Positions 1 through 52,705 of a stretch of DNA of 52,705 nucleotides are shown here, piece by piece. This DNA comes from a virus. Its lineage: Duplodnaviria > Heunggongvirae > Uroviricota > Caudoviricetes. A program made the position numbers and the translations under genes. The DNA lies in the IMG/VR virus record IMGVR_UViG_3300035042_000139; one strand, written 5' to 3'. The notes under the pieces are model-generated. The model ran no database searches, was not told the origin of the DNA, and worked only from the letters and a program-made list of their open reading frames with translations. Numbering within the stretch: position 1 is the first letter of the stretch; each line of letters opens with the position of its first letter.

Positions 1-148
1 ATTGTTTGTTTTTATTATTTATCATTCAGGATAAGATGTTTTGGACTGGCCCGGCCGGCTCAGCTTAAATTGGTAAATTATTACATTAAAATTTAGTAAT
101 TTTAAGCTTGTTTTTTTCTTAAGTTTTTAAATAAAATTAACTTATTTT

Positions 149-177
149 TTGCAATATGTTGTTTAGTGTTGTATAAT
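149..177 (+). promoter_or_regulatory. sigma70/sigmaA-type promoter
   Basis: TTGCAA(149-154), 17 bp spacer, TATAAT(172-177), upstream of the first gene run. Confidence 0.75.
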
Positions 178-224
178 AAAGTAATCAAAGTGAGGAGAAT
201 TAAAAATTAAGTGGGGGTAATTAA

Positions 225-557
225 ATGAAAATTTATACATCACGCATAGGAACTGAGGGTTTAGATATAACAGTTAAGTCAGGAGATAAGGTATTTGCAC
301 CTTCCTGGGAGATAGTTTTAGGTTTAAAAGATGGTAAGATAACCTGGCAACAATATGTTGAAAGGTATACTAAATTAATGAGAAAAAGTTATAAAAATAA
401 TACTAAAAGATGGATGGAGGTTATTAATCAAGACAAGGTAATCCTATTATGTTATTGTGCTAACCCTGATAGGTGTCACAGAAGTTTATTAAAAGATATG
501 TTAATAAAAGTTGCCGAATTTAACGGGATTGAAGCTGAATATTTAGGAGAAATATAA
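225..557 (+). CDS. DUF488-like protein
   Basis: N-terminal IYTS, FAPSWE, and LLCYC...CHR motif typical of the DUF488 family; adjacent to NADAR. Confidence 0.65.
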   Translation: MKIYTSRIGTEGLDITVKSGDKVFAPSWEIVLGLKDGKITWQQYVERYTKLMRKSYKNNTKRWMEVINQDKVILLCYCANPDRCHRSLLKDMLIKVAEFNGIEAEYLGEI

Positions 558-607
558 AATAGAGGAGCTAAGTATAAGAAGGATATTATAAAATAAGGAG
601 TGGTTTT

Positions 608-1051
608 ATGCCAGATAAAATTGAGGAATTTCGGAATGAGTACTATTTCTTAAGCAACTTCAGCGACCACGGGTTTGAGTATGAGGGTATTTATTATCCT
701 ACAAATGAACACTTTTTTCAGGCTATGAAGACTTTAGATAATAAGAAGCGTAAAAATATTGCCTCTGCCGTAACTCCTTCCAAGGCTAAAAAGCTCGGCC
801 GCAGGGTTAATTTAAGAAAAGGCTGGAATAAAAAAAGACATAAAGTTATGAAAAGAGGTTTATACGAAAAGTTTGCCCAGAATCCAGCCCTGATTGACAG
901 GCTTTTAGCTACAGGCGAGGCTAAACTTGTAGAAGGAAATACCTGGGGTGATAATTATTGGGGTAATGACTTCAGAACTAAAAAAGAAGGCAAAAACTAT
1001 CTCGGTAAGTATCTAATGCAGTTAAGAAAGTATTTTAGAGAGGAGAAATAA
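608..1051 (+). CDS. NADAR (YbiA/DUF1768) family ADP-ribose-processing protein
   Basis: FLSNF, YPTNEHFFQAMK, AKKLGR, KFAQNP, LLATG, LVEGNTWGDNYWG, GKNYLG motifs. Confidence 0.92.
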   Translation: MPDKIEEFRNEYYFLSNFSDHGFEYEGIYYPTNEHFFQAMKTLDNKKRKNIASAVTPSKAKKLGRRVNLRKGWNKKRHKVMKRGLYEKFAQNPALIDRLLATGEAKLVEGNTWGDNYWGNDFRTKKEGKNYLGKYLMQLRKYFREEK

Positions 1052-1052
1052 G

Positions 1053-1118
1053 ATGTTACTTTATGCAGGAGTTGGAAGTAGAAAAACACCGTTAGGGGGC
1101 TATTATGAGCTATATTAA
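1053..1118 (+). pseudogene. N-terminal remnant of a SLOG/DprA-like phage protein
   Basis: MLLYAGVGSRKTP then runs into the RBS of the next gene and stops at codon 22; YAG(I/V)GSR.TP is the N-terminal signature of phage SLOG-family proteins. Confidence 0.6.
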
Positions 1119-2359
1119 ATTAAAAGAAGAAATCTTTGAAATTGATGGAATGTATAAAGTAAAAGGTTATTCATTTGGTAATTACTGGAACGGATTTGAT
1201 TGTCCATTTTTTACTGAAGATGTAGCAACAGCTATTTTGGAAGAAACTTTGGACGCTGATTTAACTCAGGATTATTTTTTATCTTATGAATATGATGAAG
1301 AAAAAGATATGTTTATTTTAGAAACAAGAAATATCGATTTAGAATTCGAGGCTATATATATAGAAACAGAAGCTGGTAAAAGAATTGCGCTTTATCCTAT
1401 AGGTAGTTGGATATGGTGCTGGAGTAAGTCTGAAAAACAACCAGATAATCCCAATGTAATTAAAGCAAGGAGGCTGTAAAAATGATAAAGAAAGGTCATA
1501 AAGTAAAGATTGATGTTCTGGCACATAAGATGGCTAAGTTGTTATCTGATTATTATTACGATAGTGATACGGCTATATATTTTAACGGCAAAAGATTGCA
1601 GTGCTTTACTACTAATGATAGAGGGGGCTGGATAAAAGAAGAAGGTTTTAAAGGCTCTGACTATTGTGACTATGCTAATGATGAATCCATCACGATGACT
1701 TTTGAGGGGTGTGGCTCAATATATGATGTAATTAACGGTTACAGCCGAAATTCTAACTTTGCTGAGGCGTTTAATCAGCTTTTAGATAGATACGGTTATT
1801 ACTATGAGTTGGGCAACGCCTGGAATCTTTCACTTTATAAACTCTAGGAGGGGCAAAAATGGAATATTTTGAAACAGAAGAACACAAGCAAAGTTTATTA
1901 GATGATTTTTATAGTATTTACGAAGGCGAAGTTTATAATTTTACAGAAGATGTTTTTGAAAGAGGTGTGTTAAATGCTCATTTTGAAAACGAACATGGAG
2001 AGCTGAGGTTTTTAACTATAGCCTGTGACAAGTTTGGTAGATTTTTTAATATATCAACATTAGAAGAGGCGCAAGCTACACCAGATGTTGATTATGATAA
2101 TTTAAGATACAGCAATTTAATTATTATATCACCGTTCAAAGATTACAAAAATATACAGGAGTTTATAAAAGAACAGTCAGAAGAATTTCTTTTCAATAAA
2201 GAAGAGGGGGACTTAACAGATGTTAAAGGTTTAAGAAAATATAGTTTTGGTGTTGGATATGCAAGAAAAATTCCTGGAAGACATTTTAAAGAAACAGTTT
2301 TGTGTGAAGAACATGAAAAAGGAGCAGAAAAAGTATATTATTTAAAAATAAATGAATAG
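1105..2359 (+). CDS. three hypothetical proteins (1105-1479, 1482-1847, 1859-2359)
   Basis: Tightly packed ORFs with RBS; acidic/aromatic composition; no family recognised. Confidence 0.75.
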
Positions 2360-2370
2360 GGGGTTATTTA

Positions 2371-2808
2371 ATGAAAGCAAGAACTGGTGACCTTCTTAAA
2401 GCTGAAGAACTTGTTATTATGCACGGCTGTAACTGTCAAGGAGTTATGGGTGCTGGTGTGGCCAAGCAAATTAAGACTAAATGGCCTGTTGTATTTGAGG
2501 AATATAGTAAGTACTGTCCTGATAATAACTTGATAGGTAAAATACAAGCTGTTGATGTCGGCAGTAAGCTTATAATCAATGCTTTCACTCAAGTTTATTA
2601 TGGCAAAAAGCACAAAAGATTTAATTATAGCAAATTCAAAGAAATTGTTCGTAAAGTCAAAGATTTATGTTTAAAGTATGGTTTTAAGAAGGTCGCTATA
2701 CCCTGTATAGGTGCTGGTTTAGGTAAAGGTAGTTGGTCTAAAATTAAAAAAATATTACAGAGTTTTGAGGTTGAAGATAAGTTTGAGTTTATAGTATATT
2801 CACTATAG
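2371..2808 (+). CDS. Macro domain (ADP-ribose binding/hydrolase) protein
   Basis: GDLL, HGCNCQGVMGAGVAKQIK, NAFTQ, AIPCIGAGLGKGSW motifs. Confidence 0.92.
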   Translation: MKARTGDLLKAEELVIMHGCNCQGVMGAGVAKQIKTKWPVVFEEYSKYCPDNNLIGKIQAVDVGSKLIINAFTQVYYGKKHKRFNYSKFKEIVRKVKDLCLKYGFKKVAIPCIGAGLGKGSWSKIKKILQSFEVEDKFEFIVYSL

Positions 2809-2864
2809 CTTATATCAATCAGGAAGAATAAGTTTTTAAAATTCTAAAACAGGAGTGATTTAAA

Positions 2865-3644
2865 ATGGGAGAATTAATTGATTTAAAAAAAGTAAGACAA
2901 GATAAGTTTGGCATGGTTGAGTGTGATTTTTACGAAGACAAATACTCTGATAAAATCTATATGACAGCAGAACAGTTGGGAAGAGCTTTAGAGTATTCAA
3001 AGCCAAGAAGGGCAATAAATAATTTAATTAGTAGAAACACAAGGCTTAGAGATAAGAAATTTTCAACTGACATCAAATTGATGTCGGTTGAGGGAAGCCG
3101 TGAAGTAAAAAGAAATACCAAGGTTTTTACCGAAGACGGAATACTTGAAGTAACATTCTTATCAGGTCAGCCTAAAGCACAGGAATTTAGAGATTTTGCC
3201 AGAGAAGTAATCAAAGAATTAAGAAGGACAGGTAAGGTAGTGGTTACAAAAGAAGACTTTAGCAGTGTAGATATTTTACAGACCATGGTTGACGCACTTA
3301 GAGAACAAAATGAAAAAATGGATATTATTAAATCACGACAGGATACACATGAAAAAGAATTAAAGCAGGTATCCAGTGCTATTATGGTAGATGATACATC
3401 AACTACAAGACAGCAATTTAACCAGGCTGTTAGAGAGTATGCAGCTAAAGCTAAAATTCCTTATAAGTATGCATATAATAAAGTTTATAAAACAATTAAT
3501 AATAATCGTTGTATGAATCTTCAAGTCCGGGCCAGAAATAGAAGTATGAAAGTTATTGACTATCTACAAGAAAACAATTTATTAGAATATGCACTTAGAA
3601 TAACAATAAACTTACTTGATGAGGTTAAAAATACAGCTGTATAA
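2865..3644 (+). CDS. BRO-N domain antirepressor-like DNA-binding protein
   Basis: QLGRALEYSKPRRAI, FTEDGILEV..S.QPKAQEFRDF motifs followed by a coiled coil. Confidence 0.8.
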   Translation: MGELIDLKKVRQDKFGMVECDFYEDKYSDKIYMTAEQLGRALEYSKPRRAINNLISRNTRLRDKKFSTDIKLMSVEGSREVKRNTKVFTEDGILEVTFLSGQPKAQEFRDFAREVIKELRRTGKVVVTKEDFSSVDILQTMVDALREQNEKMDIIKSRQDTHEKELKQVSSAIMVDDTSTTRQQFNQAVREYAAKAKIPYKYAYNKVYKTINNNRCMNLQVRARNRSMKVIDYLQENNLLEYALRITINLLDEVKNTAV

Positions 3645-3656
3645 GGAGGTAAATAA

Positions 3657-4860
3657 ATGCCGATTATTGTAGGAGGAAATTTTTTAAAAGTTATACCAGA
3701 GGAGGAATTTAAGATGAAATTTAGCGAAGGAGAACCTGTTATGTTTCAAAAAAGAATGAAGGCAACTGTTGTTGCTGTAATTAAGGAGTCTGATAAACCT
3801 TATGGAATTGTCTACACTACCCCAAATAATAAGGACAGAACACTTTTCACAACAGAAGAACACCTGTCTAAAAGGAAAAATGCAACAGAACTTTCCGTGG
3901 GTGACAGGTTTAAAACAAAGAATGAAGACACTTATGAAGTTATATTCATAACAAGGGAAGAATGTAAGAATGAAACTGTATATATTGCCAGAATTATTAA
4001 AAAGCATGGAATAACAGGACCAACTTTAGACTATATTAGAAAAGTATACCCAAATGATGTCTGCCAAATAATATATTAAGGAGTGATTTTATGATTTGTA
4101 GTCTCTGTGGCAAAAGGATAATAACTGATAACTTTGATAAGAAAGAAATGACAATTTGTGATGAGTGCAGAGAGTCTAAGAAAATAAAAAAGTTAAAAAT
4201 TGAAATAAAAAAAGCCAAAGGCCAAAGAAAAGATAATGATTCAAAATGGAGAGAAGGCTATATTGAAGGTCTAACTAAGGCATTAAAAATACTTAAATAA
4301 AAGGAGGATTATTATGTCAATTCAAGAAACACAATTATTAGAAAGTGTTATCATCTCAGGGTTTTGGAATCATTTTGTGACATTCATTTTCTGTTATGCC
4401 CTGACATATCTATTCTGGGTTAAATATTTATTAGGGACAAAGACTAGTCTTAAAAAGATTACCCTAACAATTATAGGTGGGTATTTTATTTATTTAATTG
4501 TATTTGCAGTAATCCTTGTTGGTTATCAAAATATACCACCGATGAGGTCTCTATATTTTAAGACCTATACTACTAGTAGTGCAATACTAATAATAATTTT
4601 GTTACACTACAGAGAAACAAAACAAAAACAAATTTTATTAAAACAAGTATAAAGGAGGTAATATTGTGGGGTATTATTCTAATGAACGCATTTACAGAAT
4701 AAAAGAGTATATGAGACTTTCTGACCGTTCAAGACACAAAACTAAAGATATTGAGGCTGAGAAAGTTGTTGAGGTTGTTAAGGACAATAACAATCAGGAA
4801 TTAGGTAAAGTTATTAGACTTCCGGAAGGCCACTGTCATAACCCGCTTGATGAATTTTAA
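3657..4860 (+). CDS. four hypothetical proteins (3657-4079; 4091-4300 with two CxxC pairs; 4314-4652 membrane protein; 4666-4860)
   Basis: RBS-preceded consecutive ORFs; 4314-4652 has three hydrophobic segments. Confidence 0.7.
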
Positions 4861-4867
4861 AACAAAA

Positions 4868-4899
4868 TTTGTCAAATGACAAAAAAGATGTAATAATAT
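4868..4899 (+). promoter_or_regulatory. probable promoter with palindromic operator over the -35
   Basis: TTTGTCA-AA-TGACAAA inverted repeat (4868-4883) containing TTGTCA; AT-rich -10-like sequence at about 4891-4899. Confidence 0.5.
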
Positions 4900-4940
4900 A
4901 AGTTAGAATAATATTAAAATAATAAGATAGGAGGATAAAA

Positions 4941-5363
4941 ATGAATGTAAAATGGATTAAGCAAAAAAGGGCTAAAAGTTATAAGACTAAGGGTAATAAA
5001 TCATTTGTTACTATCTCAAATAAAAATACTAACAAATTATATTTTAGCTCAAAAGCAATGAAAGAATTATTAAATAATAATAAGCATGTCAAAATAGGTG
5101 TGGATAATATTAAGAAAAAGATGTATATTAAACAAACAACAGTAAATGACATCAATGCTATGAAAGTTAGGACTCCTTCTTCAAGCAATTCAGGAGTAAT
5201 CAACAGTACCAGAATAGCCAGAAAGATGGCCAAAGTCGCAGGAATAGCCAAAAATGATAAGCAAAGATATGAGCTTAAAGAAATTAAAGACGGTCTTTAT
5301 GAGGCTGATTTTACAAAGCCAATGGACGAGATGGAAGGAGAGATTATAAATGATTGGGAATAA
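4941..5363 (+). CDS. basic hypothetical protein, paralog family member
   Basis: LYFSSKA..L..HVKIG.D..KKMYIK pattern shared with 5350-5784, 19237-19590 and 51473-51883. Confidence 0.7.
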   Translation: MNVKWIKQKRAKSYKTKGNKSFVTISNKNTNKLYFSSKAMKELLNNNKHVKIGVDNIKKKMYIKQTTVNDINAMKVRTPSSSNSGVINSTRIARKMAKVAGIAKNDKQRYELKEIKDGLYEADFTKPMDEMEGEIINDWE

Positions 5364-5784
5364 TGATAATATAAACTGGATTGGAACAAGTTTAGAAGAT
5401 TATATCTCAGTAAAATTAGAAGATAAAAATTCAGTTAATTTTTATTTTACAAAAAGTTTATTGTCAATCACAGAAAAGAAATACCCTGATTTTTTTGATA
5501 AAGAAGACAATAAATATAATTTGATGGTTGGCTTTGATGAAGATAATAAAAAAATACTTTTAGGCTTAAGTAAAAAGGAAAATATTTATACATCAGCATT
5601 TACTTTAAATAGAGATGAAAACTCATTTAAAGGTAAGCCCAAAAAAATTACAAATCAAGAATTAAGAAATTTTATAGAAAACTCTGTAAAAGAAGATAAA
5701 TTTAAGCTTGTTGATTACGATTTAGAGTTAAAAGATGATGATATCATTATTACATTCTATTTAGATAGTGTAGTATATTATTAA
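5350..5784 (+). CDS. hypothetical protein, diverged paralog family member
   Basis: ISV...FYFTKSL...LMVGFDEDNKKILL. Confidence 0.65.
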   Translation: MIGNNDNINWIGTSLEDYISVKLEDKNSVNFYFTKSLLSITEKKYPDFFDKEDNKYNLMVGFDEDNKKILLGLSKKENIYTSAFTLNRDENSFKGKPKKITNQELRNFIENSVKEDKFKLVDYDLELKDDDIIITFYLDSVVYY

Positions 5785-5798
5785 AGGAGTGAGAATAA

Positions 5799-6113
5799 AT
5801 GGATTACCAAAGACTTTGGATTTTATTAAAAGAAAAATTAGAGGAAAAAAACAGCTGGGGTAAGAATATGCTTTTAAAAGAAATGAACAAAATGGAAATT
5901 AAGGAAGCTAAAAGGGAGGAATAAATTATGAACAGGCTCAGTAACGCCTTAAGAAAGTATTTTCTGAAAAAAAGTAAGCGCTTTGATGTCCTGAATGACA
6001 CTATGGATTGCATGGAAAGAGAAGATTTTGCTGATGAACTAGAAAAGGTAGCCTGGGCCGTCGCTGAAGATGACTATGAATATATTGAAGAACTCCTAAA
6101 GGAGGATTGTTAA
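5799..6113 (+). CDS. two small hypothetical proteins (5799-5924, 41 aa, not in the ORF track; 5928-6113)
   Basis: Both have an RBS (GGAG/GGAGG) and fill the gene run. Confidence 0.65.
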
Positions 6114-6495
6114 ATGTATAATATTAAATTAAAAAAAAGATGGTGATAACTACAAAGCTATAATAGAAGCTGATTTCAGCATAAATAAAATACATGAAAA
6201 AAGTAAGAATAAGATGGCTATTAACATTACTGCCAATGTTAAAAATATGCAGCAGGCATATAAGGATAAACTTAATGAAATGGCTGGAATGCTTGAATAT
6301 AATAAAAAAGAGGAGCGTGATAACTTTAATGAGGCACTTCAGGAATATGTGGACTATCATATCTTAGAAGCTTTATCGATAGAGAAAACTCCTTTAAGGA
6401 TTATCACAGATGATGAGGGTAAACCTATTGAGGTTGAGGGTTTAGAAGATGATGTTGATTATAAGTTAATTGTTGAGGAGGATAATAATGAATAG
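6114..6495 (+). pseudogene. hypothetical gene split by one extra A in an A8 tract
   Basis: GGAGG RBS then ATG 6114 MYNIKLKK; removing one A from 6131-6138 opens the frame into ORF 6214-6495, which lacks its own RBS. Confidence 0.6.
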
Positions 6496-7115
6496 CAAAA
6501 AAAAGGCTGTTGAGTTTCTAAATAATATCGGCTATGAATGTGAGTATGACAGTGAAAAAGATGATATTCATATTTGGAAACAGGTATCTCCATTTTTTAA
6601 GTTAATATATTTTGATACAAATATAAAAGCCGAGCCTGACCCTAAATTTGAATTAAATATAGGAACCATGAATTTAGATTTTGAATCACAAAAAGCTCAT
6701 ATAAAAAGACTAAACTCTTTAATTGAAGTTTTAGATAAAATAAAAGAACTTGATGAAATAAGAGTTTTATAAAGAGGTGGTAAGTTTGTTTTATGCTCAT
6801 AAATATATGGATGGAGAACATTATAAAAAGCTTGAGGAGTGGTTTGACTACCAAAGAATTTATAAGCTTATTGATTTTTATGAAAATTATGAATTAAATA
6901 ATAAAAAAGCCTGTCTTTATTATATAGGCAGGCACTCAGAAAAAGAGAAAGCCTCTTTTGATAAAATTATATCAATTTATATATATCCAACACCAGACAA
7001 TAAAGAATATAATTATATGACGACAGTTTACGACGAATTTATGGTGGATAATATATCTATAAAAAATGCTGAGAAAATAATATCATGTGTTATAGAAAAT
7101 TTGGGAGAAATTTAG
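6488..7115 (+). CDS. two hypothetical proteins (6488-6772, about 6777-7115)
   Basis: Consecutive ORFs with RBS. Confidence 0.7.
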
Positions 7116-7124
7116 TTTAAAAAC

Positions 7125-7153
7125 TTGCTTAGTTGTGTTTTGTATGATAAACT
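7125..7153 (+). promoter_or_regulatory. sigmaA-type promoter with extended -10
   Basis: TTGCTT(7125-7130), 17 bp, TG at 7145-7146, TAAACT(7148-7153). Confidence 0.6.
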
Positions 7154-7174
7154 AAATGAAGGGAGTTGAGAAGG

Positions 7175-7291
7175 GTGGGAGTAGTCTTAGGTATCGTTTT
7201 ATTTATGTCAGCGATAATTAATTTTGCTAATGGCAATATAATAATCGGTATCGTTGCTCTAATACTTGCCGGAGCTTCAGTTAGTGCCTGA
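7175..7291 (+). CDS. 38-aa two-helix membrane peptide (not in the ORF track)
   Basis: GTG start after GGGAG; MGVVLGIVLFMSAIINFANGNIIIGIVALILAGASVSA. Confidence 0.6.
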   Translation: MGVVLGIVLFMSAIINFANGNIIIGIVALILAGASVSA

Positions 7292-7303
7292 AAGGAGTCT
7301 TTT

Positions 7304-7815
7304 ATGATAAATAATTTTGGTCGCATAATTGAGTTGAGAAAAGAACTTCAGTCGGTCAGAAAAAAGATTGATATTGCTTTTAAAGAATATGAAACCGCAC
7401 CTAAAGGGAGTGGAGAGAAGTACGAGGCAGAAGTAGCTGTTATGAAATTTGGCAAAATTGCTCAGGAATTGAAGGCTAAAATTAGAATGCTTAACGAAAG
7501 AGAAAGAATAATATCTTAAGGGTGGTGGTTTATATTGATTTGATTAAAAAGGGACTTTTTAACTTTTTTTATTTTTTAGTTGGTTTCCTGACTCTTATTA
7601 CTGCTATCAGTATTTGGGGCACAATTGTAGCCGGGATTTTTGTTGTTATCGAAAAAGCTTTTAGCTTAATCTCAGGTTTAATACCTCTGTCAGGACAGAG
7701 TGTTGTGTTGGTTATAATCACAGTTTTATTTGCTTTATTTTTTGTTTATCAGCTCACAGAGATGGGCAGAGATGTTATTAAAGGCATTAAAAAATTAAAA
7801 AGGAGTGGTTTATAA
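7304..7815 (+). CDS. coiled-coil hypothetical protein (7304-7519) and membrane protein (about 7522-7815)
   Basis: RBS-preceded; the second has two long hydrophobic stretches. Confidence 0.7.
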
Positions 7816-8273
7816 TGTTAAACAGAATCGTATTAATTGGAAGGTTGACAAGAGACCCGGAGCTTCGCTACACCAGTAATGGAACTCCAGTATGTAATTT
7901 TACACTGGCGGTAGAGAGAAACTACACTAATCGTGATGGAGAAAGAGATGTGGACTTCATCAATATCGTAACATGGAGAGGTCTTGCAGAAAGCTGTAAT
8001 AAGCACCTTGGTAAAGGAAGGCTTGTAGGAGTTGATGGCTCACTTCAAATTCGTAAGAGTGAGAATAACAACAGAACCTACATTAATCCTGAAGTAAAGG
8101 CTGACAATGTTCGCTTTTTAGATTTTGGAGATAATAACGGTGGCGGAAAGTCAAACAGCAACTCAAATCAGAGCTCTTACAACAATAATAATAACTCACA
8201 GAGCCAAAACCAAAATCAAAACCAGAACCAAAGCTCACAATTTAATGATGACGACTTTGACGTACCGTTTTAG
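7815..8273 (+). CDS. ssb: single-stranded DNA-binding protein
   Basis: MLNRIVLIGRLTRDPELRYT..., N/Q-rich linker, acidic tail DDDFDVPF. Confidence 0.97.
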   Translation: MLNRIVLIGRLTRDPELRYTSNGTPVCNFTLAVERNYTNRDGERDVDFINIVTWRGLAESCNKHLGKGRLVGVDGSLQIRKSENNNRTYINPEVKADNVRFLDFGDNNGGGKSNSNSNQSSYNNNNNSQSQNQNQNQNQSSQFNDDDFDVPF

Positions 8274-8279
8274 GCAAAA

Positions 8280-8314
8280 AGGCGGGGCCTTGTGCCCTGC
8301 CTTAATTCTTTTTT
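8280..8314 (+). terminator. intrinsic terminator-like hairpin
   Basis: AGGCGGGGC-CTTGT-GCCCTGCCT flanked by an A-run and a T-rich run. Confidence 0.6.
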
Positions 8315-8328
8315 AGGAGGTAAAAAAA

Positions 8329-8838
8329 ATGAAAGAAATAGAAAAGAAATTTATTGTCAGCAAAAATTATGAGCTTCCTGCTGAATATGAAAGTTATGAT
8401 ATTATGCAAAAGTATTTACACATAGACTCTATTTCTGAAATAAGAATCAGGCAAAAGCTTCATTTCAACAAGAAAGGAAAGTTTACTAAAAAAACTCAAA
8501 AGATAACTATCAAAGAAGGTAGTGGAGATACCAGAGAAGAGACAGAAATCAGTATCTCGCCATCATTATTTGATAATCTTTGGGAGGTAAACAACAGAAG
8601 GGCTATTCATAAACTCAGGTATCTAATACCATATAAGGGTAAAATTATAGAAGTTGATGAGTTTCCTTTATATGATAACTTTCCTATTTTTGCTGAAATT
8701 GAATTTGATAGTAAGGAAGAGATGGAAAATTTTGAGTTTCCATACTGGTTTGACAGGGAGACAAAAGTAAAAAACAAGGATATTTTTATGTTTATTAACA
8801 GCTATGAGGCTGATAAAGATATAAATGACATATTGTAA
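8329..8838 (+). CDS. CYTH domain protein (triphosphate tunnel metalloenzyme)
   Basis: EIEKKF, IMQKYL, IRIR, ITIK...REETE, IHKLRY, EVDEF, AEIEF. Confidence 0.88.
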   Translation: MKEIEKKFIVSKNYELPAEYESYDIMQKYLHIDSISEIRIRQKLHFNKKGKFTKKTQKITIKEGSGDTREETEISISPSLFDNLWEVNNRRAIHKLRYLIPYKGKIIEVDEFPLYDNFPIFAEIEFDSKEEMENFEFPYWFDRETKVKNKDIFMFINSYEADKDINDIL

Positions 8839-8966
8839 TGAAGGTATGAAGTTAAGAAGCTATATTTCTAGCTCCATATATTCATATGTTCACAAGAAGC
8901 TAAACTAATATCCAAAAAATAAAAAGAGAGGAATGATAAAAGCTTAGCTAAAAGGAGGATAAAAAA

Positions 8967-9149
8967 ATGAAAAAGGCAGTTGTAATTTGCAGAACAGAGG
9001 ACAAAAAGCATCATTTAATTTTAGAAGAAGGAGAAGTTGTTAGAGTTGTAGGAAGAAGCAAAAATAAAGTAAAAGTAAATACAGAAGATGGTAAAACATT
9101 ATGGTGTAACTTCAGAAATTTAAGTGAAAAATTAGTATTTAGGGGTTAA
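8967..9149 (+). CDS. small beta-rich hypothetical protein
   Basis: Strong RBS AGGAGG; SH3-like pattern (L.EGEVVRVV...VKV..EDGK..W). Confidence 0.65.
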   Translation: MKKAVVICRTEDKKHHLILEEGEVVRVVGRSKNKVKVNTEDGKTLWCNFRNLSEKLVFRG

Positions 9150-9216
9150 GAACAAATTTAAAGGGGTTAAAAGGCCATATTTATTATGGCCAGCAATTAT
9201 ATTTATTTTATATTAC

Positions 9217-9245
9217 TTGAAAAGTGGAGTTAAGTGTGGTATAAT
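9217..9245 (+). promoter_or_regulatory. sigmaA-type promoter upstream of the RNA array
   Basis: TTGAAA(9217-9222), 17 bp, TG at 9237-9238, TATAAT(9240-9245); first RNA starts at 9265. Confidence 0.85.
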
Positions 9246-9264
9246 AAACTTAACAGATAAACAA

Positions 9265-9410
9265 GTCATTGGTGGCGGAATAAGTAGACGCTATAATGGT
9301 AAGGCATTCGGTGGGAAACATAATAACCAGAGGGGCATATGCTTATACATTTAAAAGCAGCTTTGCAACATGCGAATGTTCATGTGAGGTGTAAATCCTC
9401 ACCCATGACA
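9265..9410 (+). ncRNA. tRNA-like RNA with a large structured insert replacing the anticodon arm
   Basis: Acceptor GTCATTGG/CCCATGAC (one mismatch), Leu-type D region TGGCGGAATAAGTAGACGC, T arm TGAGG-TGTAAAT-CCTCA (non-TTC loop), insert closed by GGCATTCG/CGAATGTT. Confidence 0.7.
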
Positions 9411-9420
9411 TTATATATAT

Positions 9421-9466
9421 GCCGGTTCGGGAAACTACAGGTTAGTTACCTGCCCTGCCGGCTCCA
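9421..9466 (+). ncRNA. 46-nt hairpin RNA ending in TCCA (minihelix-like)
   Basis: GCCGGT/GCCGGC, GGG/CCC and CAGGT/ACCTG stems, 3' TCCA. Confidence 0.55.
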
Positions 9467-9475
9467 AAATTTAAA

Positions 9476-9560
9476 GGAAGAGTGTCCGAGTGGTTTAAGG
9501 AGACAGTTTGCTAAACTGTTACCGACAGGTTCAGGGGTTCAAATCCCCTCTCTTCCTCCA
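9476..9560 (+). tRNA. tRNA-Ser(GCT)
   Basis: GGAAGAG/CTCTTCC acceptor, ACAGT-TTGCTAA-ACTGT anticodon arm, short variable arm ACC-GACA-GGT, AGGGG-TTCAAAT-CCCCT, encoded CCA; discriminator T is atypical. Confidence 0.9.
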
Positions 9561-9566
9561 TTTTTT

Positions 9567-9681
9567 CGGGAGATAGCTCAGCAGGCTAGAGCAGCTAAAA
9601 TATGTCTTGTATAAGGTATTAACAGCAATCACATCCCATTAAAGGAGCGTGTCGCAGGTTCGAATCCTGCTCTCCCGGTCA
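9567..9681 (+). ncRNA. CAGCAA-motif tRNA-like RNA 1 (Pro-like body)
   Basis: CGGGAGA/TCTCCCG acceptor, intact D and T arms; insert ATGTCTT-GTAT-AAGGTAT-T-AACAGCAA; residual TCC-CATTAAA-GGA. Confidence 0.85.
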
Positions 9682-9687
9682 TTTTTA

Positions 9688-9904
9688 GTCGCAGTGATAG
9701 TTTTTGGCAATTTAAACTATCTTCAAATAAATGCGACAGAATTAAGATTCCTCTACAAAATTGCCAGAGGGCTTAATTCAAAATTAATCTGTCAGCAACA
9801 TGTAAACAGCCTGGCTACAATATTAAAAACAAACTGCCAGGCTTAGGAAATACATGGAAACAACTGCCGAGCTCTGTGGGCTAGCTGTTGCGACGGGTTA
9901 ATTT
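9688..9904 (+). ncRNA. structured ncRNA(s): kissing-hairpin pair plus multi-stem domain
   Basis: GTCGCA/TGCGAC, GATAGTTT/AAACTATC, GAATTAAG/CTTAATTC, CCTCT/AGAGG; loops GGCAATTT and AAATTGCC are complementary; AAATTAATCTGTC/GACGGGTTAATTT encloses AGCCTGGC/GCCAGGCT. Confidence 0.75.
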
Positions 9905-9906
9905 AC

Positions 9907-10025
9907 GGTGAGGTAGCCAAGATGGAAAGGCTCCGGCGCAAAAAGAAAGTGTGACTAGTTTAGTCACCAACAGCAATTCTTCTATGTCAAGCCGGGATTC
10001 GCGGGTTCAACTCCCGTCCTCACCA
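9907..10025 (+). ncRNA. CAGCAA-motif tRNA-like RNA 2 (Asp-like)
   Basis: GGTGAGG/CCTCACC acceptor; anticodon stem CCGGC/GCCGG enclosing GTGACTA-GTT-TAGTCAC-C-AACAGCAA and residual AT-GTC-AA; T arm GCGGG-TTCAACT-CCCGT. Confidence 0.85.
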
Positions 10026-10037
10026 ATTACAATTTTT

Positions 10038-10155
10038 CGAAGGGTAGCTCAACTGGTAGAGCAGCTAAAATATATGCTTAGTTTTAAGCGTTAACAGCAA
10101 TCAATTTTCCTTGAGGAGGAGCTTGCTGCAGGTTCAAATCCTGCCCCTTCGACCA
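10038..10155 (+). ncRNA. CAGCAA-motif tRNA-like RNA 3 (Pro-like body, GAG loop)
   Basis: CGAAGGG/CCCTTCG-A-CCA; insert ATGCTTA-GTTT-TAAGCGT-T-AACAGCAA; residual TCC-TTGAGGA-GGA. Confidence 0.85.
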
Positions 10156-10163
10156 TTTTTTAA

Positions 10164-10286
10164 GGAGAGATTCTCCTAATGGCAAAGGTACCGGCCAAAA
10201 TATGTTTAGATTAAACATCAACAGCAAAAAAAGTGAAAAGCCGGCGGTCGATGACCATGGTGGTTCGAATCCACCACTCTCCACCA
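10164..10286 (+). ncRNA. CAGCAA-motif tRNA-like RNA 4 (Ser-like body)
   Basis: GGAGAG/CTCTCC-A-CCA; CCGGC/GCCGG enclosing ATGTTTA-GAT-TAAACAT-C-AACAGCAA...GTGAAAA; variable arm GGTC-GAT-GACC; T arm GGTGG-TTCGAAT-CCACC. Confidence 0.85.
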
Positions 10287-10323
10287 ACTTTAGGAATTAA
10301 AGATTAATTTTTTGTAATTTTTA

Positions 10324-10402
10324 AAGACGGCACACAGCAACCAAACTATTATATAATAAAAGACGAATAAGGCTGACACTTTTTTATCCCTGAGCCGTCT
10401 TG
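10324..10402 (+). ncRNA. stand-alone CAGCAA stem-loop unit A
   Basis: AAGACGGC-ACA-CAGCAA...GCCGTCTT-G; weak internal AAGG-CTGACAC-TTTT hairpin. Confidence 0.8.
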
Positions 10403-10433
10403 TTATTTAGACTTAGAACTTAGATAGATTACA

Positions 10434-10568
10434 TACTGTCGGACTGACAGGAATTTACGCTTTTGGAGAGAGCATAAGACCTAACTTAATCTGATTAAAT
10501 AATTAGCTTTAAGTAGGCAATTCTCGTTGAAAAAAGAATCCCCGCAGGCTTGCCTCGGGGTAGGTCAA
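10434..10568 (+). mobile_element. orphan IS200/IS605-family right end / TnpB omegaRNA scaffold
   Basis: CTGTC-GGACT-GACAG hairpin, GGAATTTACGCTTTTGGAGA, GAAT directly before subterminal hairpin CCCCGCAGG-CTTG-CCTCGGGG, terminal TCAA; no tnpA/tnpB adjacent. Confidence 0.75.
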
Positions 10569-10684
10569 TAAAGGGCGATATCTTGGTGTCAGTTTATCTT
10601 TATGATTTTGTTCATTATAATATATTCTTTCGAACTTGCCGGTGCTTTTAAACCCGGTTAATTTTGTATAAAGAGGTGTAAAAT

Positions 10685-11506
10685 TTGTTTATAGCAGAGA
10701 TTGGTATTAATCATAATGGAAATTTAGAATATGCATATGATTTAATAGATATGGCTTATAAAGCTGGAGCAGATGTTGTTAAATTCCAGAAAAGAAATCC
10801 AAATAAATGTGTACCTGAAAACCAGTGGTATAAAAAGAAAGAAACACCGTGGGGCAAGATGGATTATATTGACTATAAGCACAAGATGGAGTTTGGTTAT
10901 AGTGAATATACAGCAATTAATGCTTACTGTAAAAAACTTGGGATAAAATGGACTGCAAGTGTTTGGGATGTCCAATCACTTAATTTTATAACTGAATTTG
11001 ATGTGCCTTTTATAAAGATTGCAAGTGCCTCAATCACGAATATGTTACTCCTGGAAGAAATCTGGGAAAAAGACATTCCTGTAGTTATGTCAACTGGAAT
11101 GAGTACAGAAGATGAAGTAGATAGGGCAGTATATACACTAGAAGAATTGGGAAAGAACTTAACAATTTTGCACTGCAACAGTAGTTATCCTGCAGCAGAA
11201 GATGAACTGGATTTAAATGTAATAAAAACTTTAAAAAATAAATATACAAAACATAAAATAGGCTACAGTGGACATGAAAGAGGAATTCAACCGACAATAG
11301 CAGCTAAAGTTTTAGGAGCTGAGATAATTGAAAGACATATCACTCTAGATAAGGATATGTGGGGCAGCGACCACAGTGCAAGTCTAGAATACAAAGAGCT
11401 AAAAGAGCTTATCGACAATCTTAACAGAGTTGATAACTGGCTCGGGAGTGATAATATTAAAGTTTATGAATCTGAAGAAAAAGTAAAAGAAAAACTTAGA
11501 AAATAA
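10685..11506 (+). CDS. N-acetylneuraminate synthase family protein (NeuB/SpsE), TIM barrel only
   Basis: IAEIGINHNG, ADVVKFQKR, IKIASA, MSTGMST, LHCNSSYP, GYSGHE, IERHITLD..MWGSDHSASLE; lacks the C-terminal SAF/AFP domain. Confidence 0.93.
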   Translation: MFIAEIGINHNGNLEYAYDLIDMAYKAGADVVKFQKRNPNKCVPENQWYKKKETPWGKMDYIDYKHKMEFGYSEYTAINAYCKKLGIKWTASVWDVQSLNFITEFDVPFIKIASASITNMLLLEEIWEKDIPVVMSTGMSTEDEVDRAVYTLEELGKNLTILHCNSSYPAAEDELDLNVIKTLKNKYTKHKIGYSGHERGIQPTIAAKVLGAEIIERHITLDKDMWGSDHSASLEYKELKELIDNLNRVDNWLGSDNIKVYESEEKVKEKLRK

Positions 11507-11514
11507 AAATCTTA

Positions 11515-11579
11515 AAGGCGCCAACAGCAAACTTACTAAATCAAACTTCCAATTTGAATCCAATAGTAATGGTGCCTTG
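11515..11579 (+). ncRNA. stand-alone CAGCAA stem-loop unit B carrying a Gly(TCC)-type anticodon stem-loop
   Basis: AAGGCGCC-AA-CAGCAA...GGTGCCTT-G; internal TTACTA/TAGTAA enclosing TCAAA-CTTCCAA-TTTGA. Confidence 0.85.
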
Positions 11580-11586
11580 TATATAT

Positions 11587-11716
11587 GGCAGTATAGCTCA
11601 ACTGGTAGAGAGCTCAAAAGTTAACGGGCATAGGCCGGCGGGCCCTTACAGCAAACTACAACTAACAATTCTATGTCAAAGAAAAGACGCAGGTTCAAAT
11701 CCTGCTGCTGCCACCA
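11587..11716 (+). ncRNA. CAGCAA-motif tRNA-like RNA 5 (GTC loop)
   Basis: GGCAGTA/TGCTGCC-A-CCA, D region TAGCTCAACTGGTAGAG, insert GGGC..GCCC-TTA-CAGCAA, TTCT-ATGTCAA-AGAA, T arm GCAGG-TTCAAAT-CCTGC. Confidence 0.85.
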
Positions 11717-11758
11717 TTAGCCGGCTTTAATTTACTAACCAACACTCCTTTCAAATTA

Positions 11759-11827
11759 AAGACAGATGCAGCAACCAATTCTTATATCAAGGTATGATAA
11801 AACCCGCGAAATGCGGATACTGTCTTG
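11759..11827 (+). ncRNA. stand-alone CAGCAA stem-loop unit C
   Basis: AAGACAG-ATG-CAGCAA...CTGTCTT-G; internal TATCA/TGATA and CCGC/GCGG hairpins. Confidence 0.8.
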
Positions 11828-11850
11828 TAGTAAAGTCTTAGGAAAATTTT

Positions 11851-11906
11851 TAGGCACAATCAGCAATCAAATCAAGGACTGTAAATCCAACAAAATATGT
11901 GCCTAG
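11851..11906 (+). ncRNA. stand-alone CAGCAA stem-loop unit D carrying a Tyr(GTA)-type anticodon stem-loop
   Basis: TAGGCACA-AT-CAGCAA...TGTGCCTA-G; internal GGA-CTGTAAA-TCC. Confidence 0.85.
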
Positions 11907-11933
11907 TATAAAAATAAAAGGGGGATTATTAAT

Positions 11934-13439
11934 ATGTCAAATAAATTTTTAGACGCAATGGAAGATAAAGTTAATTACACAGCAACAGAAAATGGTGCAA
12001 CAGCAAAATATACAACTAAGGATAACCTACTCGATTTCTTTGCTCAGGTAGGAGCCTTAAGAAACAGAAATAAAGAAGATATTATAAGGCTTTTTGACAA
12101 GGCCTTAACAGAAGATGACCTTCTAGCATTAAAAACTCTTTTTTATGCCAGAAATATCAGGGGTGGGCTAGGAGAAAGAAGAATATTTAGAGTTATTCTA
12201 AAATATCTGACACAGGTAAAACCTGAAATAATTCTAAAAAACTTAGAACACATACCTCATTATGGTAGATGGGACGATTTATATGCCTTATTTGATACAA
12301 GACTTGAAGGCTATGCAGCAAACTTTATGAAAGCCCAGTTCTTTAAGGATATCAATTCTGAAAAACCAAGCCTATTAGCAAAATGGCTTAAATCAGAAAA
12401 TGCAAGCTCTGACGAAACAAAAAGACTTGCCAAAAAAACCAGAAAACATTTTGAGATGACAGCAAGAGGATATAGAAAAACACTTTCTAAGCTAAGAAAG
12501 AAAATAGGTGTTGTCGAAAGAAAAATGTCGAATAATGACTGGGAAGATATTGACTACTCATCTGTTCCTTCAAGAGCGCAGATGATTTACAATAATGCTT
12601 TTGAAAGACATGACCCTGAAGGCTACCATCAATACATTGAAAATGTTAAATCGGGAGAGGATAAAATTAATGCTTCAACATTATATCCTTATGATTTAGT
12701 AAGAAAAGTTATCGGTGATGGTTGGGGCCATTCAGTTTCTGAAAGTGAGAGAAACGTTTTAAATGAGCAGTGGAAAGCATTACCTGATTATATCAATGAT
12801 AAAAATGAAAACTCTATTTGTGTTGTAGATACTTCAGGTTCTATGATGAGCTCAGATGGATTACCGCTTCATATTGCACTTTCATTAGGGCTTTATATGG
12901 CAGAAAGAAACTCGGGGCCATTTAAAGATAGGTTTATTACCTTCTCTGCCAGTCCTGATTTAGTAAAAGTAGAAGGCAGTGATTTTGTACAGAAAATTAA
13001 AAACATGAAAAGAGCTCATTGGGATATGAACACCGATATCGAAGCTGTATTTAATCTTATTTTAGATACTGCAATCGAAAACCATCTCGACCAGGACGAG
13101 ATACCTCAGAAATTATATATTATTTCTGATATGGAATTTGACCAGTGTACAGGTAGGGGTTATGGATTTAATTCACAAAATAAAGTAACTAAAACACTTT
13201 TTGAAAAGTTAAAAGAATCATTCAAACATTATGGCTACAAAATGCCGGATTTAGTCTTCTGGAATGTTGAAGCAAGAAATGAAGTTTTTCAGTTTGACAA
13301 AGACGAGAGAGGATTTCAGCTTGTAAGTGGAGCTTCTCCAGTTGTTTTTGAGCACACAATGAAAGGTGAGTTTGTTTCCGCCTACGACTTGATGCTCGAT
13401 GTAATCACAGACGAACAGTACGATAGAATTACAGTTTAA
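11934..13439 (+). CDS. DUF2828-family protein (TROVE/Ro60-like helical domain plus C-terminal vWA domain)
   Basis: TENGA, LDFF, ARNIRGGLGER, YGRWDDL, AKWL, VPSRA, LYPY; MIDAS VVDTSGSM, FITFS, ISDMEFD, VFWN, VSGAS. Confidence 0.85.
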   Translation: MSNKFLDAMEDKVNYTATENGATAKYTTKDNLLDFFAQVGALRNRNKEDIIRLFDKALTEDDLLALKTLFYARNIRGGLGERRIFRVILKYLTQVKPEIILKNLEHIPHYGRWDDLYALFDTRLEGYAANFMKAQFFKDINSEKPSLLAKWLKSENASSDETKRLAKKTRKHFEMTARGYRKTLSKLRKKIGVVERKMSNNDWEDIDYSSVPSRAQMIYNNAFERHDPEGYHQYIENVKSGEDKINASTLYPYDLVRKVIGDGWGHSVSESERNVLNEQWKALPDYINDKNENSICVVDTSGSMMSSDGLPLHIALSLGLYMAERNSGPFKDRFITFSASPDLVKVEGSDFVQKIKNMKRAHWDMNTDIEAVFNLILDTAIENHLDQDEIPQKLYIISDMEFDQCTGRGYGFNSQNKVTKTLFEKLKESFKHYGYKMPDLVFWNVEARNEVFQFDKDERGFQLVSGASPVVFEHTMKGEFVSAYDLMLDVITDEQYDRITV

Positions 13440-13451
13440 TAAAATATATTA

Positions 13452-13482
13452 AAGGCAGGCCTTAATTGGTCTGCCTTTTTTT
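13452..13482 (+). terminator. intrinsic terminator ending the RNA array/DUF2828 unit
   Basis: AAGGCAGGCC-TTAATT-GGTCTGCCTT followed by a T-run. Confidence 0.88.
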
Positions 13483-13658
13483 ATTGGGGTGAGAAAAAAT
13501 GGATAAAGAGTTTAAGTATGCAAAAGTATTGCCACAAGAACTAGATAAGACAATATTTAGCTTTTATGTAGAAAAAAATAAAAAAATATCAGAAAAAGAC
13601 TTGAATAATGAAGTGAAGTGTAGTAAACTAAACTTAAGATAGTAAAGAGGAGGTTTTT

Positions 13659-13955
13659 ATGGAATTAGGAGAAAAAATTAAATTTAAAGAATATCTAAAA
13701 AAGAAACCTTATGTAAACTCTTATTACAGCAAAATCGACAAGGACACCGGGTATTTGAAGTATGACACTATAGAACTTGAAGAATTTAAAGAAGGCATAT
13801 TTTGTGGCTATAGAACAATAGGTTATAGAGGCTACACCACACAAAATGATTATGGAATGGATTATAACCCTTTAGAAAATAAAAAAATTGCACTAATAGC
13901 ATGTGACACTCGTGGCTTTTATAGAGTAGATACAGAAAAAATAATAATGGAGTAA
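13659..13955 (+). CDS. hypothetical protein
   Basis: GGAGG RBS, 98 aa. Confidence 0.7.
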   Translation: MELGEKIKFKEYLKKKPYVNSYYSKIDKDTGYLKYDTIELEEFKEGIFCGYRTIGYRGYTTQNDYGMDYNPLENKKIALIACDTRGFYRVDTEKIIME

Positions 13956-13959
13956 TTTT

Positions 13960-14877
13960 ATGGATAAAGATAAGTTAGAGGAATTAAGAGAATACAATAA
14001 AATTTATATTTTAGGCAGTAGTAGCAATCAAGAAATTACAGATTATAAAGAGGATGAAATTGTAATTGAAGAAAAAATTGACGGCAGTAACTTCAGGTTC
14101 TGGAGAGAAGGAGATAGGATTGTATATAGTTCACGGAAAACTGAGGATGTCAGACCTCGTGATGGATGGGGCAAACAGATTGAATACCTAAATGAAAAGC
14201 TTGATGTAAATGCTCTTGGCAGAGATATTATTTATGTCGGAGAGGCAATGAAAAAACACATAGTAAATTATGATTTTGATAATTACCCATCATTTATAGG
14301 GTTTGACCTTCTGGATAAAGAAACTGGGATGCCACTTGATTATAAGGTTGCCAGAGATACTTTTGAAAGTTTGGGTTTAGAATTTGTAAATATCTTATTT
14401 GAGGGAACAATGGAAGAATATCTTGAGATGGACAAAGATAAACTTTTAGAAATTTCTAAGTACAATTCAAAAAAGCCTGAAGGTTATGTTATTAAAAACT
14501 ACAGCAGGTTAAGCCAGTACGATGAGCCTCTATTTGCCAAAGTTTTAAATGATGAGTATTTGGAAAGACAAAAAGCTAAAGCTAAAAAGCCAAAGCCTAA
14601 AGAAACAGACACTCCTTTAGCAGTTGAGCTTTATGTAAATGAGGCGAGAATTAAAAAGATGATAGCTAAAATGGTTGTTGATGAAGGACATAAACTTGAA
14701 AGAACGCTAATGCATAAGCTTATCCCGAGAGTTATCAAGGATTTTTTAAGAGAAAATATTCTTGAAATCTATGAGGATAATAGAATAAAAGATGTAAACT
14801 TTAATATTCTACACAAAGAAGTTCCAAAAAGATGTATTAAAGTTTTGGATAAGATGATTGAAAGTAATGCATTCTAA
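13960..14877 (+). CDS. ATP-dependent RNA ligase (Rnl2-like nucleotidyltransferase)
   Basis: Motif I EEKIDGSN, Ia YSSRK, III YVGE, IIIa FIGFD, IV PEGYVIK, V FAK. Confidence 0.85.
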   Translation: MDKDKLEELREYNKIYILGSSSNQEITDYKEDEIVIEEKIDGSNFRFWREGDRIVYSSRKTEDVRPRDGWGKQIEYLNEKLDVNALGRDIIYVGEAMKKHIVNYDFDNYPSFIGFDLLDKETGMPLDYKVARDTFESLGLEFVNILFEGTMEEYLEMDKDKLLEISKYNSKKPEGYVIKNYSRLSQYDEPLFAKVLNDEYLERQKAKAKKPKPKETDTPLAVELYVNEARIKKMIAKMVVDEGHKLERTLMHKLIPRVIKDFLRENILEIYEDNRIKDVNFNILHKEVPKRCIKVLDKMIESNAF

Positions 14878-14897
14878 AAATAAATAAGGAGGTTAAA

Positions 14898-16292
14898 ATG
14901 CCTGATTATTTCAAAGAATATACGTCTGATTACAAAGGAAATAGTGAGTGGTACTGTCAAAAAGAAAAATGTATATCCTGTAAATATAGCTACGGACCTT
15001 TGAGCTTTAAGCAAGATTCAGTAATTAACTTAAGATGTAAAAGACCTACAGTAGAATGTGAGCACGAATTTTTGGACAAAATAGTCCTAAAGAAAATAGT
15101 AGATAAAAAGCGCGTTAAAAGCGACAATCCTTTAATGGTCAAATATCAATACATTGTTGAGGAGGAATAAAAATCAGCTATAAAAAAATGTGGTCTTATT
15201 TCAAAGAAGACCTAAAAGATGTAATATCTTACAGTCATCGCTTTAAAAACAGCGACTATGATGCAAATGGAATTACAGAATCTGTTGCTAGAAGATTGCT
15301 TTTTCAAATGGATACCTATGAAGAACACATAGGTAAAAAAGCAGAAATTACAGACTATAGACTCAAAGGTTGGGACTGGGGTGAGCTCTGTGACAAATTT
15401 GGGCTTGAAGATTATGAAGTCCCAAAGGGTAATAGGGATAATTATATGCACCTTAAAGTTGAGGGCACTTTAGAATATAACAAAGTGATTCATTATCTTG
15501 AAGACAGATGGATGGAAGATAATGAGATAGTAGAGGTATTAAAAGACCATTTAAGGTCTATGATACCTGATGAAGGGCCTTATACTCACTATGATGCAGT
15601 CTGGAACGCTATGCTTGATATAAAAGACAATACGGTATTTATGCAGTTTGTATTTGCACTCTTAGGACACATGTGGACCTAAAACTATAACTGGAGGAAA
15701 TTAAAATGGGATTAATAAAATCAAAACAATTTGCCAAAAGAGCTGACTACTGGGAAAGAAACGGGCTTAATGTAATTTACTCAGAAAAGTTTTATATTCT
15801 TAAAGGAAACAGAAAGAAAAGAAGATTAACTCAAAATAAATTTAATAAAATTAAAGCAGACTTTATAGAAAACATTAAAAACATGAAGGAAGTAAAAGAA
15901 GAAAATACACAATCTCAATTTGATGATATATGCCAGCTTGAAACAAAGCTAGAAACCATAGTAGGACAATATATTGACTCATATGGAGACTTAATTGAGC
16001 AGGACATAGAACAAGACCCATCAACTATAAAACCTGTAAAACACGCCAAAAACAAACTTAAATAAGGAGAGTTCAAATGGATATTATCTATATGATTTTA
16101 GGAGTTTACTTTCTTGGAGTGATTGTAAATAGCTTTATAGTTTTAGTTTTAATCGCAAACCACAAAAGAACTCATATTGTTACATCTGTTAGTGAAAGTT
16201 TTGACCCTTTAAAGATGGTTAAGTTTGTATTTTTAAGCTGGTATTCATTTGATAAGGCAGTTATTAAAGTTTTAAATAGTCAAAATAATTAA
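14898..16292 (+). CDS. four hypothetical proteins (14898-15170, 15188-15682, 15706-16065, 16077-16292 with TM segment)
   Basis: Consecutive ORFs, mostly RBS-preceded. Confidence 0.7.
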
Positions 16293-16314
16293 AATAAATT
16301 AAAAGGAGTAAACT

Positions 16315-16791
16315 ATGAGTACTATTTTTTTAGATATAGATGGAGTTTTAAACTCAACTAAATCTATAGAAGAAAATTATCTTAAAGGAAATAAAGAAGA
16401 TGCAGATAAAATTTTTATACCTCAATCTGTATTCTTAATAAACATGCTTACAAGTGTAAAGAGTGCAGATGTAGTAATCTCAAGTACGTGGCGTTACAAC
16501 ATGGAAAAGGTTATAGAAGTTTTCAAAAAAAACAATCTAAAAACAAGAAATATAGTTGGTAGAACACCATTTTTGGAATCAACAAGGGGTGCAGAAATCA
16601 AAAAGTATTTAAAGTTAAATAAAAATATAGAAGACTTTATAATAATTGACGACGATAGAGATATGGAGCCATTTTTAGACAGGTTAATACATGTAAAAAG
16701 AAAAACAGGTTTTGATAACCATGACTACATTAAATCTTTAAAAATGTTAGGTGGTAAAAATGTATCACAAAAAATGTCCAAATTGCAATAA
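16315..16791 (+). CDS. HAD-superfamily phosphatase, Swiss-Army-Knife RNA-repair type
   Basis: FLDIDGVLN, VVISSTWR, RGAEI..YL, FIIIDDDRDM. Confidence 0.85.
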   Translation: MSTIFLDIDGVLNSTKSIEENYLKGNKEDADKIFIPQSVFLINMLTSVKSADVVISSTWRYNMEKVIEVFKKNNLKTRNIVGRTPFLESTRGAEIKKYLKLNKNIEDFIIIDDDRDMEPFLDRLIHVKRKTGFDNHDYIKSLKMLGGKNVSQKMSKLQ

Positions 16792-17216
16792 AAAAAGCCA
16801 CTCATCAAGTAAGAATAGTAAGTGGATATGCCCTTACTGTAATGAGGATTTAACAGATATTGAAACAATAAAAAAGGGGTGAAAAAATGTTTTTAGCAAA
16901 AGGAGTTTATAGGGATTGTAATATAGATGACTTTATAAATGGAGAACTTCCAAACACAGGCTATTCAATTGGTTGGGATGTTGACTTTAAGGCAAAAACA
17001 AAAGAAGATTTATTTAAAAAAATAGCCAATTTTCACGATATAAAAATAGAAAATATTTATACTGAAGACGGAAGAATTTATATCCAAAAATATGAAATTC
17101 CAAATCCAAGAGGTTGGAATGATGCCACAGAAGAAGATATGAGGTTATGGGAAAAAGGAAAAAAAGAATTATTTTTGGTTGATTATGTTTATGACTTATT
17201 TGAAAAAGTATCTTAA
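16760..17216 (+). CDS. 40-aa zinc-ribbon peptide (16760-16882, not in the track) and hypothetical protein (16887-17216)
   Basis: CPNC...WICPYC; RBSs present. Confidence 0.65.
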
Positions 17217-17327
17217 TATAAAAATTACAAATAATAAAAGGGGGTGATTCCCATGCTCTTTAAATAAAATGAAAACTATCAAAATATATACTAAAAACAA
17301 TACAGTAATTATTAGGAGGTAGAAGTT

Positions 17328-18236
17328 GTGAATCACGCCCAAGTAAGCCAGGAATTTCTAGAATCAGTATTTCAGCACAAAAGAATAAGCTCTAATGGAT
17401 ATGATTTAGAAAACGGATACTGTCATATTTATGCCTATGATGATTTAAAGATTTTATCTGTAGATTCAAAGAAGTATGACGGTTTCCCTCGTTCGAGTTA
17501 TTTTTATCCAGCAGGAGCTTTAGTCTACTATGAGAATGGAGAGGTTGAGCTTGTCGACCAGAATAGAGCTGTAAACGGTCAGACAGGAAACAATCCATAT
17601 CAGTGGGCCACCATTGATGCTCTCTTAAGAGATGAAATAGAAGTTGTGATACTGACAGGAGTTGCTGGAAGTGGTAAGACTTTCTTATCACTTGCGTACG
17701 CACTTTCAAAAGTAGAAAACAGTCAATATAATAAGATAGTTTTATCCAGACCGAAACAGGAATTAGAAAGAGACGAAGGGTTTCTCCCTGGTGGAGAAGA
17801 CGATAAAATCATGCCGTATATGATGCCTTTCTATGATAACGCTCGCTCAATGGGAGCAAGTCAGGACTTTCAAAGAATGGTAAATAGAGGCGAAGACACA
17901 TTTGGTATAACATTCCAGCCTCTGGAAAAAATTAAAGGTAGAAGTTTTGAAAACACAATTGTCATCGTTGATGAGGCAGAGGATATGAGATACAGAGAAA
18001 TTGAATCTCTATTAACTCGGCTAAACAACTCAAAGGTTATTATCTGTGGTGATATCAAACAGATTGATGATAAAACATTTTCTAAAGATAACATACCTTT
18101 AACATACGCAATTAAAAAGTTTTATGGACAGGATTTTGTCGCTCATATCAATAACCCTATAACTTCTCGTAAGGGTAAAGTAACTAGATTTGTAATTGAA
18201 AACTTCTCTTACGAAGAGTTTAAAAAAGCAAATTAA
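17328..18236 (+). CDS. phoH: PhoH-family ATPase
   Basis: NPYQ, GVAGSGKT, GFLPG, KGRSF, IVDEAED, LLTR, GDIKQID. Confidence 0.92.
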   Translation: MNHAQVSQEFLESVFQHKRISSNGYDLENGYCHIYAYDDLKILSVDSKKYDGFPRSSYFYPAGALVYYENGEVELVDQNRAVNGQTGNNPYQWATIDALLRDEIEVVILTGVAGSGKTFLSLAYALSKVENSQYNKIVLSRPKQELERDEGFLPGGEDDKIMPYMMPFYDNARSMGASQDFQRMVNRGEDTFGITFQPLEKIKGRSFENTIVIVDEAEDMRYREIESLLTRLNNSKVIICGDIKQIDDKTFSKDNIPLTYAIKKFYGQDFVAHINNPITSRKGKVTRFVIENFSYEEFKKAN

Positions 18237-18241
18237 AATTG

Positions 18242-18267
18242 AGGGGCGGGTTAAACCGCTCCTTTTT
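18242..18267 (+). terminator. intrinsic terminator
   Basis: AGGGGCGG-GTTAAA-CCGCTCCT plus T-run. Confidence 0.8.
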
Positions 18268-18285
18268 AATGTTAAGGAGGTCAAA

Positions 18286-18627
18286 ATGCAAAAAATAAAA
18301 GTTTATTATATTAAACACCCACCAGAAGAAGAAAGGGAACGAGGAACTGAAGTTTGGCAGAGATATTTAAGAATGACAACAGGTTATAGAGAAGAAAAAG
18401 AAATTCCTCTAAAAAAAGATTACAGAAAAGTTTTAGAATTTGAGCTGGATAACGACATTCCTGAAAACACAATTTTAAATAAACTCTGGTACGACTGTCA
18501 GAATATAGAACAACACGAGAATGCAGTAAAGCATGACCGTTCAATGATGGTTGGTGATGTTATACAAATCAATGACAAGGTTTTTACTGTTGCAAGTATA
18601 GGGTTTACTAAAACTAAATGGCATTAA
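18286..18627 (+). CDS. YodL-like domain protein
   Basis: ATG after AAGGAGG; YRKV...RSMMVGDVI...F.V..IGF. Confidence 0.6.
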   Translation: MQKIKVYYIKHPPEEERERGTEVWQRYLRMTTGYREEKEIPLKKDYRKVLEFELDNDIPENTILNKLWYDCQNIEQHENAVKHDRSMMVGDVIQINDKVFTVASIGFTKTKWH

Positions 18628-18639
18628 GGGGGTGTTTAA

Positions 18640-19811
18640 ATGTTTACAGAGTATAGTTCAGAAGGTGATGAGGTTTTTATTACGACAACAGTTACCAGAA
18701 TGGAAATAAGAAACGAATTTAAACAGTATGGAGTGGAAAAAGTTCCTATGGAGCTTGTTGAAGAAGTCTTAGATGTTTACTGTATGGATAAGGATGTTGA
18801 CGGTTTACTTTCAGAAAAACCTATTGCTAGTTTAGGTCAGGTTATAAAAGAAGTCGCAGAATACTATAAAAAGGAAATTTCAGATGACGAAATTTAATGA
18901 ATATATAAAAGAAATAAGAGAGAAGAATAAATATGACCCTAGGCGTGACTTAGTAAAGGATTCAAAACTCTGGTATATACTCTTAAATATTGCCGAAAGA
19001 AAGGATGAAAATCTATACAATATCTTACACGGTTTAAGATGTGTTGGAGCCAGACTTTTATATAAAAACAAAAAACTGCAATTGGTACAAGGTAAAGAAA
19101 TAGAGAATTCAAGCTGGGAGCAGTACAGGATAGATTGGCTTTTTCCATATGCAAAAAATGTAAAAGAAATTTTTAGTGATGCCGAAAGATATATTCAAAA
19201 ATCCAAAAAATAATTTAAAGGGAGAGATTTTTTATTATGAAAAGACAAAGATTACCACACAGATATGATATCAACTTTTTATCACCAGATGGGAAAGTTC
19301 AGAAAGCTCAAGGTTTTATTTCACTTTACAACAACGGAATTATTTACATCAACAAAGATTTAGCAGAATATTTTGGCAAGAATACAAACTTTATGAGAGT
19401 TGGAATAGATGAAGAAAGAAAAATATTGGTTTTAAGACCTTCTGAAACACCAATAAACTCATTTAAAGTTGAAAAGCACGGCAACACAATGATGATTAGA
19501 CACGTCCCTACAGCAAGATTAAGAATAGCTATTAAAAATAGACTTGAGGTTTATGCTACAAAAGATGGGTTTTTAAGCTCACTAGTTTAATCTAAAAAAG
19601 CCCCGGGCTTTATGCTCGGGGCAATAAAAGGGGGTTAAGAATGAAATTTAAGGCAGTATTATATGTAGACGAGGAAGTTGTTGTGGATTCAGCAGATTTA
19701 ACTGACAAGAAAGAAATTGATGATGACATTATTATAGATTCTATATTTAGTGAAATGGAGTGGGCTAATGGTGTTCATATAGAAAGCCTGGAAAAGATAG
19801 AGGAGGAATAA
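18640..19811 (+). CDS. hypothetical proteins (18640-18897, 18884-19213, 19237-19590 paralog family member, 19641-19811)
   Basis: RBS-preceded ORFs. Confidence 0.7.
19594..19622. terminator. GC hairpin preceded by an A-run
   Basis: AAAAAA-GCCCCGGGC-TTTAT-GCTCGGGGC; the U-tract lies on the minus strand. Confidence 0.55.
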
Positions 19812-19814
19812 ATA

Positions 19815-20180
19815 ATGAAACTTATAACTAAAGAGCTAGAAAAGAAAATTGCTGGCCCTGGCGAACAGGAAGATGTTAAAGACCCAATAGTTTATATTTC
19901 ATTTTTTCACGGAATAAGTCCATGGCGGTGGTACGCAACAGAATATGACCCTGAAAGAAGAATGTTTTTGGGTTTGGTATGCGGCAATGAAAATGAGCTC
20001 GGCTATTTTTCTCTTAATGAACTTGAAAGTGTTAATGTAAAAGGTTTTAAAATCGAGAGAGATTTATATTTTGAGCCCAAAAAGTTAAGTGAGGTAATCG
20101 CTGAACGAAAGAAATTTAAAGACACAATCTCAAATGACTTTCCAGACTGGATATATGAGGAGGGTGAAGATAATGAGTAA
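19815..20180 (+). CDS. DUF2958-family protein
   Basis: MKLITKEL, FF...W.WYATEYD, F.GLV.G.E.ELGYFSL.EL, IERDLYF. Confidence 0.85.
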   Translation: MKLITKELEKKIAGPGEQEDVKDPIVYISFFHGISPWRWYATEYDPERRMFLGLVCGNENELGYFSLNELESVNVKGFKIERDLYFEPKKLSEVIAERKKFKDTISNDFPDWIYEEGEDNE

Positions 20181-20475
20181 AGATAATAAAGTTTTTAATA
20201 AATGCCTTAATTGCGGGTTTGTTTCAAAAAAAGCAATTTGGCTATGGAAAAATGAAGACGGAGACATAATACATTCAGATATTGAAATAAATGAAGAAGG
20301 TTTTTTTGACTTGGATAAAATAATTTATGTAGCTGGAGGGCCTGATTCAAAAAATGCAGAAAATATAGCTGATGGTGATGCAATATGTCCAGAATGTAAA
20401 AGCCTTTATTATGTAGCCGCAGACAAATCTGAAGTAGAAACATACTTTAAAAAAAGAAAAAAAGAGGGAAACTAA
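20173..20475 (+). CDS. zinc-finger hypothetical protein
   Basis: CLNC...CPEC. Confidence 0.65.
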   Translation: MSKDNKVFNKCLNCGFVSKKAIWLWKNEDGDIIHSDIEINEEGFFDLDKIIYVAGGPDSKNAENIADGDAICPECKSLYYVAADKSEVETYFKKRKKEGN

Positions 20476-20487
20476 CGGAGTGGTAAT

Positions 20488-22296
20488 ATGATAATTTTTG
20501 ATTTAAATGATAAAGATGAGCTGGTTGTGCAGCCTACAGGAAGCAGGAATCAATTTTTTAAAGCACTTGATTATATAAAAAGTATAAATGGAAGCAGCTA
20601 CAACCCTGATATTAAGGAATGGACAATACCTAAGAACATGTCAAACATTAAAAGGATACAAAATAAATTTATGACAGGCTCAAATTATGACATTTATGAA
20701 TTGTCGGGTACCAAAGCTCCATATGTTAAGACTTCTGCTGATATATTCCTAAAAGAAATAGATGGAAATATAAAAAAGTTTATGAGAGACAAAGAAATTA
20801 ACAGTTTGAACCTGACCTTGAAGGATTTTCAAAAACTTGGCGTTTCTACAGCAATTCATTTTTTAGAAAAAGAAAACGGATTTTTAATAGCTGATGACAT
20901 GGGGCTTGGTAAAACGATTCAGGCTCTCGCAGTAATCAACAGTTTAAAAAAGAGAGGTAAAATAAAAAAGGTTCTTGTCAGCTGTCCTAAAAACGTAAAG
21001 CTACAGTGGGGGCATGAAATAGAAAAATTCTCTGATTTAACCTTCACAGTTATAGATGGTTACAACAGAGATAAGCGATTTGAATGTTATGATGAAGATT
21101 CTGATATATTTATTATCAATCATGACTTGCTTATCAGCGATGACGACTTTGAGATGATTAAAAAGAAAATAAAGCCAGATTTAGTCGTGGCCGATGAAAT
21201 TCATTACTTTAAATCTCACGGAGCACTAAGAACTAAGGCTATTAAAAAATTAAAACCTAGATATCGCCTTGGGCTAACAGGTACTCCTATGCAAAACAAG
21301 CCTGTTGATGTACACAGTATATTTGAATTCTTATTACCTGGCTATTTGGGTAAGATAACAGATTTCAGAAAAGAATATGTATTATTTGATTACACTAGAG
21401 GTTATCCTGTATCTTACAGAAATCTTTTTGACTTAAAGAAAATTGTAGGCAAAAGAATGATTAGAAGAAAATCAGATGATTTAGATGAAGAATTACCAAC
21501 ACCACATCACAGAATACACCTTGTAGAACAGGATATTCAGCAGTTTAGGGTTCACGAAGAAATAGAGCAAATGATAGACGGAGCAAAGCTTGAAGCTGAT
21601 TCGATAGCTGACTCTAAGATGAAGAAAAGCCAGAAAGAAAAAGAGATGGAAGAAATCAGCGGTAAAATTATGGGGCTCAAAAATATACAGGCTTCAGCAG
21701 CAGATGATTTACGAACACTTTCTATGTCAGAAGAGGTCTGGATACAGAAACTCGTTAGCATAAATAGTAACTATATTTCACCAAAAACGAAAAAACTAAA
21801 ATCACTAGTTAAATCAATTGTTGATTACAACGATGATTTTAAGGTTATAATCTTTTCTCGTTTTGCCAGAATGGTAAATATCTTAGAAGATGAGCTTTCT
21901 CAGATGCCAGAAGTTAAAAAGACAGCTAAAATTTACGGCGCCTTTAATGAGAATAAACGGGATGAAGAAATACAGAAGTTTTTAAACGATGATGAGTGCA
22001 GAATAATTATTATGTCTGATGCAGGAGCTGAAGGTTACAACCTGCAGAATGCAAGTCACTTAATTAACTTTGATGAGCCTTGGAATCCAGCAACTCTAGA
22101 CCAGAGAAACGGACGTATTCGCCGTATAGGCTCCAAGTGGAAGGATATTTTTATCACCAATTTAATTACTAAAAACAGTGTTGATATTCAAATCCACGAA
22201 ACAATTACCAAAAAGAGAAAGTACTTCGATAAAATTGTCGAAAATACTGACAATCAAACAAAAGCGTTAAAGGAATTTTTAAAGAAGGTCATTTAA
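20488..22296 (+). CDS. SNF2-family helicase/ATPase
   Basis: IADDMGLGKT, DEIH, LTGTPMQN, IIFSRF, SDAGAEGYNLQ, WNP..LDQRNGRIRRIG. Confidence 0.95.
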   Translation: MIIFDLNDKDELVVQPTGSRNQFFKALDYIKSINGSSYNPDIKEWTIPKNMSNIKRIQNKFMTGSNYDIYELSGTKAPYVKTSADIFLKEIDGNIKKFMRDKEINSLNLTLKDFQKLGVSTAIHFLEKENGFLIADDMGLGKTIQALAVINSLKKRGKIKKVLVSCPKNVKLQWGHEIEKFSDLTFTVIDGYNRDKRFECYDEDSDIFIINHDLLISDDDFEMIKKKIKPDLVVADEIHYFKSHGALRTKAIKKLKPRYRLGLTGTPMQNKPVDVHSIFEFLLPGYLGKITDFRKEYVLFDYTRGYPVSYRNLFDLKKIVGKRMIRRKSDDLDEELPTPHHRIHLVEQDIQQFRVHEEIEQMIDGAKLEADSIADSKMKKSQKEKEMEEISGKIMGLKNIQASAADDLRTLSMSEEVWIQKLVSINSNYISPKTKKLKSLVKSIVDYNDDFKVIIFSRFARMVNILEDELSQMPEVKKTAKIYGAFNENKRDEEIQKFLNDDECRIIIMSDAGAEGYNLQNASHLINFDEPWNPATLDQRNGRIRRIGSKWKDIFITNLITKNSVDIQIHETITKKRKYFDKIVENTDNQTKALKEFLKKVI

Positions 22297-22310
22297 GAAA
22301 GGAGACCAAA

Positions 22311-23908
22311 ATGTATGAAAGACTAAATCCTGGAGACATGGTTTTAATTAGAGATGATGCTGAGCATATTCCAGAAAATGTTAAAAGAAATCTTTATGTT
22401 GTAAACGCTGTTGAAAGAGAAGAAGAAAAGGGAGTAATAACAGAGCAAAATGTAAGCTTAAGAGAAATAGACTGCTTACCTATATTTATTGATGATGCTC
22501 CTTACACATCTATTTTTTTAGATTCAAAATATGTATATAAAAGAGGTAGTTAAAATGAATTTATTTTTAATAGGACTTTTTGTAGGTGTTATAGCTGGAG
22601 CCCTGACAATAGGGCTTTTTGCAGGAGGCAAAATCACAAGCCTTGAATCTGATTTAAGGTCTGCTAAGTCGCAAATTAAAATGTACCAGAAAGATTACAT
22701 TGAGAATAACGCTAAAAGGAAGGTTCATAATGAAAAAACCAAAAAAAGAAGTTCTGCTTAAGTGGAAAAAAGAAAAATGCGGAAGCTGTCCTTATCATAT
22801 GAGAAATTTTAAAAACAGCATAAACTGCGATGGTAGCTTCTACAGTATCTTAAAAAAGTGTGTGTTCTGGAGGGATGAAAATGACAAATTTAATCAAGAA
22901 AATGGCTAAAAATACCGAAAAAGAAAATGAAAAACTTGACAGAGCAAGAATTTTAATCTCTAAATTTATAAGCGAGAACATAAAAGATATAGCTTTTATT
23001 GCCGGAGTCAGAGAAAAAGATATCAGATTTCAACACATTGATATTTTAGAAAAAAAGACATGTCTCTTGGGTATTTCTAAAAATCCCGGTTACTACATGC
23101 TGAACGTTAATATTCACAGACAAAACGACATCGAGTTTTTAAAGATTGATTTTGAGCTGGAAGTAAGCGGCAGTGAGGAGAAAAAGCTAGTTTTGGAAGA
23201 GTTTAATAATATAAAAAATATAGAAAAAGAGACTGCATTTTTTAAAATTAAGCTACAGCAAGTGCTACAGGAATATCTTTTAGAATTAATATAAAAAAGG
23301 GGGTAAAAAATGATTAGTACAATAGAAAAGGTTAAAACTGATATAGAAAATGTAAGAGACTTATTAATCAGATTAAGTGGTAGCTGGGAGAGTTTAGACG
23401 ACCATGAAAGAGAACAACTTGAACAGGTGGCAGATGAAGTAGGATTTCCTTATGATATTGAAGAACTAACTTATAACTTTAAAAGACTTAATGAATATAG
23501 TAAAAATGTCACTGTAATAAATGGTGTCCAGGTTTATATTGATGACTACAATAGAATTTATATTGTTACCGGAAATCGAGAAAATCGAATTGAAAGTCTT
23601 TCAGATTTAAGAGGGCAAATTAGAAGTCGTAATTTAGAGCCAAATACTGCCGCAGAAATTATGAGATGGTATATCAATAAATATGTAGATTAAAAATTTA
23701 TAAAAGGGAGCAATTTTAAATGCCAAAATATAATGTTCGTACGAATATTCCAGGATATAAGGATATAGTATATGCAGCAAATGTTAAAAAAGCTATTAAG
23801 ACATTTAAAAAGAAGATGAATCTTGTCAATCAGGAGAAGGAACCTGAGTTTGAGGTTATCGAAGTTTTTGATTTGGGAGAAAAAAAGGAATGGGTTTTAA
23901 ATGGATAA
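22311..23908 (+). CDS. six small hypothetical proteins (22311-22553, 22555-22761 TM, 22730-22909 Cys-rich, about 22875-23294, 23310-23693, 23720-23908)
   Basis: Overlapping or abutting ORFs with RBS. Confidence 0.65.
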
Positions 23909-24308
23909 AATAAAAGAAAAAATTAAACGAAGAAGGAGGCAGATGCTTGTTCACAGCTGTATCTATTATCGCTTCGGAACTTCTGTAATAGATGATGCAA
24001 CCTTTGATAAGTGGGCTTATGAGCTTGTAAAACTTCAGGAGGAGAATCCAGAAATCTCAAAATCAACTATCCTGTATGATGAATTTAAAGATTTTGATGG
24101 CTCAACAGGATTTAACCTTCCTACCGGCAAACCCTGGGTTATAGATAAAGCCTACAGACTGATTGATTATCACAACAATAAAACTCTCGGTGAATACCTC
24201 TTAGAAAACAGTAGAGGTTTCACTAAAGAAGAATCAGAAAAATACGAAGAATCTTTAGATGATTTATTTAAAGGTACAGGCAGGAATCTGTTTAATCTGG
24301 AGGGTTAA
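23901..24308 (+). CDS. stand-alone NAD+-dependent DNA ligase N-terminal (Ia)-like domain protein
   Basis: HSCIYY....SVIDDATFDKWAYELVKLQEENPE matches the LigA Ia pattern YY...P.ISD.EYD.L..EL..LE..HP. Confidence 0.7.
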   Translation: MDKIKEKIKRRRRQMLVHSCIYYRFGTSVIDDATFDKWAYELVKLQEENPEISKSTILYDEFKDFDGSTGFNLPTGKPWVIDKAYRLIDYHNNKTLGEYLLENSRGFTKEESEKYEESLDDLFKGTGRNLFNLEG

Positions 24309-24637
24309 TGATGAATTTTAAAAACATGAAATATGATGAATTTAATCAAATATCATTTAAAAGATTTAAAGATAATTTTGAGATAGACTGGGAAAAGCAC
24401 TGCTACAATCCGGAAAGCCACAATTGTACAGGAGGATGTCAGGGGGCTTCTGATTGTCTTTTAGCTCAGCATTATAGGGGAGAGCTTAAAGAAAGGCCAA
24501 CTAAAGAAGAAATGATAGAAAGAGTTTATAGACAGGAATATTCAAGTATCTCCTTTGATAAATTTATGGAGACTGATGAAGGCAAAGAAATAACAAGGCA
24601 GCTAAAAGAAGATATAAAAAAATACTTAGGGGGTTAA
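24308..24637 (+). CDS. hypothetical Cys/His-containing protein
   Basis: HC...HNC...C....C. Confidence 0.65.
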   Translation: MMNFKNMKYDEFNQISFKRFKDNFEIDWEKHCYNPESHNCTGGCQGASDCLLAQHYRGELKERPTKEEMIERVYRQEYSSISFDKFMETDEGKEITRQLKEDIKKYLGG

Positions 24638-24641
24638 GATA

Positions 24642-25409
24642 TTGAATGAAATAACTAATACAGAACAGTATAATAACTCGATGTCAAAAAGTGTATTAGA
24701 TAAGATGTTTTTTTTGGATAAGATACCGGATGATGTAGTTATTATTGATTGGGGGTGTGCTGACGGAAGCCTCTTAAAGGAAGTAATTAGATTTTTTCCA
24801 GATAATGAATATTTAGGCTATGACATAGATGAAAGAATGGTAACATTGGCAGAGGAAAAAGTAGATGTAAAAGTCTACAATCAAACAAGCTCATTAATAA
24901 GGGATGTTGAGCAAAAATACAAAGATAAAACTGTTGTTGTTAACCTCTCATCTGTAATCCACGAGGTTTATTCATACCGCAATGTAGAAGAAATTGATGA
25001 TTTCTGGTTTATTGTCTTTAAAATAGCGGATGTTGTTGTTATTAGAGACATGATATTTGAGCAGAGTATGGACCGGGCTAGTAACCCAAACGATGTTAAG
25101 AAAATACGCTCTAAATCAGATAGAAGATACCTTCAGGACTTTGAGTCAATTGAAGGTTCTATTAAAAATAATAAAAATCTTATCCACTATTTGATGAAGT
25201 ACCGGTATAAAGATAATTGGGAACGTGAAGTGAGGGAAAATTACTTTCCTCTATCACGAGAAAGGCTTGATATGTTAATTCCCGATAATTTTATGATTCG
25301 CTATGAAACGATGTTTGCTCTGCCTTACACGCAGAGAGTTGTGGAGCGTGACTTTGGTATCGAAATCAAAGATAACACGCACTTAAAGATGATTTTAGAA
25401 AAAATATAA
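24642..25409 (+). CDS. class I SAM-dependent methyltransferase
   Basis: IIDWGCADG, GYDID..M, SSVIHEVYSY, VVIRD. Confidence 0.85.
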   Translation: MNEITNTEQYNNSMSKSVLDKMFFLDKIPDDVVIIDWGCADGSLLKEVIRFFPDNEYLGYDIDERMVTLAEEKVDVKVYNQTSSLIRDVEQKYKDKTVVVNLSSVIHEVYSYRNVEEIDDFWFIVFKIADVVVIRDMIFEQSMDRASNPNDVKKIRSKSDRRYLQDFESIEGSIKNNKNLIHYLMKYRYKDNWEREVRENYFPLSRERLDMLIPDNFMIRYETMFALPYTQRVVERDFGIEIKDNTHLKMILEKI

Positions 25410-25422
25410 GGAGGAATAAATA

Positions 25423-28400
25423 ATGAAAATGAAAAGAAGCAACTATGTTGATGGTGTTCTGATAGAAAAAACAGATTTGAGAGAATTTTTGGAAAATAAC
25501 GAAAATGAAAGATGGGAGATTTATAATGTCGATGATATGCCAGACAGTTATTATTTAAAATTAGAATCAGGAGTTATTGAGGTTGGAGATTTAAAAACCA
25601 AGTCAACATTTTTAACAAAACATAATGCTACCTCAACTGCAAATCATATTCTTGATAAATTAAATATGAAAAAGAATGAGGATACACTTTACTTTGTTGA
25701 TAGGCCGGCTGACCTTTTAATAGGTAAAAAACTAGAGTTAATCAGAAGTATAAAATATAAAAATCTAGCTTTTAATCCAGTTAGAGATGCTGAAAGTTTT
25801 AAAGTTGCAATTGAGTGCCTGGCTGATTCTAAGTATGAACATTTCTTAAATGTAAGTGAAGGACTATAAGGAGGTATTAAATGGAAAAATTAAAAGAAAA
25901 GTTTGAATTTGGGAGTGTCTCCGGCACCTGTGATGCAAGTCTGGAAGATTTTATTTTAGTCGAAGATGCTGATTATCACAAAAGCTATATCTCAAAAAAA
26001 GTCTATGAGCACAGAGAAACTGGCCTTAATTTTGATTATAAATATGTATTACACGGAAGTTTCTGGGAAGGGTGGGCAATAGAAGAGGTCTTTGGCATAG
26101 AAGAAGACTTTGAGGACCCACCTTTAACAATTGATATCTATATGGTGCCTGTGCTGGATAGCCTTTCAGATGAGAGTATATCTGATATTATGAGCGCTTA
26201 CGGCTGGGAAGGTGAATGGAAGAATTTCGAAACAGACTTCATTGAATATATAATCGTTGAGGCCGGTTACGGAATGAGAATGGATGGGTCAGGAGACTTA
26301 ATTAGATACGAAGATATGGATAAAGAATTCTTCAATGCAGCAAATGCTATAACAGCTATTGATGGACTGTTTGGCTTTTATATGGACCAGGTTGTAAACG
26401 GTATCGGCACAACAAACTGGGATTTGTTAGAAGAAAGACTAGGTGTTATTGATAATGCCTTCTCAGTATCATTAGAAAGAACGGCTGAAAAGATGGGCCT
26501 TTAAAGGAGGTTAAAATGCCTGAAATTAAATTACCTAAAGTAGAGGAATTAGATTTACAAGTAGACAATATCGAAAATGATTTCGTCTTTTATTATGACC
26601 ACAATGAATGGTGGTATTTTGAAGCTCATTTTGACAATGGGAAATTTAACGGTGAGATTGCATATTGCCAGGGCGAAGACGAAAACGGGCATGTTATGGA
26701 TTGGAACCACCTAGATTTTAATGATAAGTTATACAAATATATACGAAAAAAAGCTATAGTTGATTATATAATGAGTCAATTTTAAAGGAGGTTAAAAATG
26801 GATAAATGCCAAATATGCGGTGGAGAAGCTCTGCTTGAAGTAGAAGAGGGAATTGAAATGTTAGGTGATATATGTGATATTTGCGATAGATGGGTCTGTC
26901 AGGACTGCTTAGACCACTCAAAAAGCGGTATCGATTACGATAATATATGTGTTGAGTGTGCTGAAAAAACAATAGAAGACCTATCACGTGGTAGATGGGT
27001 TGAAGAAGTCTATGAAGATTATTCTGCTGTACCATTTATGGCCAACATTATAGCTTTAAATCCAAATGTTTATGCTGTTGGTTACCACAAAAATAGTGAC
27101 GGAGATGCACTTGTTGAACTTGATGTAGGAGAAAGACCTCAATATGTAGCTGACGGAATAAGAATCGATGAGGTTAATTTCTGCCATGCTGGTAAAAGTG
27201 TTGATATCTTATTTGATATTGAGGGAAGCAGTATCTGCCTTAATTTCTACAATAACAATAAGGATAACAATATTTTATGGACAGCTATCAGAGATAATGC
27301 TGATTACAAAGAAATTGAAAAAAGACTTAACTTTTTTATAGACAACTATCTTGATTTAGATAAAGTCTACAACTTTAAATATAACACAATTTACAGAAAC
27401 TTTTAAAAAAGGAGGTAAATTAATGCAAAGAAAATTTGAATATAAAGGCTGTACAGTTTTTATTGATGATGACATCAGAAATACAAATGAAAAGTATGCA
27501 AATGTTGATGTAAAAAACTTTGAATATGATGAAGTTTACATCTCTGATATGGGAGGATTTGACCTTTTAGAATATGAGCTGGAAAAAGATACAGCTGAAA
27601 ATATGGCCAAAAATTATATTGATTATATTGACGGTGTTTATGGGATAGAGCACTTTCTTTCAATAGCTTTTGATGAGGATAAAGACCCTTTAATGGGTGA
27701 TGGTATACCTTGGGAGGAAATAAGAATCTCAAGAGATGAATACAAAGAAAACGAAGAAAAACTTATAAAGGAGGAGAAAGCATGGCTGCAGGACCAAAAC
27801 GTTTAATTAAAGACTACATTGAAACTCTAGAGAATCAAAAAGAATCAATAAAAGAATTAAATATAGGTCTGGAATATGCTCCGGGCTGGTCAGTAATGCA
27901 CGATATGGACAGCTGGTTTGACATAAAAGAAAGTATTGAAAGAATAGACAAGGAAATAAGAGAGGCTCTTCAGATTTTGAATTACGAACTGCCACAATAT
28001 GAGGATAAAACCTATGAAGAGATGGTAGATGAAAAGTACGGCAGCTCAGAATAAAAGGAGGTTTTAAATTGATTAAATTTAAAGAATATAATTTTGATGT
28101 TATAACAGGCAGAGAACAGGAAATGCTAGATGACTTTGTAGATATGGAAAGGATAAGCGAAACTGATTATATCGGCGATGCTATTGCAGAATACGGGGAC
28201 AGATATGCAGATGTTTACTGGGAAAAAGGAGAAGAGCTGCAGGGTTATGTTAAAGAAGCAATGAGAAGTGGCTTGGTTGACATATCTCTACCTTTTAATG
28301 ATTTAGACGATGCTTTTTTTAGTGGATGCTACTTATATCTAACAGATGTCTTATATGAGAATTTATATGAGCTTATTTTTAATATAGCTGCTGATTATAT

Positions 28401-30354
28401 CAACAAAGATTTGGATATCCACCCAAAGCTAAAGAGATTTATTGATAATAATCAAGAAATGGTTGAGGAAGAGCTTGAAATGGAAGTAGACCATATCGAT
28501 AATAACAGTCGCTTTGAAAGAATAATTATTGCTGCCGATAATTTATTAGAAGAATACCACTCATCTGGAGAACTTGCTGGTTATTAATATTTAAAAGGAG
28601 GGTTACAATGGACTTTAAAAAAGAATTAGAACTTTTAAGGTGGCTGGCCCAGGGGGTCAGCTTAAAAAAGGGAGAATTTTCTAAAGGGCTTACTTTCGAC
28701 AATATAAATAGCTCAATTGCTGATTATATCAATCATTACTATAGTATTGGTGCTAAATCTGAAACGAGAGAGTGGGAATGTTCTAAAGTAAAAACAACAC
28801 AACATGATGAAAAAATATATTTAGATATTCCATCTGACCATTATGGTGCCTATGAAAAAAGTTATTTCATGCCTTTAAGAGAATTTATTTATGATTATCA
28901 TGAAAGAATAATTGAGGATATTATGGAAGAAAACAATCTTTTTCAGGAAAAATACTATGAAATGCTTGAAGATGGAATTTTAGATGATGAAATTGACCTA
29001 CAGGAACCATACGAACTATATTTAATCGAAAAATTTGCCAGTGACTACATTGACTATCTAACAAAGTGGGGCGATATTCATATCCTGATTGAACAAAAAA
29101 GAAAAATCAAATCAGGGTGGATGAATTATTTTAAGGAGTGATTTGATGCTTGACTATAATAAAAAAGCAAGGGAAAAAATCAAAGAAAAAATAAATTACT
29201 TTGACGATGAAGAAGAAAAAATAATTGACTGTATGTTAATTGATTACGGACATCAGTTTTTAGATGAAATAAGCCAATATGCAAGAACAACTACCTGGAT
29301 GGCTGACACCGAGTCAGTAATGAAAGAGGATATAATAAACGACGAAATAGATGGTTTAGATGACCTAATTGTTACTTTTGAGGAAGGCTGGCAGGAAACA
29401 GATAATTTTAGGTTTAAAGTTTACCTTCCCGTTTGTCATAAAATATCAGATGCAGCAAATCAGGTGTTTGGAAAAAATGTTGACTCAGAATACAAGTCTC
29501 TCACTATTTCAGAGATGACATTTGAAGTGATTCAGGAGTTTTTCTGGGAACCCTACCACGAACATCATAACAGCTATGATATAGCTCGCAAAATATTAAA
29601 GGAGAGTGTAACTGAATGATTGAATATAAAAGTCGAGAATATTGTAAAGATACTGGGTGTTTAGCTTATAAAAACCCAAAGTTATTTGGTATAGATGACG
29701 ACATTACTTTAAGTGATTACTGTAATTATATTAATGAATGTCATGCATATAAATTTCATAAATGGCTGCAAAAAAATGACTATAAAATAGTTAAGTCAAA
29801 AATTTTAACTGAACATCAGGAAATGGATTCTGAATTTGAAGGTATATCTGAAATGATAGAATTTAGACCAGAAAATGCCCCTATTAAAGTTTTGAATAAT
29901 TTGTTAGATGATATTAAGGATATAGCCGATACTAATTATGGCAAATGGAGGGATGTATAAAATGAAAACCAAAAAGTTTGATGATATATTTTACAGAGAT
30001 AAACTTGCTGATGAGATAGCAAATTCTAGAATTGAAATGAGCGGAGATGACCATGAAGAAGGTTCAAATTTATGGGGTGTAGAAATTCTTGTTGACGGAG
30101 CTTTGGGACAGTTTAAAACACAGGCTCTACTTGATATTTTCACAGAAGAAGGACTGACAGAAGAAGAATATAAAAAAGACACCTTTAAATACATGGACGA
30201 GTGGACTTTATATATCAGACAGGATGTTGAAGAAATGCTCAATGAAGAAATGTCTGAACACTTAGAAGAAGAGGAGTTTCTTGTTTTAGAACCGGGAGAT
30301 TCAGGAGATATGTGGATAGCATTACAGAAAGGTGATTTTAATGTACACTTTTAA
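25423..30354 (+). CDS. run of eleven mostly acidic hypothetical proteins
   Basis: 25423-25869, 25881-26504, 26516-26785, 26798-27406, 27423-27806, 27782-28054, 28069-28587, 28608-29141, 29143-29619, 29616-29960, about 29962-30354; mostly with GGAG(G) RBS. Confidence 0.75.
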
Positions 30355-31597
30355 TGGTTTATATACAGGCTTGCCTGTTAAAGTCTGGATTGATGAAAGT
30401 GAAGATTTAGATGATAACACATTTAAAGAAGCAGTAGAAATATCAAAGCTCCCATACGCTAAATCACACATAGCATTGATGCCTGATGTACACGCTACGG
30501 GCTACCATATGCCAGTTGGCGGGGTTTTAGCTACAAAGGATGTTATAGTACCTGATGCAGTCTCGAACGATATAGGGTGCGGTGTCGCCTTTATACAGAC
30601 AGATATTGAGGCCTGCTTTATGCAAACAACACACATGGATTCAGGAACAGTTGCTCAGGAACTGGTTGGGTCAATCATGAGAGATTTACCAACAGGATTT
30701 CAGCACTGCAAAAAAGAAGAAAACAAAGATAACATGGAGCTTCTAAATCTAATTAATAATTTAAACTATGGTGGAGATATTGAAGAAAAACCTCTTTTAA
30801 TGGAAGCTGTCATGGAGTCTATGGAAATTGTTGGAAGTCTAGGAGGTGGCAACCACTTCGTTGAGCTGCAGGAAAACAAAGAGGGTAATCTTGCAATTAT
30901 GATTCACACCGGCTCCAGAAGTGTTGGCGCTAAAATAAACTCTCATTTTAGTAAGTTAGCAAAAAGTTTAAATAAAAAATGGTATGTTGATGTTTTATCT
31001 GATGATGTAACAATGCCCTTTTTACCACTCGATAGTGATGAGGGTCAGGAATATATGAAATTCATGAATTTTGCCTTAAAAGTTGCTGAGTTAAATAGAG
31101 ATAAAATTATGGATTTAGTTCTAAATAAGACTATTGATTTACTTAAAAAAAGAGGTCTTATTGATGATTATAAAATTACAAGAAGATTAAATGTCCACCA
31201 CAATTATGCTGCCTATGAAAATGTGAACGGTGTTAACTACATGGTGCATAGAAAGGGTGCTGTGAGGGCCAGAAAAAGCGATATAGTGCCTATTCCGGGG
31301 GCGATGGGTTCATCTTCCTTTATTGCTCAGGGTCTCGGTAATGATGCTTCCTTTAAGTCCTGTAGCCACGGAGCTGGAAGAACTCACACCAGAACTGCAG
31401 CCAAAGAAGAATATTCTGTTCAGGAAGTTATGGAAGATTTAAAAGAAAAGAATGTTGTGCTCGGCAAAACAAATAAAAAAGATGTGGCTGAAGAGTATAT
31501 GAAAGCCTACAAGGATATTCATCAGGTTATGCAAAACCAGAAAGATTTGGTATCCGTGATTGATGAACTAAAGACTATTGCGGTTATCAAAGGTTAG
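30341..31597 (+). CDS. rtcB: RtcB RNA-splicing/repair ligase
   Basis: MPDVH, PVGGV, DIGCG, GSLGGGNHFVE, HTGSR, HHNYA, HRKGA, IPGAMG, SHGAGR, AYKDI, IKG. Confidence 0.96.
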   Translation: MYTFNGLYTGLPVKVWIDESEDLDDNTFKEAVEISKLPYAKSHIALMPDVHATGYHMPVGGVLATKDVIVPDAVSNDIGCGVAFIQTDIEACFMQTTHMDSGTVAQELVGSIMRDLPTGFQHCKKEENKDNMELLNLINNLNYGGDIEEKPLLMEAVMESMEIVGSLGGGNHFVELQENKEGNLAIMIHTGSRSVGAKINSHFSKLAKSLNKKWYVDVLSDDVTMPFLPLDSDEGQEYMKFMNFALKVAELNRDKIMDLVLNKTIDLLKKRGLIDDYKITRRLNVHHNYAAYENVNGVNYMVHRKGAVRARKSDIVPIPGAMGSSSFIAQGLGNDASFKSCSHGAGRTHTRTAAKEEYSVQEVMEDLKEKNVVLGKTNKKDVAEEYMKAYKDIHQVMQNQKDLVSVIDELKTIAVIKG

Positions 31598-31691
31598 GAG
31601 GTAAAAATGAAAAAATTGATAGATTCGGTGATGAAACTTTAGTTGTAATCATTAGGAAAGATGAATACAGAAATTAAAGGAGGAATAAATA

Positions 31692-32655
31692 ATGAGTGAT
31701 TATAATGTGACATTAGTTGTTGATGGGTTTAAACTTGACCCAGAAAAAGAAGATGATTTTTTCAGACTGTTAGAACATTTCCAGGGTGTTGATATGTATA
31801 AATTAGAAAACAACCCGGATTATGATTTTAGACTTTACCATCAAGGTACAGGATATGTTTTTGAAGTAATTGAAGATGAAGACCATGAAGGAGACGAGCT
31901 ATTAGATATGGGGCTTTATGACCTACCTAAATTTATCCAATATTTCATGGCAGACGGTGAAGAAGTAATATTAAAAGATGTAGGCAATCTTAGCTCTTAT
32001 GAAGCTTATGGATATTCAGCAAAAATAACAAAAGACGATATAGAAGATATTCATCTTCATGGATAGGAGGTTAAATATGAAAGCTTCAGATTTCAAAACT
32101 TTAAAAAATGGAGATTATGTTTTCGTCGGTAAAAACAAGATATATTTCGACGATTACGGAGATAAGCCTTATTTTGTAGTAGAAAAATATGAATTTACCG
32201 ACAATGGAGTGGATATGTTTTCAGTAGTTGATGGCTATGCAATTTGGGAAGACGCTGTTCAGGCAGCAAGGGATAATCAATAAAAGGAGGGTTTTGAGAT
32301 GGAACTTAGCGACAACGAAAAAGAAATATATTACGAAATAAAAAAATTACTGCAGAAAATGGCCGAATCGAGATTTGGCAAATTAAAGGACAATAAAAAG
32401 GATATTATAGAAAAAGATAAATTTATTATAGAATTTTCTAATTATGATATGACTTTTGAAATTAATTATCATAATGAAAAATTTATAGAATGCCCCCATT
32501 GTAAAGAAAAAACAATGAAAGCTATTAAACTTGATGATAAAAGAGGTACACCACCAACTTATATGTGGGTTTGCATTCAGTGCCCAAATGTCTTATTCGA
32601 ATACAGTTATCCTGAAGATGTAGAAAGAGTAGAGGAGTATTTAAACAGAGTTTAA
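31692..32655 (+). CDS. three hypothetical proteins (31692-32066, about 32077-32283, 32299-32655 with Zn ribbon)
   Basis: RBS-preceded ORFs. Confidence 0.7.
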
Positions 32656-32668
32656 AAAGGAGGTTAAA

Positions 32669-33229
32669 ATGTGGGAGCAGATGTCAATAACTGAAATAAA
32701 AGCAAAGAGAGAAGCTCAGGATTTTAGTGAAGAAGAACTTGAAAACAAGATGTATCAGGCTTTAGATGAAGTTGAGGATATGCTCTTAGAATATTCTGGT
32801 GGAGATTATGGCCCGGTATTTAAAGATGATTTTAGAGATTATCTTTATAAAGTTAAATTTAAACTAAATAGAAGGCTAAGAAGTGTGGCTGGTAAATACA
32901 GAAGAAACAGAAGGACTAAAAACTGCACCATAGAACTCCACCCAGAGTGTGAGTCAGTTATGGATACACTGCGGCACGAAGCCCTCCACCTTCTAACAGG
33001 CTTAAGAGACACTAAAGATTTTGAGAGATTATGTAATGAGTTTAATATAGATTTTAGACATAATGAAACCTATTCAACTATGGAAGATTATAAGTATATT
33101 TTAAAGTGCACAGAATGCGGAAGAACAGTTCTAAAAAGAAAAAGAATGTCTAAATACATCAGGCACTATGATTGGTATAAAAGCGGTTGTTGTAATGCTA
33201 ATATGAAGTTAATTAAAAAGGAGGATTAA
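32669..33229 (+). CDS. SprT-like zinc metalloprotease
   Basis: NRRLRSVAGKY, TLRHEALH, C-terminal CTECG...Y..GCC. Confidence 0.85.
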   Translation: MWEQMSITEIKAKREAQDFSEEELENKMYQALDEVEDMLLEYSGGDYGPVFKDDFRDYLYKVKFKLNRRLRSVAGKYRRNRRTKNCTIELHPECESVMDTLRHEALHLLTGLRDTKDFERLCNEFNIDFRHNETYSTMEDYKYILKCTECGRTVLKRKRMSKYIRHYDWYKSGCCNANMKLIKKED

Positions 33230-33230
33230 G

Positions 33231-35617
33231 ATGAATATTAAAGAGGCTACAAATAGATGGGTGAATGAATTTAATTTTGTCTCTGAGACTTTAATTCAAA
33301 ATGCTGTTGGTGAAGATTTTGGTGACTGGATTGACCTCACGAGGGATATCATAACAGTTGGTGATACAGTCTATTATGATGGAGAGAACTGGGAAGTTTT
33401 AGAAATAGATGATGACATGCTATTTTTGGAATCTTTAAATGACCCAGAAAGCATGGGAAATATTGAAGTTAAAAAATGGGAAGTTGAACCAGAAGAGGAT
33501 TATTATTCAGGATTATTTCCTATGTGGGGCACATTATTCAATCCTAAAAGTAGTCTTGACGAAGAGTGGATACAAAACAATTTAGAGAAAGTAAAAAAAT
33601 GTGGAATTAGAGCTTTTGAATACTATCCAACAGGAGAAATATTTTTAGGGATAGATGGTGCAGGCTATAGTTTTACTGAAGCTCACTGGATGCCTTTATA
33701 TAAAGCCAGAGGCTTGCAGTGGCATGATGTTGAAGAGGAGGTAACAGAGTGAAAAATAAAATTTTAATTGCTGACTCGGTAGAGGATGCTTTTACTAGAA
33801 TAAATGATATGTACTGGGACTCTAAAAATGAAAATTCATTGAGTGATTTACTGGCTGGAATAGAAATTCATGGATTAAGTATAGAAGATGTCAGTAGTGT
33901 TTATGGGCTTCTTTTTTATCAAATTGAAGGAGATAAAACAGTAAGGCTTTTTTGGGAAGATTTAGATGAAGGAAAATATGATATTGATTTAGGCTGGAAA
34001 TTGTGGGAGTAAAGGGGAGGTTTTTATGAACAAACACACTAAAAAACTTATAAACATTACAATATATGAAGGTAATAAGGCACCTGAAGAAATTGTTTTA
34101 GATAACGGATTTGCTTTTGAAATGGCAGACACAAAAGAGGGTTGCAAATCTGAAGAGCATATGGACTATGACCTTGAGATATACCCACCAGTAAGAGTAA
34201 ATATTGTTAAAGATAATGAAAATAAATGGCATATTAGAGATAGCATTGTTGGGATTTTAGAAGATGATATTGATTTTCGCTCACCATATGTATCAGCCTG
34301 GCTTTTGCAGGAGATGGGATACGAAGAAAATTTAATTGATGTTAAGAAGAGAGTTTTACTTGAAGATGAAGAAAAAGGACTTATCATTCCAGCATTTGAT
34401 AAAGATTACGGAACGATATTAAAATTTATTGAGGGAGGTAATTAATAATGAAAGATAATATTGAATACCTAGGTAATGAGTGGAAGTTTCAATGCGAAAT
34501 GGAGATGTACGGGAAATACAAGGGCTGGACAGGCTTTGTTTACTACCCCGTCAATCAGGATGAACCTTTCGTGTCTGAAGATACTGAATATATAAATGGA
34601 GCTTTCAATAAACTCTCTAAAAATATTCATATAGCAATTGAGGATGTTGCTAAAAACCCAACATCAACTAAAGACTTTAATGATATCTTCATAGCTAAAA
34701 AGAACGGAACAGAATGGCCTGAAGACCTGCCTAAATGGGAGTAAGCACTTAACTTTTATAGAAAAAATTGGTATTGATAAAGTTTCATTAATAATTTCGC
34801 GGAAGAGGGTTTTAATATGGGAAAAAAAGATAATGTATATATAAGAGATGATTTTATATCAATCGCTGATGATGAGGGTGAGGTTGTGCGCTGGGTAAGA
34901 GATGAGTGGCTTGAAGAACCTGATATAGTTGTTACTATTGCAAATGCAATTAATCTTGCGTCTGAAGAAGATAACGATGGTGTTAGAAAAATACTTGAAG
35001 AATATTATCACAAAGGAGTGATATAAATGAAAGGGTTATATGAATTTGAAAATGAAAATATAAGATTTGTTGTTGACCACGATGATTTTGCAGAAAGTCC
35101 TAGAGATTTATATGACAGTCTTGGTACAGTTGTAGAATGGCATAGAAAAATGGATTTCGGAGATGAAAAAATAGAGGCTGGTCAATACGAGGATGAATTT
35201 GAAGCACTCAAAAATCATGTTGGCAGTATGGAAGGTTTGATTTATCTGCCTATATATATCTATCAGCATGGAGGAGCTACTATTAGAACAACACCTTTTT
35301 CCAGTATATGGGACAGCGGTCAGGTAGGGTGGATTTATGTAAAAGAAGAAGATTACAAAAAAAGAAATCTAACTAAAGAAAAGACAATAGAAACACTTAA
35401 AACAGAAATAAAATTACTTGATGAATGGATATCTGGTGAGGTTTATTCAGTTGCTATCTGGAACAAAGAAAAGTGCGACCATTGCGGTCATGTAGACTTG
35501 GAATTAGAAGATAACCTTCACGGCCTTTTTGGCTTTAAAGAAGTAGAAGAATATGTCAAGAATATGTCTGACTATTTAGGAGAAAGTCTCACAAAAGAAA
35601 TATTGCAAAAACTATAA
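33231..35617 (+). CDS. six acidic hypothetical proteins (33231-33752, 33749-34012, 34026-34445, 34448-34744, 34817-35026, 35027-35617)
   Basis: RBS-preceded, D/E/W-rich. Confidence 0.75.
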
Positions 35618-35628
35618 GGAGGATAGAT

Positions 35629-35859
35629 AATTATTTTAAATAGCATACCAAGAAAATATAAAAATAATGAAGCAACAAAAAAAATTGAAATTAAAGTAAA
35701 AGAAAAAGATAAACTCTGAAAAAAACTGCAGCATATGTTGTAATTGATACAGAAGTTGCTAACCAGGAAGACGCAAAACAAAAGGCTGACAATATGGCTC
35801 AGGGCTTAGCAGAATTATTAGGCAAGAAAGTGCGCTGGTGTTTTATTGGGGTAGAATAG
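35629..35859 (+). pseudogene. degraded gene
   Basis: GGAGG RBS without a canonical start; coding-like text in two frames broken near A-tracts at about 35715-35726. Confidence 0.45.
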
Positions 35860-35921
35860 GGCCACTACAAGCACGCTAAAGAAAGAAATTACATGAATAA
35901 TTAAAATTAGGAGGGGTAATT

Positions 35922-36473
35922 ATGTTTAAAGTTGCTATAACTGATATGGCTGCATATAATGAAGGAAATTTAATTTATCACTGGGTTGAGTTACCTATTG
36001 ATGAAGAAGATTTACGAGAAGAAATAGACTCGGTATTAAAAGAGGGGTTTGAATTTTGCCAGGAAGAAGGTAATGGATGTTATCAGCATGAGGAATGGTT
36101 TGTTACTGATGTAGAAGGCCCTGGTATGAGGCAATATTACCATCAATATATGGATGTCTTTAAATTAAATAGTCTTTTAGAAGATATGGTTTGCCTTGCA
36201 CCAAACAATGAAGTGCTAAAAACTTTGACAGCTAATTTAAAATATAAAGATGCCCTGAATGTTTTGGAAAATGAAGATTATATCATTCATTATGTTGATT
36301 CTGAAGCAGAGCTGGCCCGGCAATTTGTTGAAGAAACTATGTCGACTCGTGATGATATACCTAGATGGATATCAAACCACATTGATTATAAGGCTATTTA
36401 TGACAGAGAATTAAGATTTGATTCTGATTTTGTTTGGGATGATGGAATTTGCATAGAAATATTACACGGATAG
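35922..36473 (+). CDS. ardA: antirestriction protein ArdA
   Basis: VAITDMAAYNEGNLIYHWVELP, EEWFVTD, ELARQFVEE, HIDYKAI..REL; very acidic. Confidence 0.88.
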   Translation: MFKVAITDMAAYNEGNLIYHWVELPIDEEDLREEIDSVLKEGFEFCQEEGNGCYQHEEWFVTDVEGPGMRQYYHQYMDVFKLNSLLEDMVCLAPNNEVLKTLTANLKYKDALNVLENEDYIIHYVDSEAELARQFVEETMSTRDDIPRWISNHIDYKAIYDRELRFDSDFVWDDGICIEILHG

Positions 36474-36483
36474 GAGGGACAAG

Positions 36484-36795
36484 ATGAAAAATGTATTAAT
36501 CGAAGTAGAAGATAGTGTTGTTAGAAATGTTTTTGCATCAGAAAACATTGATGTATATATAAGAGATTATGATGCAGATGACTTTGAAGATGGTAAAACA
36601 TGGGAAAAATATGAAGGTGGATATACAAACTCAGAAGTCAAAGAAAAAATTCATGATAGAAAAGAAGCTTTAGAAAGGGAAGGCTTGTTTAAAAATCTTA
36701 AAGAACATTACCCAGCAGAAGAACTAGCAGTAATGACAATAGCCGACTTAAAATCTTGCTATAAATCACAATATTTGAAAAGTTTTAAATTATAA
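36484..36795 (+). CDS. hypothetical protein
   Basis: RBS, 103 aa. Confidence 0.7.
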   Translation: MKNVLIEVEDSVVRNVFASENIDVYIRDYDADDFEDGKTWEKYEGGYTNSEVKEKIHDRKEALEREGLFKNLKEHYPAEELAVMTIADLKSCYKSQYLKSFKL

Positions 36796-36811
36796 TAAGG
36801 AGGGATTACAA

Positions 36812-37051
36812 ATGTTAAAAACTACTAATAAAGAACAGAACTATGAAAGTGAAGCTTAGGAAATAGCTGATTTAGACACAATTGAACTTGCAGAAGAGTT
36901 AAAAGATTATATTCAACTTGAAATAAATAGAGAAATTGACCAGCTTGGACAATGCTATTTTGATATTCATGAGTTTGTTTCTATGGGCTTATACGAGTAT
37001 ATCTATAATTTAATTTCAAAAATTTATAGCGAGCTTGAATTAGATTATTAA
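36812..37051 (+). pseudogene. 80-codon gene with a single in-frame TAG
   Basis: AAGGAGG RBS, ATG 36812, TAG at 36857-36859, frame stays open to TAA 37049-37051. Confidence 0.65.
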
Positions 37052-37065
37052 TTTTAACACTCTAC

Positions 37066-37094
37066 TTGCAAAGTGGTTCAAGTTGTGTTAGAAT
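37066..37094 (+). promoter_or_regulatory. promoter of the replication/recombination module
   Basis: TTGCAA, 17 bp, TG at 37086-37087, TAGAAT; resembles the 9217 promoter. Confidence 0.75.
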
Positions 37095-37147
37095 TAAACT
37101 ACTGGTTTAGTAATGTAAAGTAAACACATCACAAAAGAGGTGAATGA

Positions 37148-37612
37148 ATGTATTTTAAAGGAACGGCAATCGGCAGGCTTACAAAAGACCCGAAGCTAAG
37201 AAAAACTAAGACAGATAAGTCTGTCTGCAACTTCACAATAGCAGTTAACAATCCATTTTCAAAAACAGATGATGATACACAGTTTGTTAAAGTTACATGC
37301 TGGAACGGGCAGGCAGAGGCTGCTAATAATAATCTAGGTAAGGGAAGACTTGTAATGGTCCAGGGCGATGTCAAGTTGGAAGAATTTCAGAGCAATACAT
37401 CAGATAAAATTCTTTCAGACATAGTAATTACCGCAAATGAAATAAGATATCTAGATTTTCCTGATGGAAAAAGTGTAAGCAAAAATCCTAAAAGAGAAGT
37501 AAAGAAACTAGATGACCAAAAGGAAAATATAAGTGAGGATAATATAGAGGATTTTGACACTGAAGATTATACAGATGATGAAGACGCTTATGATTTTGAT
37601 GTACCATTTTGA
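37148..37612 (+). CDS. ssb: single-stranded DNA-binding protein (second, diverged)
   Basis: IGRLTKDPKLR, VCNFTIAVN, LGKGRLV.VQG, acidic tail DFDVPF. Confidence 0.93.
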   Translation: MYFKGTAIGRLTKDPKLRKTKTDKSVCNFTIAVNNPFSKTDDDTQFVKVTCWNGQAEAANNNLGKGRLVMVQGDVKLEEFQSNTSDKILSDIVITANEIRYLDFPDGKSVSKNPKREVKKLDDQKENISEDNIEDFDTEDYTDDEDAYDFDVPF

Positions 37613-37630
37613 TTAAAGGAGGAGTAGAAT

Positions 37631-38761
37631 TTGAATAAAGAATTAGATAAAGCCATGAAGCAGATTGAAAAGTCTTACGGTGAAGATGCATTATTTTCAG
37701 GTGCTGACAGAGAAAAGCTAGAAATTAAATGGATATCAACAGGTGTTTTAGATATCGACCTTGCAACCCAGCCTAATACTGGTGGTGGAGGAATACCTAT
37801 TGGCCGTATTATTGAAATATATGGACCAGAGGGTTCTGGTAAAACGACTTTAGTACTGTCAATTATAGCTCAGGCTCAAAAAGATGGACATAAATGTGCT
37901 TTTTTCGACGCAGAAAACTCATACAACCCTGATTTTGCTGACCTTTTTGGTGTAAAAACTGAAGATTTAATTATGTCACAGAAATCAGAAGGTGAATCAG
38001 TACTTGATGTTATTGAGGCACTTGCTAAAACTGGTGAGGTAAGACTAATTGCTATTGATTCAGTAGCTGCACTCTCTGCAGCAGCAATTCTGACATCTTC
38101 AATGGAAGACCAACAGATGGCCGTAGACGCTCGTATGTGGTCTAAAGCAATGAAGAAATTAAAGGCTGTATTAAATAAAAATAAGTGTACATTAATTCTA
38201 ATTAACCAGCTGAGAGAAAAGGTTGGTCAGCTTTATGGAGACCCCTCAATAACTCCTGGTGGTCGAGCAATTAAATTTTATAGCGACCAACGTATAGAAG
38301 TTAAAAAACGTGACACCTTTAGTGAGGGGTCAGGCGATACTCTTGTGGTTCACGGACATAGATTGAGAGCACGAATTATTAAAAACAAAGTTGGTACTGT
38401 AGGAAGACAAGGGTTTGTAGACCTCTACTACGATAAGGGATTTAATTTAAACAAGGATATTTTAGCAGCAGGAGAAAAAACAGGTGTCATTCAAAAAGCA
38501 GGTGGCTGGAGAACATATACTCCTTTAGGTGTTGAAGAAGGAAGCGAGAGAGAGTTAAAAGAAAACGGCATGGATAATTTCGTTCAGGCTATTTACTCTT
38601 TAGATAATCCAGACTTAATGCTAAAAGAGATAAAAGAAAGAATACTACTCGGAAGAGAAGAACCTTTATATTATGCAGAAGATGATGCAGAAATTAATAC
38701 AGAAGGGGATGTAGAAGAAGATGAACAGACTGGAGCAGAAAAGGAAAAGGTGCCTGCTTAA
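37631..38761 (+). CDS. recA: RecA recombinase
   Basis: GGIPIGRIIEIYGPEGSGKTT, FFDAE, IDSVAAL, INQLREKVG, TPGGRAIKFY, IKNKV. Confidence 0.96.
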   Translation: MNKELDKAMKQIEKSYGEDALFSGADREKLEIKWISTGVLDIDLATQPNTGGGGIPIGRIIEIYGPEGSGKTTLVLSIIAQAQKDGHKCAFFDAENSYNPDFADLFGVKTEDLIMSQKSEGESVLDVIEALAKTGEVRLIAIDSVAALSAAAILTSSMEDQQMAVDARMWSKAMKKLKAVLNKNKCTLILINQLREKVGQLYGDPSITPGGRAIKFYSDQRIEVKKRDTFSEGSGDTLVVHGHRLRARIIKNKVGTVGRQGFVDLYYDKGFNLNKDILAAGEKTGVIQKAGGWRTYTPLGVEEGSERELKENGMDNFVQAIYSLDNPDLMLKEIKERILLGREEPLYYAEDDAEINTEGDVEEDEQTGAEKEKVPA

Positions 38762-38931
38762 AGAAGGGGTCATTAAAAAGTGTATATATGCTGAAAAGAT
38801 GACAAAAAGTGCACTAATCCATAAAAATATAATGGACAGAAAAAAGAGTGATGATTATTATTATTGCCCCGCAAATGGATGCTTAGCTTTAAGAGAAAGA
38901 GAAACATTAGGGGTAGAGGAGGAAACATAAA

Positions 38932-39591
38932 TTGAATAAAACTAATTTGTCTTTATTGATATTAGCAATTTTATTATTAACGACAACAATACTGCCTTCT
39001 AATGCGGAGGCAGTAAACTTACACAATTTTATGACAGAACGTTCTATGGATGTAAATAGGTGGTACTGCAGATACAGAAGTGAGTTAACTGTTGATGATG
39101 CAATAACACTTGAGCAGGCTCAAAACAGAAGTGGATGGATAATTAAATATGCTTATGACCTAAACTATCTTCATCCTGAAATACACCCTAGAAGAGTTGC
39201 CAAAGATTTCTTTGCTATAGTTGAGTTAGAAAGCCATTTTGTAAACTATTACGATATGGATAATGGTAGGTCGTTTGGAATGACTGCACTAACATGGCAG
39301 ACAGCTCAAGCAGCTTCTGACTTTTTTGGTGATGGATTAAAGCTCTATGGAAGTTCAAAAAATATCAATCACAAAGAATTGTTGCGTTCTGACGTTGAAA
39401 AACAGGTCAAATACGGTATCTGGTACTACTATAAGTTATTAAAACGCTACTACAATGGAGATAGATTATCAGCAATTGTGGGCTATAATGTTGGCCCTGG
39501 ACTTGATGTAAGCCAAAAGAAAAAAAGAGAATACTTCTTTAAAGCTATTGGAAGAATAAGCTATTATGAAATGCTTTTTAAAGAATATTAA
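38932..39591 (+). CDS. secreted lysozyme-fold / lytic transglycosylase-like protein
   Basis: Signal peptide ending AEA; AIVELES, FGM, YG.WY, AIVGYNVGPG resemble SLT motifs. Confidence 0.65.
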   Translation: MNKTNLSLLILAILLLTTTILPSNAEAVNLHNFMTERSMDVNRWYCRYRSELTVDDAITLEQAQNRSGWIIKYAYDLNYLHPEIHPRRVAKDFFAIVELESHFVNYYDMDNGRSFGMTALTWQTAQAASDFFGDGLKLYGSSKNINHKELLRSDVEKQVKYGIWYYYKLLKRYYNGDRLSAIVGYNVGPGLDVSQKKKREYFFKAIGRISYYEMLFKEY

Positions 39592-39608
39592 ATAGCGGAG
39601 GTTTTTAG

Positions 39609-40700
39609 ATGGAATGTATAGTGGATAAAAAAGCACTACAAAATGTTTTAAAAAAAGTACAAAAATGTATTTCCACAAGCACAAATATTTTAGAAATTTC
39701 ATCTTCTGTTTTAATTTCTGTTAAATATGACAGACTTATTATTAAAGCTACTAATTTTAATATGTATATCAAAGATGAGATTGATGAAGTTAAAATAAAG
39801 GAGGAAGGAGATGTTTTAATTCCTTTCTCTTTACTTAATAATTTGGTTAGAAAATATAAAAATGAAAAAATACACTTAAGATTAAATGACAGCAACTTAG
39901 AACTTGTAAGTAAGGATAACTTATTTAAGGTTCCAATTTTAAATATTGATTTTCCGGAAGAATACATTGTAGAAAAAGAAACAGAACTCACAATAAAAGA
40001 GTCAATAATTATGGATGTCTTTAAGCGTTTCATCAAAATAATACCTGATGAATCACATCAAAACTCAATAACAGGATTAAATATAAAGCTTAAAGAAGAC
40101 GGAACTATTGATTTTGTTACTACTGATACATTTAGAATGTATTTTTCAAATCTAAAAGACTTTCATATAAGCGGAGAGAGGGAGGGCCAATATTTAATAC
40201 CTAAGAATATGATTAAATATATCCTTGGAGTTTTAGATGGAGGAGAAAAGGAAGTTAAGCTAATTTTAAATAATGAATACATCAAACTTTTAAAAGATGA
40301 TTTAGTTTTAAAGCACCAATTAATAGCAGGTAGCTTCCCTTTATACGAAAAGATTATTCCCAAAAATCTAGAATTTGAAAATAAGATTAAGACTTCAGAG
40401 TTTAAAGATGCTATCAATAGAGTTAAAATTATCAGCGATTTTATGATTGGAGATAAAGTTATAACAATTAAAACAAAAGATGAGAGTTTGTTTATTTATT
40501 CTTCAGATATGAAAAACCTTGAAAAGTTAAACTTTGATTTTAAAACTCCAATAGATAAAAATTTCGATTCAGGATTTTTATTGGACTTTATAAATGATAC
40601 AGGAAGTGATGATTTTAAAATATCATTTAATAAAGGAGATACAGCTGTAATTTTAAATGACAGAGATATAAATTATATGTTAATGCCGATTAGAAAATAA
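39609..40700 (+). CDS. dnaN: DNA polymerase III beta sliding clamp
   Basis: 363 aa; IKATN, VTTDTFRM, LIAGSFPLYEKIIP, C-terminal YMLMPIR. Confidence 0.9.
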   Translation: MECIVDKKALQNVLKKVQKCISTSTNILEISSSVLISVKYDRLIIKATNFNMYIKDEIDEVKIKEEGDVLIPFSLLNNLVRKYKNEKIHLRLNDSNLELVSKDNLFKVPILNIDFPEEYIVEKETELTIKESIIMDVFKRFIKIIPDESHQNSITGLNIKLKEDGTIDFVTTDTFRMYFSNLKDFHISGEREGQYLIPKNMIKYILGVLDGGEKEVKLILNNEYIKLLKDDLVLKHQLIAGSFPLYEKIIPKNLEFENKIKTSEFKDAINRVKIISDFMIGDKVITIKTKDESLFIYSSDMKNLEKLNFDFKTPIDKNFDSGFLLDFINDTGSDDFKISFNKGDTAVILNDRDINYMLMPIRK

Positions 40701-43529
40701 ATGGAGGTGCAAATATTGAATTTAACACTTGATTTAAACAAGAAACAAAAAGAAGCAGTTTTGCACGATAAGGGGCCGTCACTTGTTGTTGCCGGGGCTG
40801 GTAGTGGAAAAACAAGAGTTATAACATATCGTATAGCAAGACTTATTAAAGAAGGTATTTTTCCTTCTGAAATCCTAACTGTAACCTTTACAAATAAGGC
40901 AGCAAGCGAGATGGAAGATAGAGTAAAAAAGATTGTAGACTGTGATATATCAAGCATGTGGATTGGGACTTTTCACTCAATGTGTTTGAAAATCTTAAGC
41001 GAGAACTTAGATAAGATAGGCTACAAACCAAACTACCTCATATATGACACTGATGACTCTGTAAAAATAGTAAACGATATCATAAACTCAATGGGGCTTG
41101 ATGATAAAGTCTATGAGGATAAAAAAGTATTCTTTAAAATAACAGAAGCTAAAAGAAACTTAATATCATTTGCTAATTATCTGCAAAAGCTTGGTAGAGA
41201 GCCTTTTGAAAGAGATAGGTATATCCAGAAGATATACAAGGAATATTATAAAAGGTTAAAGAAAAATAATGCCTTTGACTTTACTGACCTGATAACAAAA
41301 ACAATTTATCTGTTTAGAAAATATCCTGAAGTTTTAGAACACTATCAAAATAAATTTAAGTATATTCAGTGTGATGAGTATCAAGACACAAATCACAGTC
41401 AGTATATAATACTTAAGATGCTGGCAGATAAACACAAAAATATTATGGCCGTAGGTGATTCCGACCAGTGCCAACCACCAAATACCGAAGTCTTAACTAC
41501 TAAAGGTTACAAAAAAATCAAAGACTTAGAGCCTGGTGTTGACAAGGTTCCTAGCTATGACAGGCGTGGTTCTTATGTAATTGGATTAAGTGATGATTAT
41601 GGTTACGAAATTAAAAAAGGTATGAGAAATTACAAAGGCAAAATGTATGAAATAGAAACTGAAGATGGCAAAATATCTAAATCAACTTATAACCATAAAT
41701 GGCTTGTTAAGTGGACAAATAAATCTACTAACTATAATGTAGTCTACTTGATGCAAAAAGATGACAAATTTAGAGTAGGATGGTGTCAATTATTTAAAGC
41801 AGATGGGGGATTTCATTTAGAAGTTAGGTCAAGAATCGAAAAAGCAGATAAAGCATGGATTTTAAAGGTTGTAAAAACTAAAAAAGAAGCATTTGCCTGG
41901 GAAAGTATTATTGCTAGCAGGTATGGAATTCCACAATTAACTTTTCAGGAAACAAATGACGGAGCGACTAATGGTTATTTAACAAAAGAAGTAATAAGTT
42001 CTGTTTATGAAAACTTATCATATGAAAGACTTTATAAAAATGCAAAAAAATGCCTCAAAGACCACGACAGAGAAATAGAATTTCCATTTTTTGACGTTGA
42101 AAATGTTTACCAAAGACGTGGCGGAAAATCTATTATAAAAATAAAAGCATGCAATTTTATTCCAGAACTTATGAAAGTTCCAGTCCATATTAAAGGAAAG
42201 AAGACAGAGTGGAAAAAAATAAAAAAGCTTAGAATTTATGATTATGATGGACCTGTTTATAGTTTAAATGTTGATAAATATCACAAATATATAGCGGATG
42301 GAATTGTAACCTGCAATAGTATTTATGGATTTAGGGGTTCTGATATCCAGAATATAATAGATTTTGAAAAAGAGTATAAAAATGTAAATATAATAAAACT
42401 TGAAAGAAATTATAGAAGTACATCTAATATTATAGAAGCCTCAAATGAGGTAGTTAAAAACAATGAAAAAAGAAGAGAAAAGGTTGCTTTCACTAAAGCT
42501 AAGCCCGGGTTTCCTATAGTTATAGCTGAAACATTTGACTCATATAAAGAGGCTGACTTTATAGTCAATACAATCAAAACTCTTACAGATGCAAATAATT
42601 ATGACTATAAAGATATTACACTTCTTTATAGAAGTAATTATCAGTCGCAGAATTTCGAAACAGCTTTTGTTAATGCAGGAATACCTTACACAGTTGTTAA
42701 AGGTACAGGGTTTTTTGATAGAAAAGAAATAAAAGACCTTCTAGCATTTATTAGATTGACTGCAAATGTTGAAGACTCTCCAAGTTTAAATAGGATTATA
42801 AACCTAGAGAGTAACGGTATAGGTCCTGTAACTGTAGCGAAAATGCTTGAACACAGCTACAACACAATGCTTCCTCTGATAGATGTTGTTAAATCTCCAT
42901 CATCTGTTAATGGTATAGGAAAAGTAAAGGGAGAGGCAGTATTAAAAATGTTTGATGAATATTTAAAGCCTATTATAGAGATTAGGGAAGAAGACCTCGG
43001 ATTGCAGGAAACAATACTAAAAATCTACGAAGATGTTCATTTTGAAGATATATTACTACAAGACGAAGAAACTTATGAAAACAAAATGAAGAATATAGAG
43101 GCATTTTTTGATTTTGTTAATAACTATGTCGAGAAAAATTCCAACGATGATTCACTTGTAGACTTTCTGCAGAATGTAAAGCTTATAAGTGACCAAGACC
43201 AGCTCGACCAGGACTCAGATAAGGTTAAATTAATGACTGTACATGGAGCCAAAGGTTTAGAATTCCCTATAGTTTTCATGGTTGGGATGGAAGAAGAGAC
43301 ATTCCCTCACAAGTTCTCACTTGAAGAGCCTGACGGAGAGGAAGAGGAAAGAAGATTATGCTATGTAGCTATGACAAGAGCTGAAGAAAGATTGTTTCTT
43401 ACCTACTGCAAGAGAAGATTTCAGTTCTATCAGTTTGTAGATAAAAAGCCTTCAAGGTTTATAGATGAAATACCTATGAAGTATTCAAAGTTTATGATTT
43501 ATAGTGACAAAAGTAAGAAGGCTATTTAG
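40701..43529 (+). CDS. UvrD/PcrA SF1 helicase with intein
   Basis: AGAGSGKT, TFTNKAA, DEYQDT, VGDSDQ|SIYGFRG, NYRS, MTVHGAKGLEF, EERRLCYVAMTRA. Confidence 0.96.
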   Translation: MEVQILNLTLDLNKKQKEAVLHDKGPSLVVAGAGSGKTRVITYRIARLIKEGIFPSEILTVTFTNKAASEMEDRVKKIVDCDISSMWIGTFHSMCLKILSENLDKIGYKPNYLIYDTDDSVKIVNDIINSMGLDDKVYEDKKVFFKITEAKRNLISFANYLQKLGREPFERDRYIQKIYKEYYKRLKKNNAFDFTDLITKTIYLFRKYPEVLEHYQNKFKYIQCDEYQDTNHSQYIILKMLADKHKNIMAVGDSDQCQPPNTEVLTTKGYKKIKDLEPGVDKVPSYDRRGSYVIGLSDDYGYEIKKGMRNYKGKMYEIETEDGKISKSTYNHKWLVKWTNKSTNYNVVYLMQKDDKFRVGWCQLFKADGGFHLEVRSRIEKADKAWILKVVKTKKEAFAWESIIASRYGIPQLTFQETNDGATNGYLTKEVISSVYENLSYERLYKNAKKCLKDHDREIEFPFFDVENVYQRRGGKSIIKIKACNFIPELMKVPVHIKGKKTEWKKIKKLRIYDYDGPVYSLNVDKYHKYIADGIVTCNSIYGFRGSDIQNIIDFEKEYKNVNIIKLERNYRSTSNIIEASNEVVKNNEKRREKVAFTKAKPGFPIVIAETFDSYKEADFIVNTIKTLTDANNYDYKDITLLYRSNYQSQNFETAFVNAGIPYTVVKGTGFFDRKEIKDLLAFIRLTANVEDSPSLNRIINLESNGIGPVTVAKMLEHSYNTMLPLIDVVKSPSSVNGIGKVKGEAVLKMFDEYLKPIIEIREEDLGLQETILKIYEDVHFEDILLQDEETYENKMKNIEAFFDFVNNYVEKNSNDDSLVDFLQNVKLISDQDQLDQDSDKVKLMTVHGAKGLEFPIVFMVGMEEETFPHKFSLEEPDGEEEERRLCYVAMTRAEERLFLTYCKRRFQFYQFVDKKPSRFIDEIPMKYSKFMIYSDKSKKAI
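41469..42317 (+). mobile_element. intein (283 aa) in helicase motif III
   Basis: Begins CQPPNTEV, has block B STYNHKW, ends VYSLNV...YIADGIVTCN before +1 Ser; removal restores GDSDQSIYGFRG. Confidence 0.93.
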
Positions 43530-43540
43530 GAGTTGATATT

Positions 43541-44149
43541 TTGTTTAGTGTAAAAGAATTTGATGTAAAAATAAAAAAGAATAAAAAAAGTAAAAACTAT
43601 ATTTTGTACAGAGACACAAACAACAAACAGGATGTTAAATCTCAAATAAATAGCATTATAGATAGTAAATTAAATTGGAACTGGGAAAGATATGGTATAC
43701 CTCACATGTTTAACACAAATGGTGAGGTGTACTACCTTCACCCAATAAGTAATTTAAAAATAGAAAAAGAGTTTTTTAAATATGGATTAAGAGGTCAGAA
43801 ATATTTATTTTCAGTCAATAAAGGCCTATTTTCATTTTACTATACCAAAAACGCTTTTGTTACACTTAAAAACTTTGATTATGAGTTTTATAAAGATATT
43901 AAATCTGTATTTAAAAGGGAAAAATATGAAAATTTTATTTACGCATTCTCTATTGATTATGATAAAGAAAATATAATATCAAAGAAGGTTCATTTTAATG
44001 CTGATTACATGGATAAAAAAGATATCAAGTTAATAGAAGAAATTTCTGGCCAAAAAATAAACAGCTTAAAAGAAAGCTTCAACATTAAAAGAGATTTAGA
44101 GCTTATTGGTTTTAATAAAAAAAAGGAATTTGCATTTTATTTCAAATAA
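43541..44149 (+). CDS. hypothetical protein (K/F/Y-rich)
   Basis: TTG start after AGGAG. Confidence 0.65.
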   Translation: MFSVKEFDVKIKKNKKSKNYILYRDTNNKQDVKSQINSIIDSKLNWNWERYGIPHMFNTNGEVYYLHPISNLKIEKEFFKYGLRGQKYLFSVNKGLFSFYYTKNAFVTLKNFDYEFYKDIKSVFKREKYENFIYAFSIDYDKENIISKKVHFNADYMDKKDIKLIEEISGQKINSLKESFNIKRDLELIGFNKKKEFAFYFK

Positions 44150-44165
44150 AAAAGGGGGAGATTAA

Positions 44166-44427
44166 ATGGTAGAATGTCCAGTATGCCAAAAGGGAGAAAT
44201 TGTAACTGAAAGAATAAAAGAAGTTGCCGAAATATCATCGATGGGCCACGAGGCTCAGGATTCTCCAAACGTTGTAGAGGTACAATTTTATGAACGTCAG
44301 GAGAATATTGATATTTTAGATGAAAAAAGTTTATTGCACCAACTGCAAAACAGAGTTTGAACATGATGTAGTAATGGATGGAGATTATTATCTTAAAGCA
44401 AATTTAGAAAAGGTGGTTTTAAAATAA
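44166..44427 (+). pseudogene. zinc-ribbon gene split by one extra A in an A6 tract
   Basis: CPVC in the first frame, partner CTNC in the +1 frame after A6 (44323-44328); that frame ends in TAA overlapping the thyX ATG. Confidence 0.65.
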
Positions 44428-46043
44428 TGAAGGTGACTTTATTAGAGGAAGGAACATCAAACAATCCAGTAATGAGTATAGCGATGGCTGCCAGTCGTTG
44501 CTATGATTCGGAACCGACAAAAGAGCTAGTCAGAAATGTATTGAATTCAGGACATAATTCTATGGCTGAGTTTGCAGCTTTTCATTTTAATATCAAAAAG
44601 GGAAGCAGAGTGTTTTCTCATCAGCTTGTAAGAAAAAGAGCGGGGGTAAGTTTTTGTTTAAGTGGTGATACAAGAATATATTCAGACTATCAAAATGGTA
44701 GTGTACATCCTAAGACACTCAAAGAACTCTATAATACTACAATTAATGGATTAAAACACACAAACGTAAGATGTGTTGATGAAGAAAATAAAATAATTAC
44801 TAAAAATAAACCAATATCCATAATAAAATCTGGTATAAAAGATGTTTATACTGTAAAAACAAAAGATGGTTATAGTATAAAATCTACAAAAGAGCATAAA
44901 TTTTTAACAGATAACGGCTGGAAAAGATTAAAAAACATAAAAGAAGGAGATATAATTTACACAAATGGAGAGCCATTATATAGGGATAAAAACTGGTTAG
45001 AAAAAAAATATCACAAAGAAAATTTATCACAAAAAAAGATTGCCACTTTATGTAACTGTTCTCATCACACTATTAGGAAATGGATTAGAAAATATAATTT
45101 ACAAAAAGAGTTAGGAAGTTGGTCTTTAGGTGTTGAGCCGCCAAATAAAGGAAAAACAAAAGATAATTATAAACCAATGAAAATAAGCTCTGAAAAATTA
45201 AAAGGAGAAAATAACCCTAATTATAAAAAAGGTGAAAAATTTGTAGGAGAAAAAAATCATCAATGGAAAGGAAATAATATCAAAAATACTGGTGGATATA
45301 CTCGTGTCCAGAGGCATTTTGATAGAAAATATAAATGTGAAATTTGCGATAAAGAAACTAAATTTACCGAAGTTCATCATATAGATAAAAACCCTTCAAA
45401 TGATTCAGATGATAATTTAATAGAGCTTTGTAGAACATGCCACGCAGTCCAGCATTATGGAGTAAAAGTTAAACAAATAAGACTTTCAGAAATTAAAAGC
45501 ATTGAATATTCAGGAAAAGAAATGACTTATGATTTAGAAATGAAAAATCCACATCATAATTTTATAGCTAATGGTTTTGTTGTACACAATTCTCAGCGTT
45601 CACAGCGCTATGTAAATGAGGATGGTTTTGGTTATGTAACACCAGATACCATCAAAAAAGAGAGTTTTACTCACTATGAATATGATGAAATGATTTCTAA
45701 GCTCCATGATTTATATAATCAATTTGTTGAAATGGGGATACCAAAAGAAGACGCAAGATTTATACTTCCAAATTCAACTGAAACAGAAATAGATGTAATG
45801 ATTAACCTTCATTCACTTATGGATTTAGCAAAAGAAAGGTTATGTACCAGAGCTCAGTGGGAAATAAGAGATATTGTCTGGCAGATGAGAAACCAGGTTG
45901 TGGCCAAATGGCCTATCTTTGGAGAATATATCAAGCCTAAATGTCAGGTTATAGGTTACTGTCCTGAGCATAAAAGCTGTGGTTTAACTATTCACAAAAG
46001 TGAGGTCAGAGATTTATTTAAACCAGGTAAAAAGGAGGCATAA
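44427..46043 (+). CDS. thyX: flavin-dependent thymidylate synthase with intein
   Basis: GHNSMAEF, SRVFSHQLVRKR, SQRSQRYV, EDARFILP, ERLC.RAQWEIR. Confidence 0.95.
   Translation: MKVTLLEEGTSNNPVMSIAMAASRCYDSEPTKELVRNVLNSGHNSMAEFAAFHFNIKKGSRVFSHQLVRKRAGVSFCLSGDTRIYSDYQNGSVHPKTLKELYNTTINGLKHTNVRCVDEENKIITKNKPISIIKSGIKDVYTVKTKDGYSIKSTKEHKFLTDNGWKRLKNIKEGDIIYTNGEPLYRDKNWLEKKYHKENLSQKKIATLCNCSHHTIRKWIRKYNLQKELGSWSLGVEPPNKGKTKDNYKPMKISSEKLKGENNPNYKKGEKFVGEKNHQWKGNNIKNTGGYTRVQRHFDRKYKCEICDKETKFTEVHHIDKNPSNDSDDNLIELCRTCHAVQHYGVKVKQIRLSEIKSIEYSGKEMTYDLEMKNPHHNFIANGFVVHNSQRSQRYVNEDGFGYVTPDTIKKESFTHYEYDEMISKLHDLYNQFVEMGIPKEDARFILPNSTETEIDVMINLHSLMDLAKERLCTRAQWEIRDIVWQMRNQVVAKWPIFGEYIKPKCQVIGYCPEHKSCGLTIHKSEVRDLFKPGKKEA
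44655..45590 (+). mobile_element. intein (312 aa) with HNH homing endonuclease
   Basis: CLSGDT start, TKEHKFLT, HTH-like segment, CEIC..EVHHIDKNPSN...NL..LC.TCH...H, ends FIANGFVVHN before +1 Ser. Confidence 0.95.
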
Positions 46044-47063
46044 AATGGAAGAAAATTTAATTGATAGAATTGTTGATGCTATAAACAATGATGATGTATC
46101 AAGTGACAAAAAAGAAATTTATATCACAGATTTTTATAACGAACTTAACTCTGATAAAAAAGCAGTTGTGGATGAGCTGATGATGGATTTAACAGGTTGG
46201 AAATTAGAAACCTTAATAAACAATGAGAATTATTAAAAGGAGGAATAAATCATGAGTAAACAGGTAGGATGTTTAATTTGGACAGAAGATGATGTTCTAG
46301 GAGCAATGGAGGACAATGAAATTGAATTAACAGAGGACAATATTGAAAGAGCAGTTTCTGCTGTTGAGAATGCCAATATGGGGTATGCAATACAGATAGT
46401 AAACGAAGAAATTGATGAAGTTGTAAGCTCTGAGTTTAACTAGAACGATATATTTTAAAAGGGAGGGTTATACTAATGAGTGATTATTATAATAACGTAA
46501 TTCATAAGATTGACCGTAGGGGTAAAATGTTGGTGGTTAAAGATATGACAAATGATGAGTGGGATATTTCTGATTATAACAACTATAAATTTGAGTTTGT
46601 TGAGTACGACACCAATTCAAACAAAGCTGTAAAAAGATTTCCTTTCTTTGTTGATGCTGACGAAATCAATGCTTATCTTTCTACTATTTTAACAGGTGCT
46701 TACAGCAAAATTGTAGGTTGGCATACATTTTTTGCAGGTAGCGCTAATAGTGGCCAAGCAGAAAAATTAGTTGATGGTAATATGAAAAAAGTTATTTCAG
46801 GACCTGAATCAAGAAAATTAACTATTGGTGTTAATGACTCAGGCTATTTTGTTTTAAAAATTGAGATTGCAAATGGTAAAGTTGGAAGAAGAGGAGAGGT
46901 AACTCCAAATGGAGATACTGTTGACAGCATATCTTTTGGTATTAAAGCTGAAGAGGCTGTTGTTTTAGCCAAAACAATTGAATCTTATACTACAGCTAAA
47001 AAATCACTAGGAATTAGATATTACACACAAAACAAAAAGAAACATATCAAGGAGGCTGGCTAA
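46024..47063 (+). CDS. three hypothetical proteins (46024-46236, 46252-46443, 46476-47063)
   Basis: GGAGG RBS before each. Confidence 0.7.
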
Positions 47064-47065
47064 TC

Positions 47066-47563
47066 TTGTCAGAGGAAATTAAAATAAAGTATTTAGATAA
47101 AAATATAGATAAATTAAAAAAAGTAGAGCATGGTGACTGGGTTGATTTGAGAGTCAGCTCAGTCAAATTAAGCAGGAATAAGAAGTCTTTTGTTGAAATA
47201 AGTAAAGCAGACCCTAAAGGAAAAGAGTTAAGTTTTAAAAAAGGTGATGTGTTAAAAATAGGTTTGGGAGTAGCAATGGAGCTTCCTAAAGGTTATGAAG
47301 CTAATGCAGTGCCAAGAAGCAGCACATTTAAACACTACGGATTAATACAGCTCAACCATTTTGGGATTATAGACGAAAGCTATAATGGAAATAATGACCA
47401 ATGGATATTTATGGGATATGCATTAAAAGATGGAAAAATATCTAAAAATGACAGGGTCTGTCAATTTAGAATCAATAAAAAGATGCCTGATATTAATTTT
47501 AAGATTGTTGAAGATTTAGAAAATGAGAATAGGGGCGGAATAGGTTCAACAGGTAAACAGTAA
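47066..47563 (+). CDS. dut: trimeric dUTPase
   Basis: DWVDL, PRSS, GIIDESYNG, DRVCQF, RGGIGSTG. Confidence 0.93.
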   Translation: MSEEIKIKYLDKNIDKLKKVEHGDWVDLRVSSVKLSRNKKSFVEISKADPKGKELSFKKGDVLKIGLGVAMELPKGYEANAVPRSSTFKHYGLIQLNHFGIIDESYNGNNDQWIFMGYALKDGKISKNDRVCQFRINKKMPDINFKIVEDLENENRGGIGSTGKQ

Positions 47564-47584
47564 AAAAGGGGGCCTTGTGCCCCC
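47562..47584. terminator. GC hairpin preceded by an A-run
   Basis: AAAAAA-GGGGGC-CTTGT-GCCCCC; same loop as the hairpin at 8280. Confidence 0.5.
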
Positions 47585-47601
47585 GAAATAAGGGGGTACA
47601 A

Positions 47602-48352
47602 GATGAGCGAAAGAATCACTAAAAAGTGGATTAGCAAACTTTCTAACGAAAGATTACTGGAAGTATTTGAAAGTTTAGCAGGAGAAGCATATATAAAAAA
47701 CACTAAAAAATCCTATAGAGAACTAAGATACTGTAAAGAAGAAGTCATGAAAAGAATTAAAGAATAAAAAAAGGAGGGGTATATATGTTTATAGTAGGTC
47801 AGTGCAGCAAATGCAAGAATTATGGATTAATTGATATTGGAAAACACAGCAAAGAAGAGGTTGATAATTTCTTAAAAAAGGCTGAATTCGGAGAGTGCTC
47901 ATTCGGTGGCTGGCATGTTGAATTGGGTAAAATGGATGAATATATAAACCTTGACTGGGATGAAGTATATGTGAATAAAGAAGAAGCACAAAAAGTAGTT
48001 GACATCAAAAATAAAAGGGGTGAAAATTAATATGAATACAACAGTAATAGCATTTGATTTAGAAGAATTAAAAGAAATTATGGAAAGAAAAAAACTAGAT
48101 ACACTTGATGATATAGAAAATACTGCTTATCTAACACAAAGTAATTTTGGAGGCATGGTTATTCTTGTCAACAAATCTGGTGATGGAGTGTTTGTTCAGG
48201 AAGTTTGGGATAGTGGCAGCAACGAGATTGAAGAAGCCGAAATTTTTTACGACGAAGAGTGGGAATATGGCAACGAAGGAGAAGCTTACGCCTACTTTGA
48301 TTATGAAGATGAAAAATACTATTTAGCAGAATTTATGAGAAAAAATTACTAA
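47602..48352 (+). CDS. three small hypothetical proteins (47602-47767, 47785-48030, about 48032-48352)
   Basis: RBS-preceded ORFs. Confidence 0.65.
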
Positions 48353-48366
48353 TAGGGGGTGACTGA

Positions 48367-49608
48367 ATGCACTTCGATGATGAATTTATAAATGAAGTTA
48401 AAAGAGCTAATCCTCTAATAGAAACTATGTCTGAATATACAAACATTGAAAGAAAAGGGGAGGGTGGTAGGTATAAATGTAACTGCCCACTCCCTAATCA
48501 TGAGGATAAAAAGACACCATCAATGACAATTTTCGATAATGATTCTGCCTATTGTTTTGGTTGTGACACAAACATTATGGATTCCATAGCTCTACTTGAA
48601 CAGATGGAAGGTCTAAGTTTTCCAGAAGCAGTTATAAAACTTGCAGAAAGGGCTGGACTTGAAATACCATCTGAAGAAAATGAGAAGTTTAAAAGGGTAA
48701 GAAGCCAAAGAGAAGACATGATGCAGAAGGCAAGAGTTTTTTATAATAATCTGATGAATAAAAAAGAATACTCTTTTGCCAAAGATTACTTGATGAACGA
48801 AAGAGGATTAACTAAAGAGGTTATAGATAAATATAAACTTGGCTATTGTAACGGAGATTTTCTAAATGATGATGAATATAAGAAGTTTACAAACCGTATT
48901 ATATTTCCTGTATTCAATCACTACGGAGAAATCTGTGGGTTTTCAGGCAGAAGTTTACCTAAAGACGAAGGTAAATATGCAAAGTATGTAAACAGCAGTG
49001 AGACTAAGAATCCTTTATTTAAGAAAAAGAATTTGATTTATGGTTTAGACCTTGCGAAAAAATCAATCAGGAAAAGTAACTTTGTTATTTGGTTTGAAGG
49101 CTATATGGATGTTGCTTCAACTCATAAAGTTGGGGTTGAAAATGTGGTCGCCTCAATGGGAACTGCGATTACAGAAGAGCAGATAAAACTAATGAGCCGC
49201 TTTACAAAAAATATCATATTGTTTCTTGACGGAGACGATTCAGGCGTTAAAGCTATGCATCGTAGTTTAGATTTGTTCGATAAACAAAACATACTACTGA
49301 AGATAGTTCACGGTCAGAACAATATGGACCCTGATGATATGGCAAATATTATGGGTTCTAAATTTAAAGACTGGATTCTAGATAATGCCAAAACTCCAGA
49401 GCAATTTTTTGCAAATAAATATTTAGAAGAGTTTAATTTAGAAGTAAATGAAGCTCAAAGAAAAGCAATAGAAAATGTTGCCGAAACTTTTGGTAATAGA
49501 CTGGACAGAATAGAGACTGAAATAGCATTAAGCTCTCTATCTAATAGTTTAGGAATAAGTATTGAAACACTAAAGAAAAAAGCTGCTTCAGTAAGTGGAG
49601 GTGGGTAA
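48367..49608 (+). CDS. dnaG: DnaG-type DNA primase
   Basis: Zn finger CPLPNHEDKKTPS..YCFGC, RIIFP, GFSGR, KYVNS, TOPRIM FEGYMDV, MGTA, LDGDDSG, DPDD. Confidence 0.95.
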   Translation: MHFDDEFINEVKRANPLIETMSEYTNIERKGEGGRYKCNCPLPNHEDKKTPSMTIFDNDSAYCFGCDTNIMDSIALLEQMEGLSFPEAVIKLAERAGLEIPSEENEKFKRVRSQREDMMQKARVFYNNLMNKKEYSFAKDYLMNERGLTKEVIDKYKLGYCNGDFLNDDEYKKFTNRIIFPVFNHYGEICGFSGRSLPKDEGKYAKYVNSSETKNPLFKKKNLIYGLDLAKKSIRKSNFVIWFEGYMDVASTHKVGVENVVASMGTAITEEQIKLMSRFTKNIILFLDGDDSGVKAMHRSLDLFDKQNILLKIVHGQNNMDPDDMANIMGSKFKDWILDNAKTPEQFFANKYLEEFNLEVNEAQRKAIENVAETFGNRLDRIETEIALSSLSNSLGISIETLKKKAASVSGGG

Positions 49609-50407
49609 AATTAATATACCAGTAACAAATGATGATTTTAACGAAAAAAAATGGAGAGAAGTCAGAAAATCATGGGAGAAAAAAATAAAAGATGTTACGC
49701 TCCCTAAAGACCTGGCTTCATCTCCAGAGATGATAGTAAAGGCTGAATACGAGCTTGATTTGTTGCACAGTGAGGCTTCATACCTTTTTAGTAAATACCG
49801 GGCTATGTATGAGAATATGGAAGACTATATTGATGCTGTTAAGTATGTCTATCGGGATAAAGGCAACAATCCTGAAGAAAGAAAGTCACGAGCATATAAG
49901 ATGCTGATTTATTATCCTTACGGAGAAGAAAGAATTGATGCTCAGAACTTAATTGAGATTAGAAATAGAATTAGAGAAAGATATTATTTCTTTAGAGATT
50001 TTGTAATAGCAACTATTAAAGCTAAAAGAGATGCGCTTAATACTGATATTGGTGCAGGTAAGATTGAATCACAGATTATATCAGGTTATGGAGCAAGTGC
50101 ATAAAGGAGGTTGATGTCGTTTGTGGGATACAGATGTTACAACAAAAGCTTAAAAGGTAAATTTAAAGTAAGAAAACATGCTAGAGATAGATTCAAAGAC
50201 AGACATGGTAATGAATATATAGGAAATAAAAAAATTAAAAATATGGGAAAGCATACCCTCAATCAGAAGATAATAAAGTCTATTAAAAAGCGCAGAGAAA
50301 AAATTATAGAACAAAGAGATGGTTCACTTTTAGTTATAACTAAAGATTTTAAGGCTGTTGTGATGCCTGAGTTTTATAACTATGTAATAACTATATTGCC
50401 GGATTAA
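49595..50407 (+). CDS. two hypothetical proteins (49595-50104, 50111-50407)
   Basis: The second has ..HARDRF..R and a C-terminal VITIL, weakly RelE/ColD-like. Confidence 0.65.
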
Positions 50408-50419
50408 GGTGGGGATAAA

Positions 50420-50950
50420 ATGATGGATGTGGATGACTGCGAAAAAGCAGCTCATTGTAAAAATGCAAATGAAAGATGTCTTTTTTGTGATGGACGCTCT
50501 CAATATAAAGAAGTTAAATATAAAAACTACAACTCAATGAGTAAGTATAAAACGCCCTCTAAAAAGAAGAAAGGGATGGGTTTAGAGGAAAAAGTAAGAA
50601 CAGAGTATAATCAGTACATGGCTAAAAGAATGCCCCTATCTGGAGGAATAACAGGTCTTGAGGGCGATGTTAAAACTGTGCACACATTAATTGAATGCAA
50701 AGAAAAAAACGTTAAATCAGGTGGCAAAAAACAAATAACAATTAAAAAAGAATGGCATGACCAAATTGAAGACGAAGCCTTTAATCATGGTTTAATACCT
50801 ATTTTAATATATGGATTCAATGTTGAGGGAGAAAGTGATTATGATATGGAGGAGGTGTATTTTTCTACAAAATACGAGTACTTATTAGAACTACTTCATA
50901 AAGTAAAATACCTAGAAGAAAAAATAAACAGACTAGAAAAGGAAGATTAA
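50420..50950 (+). CDS. PD-(D/E)XK nuclease, Holliday junction resolvase-like
   Basis: GMGLEEKV, RMPLSGG...GDV, LIECKE, ITIKKEW. Confidence 0.75.
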   Translation: MMDVDDCEKAAHCKNANERCLFCDGRSQYKEVKYKNYNSMSKYKTPSKKKKGMGLEEKVRTEYNQYMAKRMPLSGGITGLEGDVKTVHTLIECKEKNVKSGGKKQITIKKEWHDQIEDEAFNHGLIPILIYGFNVEGESDYDMEEVYFSTKYEYLLELLHKVKYLEEKINRLEKED

Positions 50951-50951
50951 A

Positions 50952-51441
50952 ATGGCTAAATACGGTGATGAATTTTTTAGATGTCCAAATTGTAACTATC
51001 CTTACTTTAAATTTGATGAAATTTACTTGATTGCTAAAGATGTTGGGCTTGATTATCCTACAGCTCAATCAAGAGTTTTAAATAAAAAAACAGTTTTAGT
51101 ATGTGCCGACTGCGGCAAAAAATATACAAGAGAGGAACTACTTAATAATGAATAACGAAAAAGTTGAAAAAGAAGATGTAAAAAAAGAGGCACTTGAGGG
51201 TTTTAAGATGTGGCTTGATGATGTTGGTATTGGCTCAGAAAATTTTGATGAAGAAATTTATGATACAGTTTTACTGCTATCATTATATCAAAATTACCAA
51301 TTCCAAGTTGAACAGTACATGAGAATGCAGGAAGCTGAGGAGAATAAAAAGGGCAGCAAGTTATTTGTGCCTGAAGATGCTGTAGACAAAAAGAAAAAAG
51401 GAAATGGCAAAATAATTAGACCAGACTTTGGAAATAAATAA
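50952..51441 (+). CDS. zinc-ribbon protein (50952-51155) and hypothetical protein (51148-51441)
   Basis: CPNC...CADC; RBSs. Confidence 0.7.
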
Positions 51442-51471
51442 AAAAATGGCCCGGATAAAACCGGGCTTTTT
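51441..51471. terminator. bidirectional terminator between convergent genes
   Basis: A-run, GCCCGG-ATAAAA-CCGGGC, T-run. Confidence 0.8.
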
Positions 51472-51472
51472 C

Positions 51473-51883
51473 TTACTGCTTTAAATCAACGTAAACTGTT
51501 TTGTGTTCTTCATTAAAAGAAGCTTTGTATCTTTTTACTATATTGTCTTTTTGTCCTGAAATTTCTGTTATCTTTTCTACAAGTGGGCTTGAAATAACGA
51601 CTTTAGATTCGCTAGTTTTATTTCCTTGTTTTTTGGCAGGGTAGCCAAGCTCATCATTGGAGTTAGTACATTCCAAGATAAGATAACGATTGTCATAAAA
51701 GCCAAAACGCAGATAGCCAAGACAGTCTATAAAATAATTTTTGACTAAAGCAGAGTTGAAATAAATCCTGTTTGAAGCATGTTTTGTGCTGACTGAAATA
51801 AACTCATCTTTGTTTGAACACTTGCTATTTTCTTTTTGAGGGTTGAACCAATAAAGTTTATTTTTATCAAATTCATCGCTCAT
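51473..51883 (-). CDS. hypothetical protein, paralog family member; only credible minus-strand gene
   Basis: GGAGG RBS on the minus strand, own promoter; ISV...RIYFNSAL...LRFGF.DNRYLILE. Confidence 0.8.
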   Translation of the reverse strand: MSDEFDKNKLYWFNPQKENSKCSNKDEFISVSTKHASNRIYFNSALVKNYFIDCLGYLRFGFYDNRYLILECTNSNDELGYPAKKQGNKTSESKVVISSPLVEKITEISGQKDNIVKRYKASFNEEHKTVYVDLKQ

Positions 51884-51917
51884 AATATATCAATCCTCCA
51901 ATTTTGCTAGTATTGAT

Positions 51918-51946
51918 ATTATAACATTCATAAAAAAGAAATGCAA
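51918..51946 (-). promoter_or_regulatory. sigmaA-type promoter
   Basis: Minus strand TTGCAT, 17 bp, TG-n-TATAAT. Confidence 0.8.
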
Positions 51947-51979
51947 AAAAACCCAAAAAATATAAAAAGGAGGTGTAAA

Positions 51980-52336
51980 ATGCCTAAAAAACATTGTAAA
52001 AATTGTAAACATTCTAGAAATATAGAAAGTATTGTAACTGAAGATTTTCAGATAATACCTGAGCTAAATGAATGTTCTAATGCACATGTTACTATTAAAT
52101 TTATGGAGTCACATGATTGGGACGAAAGTGAGTTGGCAAAAAATTGCGAACATTATGAACCAAAACCAGTTGGTAAATGTTCAAACTGTGATTATTATAT
52201 TGCAACACCAATACATCAATGGAGTATGTTTGTCAAAACTCTTTATGGAAAAGTTCCCGTTTGTTCAGAAAAATGCAAAGAAGAGCTTGATGAAAAAATG
52301 AAAAAATATTTTAAAAAAATTGATAATAAAAACTAA
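51980..52336 (+). CDS. Cys-rich hypothetical protein
   Basis: AGGAGGT RBS, MPKKHCKNC..., several Cys pairs. Confidence 0.7.
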   Translation: MPKKHCKNCKHSRNIESIVTEDFQIIPELNECSNAHVTIKFMESHDWDESELAKNCEHYEPKPVGKCSNCDYYIATPIHQWSMFVKTLYGKVPVCSEKCKEELDEKMKKYFKKIDNKN

Positions 52337-52341
52337 AGAAC

Positions 52342-52370
52342 TTGAATAATTTAGTTTTGTTTGATATACT
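52342..52370 (+). promoter_or_regulatory. sigmaA-type promoter
   Basis: TTGAAT, 17 bp, TG-n-TATACT. Confidence 0.75.
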
Positions 52371-52400
52371 TAACTTAAGAATAAAAAAGGAGGCTTCAAA

Positions 52401-52705
52401 ATGGAAAATAGAGCTACTGTTTATGATATAAATACCGAAGCAAAAGAAAAGGTTGAGGAAATAGATGAGGTCGGAAGCAAGAAAGATTTAGCAACACTTT
52501 ATTCTAAAGTAGCAAAAATTATGGGTAAAGTAGGTAAAATAAAAAAGAGTGGTTACAACAAATATGATGATTATGAATATGCAACAGCTGAAGATATTAA
52601 AGAAGCGCTAAGGCCATTATGTGCTGAAGAAAATTTATGGATTTCAAGTGAAGTAAAGGGATACAGCAAAAAGCAGGTCCAAACTCAAAGAGGTAACTCA
52701 ACAGA
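52401..52705 (+). CDS. ERF-family ssDNA-annealing protein (3' partial)
   Basis: AGGAGG RBS; IKKSGYNKYDDYEYATAEDIKEALRP matches the ERF N-terminal motif; runs off the window. Confidence 0.8.
   Translation, partial: MENRATVYDINTEAKEKVEEIDEVGSKKDLATLYSKVAKIMGKVGKIKKSGYNKYDDYEYATAEDIKEALRPLCAEENLWISSEVKGYSKKQVQTQRGNST

What the first reader, a model, noticed from the sequence alone, without database searches (positions are those of the whole stretch)
9567..11716. Five different tRNA bodies each carry the same insert 5' of a retained anticodon-like loop
Pro-like (twice), Asp-like, Ser-like and a fifth body keep acceptor, D and T arms, and three keep CCA. Each has a roughly 35-55 nt insert (A-rich linker, hairpin, ACAGCAA, linker) on the 5' side of the anticodon arm. 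Retained 7-nt loops: CA-TTA-AA (9637), AT-GTC-AA (9984), TT-GAG-GA (10111), GT-GAA-AA (10233), AT-GTC-AA (11673). In units 1 and 3, precise removal of the insert would rebuild a GCTCC/GGAGC anticodon stem. They are either permanent mimics or a new tiny intron/latent-tRNA type excised and sealed by the phage ligases. Loop and body identities mostly disagree, which favours mimics.
Basis: partly seen in the sequence, partly recalled or inferred. Interest (0 to 1): 0.85.

Follow-up and report, generated by a model that had tools for sequence, protein, structure and literature searches.

The report
tRNA-shaped RNAs with Ro60-type handle
Five tRNA-shaped genes in this large phage each carry a conserved side arm (a 7-bp hairpin followed by ACAGCAA) that is most likely a kept docking handle for the Ro60-shaped protein encoded next door, not an intron, so they belong to a widespread and apparently undescribed relative of the Ro60/Y-RNA particles.

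Summary
Five tRNA bodies (9567-9681, 9907-10028, 10038-10155, 10164-10286, 11587-11716) each carry a 37-54 nt insert 5' of a 7-nt anticodon-like loop, at exactly the loop coordinates given. Four inserts are a perfect 7-bp hairpin, 2 nt, then ACAGCAA.

The same handle closes five further small RNAs in the window, two of which hold a bare anticodon stem-loop. It also sits in 48 distinct tRNA bodies from other phages in IMG/VR.

The handle tracks one protein, DUF2828/DUF7788, at 11934-13439:
- 24 of 26 handle-tRNA phage records encode it, against 0 of 18 control records.
- The RNA lies within 1.5 kb of the gene in 21 of 23 records.
- All 5 loci chosen by the protein alone carry handle RNAs.
- The predicted fold matches Ro60 over its full length.

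Splicing is disfavoured:
- The insert position varies relative to both the tRNA body and the motif.
- Loop and body identities disagree (4 of 41 agree, against 46-66% for normal phage tRNAs).
- Most complete phages carrying these RNAs lack RtcB and the PF09414 ligase.
- In other phages the handle forms the RNA ends around a tRNA shape whose acceptor stem is closed by a loop.

No transcript data were available. This scan has already noted the handle on other DNA (23 notes, at least 18 genomes). I found no published description.

The parts
9217..9245 (+). Sigma-70-like promoter (TTGAAA, 17 nt, TATAAT with TG) upstream of the RNA array
   Evidence: 11 of 12 consensus match, the best in the region. 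Consensus match only; function inferred.
9476..9560 (+). Ordinary tRNA-Ser(GCT), first recognisable gene of the array (context)
   Evidence: ARAGORN; Rfam tRNA 57.4 bits.
9567..9681 (+). U1: tRNA body with a 38-nt insert at 9597-9634 between anticodon-stem positions 29 and 30. Hairpin 9602-9619, ACAGCAA 9622-9628, loop CATTAAA 9637-9643 (A at position 33, anticodon UUA). No encoded CCA.
   Evidence: Rfam tRNA 43.7 bits with a 49-nt gap; fold; 7-bp hairpin at offset 2; in-silico removal gives an ARAGORN tRNA with anticodon tta.
9907..10028 (+). U2: tRNA body with a 46-nt insert at 9938-9983 between positions 31 and 32. Hairpin 9951-9967, ACAGCAA 9970-9976, loop ATGTCAA 9984-9990 (GUC). No encoded CCA.
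   Evidence: Rfam tRNA 44.3 bits with intact CCGGC/GCCGG stem around a 53-nt loop; fold z -3.7.
10038..10155 (+). U3: tRNA body (paralogue of U1) with a 42-nt insert at 10067-10108 between positions 29 and 30. Hairpin 10074-10091, ACAGCAA 10094-10100, loop TTGAGGA 10111-10117 (GAG, a Leu anticodon on a short-variable-loop body). ACCA encoded.
   Evidence: Rfam tRNA 47.4 bits.
10164..10286 (+). U4: class II (long variable arm) tRNA body with a 37-nt insert at 10196-10232 between positions 31 and 32. Hairpin 10202-10218, ACAGCAA 10221-10227, loop GTGAAAA 10233-10239 (GAA, a Phe anticodon). ACCA encoded.
   Evidence: Not hit by Rfam. Fold shows acceptor, T arm, variable arm and handle hairpin. 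ARAGORN calls an 86-nt tRNA after in-silico removal. 0 of 24 normal phage tRNA-Phe are class II.
11587..11716 (+). U5: tRNA body with an insert of about 54 nt at 11615-11668 between the D arm and a 4-bp anticodon-like stem. GC hairpin 11626-11645, ACAGCAA 11648-11654, loop ATGTCAA 11673-11679. ACCA encoded.
   Evidence: Rfam tRNA 43.2 bits with a 71-nt gap. In the 203-kb relative G001 the loop reads GTA instead of GTC, while changes in the T and acceptor stems keep pairing.
9781..9904 (+). M1: free-standing module. An 11-bp closing stem, then TCAGCAA, then structured cargo.
   Evidence: Closing stem found; fold z -5.4.
10324..10401 (+). M2: free-standing module. An 8-bp closing stem, 2 nt, ACAGCAA, cargo.
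11515..11578 (+). M3: free-standing module whose cargo is a 5-bp stem with the 7-nt loop CTTCCAA (UCC, Gly-like anticodon arm).
   Evidence: 100% identical in G001.
11759..11826 (+). M4: free-standing module. A 7-bp closing stem, 2 nt, GCAGCAA, two small hairpins.
11850..11906 (+). M5: free-standing module (9-bp closing stem, TCAGCAA) whose cargo is GGA-CTGTAAA-TCC, a tRNA-Tyr-type anticodon arm.
   Evidence: and direct reading.
11934..13439 (+). DUF2828/DUF7788 protein (501 aa), a helical-repeat ring plus vWA domain, Ro60-shaped. Proposed partner of the handle.
   Evidence: Pfam. AF2 pLDDT 86, pTM 0.86. The ten best Foldseek PDB hits are all Ro60 or Rsr, full length, TM 0.29-0.57, 0.48 or higher for nine of them. 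No Pfam match other than DUF2828 and DUF7788 at E <= 0.001 and no PDB match by sequence.
13960..14877 (+). RNA ligase (PF09414), context
30332..31597 (+). RtcB RNA ligase, context

Best explanation
U1-U5 are stable, unspliced, tRNA-shaped small RNAs. They are transcribed with the neighbouring tRNA-Ser and released by ordinary tRNA end-processing.

Each carries a conserved handle as a side arm: a roughly 7-bp helix of any sequence, 2 nt (usually UA), then single-stranded ACAGCAA. The arm is joined by flexible A/U-rich linkers on the 5' side of the anticodon arm.

The handle docks the RNA on the Ro60-shaped DUF2828/DUF7788 protein encoded 0.2-2.4 kb downstream, as Y RNAs dock on Ro60. The L-shaped body and the exposed anticodon-like loop then act as bait or adaptor for proteins that recognise tRNAs. 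In a phage that also carries RtcB and an Rnl-type ligase, the likeliest clients are host tRNA-cutting defence nucleases (decoy or sensor role) or tRNA repair and quality-control enzymes.

Shown here: the anatomy, the family-wide conservation and covariation of the handle, its two-way genomic linkage to DUF2828, the Ro60-like predicted fold, and the loop/body mismatch.

Inferred: physical binding, absence of splicing, and the downstream client.
For: 1. The handle is real and under selection. In 32 tRNA-embedded ACAGCAA sites chosen without looking at the hairpin, 19 have 7 of 7 pairs at the fixed register, against 2% in shuffles (p about 1e-24). There are 28 different stem sequences.

2. Linkage to DUF2828 holds both ways. 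24 of 26 handle-tRNA records carry it against 0 of 18 chance-hit records (Fisher p = 1.8e-10), and 9 of 9 records that are at least 90% complete. The RNA lies within 1.5 kb of the gene in 21 of 23 records. Starting from the protein, 5 of 5 DUF2828 loci have 2-6 handle modules on the gene's strand, with at least two starting within 400 nt of the gene in each. These include a contig whose gene neighbours carry Pfam families YonK and YonJ_CC, a Paenibacillus contig and a relative at 26% identity.

3. In the 203-kb relative, ACAGCAA is dense only beside this gene, with 10 copies in 3.6 kb.

4. The protein is Ro60-shaped.

5. The handle is a kept part of mature-looking RNAs elsewhere. In the window it forms the closing stem of M1-M5. 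In other phages it forms the termini of circularly permuted tRNA shapes whose acceptor stem is closed by a small loop, for example L096, L103 and L126. Some tRNA bodies have the handle and no anticodon arm at all, for example L044 and L062.

6. Loops and bodies disagree. Nearest-neighbour isotype agreement is 4 of 41, against 46-66% for 549 normal phage tRNAs from the same loci. Loops with a Ser anticodon sit on class I bodies, 0 of 3 distinct RNAs (one more is a near-identical copy) against 48 of 50 normal tRNA-Ser (p = 4e-4). U3 puts a Leu anticodon on a class I body and U4 a Phe anticodon on a class II body.

7. U5's anticodon differs (GTC versus GTA) between two close relatives whose aligned 1.5-kb stretch is 90% identical, while stem pairing is kept. 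The relative also has ordinary tRNA-Asp(GTC) and tRNA-Tyr(GTA).
Against: - No RNA or binding data exist. Everything rests on sequence and a predicted fold.
- In-silico removal of the insert gives an ARAGORN-recognisable tRNA in 41 of 45 cases, with T at position 33 in 34 of 45 and A or G at position 37 in 41 of 45. An intron would also predict this. My junction search was optimised for pairing, which inflates those counts.
- These five units keep free acceptor ends, three with CCA, so charging is not excluded.
- This phage does encode RtcB and an RNA ligase.
- The control records in the association test are mostly shorter fragments than the positives.
- U5's hairpin is weak.
- Foldseek TM-scores to Ro60 are moderate (mostly 0.54-0.57) and there is no sequence-level match to TROVE.
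Confidence: 0.62

Rival explanations
1. The inserts are a new kind of small protein-excised intron. An unidentified endonuclease recognises the hairpin-ACAGCAA element, cuts at both junctions, and RtcB or an Rnl ligase seals the exons to give working, possibly latent or recoding, tRNAs.
For: Precise removal rebuilds a 5-bp stem and 7-nt loop in U1-U4 and in 41 of 45 relatives. Acceptor ends are free and three of five encode CCA. RtcB and an RNA ligase are encoded in the window. In archaea and one red alga a single splice motif serves both introns and permuted tRNA genes (general knowledge), so permuted relatives alone do not exclude splicing.
Against: - The junction sits after stem nucleotide 1, 2, 3, 4 or 5, or before the stem, and the linkers on either side of the handle vary from 5-14 and 3-21 nt. 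Neither a ruler from the motif nor one from the body gives the cut sites.
- The two linkers pair no more than shuffles (mean longest run 3.6 versus 3.4), so there is no bulge-helix-bulge-like closure.
- No tRNA-intron endonuclease domain is found in the 203-kb relative.
- RtcB is in 4 of 26 records (1 of 9 at least 90% complete) and PF09414 ligase in 6 of 26 (3 of 9). Five of the nine have neither.
- The products would be mis-matched tRNAs: a UUA anticodon with A at position 33 in a genome whose ORFs read through normally under code 11, Leu on a class I body, Phe on a class II body.
- Permuted relatives have acceptor stems closed by tetraloops, and some relatives have no anticodon arm.
- No insert-free or spliced copy was found. 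This is a null result and carries little weight.
Confidence: 0.1
2. The handle is an RNA processing, stability or expression signal of the DUF2828 operon, read by a host or phage RNase or another factor. The linkage reflects co-transcription, not binding to DUF2828.
For: Modules lie directly upstream of, on the same strand as, and probably in the same transcript as the gene. No binding data exist.
Against: Up to ten copies per phage, with diverse tRNA-like cargo, is unlike a cis signal for one gene. In some records (G008, G017) the RNA lies 7-34 kb from the gene. The protein is Ro60-shaped, and Ro60 proteins are known to bind RNAs encoded next to them.
Confidence: 0.12
3. They are decaying tRNA pseudogenes hit by a small mobile repeat.
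For: The insert recurs in different tRNA bodies. An IS605-type tnpB gene sits in the array of the relative G001.
Against: - Copies share only ACAGCAA and the helix geometry, not the stem sequence; 28 different stems all pair.
- All tRNA arms stay paired, with pair-preserving changes between relatives.
- The RNA genes are 97-100% identical between window and G001, while the NeuB gene between them has many more substitutions.
- The insert is always on the 5' side of the anticodon arm and always beside DUF2828.
Confidence: 0.03

Closest known systems
YrlA-type Y RNAs with bacterial and phage Ro60/Rsr (Rfam RF02553; Chen et al. 2014, PMC4201824; Thermus phage phiLo Ro60 with Yrl1/Yrl2, PMC12135203)
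   Same: Small RNAs encoded next to a ring-shaped helical-repeat plus vWA protein. One module docks on the protein and another imitates tRNA (T arm, D arm, acceptor-like stem). They are often found in an RNA-repair context with RtcB. They occur in phages.
   Different: - The protein is DUF2828/DUF7788, with no Pfam match beyond those two families at E <= 0.001 and no sequence match to solved Ro60.
- The docking module is a 7-bp helix plus unpaired ACAGCAA, not the bulged Ro-binding stem.
- In these five RNAs it is an internal side arm of an unpermuted tRNA with free acceptor ends and a full anticodon-like loop.
- The YrlA model scores only 24.7 bits against a cut-off of 69, on a stretch that merely spans the T arm of U2 and the D arm of U3.
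Intron-containing tRNA genes: bacterial group I introns in the anticodon loop, and archaeal/eukaryal bulge-helix-bulge introns cut by EndA/TSEN and sealed by RtcB (PMC4090602)
   Same: An insert in the anticodon arm whose precise removal restores a cloverleaf. RtcB is encoded in the same genome.
   Different: The inserts are 37-54 nt, far below group I size, with no Rfam intron or ribozyme hit. There is no bulge-helix-bulge pairing and no fixed position. No EndA domain is found. The insert carries a conserved motif tied to a Ro60-like protein.
Class I RNAs of dictyostelid amoebae (Kjellin et al. 2021, PMC7919456)
   Same: A short stem of variable sequence joins the RNA ends, followed directly by a conserved unpaired 11-nt motif, then variable cargo, which is the architecture of M2-M5 here. 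The paper gives invariant T, C, C, A, A at motif positions 3, 6, 9, 10 and 11. That fits CCTTACAGCAA, as present in U5. The full 11-mer is from my memory, not from the text.
   Different: These are eukaryotic RNAs reported as unique to Dictyostelia, whose known binder is the RRM protein Rnp1A. No Rfam family other than tRNA scores at or above its gathering cut-off in this region; I did not confirm that a Class I model is in the library. Whether amoebae pair these RNAs with a DUF2828 protein was not tested. The unpermuted tRNA-embedded form has no counterpart there.

Membership tests
tRNA (RF00005), functional decoder | Cloverleaf with acceptor, D and T arms scoring above the Rfam cut-off | tested here: met
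   U1, U2, U3 and U5 score 43-47 bits against a cut-off of 29. U4 is not hit.
tRNA (RF00005), functional decoder | Contiguous 5-bp anticodon stem with 7-nt loop | tested here: not met
   A block of 49-71 nt is left unaligned in the anticodon arm by the Rfam model, corresponding to inserts of 37-54 nt. ARAGORN finds none of the five.
tRNA (RF00005), functional decoder | Anticodon matches the identity class of the body | tested here: not met
   U3 has a Leu anticodon on a class I body and U4 a Phe anticodon on a class II body. U1 has UUA with A at position 33. Family-wide agreement is 4 of 41, against 46-66% in normal phage tRNAs.
tRNA (RF00005), functional decoder | Aminoacylation and use on the ribosome | not testable with these tools
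   Needs charging assays or tRNA sequencing.
YrlA / Y RNA (RF02553) | Match to the covariance model at the gathering score | tested here: not met
   Best score is 24.7 bits against 69, on an inter-unit stretch.
YrlA / Y RNA (RF02553) | Encoded beside a Ro60 (TROVE) protein gene | tested here: inconclusive
   The gene beside them is DUF2828/DUF7788. It has no Pfam match beyond those two families at E <= 0.001, but its predicted fold matches Ro60 over the full length.
YrlA / Y RNA (RF02553) | tRNA-like domain | tested here: met
YrlA / Y RNA (RF02553) | Ro-binding stem formed by the 5' and 3' ends | tested here: not met
   In U1-U5 the ends form a tRNA acceptor stem and the conserved module is an internal hairpin plus ACAGCAA.
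Bulge-helix-bulge tRNA intron | Two 3-nt bulges separated by a 4-bp helix at the junctions, with an EndA-type endonuclease | tested here: not met
   Linkers pair no better than shuffles. The junction position varies. PF01974 is absent from the relative G001.
Group I intron in tRNA | Catalytic core of about 200 nt or more, matching Rfam Intron_gpI | tested here: not met
   The inserts are 37-54 nt, with no such hit at E <= 10.
Handle RNAs of DUF2828 (provisional class from this scan) | Helix of about 7 bp, 1-3 nt, then ACAGCAA, on the strand of and near a DUF2828 gene | tested here: met
   U1-U4 fit exactly and U5 fits with a 4-bp helix. The gene is at 11934-13439. Family linkage is shown.
Handle RNAs of DUF2828 (provisional class from this scan) | Physical binding of the handle to the protein | not testable with these tools
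   Needs RIP-seq, gel-shift or a structure.
Ro60 / TROVE protein family (for the neighbour gene) | HEAT-like helical ring plus C-terminal vWA domain | tested here: met
   AF2 model with pLDDT 86. Foldseek ranks 1-10 are Ro60 or Rsr chains, 520-590 aligned columns, probability 1.0.
Ro60 / TROVE protein family (for the neighbour gene) | Sequence match to the TROVE domain | tested here: not met
   Only DUF2828 and DUF7788 are reported. There is no PDB sequence hit.

The most novel reading that the evidence does not exclude
The five units are latent tRNAs. The handle holds them inactive on the DUF2828 ring. When host nucleases cut tRNAs during infection, an unknown endonuclease removes the handle and RtcB or Rnl seals the exons. 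This releases non-standard decoders, such as a Ser-type body reading Phe codons or a UUA reader, that reprogram or rescue translation. It would be a protein-dependent tRNA splicing pathway in a bacteriophage.
Probability: 0.07. Interest if true: 0.95.

Novelty: new variant of a known kind. Interest (0 to 1): 0.66.

Why it matters
Ro60 and its Y RNAs are a conserved but poorly understood RNA-surveillance particle.

If the reading is right, a second and much larger family of Ro60-shaped proteins has its own RNA partners. DUF2828 gave at least 7,999 relatives at E <= 1e-5 in one capped search. The partners share a simple, searchable handle and come as true tRNA shapes, inside-out tRNA shapes and bare anticodon arms.

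That gives a concrete, testable entry into three questions: what tRNA mimicry by Y-like RNAs is for, how phages deal with tRNA-targeting defences, and how to annotate hundreds of "broken tRNA" genes in phage genomes. The shared stem-plus-ACAGCAA signature with amoebal Class I RNAs is a further lead.

Tried and rejected
- **Known RNA families.** Rfam at gathering threshold and at E <= 10 over 9150-11950 gave only tRNA hits above cut-off. There was no ribozyme, intron or YrlA match.
- **YrlA hit at 9999-10062.** Rejected as an artefact of a T arm followed by the next unit's D arm. The two acceptor strands do not pair.
- **Similar DNA in the phage GenBank collection.** None found.
- **Spliced or insert-free copies.** Nothing in IMG/VR for the U1/U3 body, and nothing in JGI metagenome contigs for spliced U2 or for a spliced common Val-type relative. 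These are nulls of little weight.
- **Pairing between the two linkers as an intron-closing helix.** No better than shuffles.
- **Phage RtcB or Rnl as obligate partners.** Rejected on distribution.
- **EndA-type endonuclease.** Absent from G001.
- **ACAGCAA as a genome-wide signal.** Most copies outside the array are chance hits in coding sequence on the A-rich coding strand.
- **Literature.** Five papers mention DUF2828, none about phages or RNA. Burroughs and Aravind 2016, which may discuss this protein family, is not held. Searching the text for the motif was useless.
- **Crude hairpin enrichment.** A count over all ACAGCAA sites in about 1 Mb of loci was uninformative (13% against 8-12% for control words). 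I replaced it with the context-restricted test.


Full report
**What is there**

The window looks like part of a large phage. Nearly all long ORFs are on the + strand, and it encodes SSB, RecA, UvrD with an intein, an SNF2 helicase, PhoH, RtcB and an RNA ligase. Its nearest held record, G001, is a 203.6-kb IMG/VR contig with terminal repeats.

Between 9.2 and 11.9 kb lies an array of small RNA genes behind a strong sigma-70-like promoter at 9217-9245. ARAGORN finds only tRNA-Ser(GCT) at 9476-9560. The Rfam tRNA model also scores four more bodies at 43-47 bits, each with a 49-71 nt block it cannot align in the anticodon arm. The fifth body (U4) has a long variable arm and is recognised only after the insert is removed in silico.

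Folds keep the acceptor and T arms.

**The insert**

In U1-U4 the insert has four parts: an A-rich linker, a perfect 7-bp hairpin ending exactly 2 nt before ACAGCAA, the ACAGCAA word, and a short linker. A 7-bp hairpin in that register occurs at 1.6% of window positions, so four of five gives p about 4e-7. U5 has a shorter GC hairpin.

The same word, preceded by the 5' strand of a 7-11 bp stem whose partner lies 31-95 nt downstream, closes five further RNAs, M1-M5. This is the same helix-plus-ACAGCAA unit with its ends placed differently. In M1-M5 the far end of the helix is the RNA's termini. In U1-U5 that end is closed by a loop and the termini are the tRNA acceptor stem. M3 and M5 carry nothing but a canonical-looking anticodon arm, with loops CU-UCC-AA and CU-GUA-AA.

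**A family**

Among them I found 48 distinct tRNA bodies with a hairpin-ACAGCAA insert.

To avoid circularity I re-selected 32 sites using only the acceptor, D and T arms. Of these, 19 have 7 of 7 pairs at the fixed register and 27 have at least 6, against 2% and 17% in shuffles. The stems have 28 different sequences, so the helix is kept by covariation while ACAGCAA is invariant.

In other phages the handle forms the two ends of complete, circularly permuted tRNA shapes. The order is handle strand, ACAGCAA, anticodon arm, T arm, an acceptor stem closed by a small loop, D arm, handle strand (for example L096, L103, L126). A few tRNA bodies have the handle in place of the anticodon arm (L044, L062).

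**The partner**

U5, M4 and M5 lie directly upstream of a 501-aa DUF2828/DUF7788 protein.

- DUF2828 is present in 24 of 26 records that hold a handle-tRNA. The two exceptions are 64% and 5% complete. It is in 9 of 9 records that are at least 90% complete.
- It is in 0 of 18 records that matched the search pattern by chance (Fisher p = 1.8e-10). The controls are mostly shorter fragments, which weakens this comparison.
- The RNA lies within 1.5 kb of the gene in 21 of 23 records.
- In the reverse direction I chose five DUF2828 loci by protein similarity alone. They include a contig whose gene neighbours carry Pfam families YonK and YonJ_CC, a Paenibacillus contig and a relative at 26% identity. 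All five have 2-6 handle modules on the gene's strand, at least two of them starting within 400 nt of the gene.
- In G001, ACAGCAA is dense only in this array.

An AlphaFold model built on 40 homologues (pLDDT 86, pTM 0.86) is a helical-repeat domain followed by a vWA domain. Its ten best Foldseek matches in the PDB are all Ro60 proteins: Xenopus, human, Deinococcus Rsr and Thermus phage phiLo. The alignments are full length, with TM 0.48-0.57 for nine of the ten and 0.29 for Deinococcus Rsr. The protein has no Pfam match beyond DUF2828 and DUF7788 at E <= 0.001 and no PDB match by sequence.

Ro60 proteins are known to bind Y RNAs encoded next to them. [quoted passage not shown]

**Intron or handle?**

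My junction search was optimised for pairing, which inflates that count. Seven observations argue against splicing.

1. The junction falls at different stem positions: after nucleotide 5 (15 cases), 3 (12), 2 (12), 1 (4) or 4 (2). The linkers vary from 5-14 nt and 3-21 nt. No ruler from the motif or from the body would define the cuts.
2. The two linkers pair no more than shuffled versions, so there is no closing helix of the bulge-helix-bulge kind.
3. No tRNA-intron endonuclease domain is present in G001.
4. RtcB is in 4 of 26 records and the PF09414 ligase in 6 of 26. Five of nine records that are at least 90% complete have neither.
5. The products would be odd tRNAs. U1 has A at position 33 and a UUA anticodon, while the phage's ORFs read through normally under code 11. 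U3 puts a Leu anticodon on a class I body and U4 a Phe anticodon on a class II body. Family-wide, the loop's isotype matches the nearest normal tRNA body in 4 of 41 cases, against 46-66% for 549 normal phage tRNAs. Loops with a Ser anticodon sit on short-arm bodies, while 48 of 50 normal tRNA-Ser are long-arm.
6. U5 reads GTC here and GTA in G001, while stem changes keep pairing. G001 already has ordinary tRNA-Asp(GTC) and tRNA-Tyr(GTA).
7. In the permuted and stem-loop-only relatives the handle is the end of the RNA and cannot be an intron.

Searches for spliced or insert-free copies found nothing, but that is a weak null.

**Mechanism proposed**

The units are processed like tRNAs and keep their side arm, and the arm docks on the DUF2828 ring. 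The tRNA shape, with its well-kept 7-nt loop (T at position 33 in 34 of 45, A at position 37 in 38 of 45), is presented to proteins that read tRNAs.

Because relatives with closed acceptor stems cannot be charged, the family's shared function cannot depend on aminoacylation. Candidate clients are anticodon nucleases of host defence (decoy or sensor role) and tRNA repair or modification enzymes. The window's RtcB and Rnl fit that theme but are not general partners. Binding, lack of splicing and the client are all inferences.

**Novelty**

The general kind, a Ro60-like ring with a tRNA-mimicking partner RNA, is known. The protein family, the handle and this unpermuted tRNA-embedded layout are not described in anything I could find. 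One relevant review is not held.

The stem-plus-ACAGCAA signature resembles the dictyostelid Class I RNAs. No Rfam family other than tRNA reaches its cut-off here; I did not confirm that a Class I model is in the library.

This scan has already flagged the handle on other DNA: 23 notes in at least 18 genomes, plus sister notes on this same window. I re-tested the central claims independently here.

Noticed in passing
window 10402-10590; L001:286-1505 (G001): G001 has a 1.2-kb insertion between M2 and window position about 10407. Its ORF starts MIKKFKPINKAYKFRIYPN..., which looks like an IS605-type TnpB. The window lacks the gene but keeps the downstream sequence, possibly the element's right end or guide-RNA remnant. 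I did not run it against Pfam.
   Followed up: partly
window 10685-11506 versus L001: The NeuB-family gene inside the RNA array carries many more substitutions between window and G001 (the whole 1.5-kb alignment is 90% identical) than the flanking small RNA genes, which are 97-100% identical. This suggests either strong constraint on the RNAs or a mosaic history.
   Followed up: partly
window 9250-9475 and 9682-9780: There are further structured stretches in the array without ACAGCAA. One is a 6-bp hairpin with loop TGTAAAT around 9386-9404 inside a GGCATAT...ATATGCC closing stem. Another is a GTCGCA...TGCGAC stem at about 9690-9735. No Rfam match.
   Followed up: no
window 40701-43529: The UvrD-type helicase gene (942 aa) contains an intein-like insert (Pfam Intein_splicing, residues 305-539).
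   Followed up: no
L096, L103, L105, L126, L129 (IMG/VR loci): These loci hold complete circularly permuted tRNA shapes. The order is handle strand, ACAGCAA, anticodon arm (Lys, Ile, Arg and other anticodons), T arm, acceptor stem closed by a 4-5 nt loop, D arm, handle strand. They often sit directly after ordinary tRNA genes.
   Followed up: partly
L136 (ENA scaffold), L138 (Paenibacillus contig): DUF2828 genes with flanking handle RNAs lie near anti-defence-type genes: an Acb2/Tad1-like hairpin protein and an Apyc1-like anti-Pycsar nuclease. This hints at a counter-defence neighbourhood.
   Followed up: no
window 8329-8838: A sister note calls the gene upstream of the array a CYTH protein. 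Pfam gave no match at E <= 0.001 for this ORF. A CYTH gene does lie upstream of DUF2828 in L140.
   Followed up: partly
window, whole: 22 of 23 ACAGCAA copies are on the + strand. Outside 9.6-12.0 kb they lie in coding sequence without the hairpin or closing stem, and reflect the A-rich coding strand.
   Followed up: yes

What the first reader, a model, noticed from the sequence alone, without database searches (positions are those of the whole stretch)
9602..11906. The handle motif occurs in two circularly permuted topologies
Stand-alone units read [WAG...]-CAGCAA-cargo-[...CTWG]: AAGACGGC/GCCGTCTTG, AAGGCGCC/GGTGCCTTG, AAGACAG/CTGTCTTG, TAGGCACA/TGTGCCTAG. tRNA-embedded units have the strands in reverse order, joined by 2-3 nt: ATGTCTTG-TAT-AAGGTAT, GTGACTAG-TT-TAGTCAC, ATGCTTAG-TTT-TAAGCGT, ATGTTTAG-AT-TAAACAT. 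The same local structure is thus built with the open end moved. This argues for a structure-specific protein site and raises the possibility of cleavage after the conserved G, or of circularisation by ligation.
Basis: seen in the sequence. Interest (0 to 1): 0.8.

Follow-up and report, generated by a model that had tools for sequence, protein, structure and literature searches.

The report
Permuted RNA handle for Ro60-like protein
A short RNA "handle" (a 7-8 bp helix plus the box ACAGCAA) that travels with a phage protein shaped like the RNA-surveillance protein Ro60 really exists in two circularly permuted forms, closing small stand-alone RNAs or sitting as a hairpin inside the anticodon stem of whole tRNAs, so it is most likely one protein docking site used in two ways.

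Summary
Observation confirmed. All eight helices lie at the stated coordinates. In each, the strand next to the box (WAG...) sits 2-3 nt before ACAGCAA, and its partner (...CTW) is followed by G. In stand-alone units the partner lies downstream, so the far end is open. In four tRNA-like genes it lies upstream, so the far end is capped by a 3-4 nt loop that starts with G.

Neither form is private to this phage.
- Open form: it flanks the DUF2828 gene in seven very different phages, at 24 of 24 intergenic boxes.
- Hairpin form: a pattern that does not specify a hairpin found at least 114 viral stretches, and 80 of them carry a DUF2828 gene.
- Hairpin covariation: 75.8% of cells paired against 50.7% in shuffles.
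- Shared features: helix length, spacer, G(U) after the partner strand, an A-rich linker, and the base-pair profile (cosine 0.90 in register, 0.44-0.67 in controls).
- The far-end triplet co-varies between the two forms within a locus (p about 1e-4).

The DUF2828 protein folds as Ro60. Best reading: one Ro60-like docking site that needs no free RNA ends, with an anticodon stem-loop placed about 8-11 nt after the box. Cleavage or circularisation has no support, because the nearby RNA ligase is not conserved. This scan noted the family before on other DNA (at least 119 genomes). I found it neither in Rfam nor in the papers searched.

The parts
9567..9680 (+). E1: tRNA-like gene with the handle hairpin (9602-9619, loop GTAT) and box ACAGCAA (9622-9628) inserted in the 5' strand of the anticodon stem. 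Deleting the insert gives GCUCC-CAUUAAA-GGAGC.
   Evidence: Rfam tRNA 43.7 bits with a 49-nt insertion; fold; ARAGORN with introns allowed; sequence.
9907..10025 (+). E2: tRNA-like gene. Hairpin GTGACTA-GTT-TAGTCAC (9951-9967), box CAGCAA 9971-9976. Deleting the 46-nt insert gives CCGGC-AUGUCAA-GCCGG (Asp GUC).
   Evidence: Rfam tRNA 44.3 bits; ARAGORN calls tRNA-Asp(gtc) with a 46-nt intron at 31/32; fold z -3.8.
10038..10152 (+). E3: tRNA-like gene. Hairpin ATGCTTA-GTTT-TAAGCGT (10074-10091), box 10095-10100. Deleting the insert gives GCUCC-UUGAGGA-GGAGC.
   Evidence: Rfam tRNA 47.4 bits; fold z -3.7.
10164..10286 (+). E4: tRNA-like gene with a long variable arm. Hairpin ATGTTTA-GAT-TAAACAT (10202-10218), box 10222-10227. 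Deleting the insert gives CCGGC-CUGAAAA-GCCGG (GAA).
   Evidence: ARAGORN calls tRNA-Phe(gaa) with a 37-nt intron; sequence. Rfam missed it.
11587..11713 (+). E5: tRNA-like gene with a divergent 4-bp hairpin GGCC-GGCG-GGCC (11633-11644) before TT-ACAGCAA (box 11649-11654), and an anticodon-like hairpin UUCU-AUGUCAA-AGAA.
   Evidence: Rfam tRNA 43.2 bits with a 71-nt insertion. The relative L001 keeps the tRNA stems through G-C to G-U or U-A changes, and its loop reads AUGUAAA.
10324..10402 (+). SA: stand-alone unit. An 8-bp terminal helix AAGACGGC/GCCGTCTT followed by G, box 10335-10340.
   Evidence: Sequence; fold; script.
11515..11579 (+). SB: stand-alone unit. Helix AAGGCGCC/GGTGCCTT followed by G, box 11525-11530. 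The cargo is the hairpin UCAAA-CUUCCAA-UUUGA, an anticodon-like loop (UCC).
   Evidence: Fold z -3.3, 0/200 shuffles; script.
11759..11827 (+). SC: stand-alone unit. Helix AAGACAG/CTGTCTT followed by G, box 11769-11774. The cargo has two hairpins.
   Evidence: Fold. A compensatory C-G to G-C change in the first cargo hairpin in L001.
11851..11906 (+). SD: stand-alone unit. Helix TAGGCACA/TGTGCCTA followed by G, box 11861-11866. The cargo is GGA-CUGUAAA-UCC, an anticodon-like loop (GUA).
   Evidence: Fold z -2.6; script.
11934..13439 (+). Gene for the DUF2828+DUF7788 protein: Ro60/TROVE-like ring plus a vWA domain with a DxSGS MIDAS motif. It is the presumed binding partner of the handle.
   Evidence: Pfam. 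AF2 model pLDDT 79.9. Top 13 PDB matches are all Ro60/TROVE, full length, E 1e-7 to 9e-5. MIDAS columns are invariant.
13960..14877 (+). RNA ligase (PF09414) two genes downstream. It is a local neighbour only and not a conserved part of the system.
   Evidence: Pfam 5.8e-21. No homologue in 114 loci with embedded units.

Best explanation
The handle is the docking site for the phage's Ro60-like DUF2828 protein. It has five parts, in order: an A-rich linker; a strand ending ...Y-N-U; an unpaired G(U); the complementary strand; and 2-3 nt ending in A followed by CAGCAA. It is a portable module used in two connectivities.

1. As the terminal stem of small RNAs, which is the classical Y-RNA layout. 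The body is an anticodon-stem-loop look-alike or, in other phages, a permuted tRNA like YrlA.
2. As a hairpin inserted in the 5' strand of the anticodon stem of an otherwise complete tRNA, most often after nucleotide 28, 29 or 31.

In both, an anticodon stem-loop follows the box by about 8-11 nt, so the protein would sit next to an anticodon loop.

Because the hairpin form has no ends at the handle, recognition cannot depend on free termini. By analogy with the Y RNA stem on Ro60, I expect binding on the outer surface of the ring rather than threading through the hole.

Shown: the structures, their conservation and covariation, their linkage to the gene, and the protein's fold. Inferred: binding itself, and the purpose. 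I think the likeliest purpose is anti-defence work on tRNA anticodon loops (decoy, shield or repair platform).
For: - Geometry in the window.
- Open form beside DUF2828 on the same strand in FADO, Tsamsa, A511, FO1a, Samty, NCTC12673 and an IMG/VR contig at 26% protein identity. Helix sequences differ but stay complementary.
- One unit per phage carries a T arm, closed acceptor and D arm, as in YrlA. The Rfam YrlA model matches the Samty unit at 37.9 bits.
- Hairpin form: at least 114 viral stretches were found with a pattern that specifies no hairpin, and 80 hold a DUF2828 homologue.
- Hairpin covariation on 89 units not selected for pairing: 75.8% paired against 50.7% shuffled (0/500) and 34-47% with partners slid; score 0.657 against 0.247.
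- Shared features. Base-pair profile cosine 0.90 in register, 0.51-0.67 shifted, 0.44 strand-swapped, with the window excluded.
- The far-end triplet is shared by the two forms of one locus in 43% of cases against 16% shuffled, p about 1e-4.
- Deleting the insert restores a 5-bp stem and 7-nt loop in 81 of 97 units (U33 69/81, R37 79/81).
- 58 of 95 small stand-alone bodies have such a loop, against 21 in shuffles.
- Ro60 fold.
- Literature: phage phiLo Ro60 binds stem-plus-CGAA Y-like RNAs encoded upstream of its gene (PMC12135203). Bas63 gp130, a Ro60-like protein directly upstream of tRNA genes, counters the Ppl defence; its RNA partner is not identified (PMC11482910).
Against: - No binding data exist; the link is by genomic association.
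- RNA ends and expression are unknown.
- The box differs from the GNCGAA/CGAA box of known Ro60 partners.
- Units scored as helices by my scripts were partly selected for complementarity. avoids this for the hairpin form only.
- Loci are not phylogenetically independent, so p-values are rough.
- The exact restoration of anticodon arms equally suggests an intron.
- Embedded anticodons are not depleted among normal tRNAs of the same locus (18/54 against 12.4 expected). This favours mimicry only weakly.
Confidence: 0.7

Rival explanations
1. The embedded inserts are a new class of short protein-dependent tRNA introns. The hairpin plus box marks the intron, it is cut out, the exons are ligated, and functional tRNAs result. 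The stand-alone units are a separate use of the same recognition element.
For: Deleting the insert restores perfect anticodon arms with canonical loops in 81 of 97 units and in E1-E4. An RNA ligase gene lies two genes downstream in the window.
Against: - The insertion point varies (after nucleotide 28, 29, 31 or 32).
- No endonuclease is evident.
- The ligase is absent from all 114 related loci.
- The window's phage lineage already has normal tRNA-Asp(GTC) and Tyr(GTA).
- Embedded anticodons are not complementary to the normal tRNA set.
- E4 combines a long variable arm with a Phe anticodon.
- The same module closes RNAs that cannot be introns.
Confidence: 0.15
2. The conserved G marks a processing site. 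The hairpin loop is cleaved after G to give split tRNA halves held together by the handle, or the stand-alone RNAs are circularised by ligating their adjacent ends.
For: G follows the partner strand in 73 of 95 hairpin loops and in 91 of 167 closing helices scored without a G filter. In the open form the two ends lie side by side. A ligase is nearby in the window.
Against: The ligase is not conserved. No self-cleaving ribozyme family matches. Conservation of G in both a closed loop and an open end is explained more simply by recognition.
Confidence: 0.08
3. The resemblance between the two forms is coincidental: A/T-rich hairpins and paralogous duplication within one phage, with no common function.
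For: Within the window the four embedded units are paralogues (E1 and E3 bodies are near-identical), and the genome is 32% G+C.
Against: Both forms recur in unrelated phages with different sequences, compensatory changes, a matching base-pair profile and linkage to one gene family.
Confidence: 0.02

Closest known systems
Ro60 (Rsr/TROVE) with Y RNAs, especially bacterial and mycobacteriophage YrlA (Rfam RF02553; Chen et al. 2014, PMC4201824) and Thermus phage phiLo Ro60 with Yrl1/Yrl2 (PMC12135203)
   Same: - A ring-shaped TROVE+vWA protein, with small RNAs encoded beside its gene on the same strand.
- A stem formed by the RNA's 5' and 3' ends, followed on the 5' strand by a short conserved single-stranded box.
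- A tRNA-like body (V, T arm, closed acceptor, D arm) in one unit per phage.
   Different: - The protein is the DUF2828/DUF7788 branch, not Pfam TROVE.
- The box is ACAGCAA, not GNCGAA/CGAA.
- The YrlA model scores below its threshold (24.7 bits in the window, 37.9 for Samty, cut-off 69).
- Arrays hold up to nine units whose bodies imitate anticodon stem-loops.
- The handle also occurs as an internal hairpin inside complete tRNAs. I did not find this described for any Y RNA.
Class I RNAs of dictyostelid social amoebae (Rfam RF01414; Kjellin et al. 2021, PMC7919456)
   Same: - A short terminal stem joining the 5' and 3' ends, with conserved structure but not sequence.
- Start AAG and end CUGU. 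An 11-nt motif lies next to the 5' strand with conserved C6, C9, A10, A11, and the remainder is variable.
- The family model's best hits in the whole A511 and FO1a genomes are exactly the stand-alone units, matched full length.
   Different: - Scores are far below threshold (13-23 bits against 41.5).
- Class I RNAs are eukaryotic, transcribed from their own promoters, and have no reported Ro60-like partner (Rnp1A is the known binder).
- No embedded form is known.
Intron-containing tRNA genes (bacterial/phage group I introns; archaeal bulge-helix-bulge introns)
   Same: An insertion in the anticodon arm whose removal restores a canonical arm.
   Different: - The insert is 33-46 nt, far too short for a group I intron.
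- It usually sits inside the 5' strand of the stem, not at 37/38.
- It carries a conserved hairpin plus box that is shared with non-intron RNAs.
- No splicing enzyme is linked to it.

Membership tests
Y RNA / YrlA (RF02553) | Encoded next to a Ro60-family gene on the same strand | tested here: met
   The window array ends 28 nt before the DUF2828 gene. The protein has the Ro60 fold. The same linkage holds in 7 named phages and in 80 of 114 loci.
Y RNA / YrlA (RF02553) | Stem formed by the 5' and 3' ends, with the conserved GNCGAA/CGAA box on the 5' side | tested here: not met
   The terminal stem is present in stand-alone units, but the box is ACAGCAA. In embedded units the stem is a local hairpin.
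Y RNA / YrlA (RF02553) | Score at or above the Rfam gathering threshold (69 bits) | tested here: not met
   24.7 and 17.5 bits in the window, both across tRNA junctions. 37.9 bits for the Samty unit.
Y RNA / YrlA (RF02553) | Bound by the Ro60 protein | not testable with these tools
   Needs immunoprecipitation or a gel shift.
Dictyostelid Class I RNA (RF01414) | Short terminal stem plus an adjacent conserved motif ending ...C..CAA, with AAG start and CUGU end | tested here: inconclusive
   The stem, the AAG start and ACAGCAA are present. The window units end CUUGU or CUAGU, whereas A511 units end CUGU. T at motif position 3 is not kept.
Dictyostelid Class I RNA (RF01414) | Score at or above the Rfam gathering threshold (41.5 bits) | tested here: not met
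   The best score is 23.1 bits (A511); the window's relative scores 16.2 bits or less. There was no hit at E<=5 in the window array.
tRNA (RF00005) | Cloverleaf with acceptor, D, anticodon and T arms above the threshold (29 bits) | tested here: met
   E1, E2, E3 and E5 score 43-47 bits, but only with 49-71 nt skipped in the anticodon arm. E4 is called by ARAGORN with introns allowed. Whether they are charged or decode is not known.
Group I tRNA intron | An intron of more than 200 nt with the conserved catalytic core, inserted in the anticodon loop | tested here: not met
   Inserts are 33-46 nt. No intron family matched in Rfam.
Archaeal bulge-helix-bulge tRNA intron | Two 3-nt bulges separated by a 4-bp helix at the exon-intron junctions | not tested
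   No such motif was obvious by eye at the junctions of E1-E4, but I ran no formal search.

The most novel reading that the evidence does not exclude
The tRNAs that carry the handle are substrates, not just scaffolds. The Ro60-like protein would dock on the insert to direct its removal, or a cut at the loop G. That would make this a new protein-guided class of tRNA intron or split tRNA in phages, which could switch phage tRNAs on or off during infection or in response to anticodon-nuclease defences.
Probability: 0.15. Interest if true: 0.9.

Novelty: new variant of a known kind. Interest (0 to 1): 0.66.

Why it matters
Ro60 and its Y RNAs are a conserved but poorly understood RNA-surveillance system. 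Phage versions are now linked to counter-defence: phiLo Ro60 recruits host PNPase, and Bas63 gp130 counters Ppl.

Four points follow from this work.
1. It gives the large DUF2828 branch (711 phage records) a concrete and testable RNA ligand.
2. It shows the ligand is modular and works without free ends.
3. It identifies a widespread class of phage "tRNAs with an insert" that annotation pipelines miss or label undetermined, for example tRNA-Undet in Synechococcus phage B23.
4. The permutation is a natural experiment. It says the far-end G and the C-N-U pairs are recognition elements rather than by-products of end processing, and that the anticodon loop is what the particle holds.

The handle's likeness to the unexplained Class I RNAs of social amoebae may also point to their missing partner.

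Tried and rejected
- Collection scan with the window-specific AAAATAT flank. Almost all hits were chance, with 7 weak hairpins among 119 stretches. I dropped it.
- Rfam at gathering and at E<=5 found only tRNA and weak YrlA across tRNA junctions. No ribozyme, intron or Class I hit appeared in the window.
- I tested whether the embedded form replaces the YrlA-like permuted tRNA unit, which would be a whole-RNA permutation. Rejected: many loci hold both, and in the embedded form the box is followed by the anticodon loop, not by the variable and T arms. The permutation holds at the level of the module (handle + box + anticodon stem-loop).
- RNA ligase and NeuB as conserved partners: rejected, 0 of 114 loci.
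- Sequence search of the protein against PDB chains found nothing. The Ro60 relation needed the fold comparison.
- Literature search for DUF2828 returned only unrelated plant and tardigrade papers.
- No whole genome is held for the window. I used the 96%-identical contig behind L001 instead.
Full report
**1. What is in the window**

The window looks like a phage: small ORFs almost all on one strand, and 32% G+C. Positions 9200-11930 form a non-coding array that ends 28 nt before a 501-aa ORF with Pfam DUF2828 and DUF7788. An RNA ligase (PF09414) lies two genes further on.

The array holds:
- one normal tRNA-Ser;
- five tRNA-like genes that Rfam or ARAGORN accept only if 33-71 nt in the anticodon arm are skipped;
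- four small stand-alone units.

CAGCAA occurs 54 times in the window against 26 expected. Twelve plus-strand copies fall between 9191 and 11866, eleven of them in the non-coding array.

**2. The observation**

In both forms one strand lies 2-3 nt upstream of ACAGCAA. Its partner is followed by an unpaired G.
- In stand-alone units the partner is 35-60 nt downstream, so the helix closes the RNA and its far end is open.
- In E1-E4 the partner is immediately upstream, so the far end is closed by a 3-4 nt loop whose first base is that G.

This is a circular permutation of one local structure. The fifth tRNA-like unit, E5, has only a 4-bp GC hairpin in that place.

**3. It is not private to this phage**

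DUF2828 homologues occur in 711 phage records. I fetched the neighbourhoods of seven distant examples: Bacillus phages FADO and Tsamsa, Listeria A511, Salmonella FO1a, Mycobacterium phage Samty, Campylobacter NCTC12673, and an IMG/VR contig at 26% identity.
- All 24 intergenic CAGCAA boxes next to the gene, on its strand, sit in the open form: a 7-9 bp helix, a 1-4 nt spacer, and a G after the 3' strand. I left out one ambiguous box in Tsamsa.
- The helix sequences differ from phage to phage (AAG/CUU, UAG/CUA, AGG/CCU, AGA/UCU, UGG/CCA, AUG/CAU at the far end).
- One unit per phage in five of these seven (FADO, Tsamsa, FO1a, Samty and the IMG/VR contig) carries a T arm, a closed acceptor stem and a D arm. 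This is the YrlA layout of Chen et al. 2014. The YrlA model matches the Samty unit at 37.9 bits, below its cut-off of 69.

For the hairpin form I scanned IMG/VR with TAGAGC-N(20-50)-ACAGCAA-N(12-42)-GGTTCRANTCC. This pattern demands a tRNA D stem, the box and a T loop, but no hairpin.
- About three quarters have a 7-8 bp hairpin 2-3 nt before the box, with a G-first loop.
- 80 of the 114 stretches also encode a DUF2828 homologue (35-47% identity), although many stretches are only a few kb long.
- A cultured example is Synechococcus phage B23. Its annotated tRNA-Undet, just after the DUF2828 gene, is such a unit with the box variant ACUGCAA.

**4. Statistics**

- **Control anchors.** In the same loci, twelve letter-permutations of CAGCAA have a neighbouring hairpin in 4.4% of cases, a G-first-loop hairpin in 1.5%, and a closing helix followed by G in 6.4%. 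CAGCAA gives 14.8%, 10.4% and 15.7%.
- **Hairpin covariation.** I aligned 89 embedded units chosen without regard to pairing. One fixed 7-bp register is paired in 75.8% of cells, against 50.7% in shuffles (0 of 500) and 34-47% when partners are slid. All 7 pairs show double changes, and the covariation score is 0.657 against 0.247.
- **Shared dimensions.** The 95 distinct hairpin units and 151 distinct closing units share a 7-8 bp helix and a 2-3 nt spacer ending in A. G follows the partner strand in 73 of 95 hairpin units, and in 91 of 167 closing helices scored without a G filter. U is the commonest next base. Both have an A-rich linker before the partner strand: 51% and 46% A against a 31% background.
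- **Base-pair profile.** Counted from the far end, the box-side strand reads roughly W-W-G-A-C-A-C in both forms. With the window excluded, the profile cosine is 0.90 in register, 0.51-0.67 in shifted registers, 0.44 with strands swapped and 0.56 with the polarity reversed.
- **Co-variation within loci.** The far-end triplet of hairpin units matches that of closing units in the same locus in 43% of 28 distinct signatures, against 16% after shuffling (p about 1e-4). Loci are related, so these p-values are rough.

**5. What the handle is attached to**

In 81 of 97 distinct embedded units, deleting the insert restores a perfect 5-bp anticodon stem and a 7-nt loop. U33 is present in 69 of 81, a purine at 37 in 79 and A38 in 75. 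The insert follows nucleotide 29 in 37 units, 28 in 33 and 31 in 9. The box lies mostly 8-9 nt before the resumed arm.

In the window:
- E1 and E3 give GCUCC/GGAGC stems;
- E2 gives CCGGC-AUGUCAA-GCCGG;
- E4 gives CCGGC-CUGAAAA-GCCGG.

Of 95 small stand-alone bodies, 58 contain a 7-nt-loop hairpin with U33 and R37, against 21 in shuffles. It most often starts 9-11 nt after the box. Examples in the window are CUUCCAA in SB and CUGUAAA in SD.

The common module is therefore handle + box + about 8-11 nt + anticodon stem-loop. The embedded form is the stand-alone form permuted and grafted so that its stem-loop is the tRNA's own anticodon arm. It is not a permutation of the YrlA-like unit as a whole, and many loci hold both.

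**6. The protein**

An AlphaFold model built on 22 homologues (pLDDT 79.9) matches Ro60/TROVE structures in its first 13 PDB hits, full length. These include Thermus phage phiLo Ro60, Deinococcus Rsr, and Xenopus and human Ro60, at E 1e-7 to 9e-5. vWA/MIDAS domains follow in the list. The MIDAS motif DxSGS is invariant.

From the literature:
- phiLo Ro60 binds two stem-plus-CGAA RNAs encoded upstream of its gene and recruits host PNPase (PMC12135203).
- In the Felix-O1-like phage Bas63, the Ro60-like gp130 lies directly upstream of tRNA genes and counters the Ppl defence. Its RNA partner was only guessed at (PMC11482910).

**7. Mechanism**

Most likely (about 0.7) the handle is the docking site of the Ro60-like protein in both connectivities. 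The permutation supports two deductions.
- Free ends at the handle are not needed. This favours binding on the rim of the ring, as for the Y RNA stem on Ro60, rather than threading an end through the hole.
- The G and the C-N-U far end are recognition elements, because they are kept whether they lie in a loop or at an end.

Placing an anticodon loop at a fixed distance from the box suggests the particle works on or imitates anticodon loops, as a decoy, shield or repair platform against anticodon nucleases. That last step is inference.

The window's lineage already has normal tRNA-Asp(GTC), Tyr(GTA), Asn, Glu, Thr and Ser. Embedded anticodons are not depleted among normal tRNAs of the same locus (18 of 54 against 12.4 expected). 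This leans weakly towards mimicry rather than unique decoders.

**8. Rivals**

- **Short protein-dependent intron (0.15).** This would explain the exact restoration of the anticodon arms. Against it: the insertion point varies, no nuclease is linked, the local RNA ligase has no homologue in any of the 114 loci, and the same module closes RNAs that cannot be introns.
- **Cleavage at the G, or circularisation (0.08).** No positive evidence.
- **Coincidence (0.02).** Excluded by the comparative data.

**9. Known relatives and novelty**

The system works like Ro60 with Y RNAs and is best filed as a new variant of that kind. It differs in the protein branch (DUF2828), in the box, in forming arrays with anticodon-like bodies, and in having an internal-hairpin form inside whole tRNAs.

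It fails the Rfam thresholds of YrlA and of the dictyostelid Class I RNAs. Even so, the Class I model's best hits in the A511 and FO1a genomes are exactly these units, at 13-23 bits. The published Class I features match closely: a 6-bp terminal stem, AAG start, CUGU end and an adjacent motif.

I found no paper or Rfam family that describes the RNA or its two topologies.

Earlier notes of this scan report the same family in at least 119 genomes, and the same two-permutation idea on another genome. I treated these as leads and re-derived the points above independently.

Noticed in passing
window 10407-10590; L001 2261-3640: The near-identical contig L001 has a 1.2-kb insertion right after unit SA. 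It encodes a 376-aa TnpB (OrfB_IS605 + Cas12f1-like TNB + HTH) and is followed by the stretch that the window retains. The window therefore keeps only the 3' flank (the presumed omega-RNA region) of an IS605-type element whose gene is gone.
   Followed up: partly
window 10685-11506: A NeuB-family (sialic/pseudaminic acid synthase-like) gene sits in the middle of the non-coding RNA array. It has no counterpart in 114 related loci.
   Followed up: partly
L004 3504-4055 (Listeria phage A511): A ROOL RNA match (87.5 bits, gathering score 99.1) lies between the tRNA array and the CAGCAA units and DUF2828 gene of A511.
   Followed up: no
L008 4950-4992 (Vibrio phage ValKK3): No RNA array was seen in this phage. 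Instead AAAGACATTTTA-CAGCAA lies in the 5' leader about 25 nt before the DUF2828 start codon. This may be a site for autoregulation of the protein's own mRNA.
   Followed up: no
L244 5863-5972 (Synechococcus phage B23): The annotated 110-nt tRNA-Undet is an embedded unit: hairpin ATATCTA-GTT-TAGATAT, box variant ACTGCAA, and restored arm ACGGC-AUUCGGA-GCCGU. The box therefore tolerates A-to-U at its third position.
   Followed up: partly
window 9781-9905 and 9186-9196: Two further CAGCAA copies have atypical surroundings. One has an 11-bp closing helix AAATTAATCTG/CGGGTTAATTT spanning 124 nt that is not followed by G. The other is a GGCCAT...ATGGCC hairpin that abuts AGCAA with no spacer. They may be divergent units or chance.
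   Followed up: no
window 11587-11713 vs L001 4645-4775: Between the two near-identical phages the anticodon-like loop of E5 changes from AUGUCAA (GUC) to AUGUAAA (GUA). The tRNA stems keep pairing through G-C to G-U and G-U to A-U changes.
   Followed up: partly
L005 3990-4075 (Bacillus phage Tsamsa): An unannotated stretch between tRNA-Thr and tRNA-Ser holds GCTAGT-CTTGAAA-ACTAGT-GGT-CAGCAA followed by a T-arm-like GGTTCGAGTCC. It may be a degenerate embedded unit.
   Followed up: no

What the first reader, a model, noticed from the sequence alone, without database searches (positions are those of the whole stretch)
10324..11906. Stand-alone units display isolated, canonical-looking anticodon stem-loops
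Unit B holds TCAAA-CT TCC AA-TTTGA (11541-11557; tRNA-Gly loop). Unit D holds GGA-CT GTA AA-TCC (11876-11888; tRNA-Tyr loop with its usual flanking pairs). Unit A holds a weaker AAGG-CT GAC AC-TTTT (Val-like). Unit C has no clear one. The three loops fit the 7-nt Y-U-NNN-R-N rule. Known: several anti-phage effectors and toxins cut specific tRNA anticodon loops (PrrC, PARIS AriB, VapC, colicin E5), and retron PtuAB depletes tRNA-Tyr. Inference: a repertoire of anticodon decoys, array-like in logic (constant handle, variable specificity).
Basis: partly seen in the sequence, partly recalled or inferred. Interest (0 to 1): 0.85.

Follow-up and report, generated by a model that had tools for sequence, protein, structure and literature searches.

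The report
Anticodon-arm mimics on Ro60-like partner RNAs
Two of the four small stand-alone RNA units in this jumbo-phage tRNA region really do display a copy of a tRNA anticodon arm, and the same design recurs in distant phages next to a Ro60-like protein gene, so these look like partner RNAs that present tRNA parts, perhaps as baits in the fight over tRNA cleavage.

Summary
Unit B (11515-11578) has a 5-bp stem with loop CUUCCAA at 11541-11557. Unit D (11850-11906) has loop CUGUAAA at 11876-11888, on only 3 bp. Unit A's loop is weak and unsupported. Unit C has none.

All four units share a handle: a 7-9 bp terminal stem followed by single-stranded ACAGCAA in a fixed register. This handle accompanies the DUF2828 gene (11934-13439), whose model folds like Ro60, in many distant phages. 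This scan had already noted the handle family on other DNA, in at least 200 genomes. I found no paper describing it.

New here:
- Among 99 non-redundant short-cargo units from 59 other loci, 15 carry a hairpin with loop CUNNNAA. The reverse complement gives 0 and shuffles give 0.43.
- CUNNNAA is the commonest of all 7-nt loop classes.
- The stems are exactly 5 bp in 20 of 27 cases.
- The loop starts 12-19 nt after the motif.
- Position 34 is G or U.

Best reading: Y-RNA-like partner RNAs whose variable module mimics a tRNA part (anticodon arm, D arm, T arm or a near-whole tRNA). The decoy function is plausible but untested. I class it as a new variant of a known kind.

The parts
9217..9245 (+). 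Promoter-like site (TTGAAA, 17 nt spacer, TG-extended TATAAT) at the head of the non-coding RNA array
   Evidence: 11 of 12 consensus matches, the best site in 9100-12000. Consensus match only.
9476..9560 (+). Ordinary tRNA-Ser (GCU). It is the only standard tRNA that ARAGORN calls in the window.
9567..9678 (+). T1: tRNA body with a handle-bearing insert (hairpin followed by ACAGCAA) on the 5' side of the anticodon arm
   Evidence: Rfam tRNA 43.7 bits with a 49-nt insert; reading of the sequence.
9907..10025 (+). T2: tRNA body with a 53-nt handle-bearing insert
   Evidence: Rfam tRNA 44.3 bits.
10038..10152 (+). T3: tRNA body with a handle-bearing insert. After the insert is removed, it reads as tRNA-Leu (GAG).
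   Evidence: Rfam tRNA 47.4 bits. In the deletion scan, ARAGORN calls Leu GAG in 50 variants, but other calls compete.
10165..10288 (+). T4: tRNA-like body with a long variable arm, a CCA end and a handle-bearing insert
   Evidence: Read by eye. ARAGORN calls Phe GAA only after 10196-10232 is deleted. Rfam does not call it.
10324..10401 (+). Stand-alone unit A: 8-bp terminal stem, ACAGCAA, 53-nt cargo. Its claimed Val-like loop at 10369-10383 is weak.
   Evidence: Not a match to model R1 at E <= 0.01.
11515..11578 (+). Stand-alone unit B: 9-bp terminal stem, ACAGCAA, and an anticodon-arm mimic at 11541-11557 (5 bp, loop CUUCCAA, anticodon UCC as in tRNA-Gly)
   Evidence: present in the minimum-energy fold. 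R1 58.5 bits, E 2.4e-12. It was one of the 19 units R1 was built from, so this score is partly by construction.
11587..11713 (+). T5: tRNA body with a 71-nt handle-bearing insert, followed by TTCT/ATGTCAA/AGAA (GUC, Asp-like, with A at position 32)
   Evidence: Rfam tRNA 43.2 bits; deletion scan.
11759..11826 (+). Stand-alone unit C: 7-bp terminal stem, (G)CAGCAA, and a cargo with two small hairpins. No anticodon-type loop.
11850..11906 (+). Stand-alone unit D: 9-bp terminal stem, (U)CAGCAA, and a weak anticodon-arm mimic at 11876-11888 (3 bp, loop CUGUAAA, anticodon GUA as in tRNA-Tyr). It ends 28 nt before the DUF2828 start codon.
   Evidence: R1 48.7 bits, E 1.2e-9; also a seed sequence of R1. 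The same loop sits on 4-6 bp stems in L053, L107 and L131.
11934..13439 (+). DUF2828/DUF7788 protein, a Ro60-like ring (TROVE-like HEAT repeats plus a vWA domain with DxSxS). It is the presumed protein partner of the handle.
   Evidence: Pfam and PHROG. Model pLDDT 80. Full-length Foldseek matches to Ro60 structures 9kop, 9l5y, 2nvo, 1yvp, 1yvr. D299, S301 and S303 are invariant.
13960..14877 (+). RNA ligase (PF09414), local RNA-repair context
16315..16791 (+). HAD phosphatase of the 'Swiss Army Knife' RNA-repair type (PF18143)

Best explanation
Units A-D are small RNAs cut out of a tRNA-array transcript. They belong to a widespread family defined by a handle: a 7-9 bp stem joining the two ends, with a conserved A-G-R-C at its base, followed directly by single-stranded ACAGCAA and a G-poor linker.

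The handle is most likely the binding site of the Ro60-like DUF2828 protein encoded 28 nt downstream. That would make these the Y-RNA-like partners of that protein. This step is inferred from co-occurrence and from the protein's fold.

The rest of each RNA is a swappable module that copies a piece of tRNA. In B, and more weakly in D, the module is an anticodon arm: a 5-bp stem and a 7-nt loop C32-U33-NNN-A37-A38, placed 12-19 nt after the motif. This architecture is shown here, and it is under selection: the stems covary while the loop frame stays fixed.

My proposed working is that the ring protein holds the handle and presents the anticodon arm to a protein that reads anticodon loops. The most likely target is a host tRNA-cleaving defence nuclease, with the RNA acting as a competing bait. 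This last step is inference only.

Rough odds:
- Partner RNAs of DUF2828: 0.8.
- Genuine, selected anticodon-arm mimicry: 0.85 for B, 0.6 for D.
- Bait or decoy for anticodon-reading host nucleases: 0.3.

The overall confidence given (0.45) is for the statement as a whole, weighted toward its structural parts.
For: Handle and its link to the gene:
- ACAGCAA occurs 310 times on the DUF2828 strand and 61 times on the other strand in 1.1 Mb of 80 loci. It clusters in the 500 nt before the gene.
- The register is fixed: A at -9, G at -8, R at -7, C at -6, C at -4, with a G-poor tail.
- The same units occur beside DUF2828 in Bacillus phage FADO, Salmonella phage FO1a (Felix O1 species), Listeria phage AG20 and Mycobacterium phage Samty.
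- All 9 handle-stem pairs covary.
- R1 gives 127 matches at E <= 0.01 in 1.3 Mb, nearly all on the gene's strand.

The protein is Ro60-like.

Link to known Y RNAs:
- Some members carry a T arm, an acceptor hairpin and a D arm.
- One of these scores 37.9 bits on Rfam YrlA.

Anticodon-arm mimicry:
- Enrichment of CUNNNAA.
- CUNNNAA is the top 7-nt loop class, 15 units against 4 for the next.
- Stems are 5 bp in 20 of 27; position 34 is G in 12, U in 11, A in 3 and C in 1.
- Three further cases turned up in loci fetched by a different route: L170 7897 with CUUUGAA, L170 4608 with CUCAUAA, L168 9487 with CUGUUAA.

Context:
- RNA ligase and a HAD_SAK_2 phosphatase lie in the window.
- RtcB, an RNA ligase and an HD phosphohydrolase are annotated downstream in the Listeria phage.
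- Acb2/Tad1-like and Tad2-like genes lie within about 8 kb in two other loci.
- A Ro60-like protein of coliphage Bas63 was reported to counter the ppl defence (PMC11482910).
- The displayed anticodons include UUU, GUU and GUA, which belong to tRNAs that published defence nucleases target (AriB: PMC12409363; Retron-Eco7: abstract).
Against: - There is no evidence here that the units are expressed, processed or bound by the protein.
- Only about 15% of short-cargo units show a canonical loop. In this window only B is solid.
- The stems of the mimics vary freely, so only the loop frame is copied. Nucleases that read the stem, base modifications or the whole L-shape would not be fooled.
- The displayed anticodon matches a tRNA gene in the same locus in 10 of 26 cases, which shows no clear logic.
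- The RNA-repair neighbours are not general: tblastn with this window's ligase, HAD and PhoH finds no homologue at E <= 1e-5 in 163 other loci.
- The ascertainment of A3/R1 favours hairpins. The enrichment tests carry the weight, not the covariation of the inner helix.
Confidence: 0.45

Rival explanations
1. Adapter rather than decoy. As in the Ro60/Y RNA/PNPase particle, the variable module tethers the ring protein to a partner enzyme. Here that would be an enzyme that recognises anticodon loops, such as a modification or repair enzyme. The particle would then work on damaged or unmodified tRNAs rather than soaking up a nuclease.
For: - Known Y RNAs act as tethers, and a phage Ro60 with its Y-like RNAs binds host PNPase (PMC4201824; PMC12135203).
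- An RNA ligase and a repair-type phosphatase lie downstream.
- Several displayed anticodons end in U36 or A36 before A37. From general knowledge, these are the classes that receive t6A or i6A at position 37.
- The conserved MIDAS-type DxSxS fits a protein-protein contact.
Against: - The repair genes are not conserved neighbours.
- No candidate partner enzyme has been identified.
- The diversity of displayed anticodons and of other tRNA parts argues against a single partner.
Confidence: 0.2
2. The anticodon-type hairpins are leftovers of tRNA genes from which these RNAs evolved inside tRNA arrays. They serve only as a generic structural hairpin, and the loop sequence has no role.
For: - The units sit in tRNA arrays.
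- Other members keep D, T or near-whole tRNA parts.
- Most short units have non-anticodon hairpins.
Against: - The loop frame C-U-NNN-A-A, the 5-bp stem length and the position after the motif are kept across phages whose DUF2828 proteins share only 40-50% identity, while the stem sequences change.
- Decay would erase these features first.
Confidence: 0.12
3. The units are not trans-acting RNAs. They are cis signals of the tRNA array, such as processing or termination hairpins, or DNA-level repeats used in recombination of tRNA cassettes.
For: - They are inverted repeats lying between tRNA genes.
- A TnpB element has inserted next to unit A in the close relative.
Against: - The motif is strongly strand-specific and tied to one protein family.
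- Pairing is maintained through G-U pairs and compensatory changes.
- Members with permuted tRNA domains match a known small-RNA family.
- No T-runs follow the stems.
Confidence: 0.05

Closest known systems
Bacterial and phage Y RNAs of the YrlA type with Ro60/Rsr (Rfam RF02553; Chen et al. 2014, PMC4201824)
   Same: - Small RNAs encoded beside, and on the same strand as, a Ro60-fold ring protein.
- The two ends are joined in a stem that carries the presumed protein site.
- The rest of the RNA mimics tRNA.
- Some family members have the same T arm, acceptor hairpin and D arm order, and one scores 37.9 bits on RF02553.
   Different: - The handle is ACAGCAA after the stem, not the GNCGAAN0-1G / CGAA motif.
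- The protein is the DUF2828 branch.
- Units A-D have no T or D arm and do not match RF02553.
- B and D copy the anticodon arm, a part that YrlA replaces with its protein-binding stem.
Thermus phage phiLo Ro60 with Yrl1 and Yrl2 (PMC12135203; PDB 9KOP, 9L5Y)
   Same: - A phage-encoded Ro60 with Y-like RNAs encoded just upstream.
- It is the best structural match of the DUF2828 model.
   Different: - Yrl1 and Yrl2 were picked by their CGAA motif, and no tRNA-like or anticodon module is reported for them.
- Foldseek sequence identity between the DUF2828 model and this structure is only about 15%.
Class I RNAs of dictyostelid amoebae (Rfam RF01414; Kjellin et al. 2021, PMC7919456)
   Same: - 42-65 nt RNAs with a 6-bp stem joining the ends.
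- An unstructured conserved 11-nt motif lies right after the 5' strand, and the remainder is variable.
- The positions the paper reports as invariant (T3, C6, C9, A10, A11) fit nnTnnCAGCAA-type spacing.
   Different: - They are eukaryotic and have their own promoters.
- No Ro60-like partner is reported for them.
- Rfam does not report RF01414 on the window's units even at E <= 10.
- The likeness was a lead from earlier notes of this scan. I checked it only against the paper's text.
Phage tRNAs that bypass tRNA-cleaving defences (T5 tRNA-Lys/Thr/Asn against PARIS AriB, PMC12409363; T5 tRNA-Tyr against Retron-Eco7, PMC11555353)
   Same: - A phage-encoded RNA countermeasure centred on the anticodon arm of specific tRNAs.
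- The anticodons UUU, GUU and GUA recur among the mimics.
- Six mimics carry U36-A-A-U-C, the sequence around the AriB cleavage site.
   Different: - Those are whole, functional replacement tRNAs.
- The units here lack acceptor, D and T arms and cannot be charged.
- The overlap in anticodons and the UAAUC motif is suggestive only.

Membership tests
ACAGCAA-handle RNAs linked to DUF2828 (unnamed; noted before by this scan) | Terminal stem of 6-10 bp joining the 5' and 3' ends, maintained by compensatory changes | tested here: met
   A has 8 bp, B 9 bp, C 7 bp and D 9 bp. All 9 pairs covary across 19 units.
ACAGCAA-handle RNAs linked to DUF2828 (unnamed; noted before by this scan) | (A)CAGCAA directly after the 5' strand, in fixed register with A-G-R at -9 to -7 | tested here: met
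   A and B have ACAGCAA, C has GCAGCAA and D has UCAGCAA.
ACAGCAA-handle RNAs linked to DUF2828 (unnamed; noted before by this scan) | Same-strand neighbourhood of a DUF2828 gene | tested here: met
   Unit D ends 28 nt before the start codon at 11934. The general association is shown.
ACAGCAA-handle RNAs linked to DUF2828 (unnamed; noted before by this scan) | Physical binding of the handle by the DUF2828 protein | not testable with these tools
   Needs a pull-down or a gel-shift experiment.
Anticodon-arm mimic (subclass proposed here) | 5-bp stem closing a 7-nt loop | tested here: inconclusive
   Met by B (5 bp). D has 3 bp. A has 4 pairs, two of them G-U. C has none. In relatives, 20 of 27 stems are exactly 5 bp.
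Anticodon-arm mimic (subclass proposed here) | Loop frame C32-U33-NNN-A37-A38, starting 12-19 nt after the motif | tested here: met
   B has CUUCCAA at offset 15 and D has CUGUAAA at offset 12. A (CUGACAC) has C at position 38 and lies at a much larger offset.
Y RNA, YrlA type (RF02553) | Score at or above the Rfam gathering threshold (69 bits) | tested here: not met
   Units A-D give no match. A mycobacteriophage member reaches 37.9 bits.
Y RNA, YrlA type (RF02553) | GNCGAAN0-1G / CGAA motif in the Ro60-binding stem | tested here: not met
   The handle logo shows ACAGCAA instead. The motif is as defined in PMC4201824.
Y RNA, YrlA type (RF02553) | Encoded next to a Ro60-fold protein | tested here: met
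tRNA (RF00005) | Acceptor stem, D arm and T arm | tested here: not met
   Neither ARAGORN nor Rfam calls a tRNA in A-D. The cargos of 39-53 nt are too short.
Class I RNA (RF01414) | Match to the Rfam model | tested here: not met
   Not reported at E <= 10 on 11500-11915.

The most novel reading that the evidence does not exclude
Phages use a Ro60-like ring protein with a modular RNA repertoire: one constant handle fused to interchangeable tRNA parts, including bare anticodon arms of chosen specificity. This would work as an RNA-based counter-defence that baits, blocks or reports host nucleases that cut tRNA anticodon loops. The set of displayed anticodons would then be a readable record of which tRNAs the host's defences attack.
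Probability: 0.3. Interest if true: 0.85.

Novelty: new variant of a known kind. Interest (0 to 1): 0.62.

Why it matters
Ro60 and its Y RNAs are conserved from bacteria to humans. What the tRNA-like parts of bacterial Y RNAs are for is still open.

This phage branch has a different handle. Its RNAs reduce the mimicry to single tRNA domains, including precise anticodon arms. That narrows the question to one testable interaction: who reads the displayed loop?

tRNA anticodon cleavage has become a major theme in anti-phage defence (PrrC, PARIS, Retron-Eco7, Septu, Cas13a). A Ro60-like phage protein has already been reported to counter one defence system.

If the loops are baits, this would be a new RNA-based class of counter-defence. 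It could be tested in cultured phages of Bacillus subtilis and Mycobacterium smegmatis.

If the loops are tethers, they would point to the enzymes that this particle recruits.

Tried and rejected
- Ordinary tRNAs: rejected, because the units lack acceptor, D and T arms.
- Any Rfam family for the units: none found, even at E <= 10.
- DNA similarity to deposited phages: none.
I replaced it with CUNNNAA, taken from the window's own B and D loops and tested on other loci.
- A rule linking displayed anticodons to the tRNA genes of the same locus: none seen (10 of 26 coincide).
- General synteny with RNA-repair genes: not found by tblastn with this window's ligase, HAD and PhoH in 163 loci, with DUF2828 as a positive control. 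Repair genes are local to some phages only.
- Unique placement of the insert in the five tRNA-bodied units: the deletion scan gives competing anticodon calls, so only T3 (Leu GAG) and T5 (Asp GUC) are reasonably clear.
- Search of the Protein Data Bank by sequence profile: no Ro60 match. The relation shows only at the fold level.
- Papers naming DUF2828 with phage, or YrlA with phage: none describes these RNAs.
- Supplements of PMC4201824: not held, so I could not check which phage RNAs that study listed.
Full report
**What is in the window**

All genes run on the + strand. The closest relative is a 203.6-kb viral contig (L001/L004) with 92-98% identity, so this is a jumbo phage.

A strong promoter-like site at 9217-9245 heads a 2.7-kb stretch that is almost free of coding sequence. 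This stretch holds:
- one ordinary tRNA-Ser;
- five tRNA bodies, each with a 50-70 nt insert at the anticodon arm (Rfam tRNA 43-47 bits for four of them);
- four stand-alone hairpin units.

The region is interrupted by a NeuB-like ORF and by the remnant of an IS605-family element. Directly downstream lie a DUF2828/DUF7788 protein (11934-13439), an RNA ligase (13960-14877), a repair-type HAD phosphatase (16315-16791) and PhoH.

**The observation**

The exact unit limits are A 10324-10401, B 11515-11578, C 11759-11826 and D 11850-11906.

- Unit B has TCAAA/CTTCCAA/TTTGA at 11541-11557, five Watson-Crick pairs. The hairpin appears in the unconstrained fold.
- Unit D has GGA/CTGTAAA/TCC at 11876-11888, only three pairs. 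It is not in the fold.
- Unit A's AAGG/CTGACAC/TTTT has two G-U pairs and is not in the fold.
- Unit C has no such loop.

Shuffles of the four cargos give P of about 0.0006-0.005, depending on the criterion. Those tests were chosen after the fact.

**What the units are**

Every unit has the same handle: a 7-9 bp stem joining its ends, followed at once by (A)CAGCAA.

The same units lie in the tRNA array upstream of the DUF2828 gene of Bacillus phage FADO. Its protein is only 44% identical to the window's.

In 80 viral contigs whose DUF2828 proteins are mostly 40-53% identical to the window's (plus its 96%-identical near-twin):
- ACAGCAA occurs 310 times on the gene's strand and 61 times on the other;
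- it piles up in the 500 nt before the gene.

A stem-plus-motif scan yields hundreds of units. Their logo has a fixed register: A at -9, G at -8, R at -7, C at -6, C at -4, then ACAGCAA, then a G-poor tail.

Units also flank the gene in Salmonella phage FO1a (Felix O1 species), Listeria phage AG20 and Mycobacterium phage Samty.

**The protein**

The protein model (pLDDT 80) matches Ro60 structures over its full length. The best match is the Ro60 of Thermus phage phiLo. A conserved DxSxS sits in its vWA domain.

**Link to known Y RNAs**

Some family members carry a T arm, an acceptor-like hairpin and a D arm in the permuted order of YrlA. One of them scores 37.9 bits on Rfam YrlA, below the threshold of 69.

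The handle differs from the CGAA-type Ro60 site of known Y RNAs.

I conclude that A-D are Y-RNA-like partner RNAs of a Ro60-like protein. The link rests on co-occurrence and fold. Binding itself has not been shown.

**Earlier notes of this scan**

Earlier notes report the same handle-plus-DUF2828 pairing in at least 200 other genomes. They also report a likeness to dictyostelid Class I RNAs.

I checked the Class I paper. Its description fits: a 6-bp terminal stem, an 11-nt unstructured motif, and invariant T3, C6, C9, A10 and A11. However, Rfam does not report that family on these units.

I tabulated cargo hairpins in homologous units, leaving out the window and its near-twin.

- The loose rule YUNNNRN fails as a statistic: 52 units match it, and 50 do on the reverse complement.
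- The stricter frame seen in B and D, CUNNNAA on a stem of at least 4 bp, is found in 27 of 196 non-redundant units. The reverse complement gives 1 and shuffles give 1.15.
- Among cargos of at most 60 nt, which are too short to hide a real tRNA, it is found in 15 of 99 units from 59 loci. The reverse complement gives 0. Dinucleotide shuffles give a mean of 0.43 and a maximum of 3 in 500.
- CUNNNAA is the commonest of all two-plus-two loop frames, 15 units against 4 for the runner-up.

An unforced alignment of 19 such units lines up the handle, the motif and the inner hairpin. Both helices covary, though the inner one was partly selected for.

A covariance model built from this alignment gives:
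- 127 matches in the first 1.3 Mb;
- 12 matches in a second set of 69 loci from a more distant protein clade;
- matches in the window to B and D only.

Among the 126 distinct matches, 27 have CUNNNA(A/C) loops:
- the stem is exactly 5 bp in 20 of them;
- the loop starts 12-19 nt after the motif in most;
- position 34 is G (12) or U (11), as in real bacterial tRNAs;
- recurrent anticodons are GUU, UUU, GCU, GUA, UGA, GGU and UCC.

Two loci fetched by a different route add three more cases.

Unit D's loop recurs on 4-6 bp stems in L053, L107 and L131. Unit B's loop recurs in L037, and a near-identical AUUCCAA loop with the same UCC anticodon occurs in L063.

B is a clear member of this subclass, D a weak one, and A is probably chance.

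**Anticodon arms are one cargo among several**

Other cargo types also occur:
- D-arm-like hairpins (TTCA/ATTGGTA/TGAA and variants);
- lone T arms;
- D arm, anticodon arm and T arm together, without an acceptor stem;
- YrlA-like permuted domains.

In the window's five tRNA-bodied units, the handle appears as a closed hairpin followed by ACAGCAA. It sits just 5' of what looks like a retained anticodon loop. T3 reads as Leu GAG and T5 as Asp GUC once the insert is removed, though the deletion scan is ambiguous.

The common theme is a constant handle fused to a piece of tRNA.

**How it may work**

Shown here:
- the architecture, its conservation and its strand-specific link to a Ro60-fold protein;
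- precise, selected mimicry of the anticodon arm in a subclass.

Inferred:
- the ring protein binds the handle;
- the displayed arm is read by another protein.

I favour a bait for host nucleases that cut anticodon loops, at about 0.3. My reasons:
- The displayed anticodons overlap the published targets of such nucleases. Six mimics carry the U36-A-A-U-C context of the AriB site.
- DUF2828 genes sit near anti-defence genes in two loci.
- A Ro60-like protein of coliphage Bas63 was reported to counter a defence system. Its authors guessed that neighbouring 'tRNA' genes might be Y RNAs.

A tether that recruits an anticodon-reading enzyme, by analogy with the Ro60/Y RNA/PNPase particle, is the main rival, at about 0.2.

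Evidence against over-reading:
- There are no expression or binding data.
- Most units lack such loops.
- Only the loop frame is copied, not the stems.
- There is no clear relation to the phage's own tRNA set.
- The repair genes are not conserved neighbours.

**Verdict**

The 'constant handle, variable cargo' reading is supported. The decoy function remains open.

The thing is a new variant of a known kind: Ro60-type particles with tRNA-mimicking partner RNAs. It differs in having its own handle and in reducing the mimicry to a bare anticodon arm. I found no description of this in Rfam or in the papers searched.

Noticed in passing
window 10402-10590; L001 2262-3491: The close relative L001 carries an intact tnpB gene (OrfB_IS605, Cas12f1-like TNB domain and HTH; 373 aa) inserted right after unit A. 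The window lacks about 1.2 kb, including the whole gene, but keeps the non-coding stretch that follows it in L001. This fits an orphan right end or omega-RNA region of an IS605-family element.
   Followed up: yes
window 10685-11506: A NeuB-family (sialic or pseudaminic acid synthase-like) ORF of 273 aa sits inside the non-coding RNA array. It has no PHROG match and no homologue in the 163 related loci.
   Followed up: partly
window 9567-10288 and 11587-11713: The five tRNA-bodied units carry the handle as a closed hairpin followed by ACAGCAA, placed 5' of a retained anticodon-like loop. T3 reads as GC[insert]TCC/TTGAGGA/GGAGC (Leu GAG). T5 has TTCT/ATGTCAA/AGAA (Asp GUC, with A at position 32). 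T1 has CATTAAA, which would be a UUA anticodon with A at position 33. Four of them end in CCA.
   Followed up: partly
L043 3816-3875, L015 6570-6636, L017 6561-6624, L019 6837-6887, L010 10802-10866, L035 4353-4413: A second recurrent cargo class resembles a tRNA D arm: TTCA/ATTGG(TA)/TGAA and variants carrying the GG of the D loop.
   Followed up: partly
L027, L046 (ARAGORN); L025 2125-2305: Some related phages carry tRNA genes with a CUA anticodon (amber-reading), which hints at stop-codon recoding in those phages.
   Followed up: no
L168 12140-12511; L170 16698-16955: Genes with Acb2/Tad1-hairpin and Tad2-like Pfam hits (known anti-defence families) lie about 3-7 kb downstream of DUF2828 in two unrelated contigs. 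L168 looks like an SPbeta-type phage of Clostridium perfringens (YonK, YonJ and YonG hits).
   Followed up: no
L055 872-992 (- strand): Two anticodon-arm-type units (CUGGUAA and CUACGAA loops) lie on the strand opposite to DUF2828. They are the only clear minus-strand matches of the model.
   Followed up: no
window 9265-9466 and 9688-9779: Further structured non-coding pieces of the array lack the handle. Other first-reader notes describe a tRNA-shell RNA, a CCA-ended minihelix and paired hairpins with complementary loops. I did not examine them.
   Followed up: no
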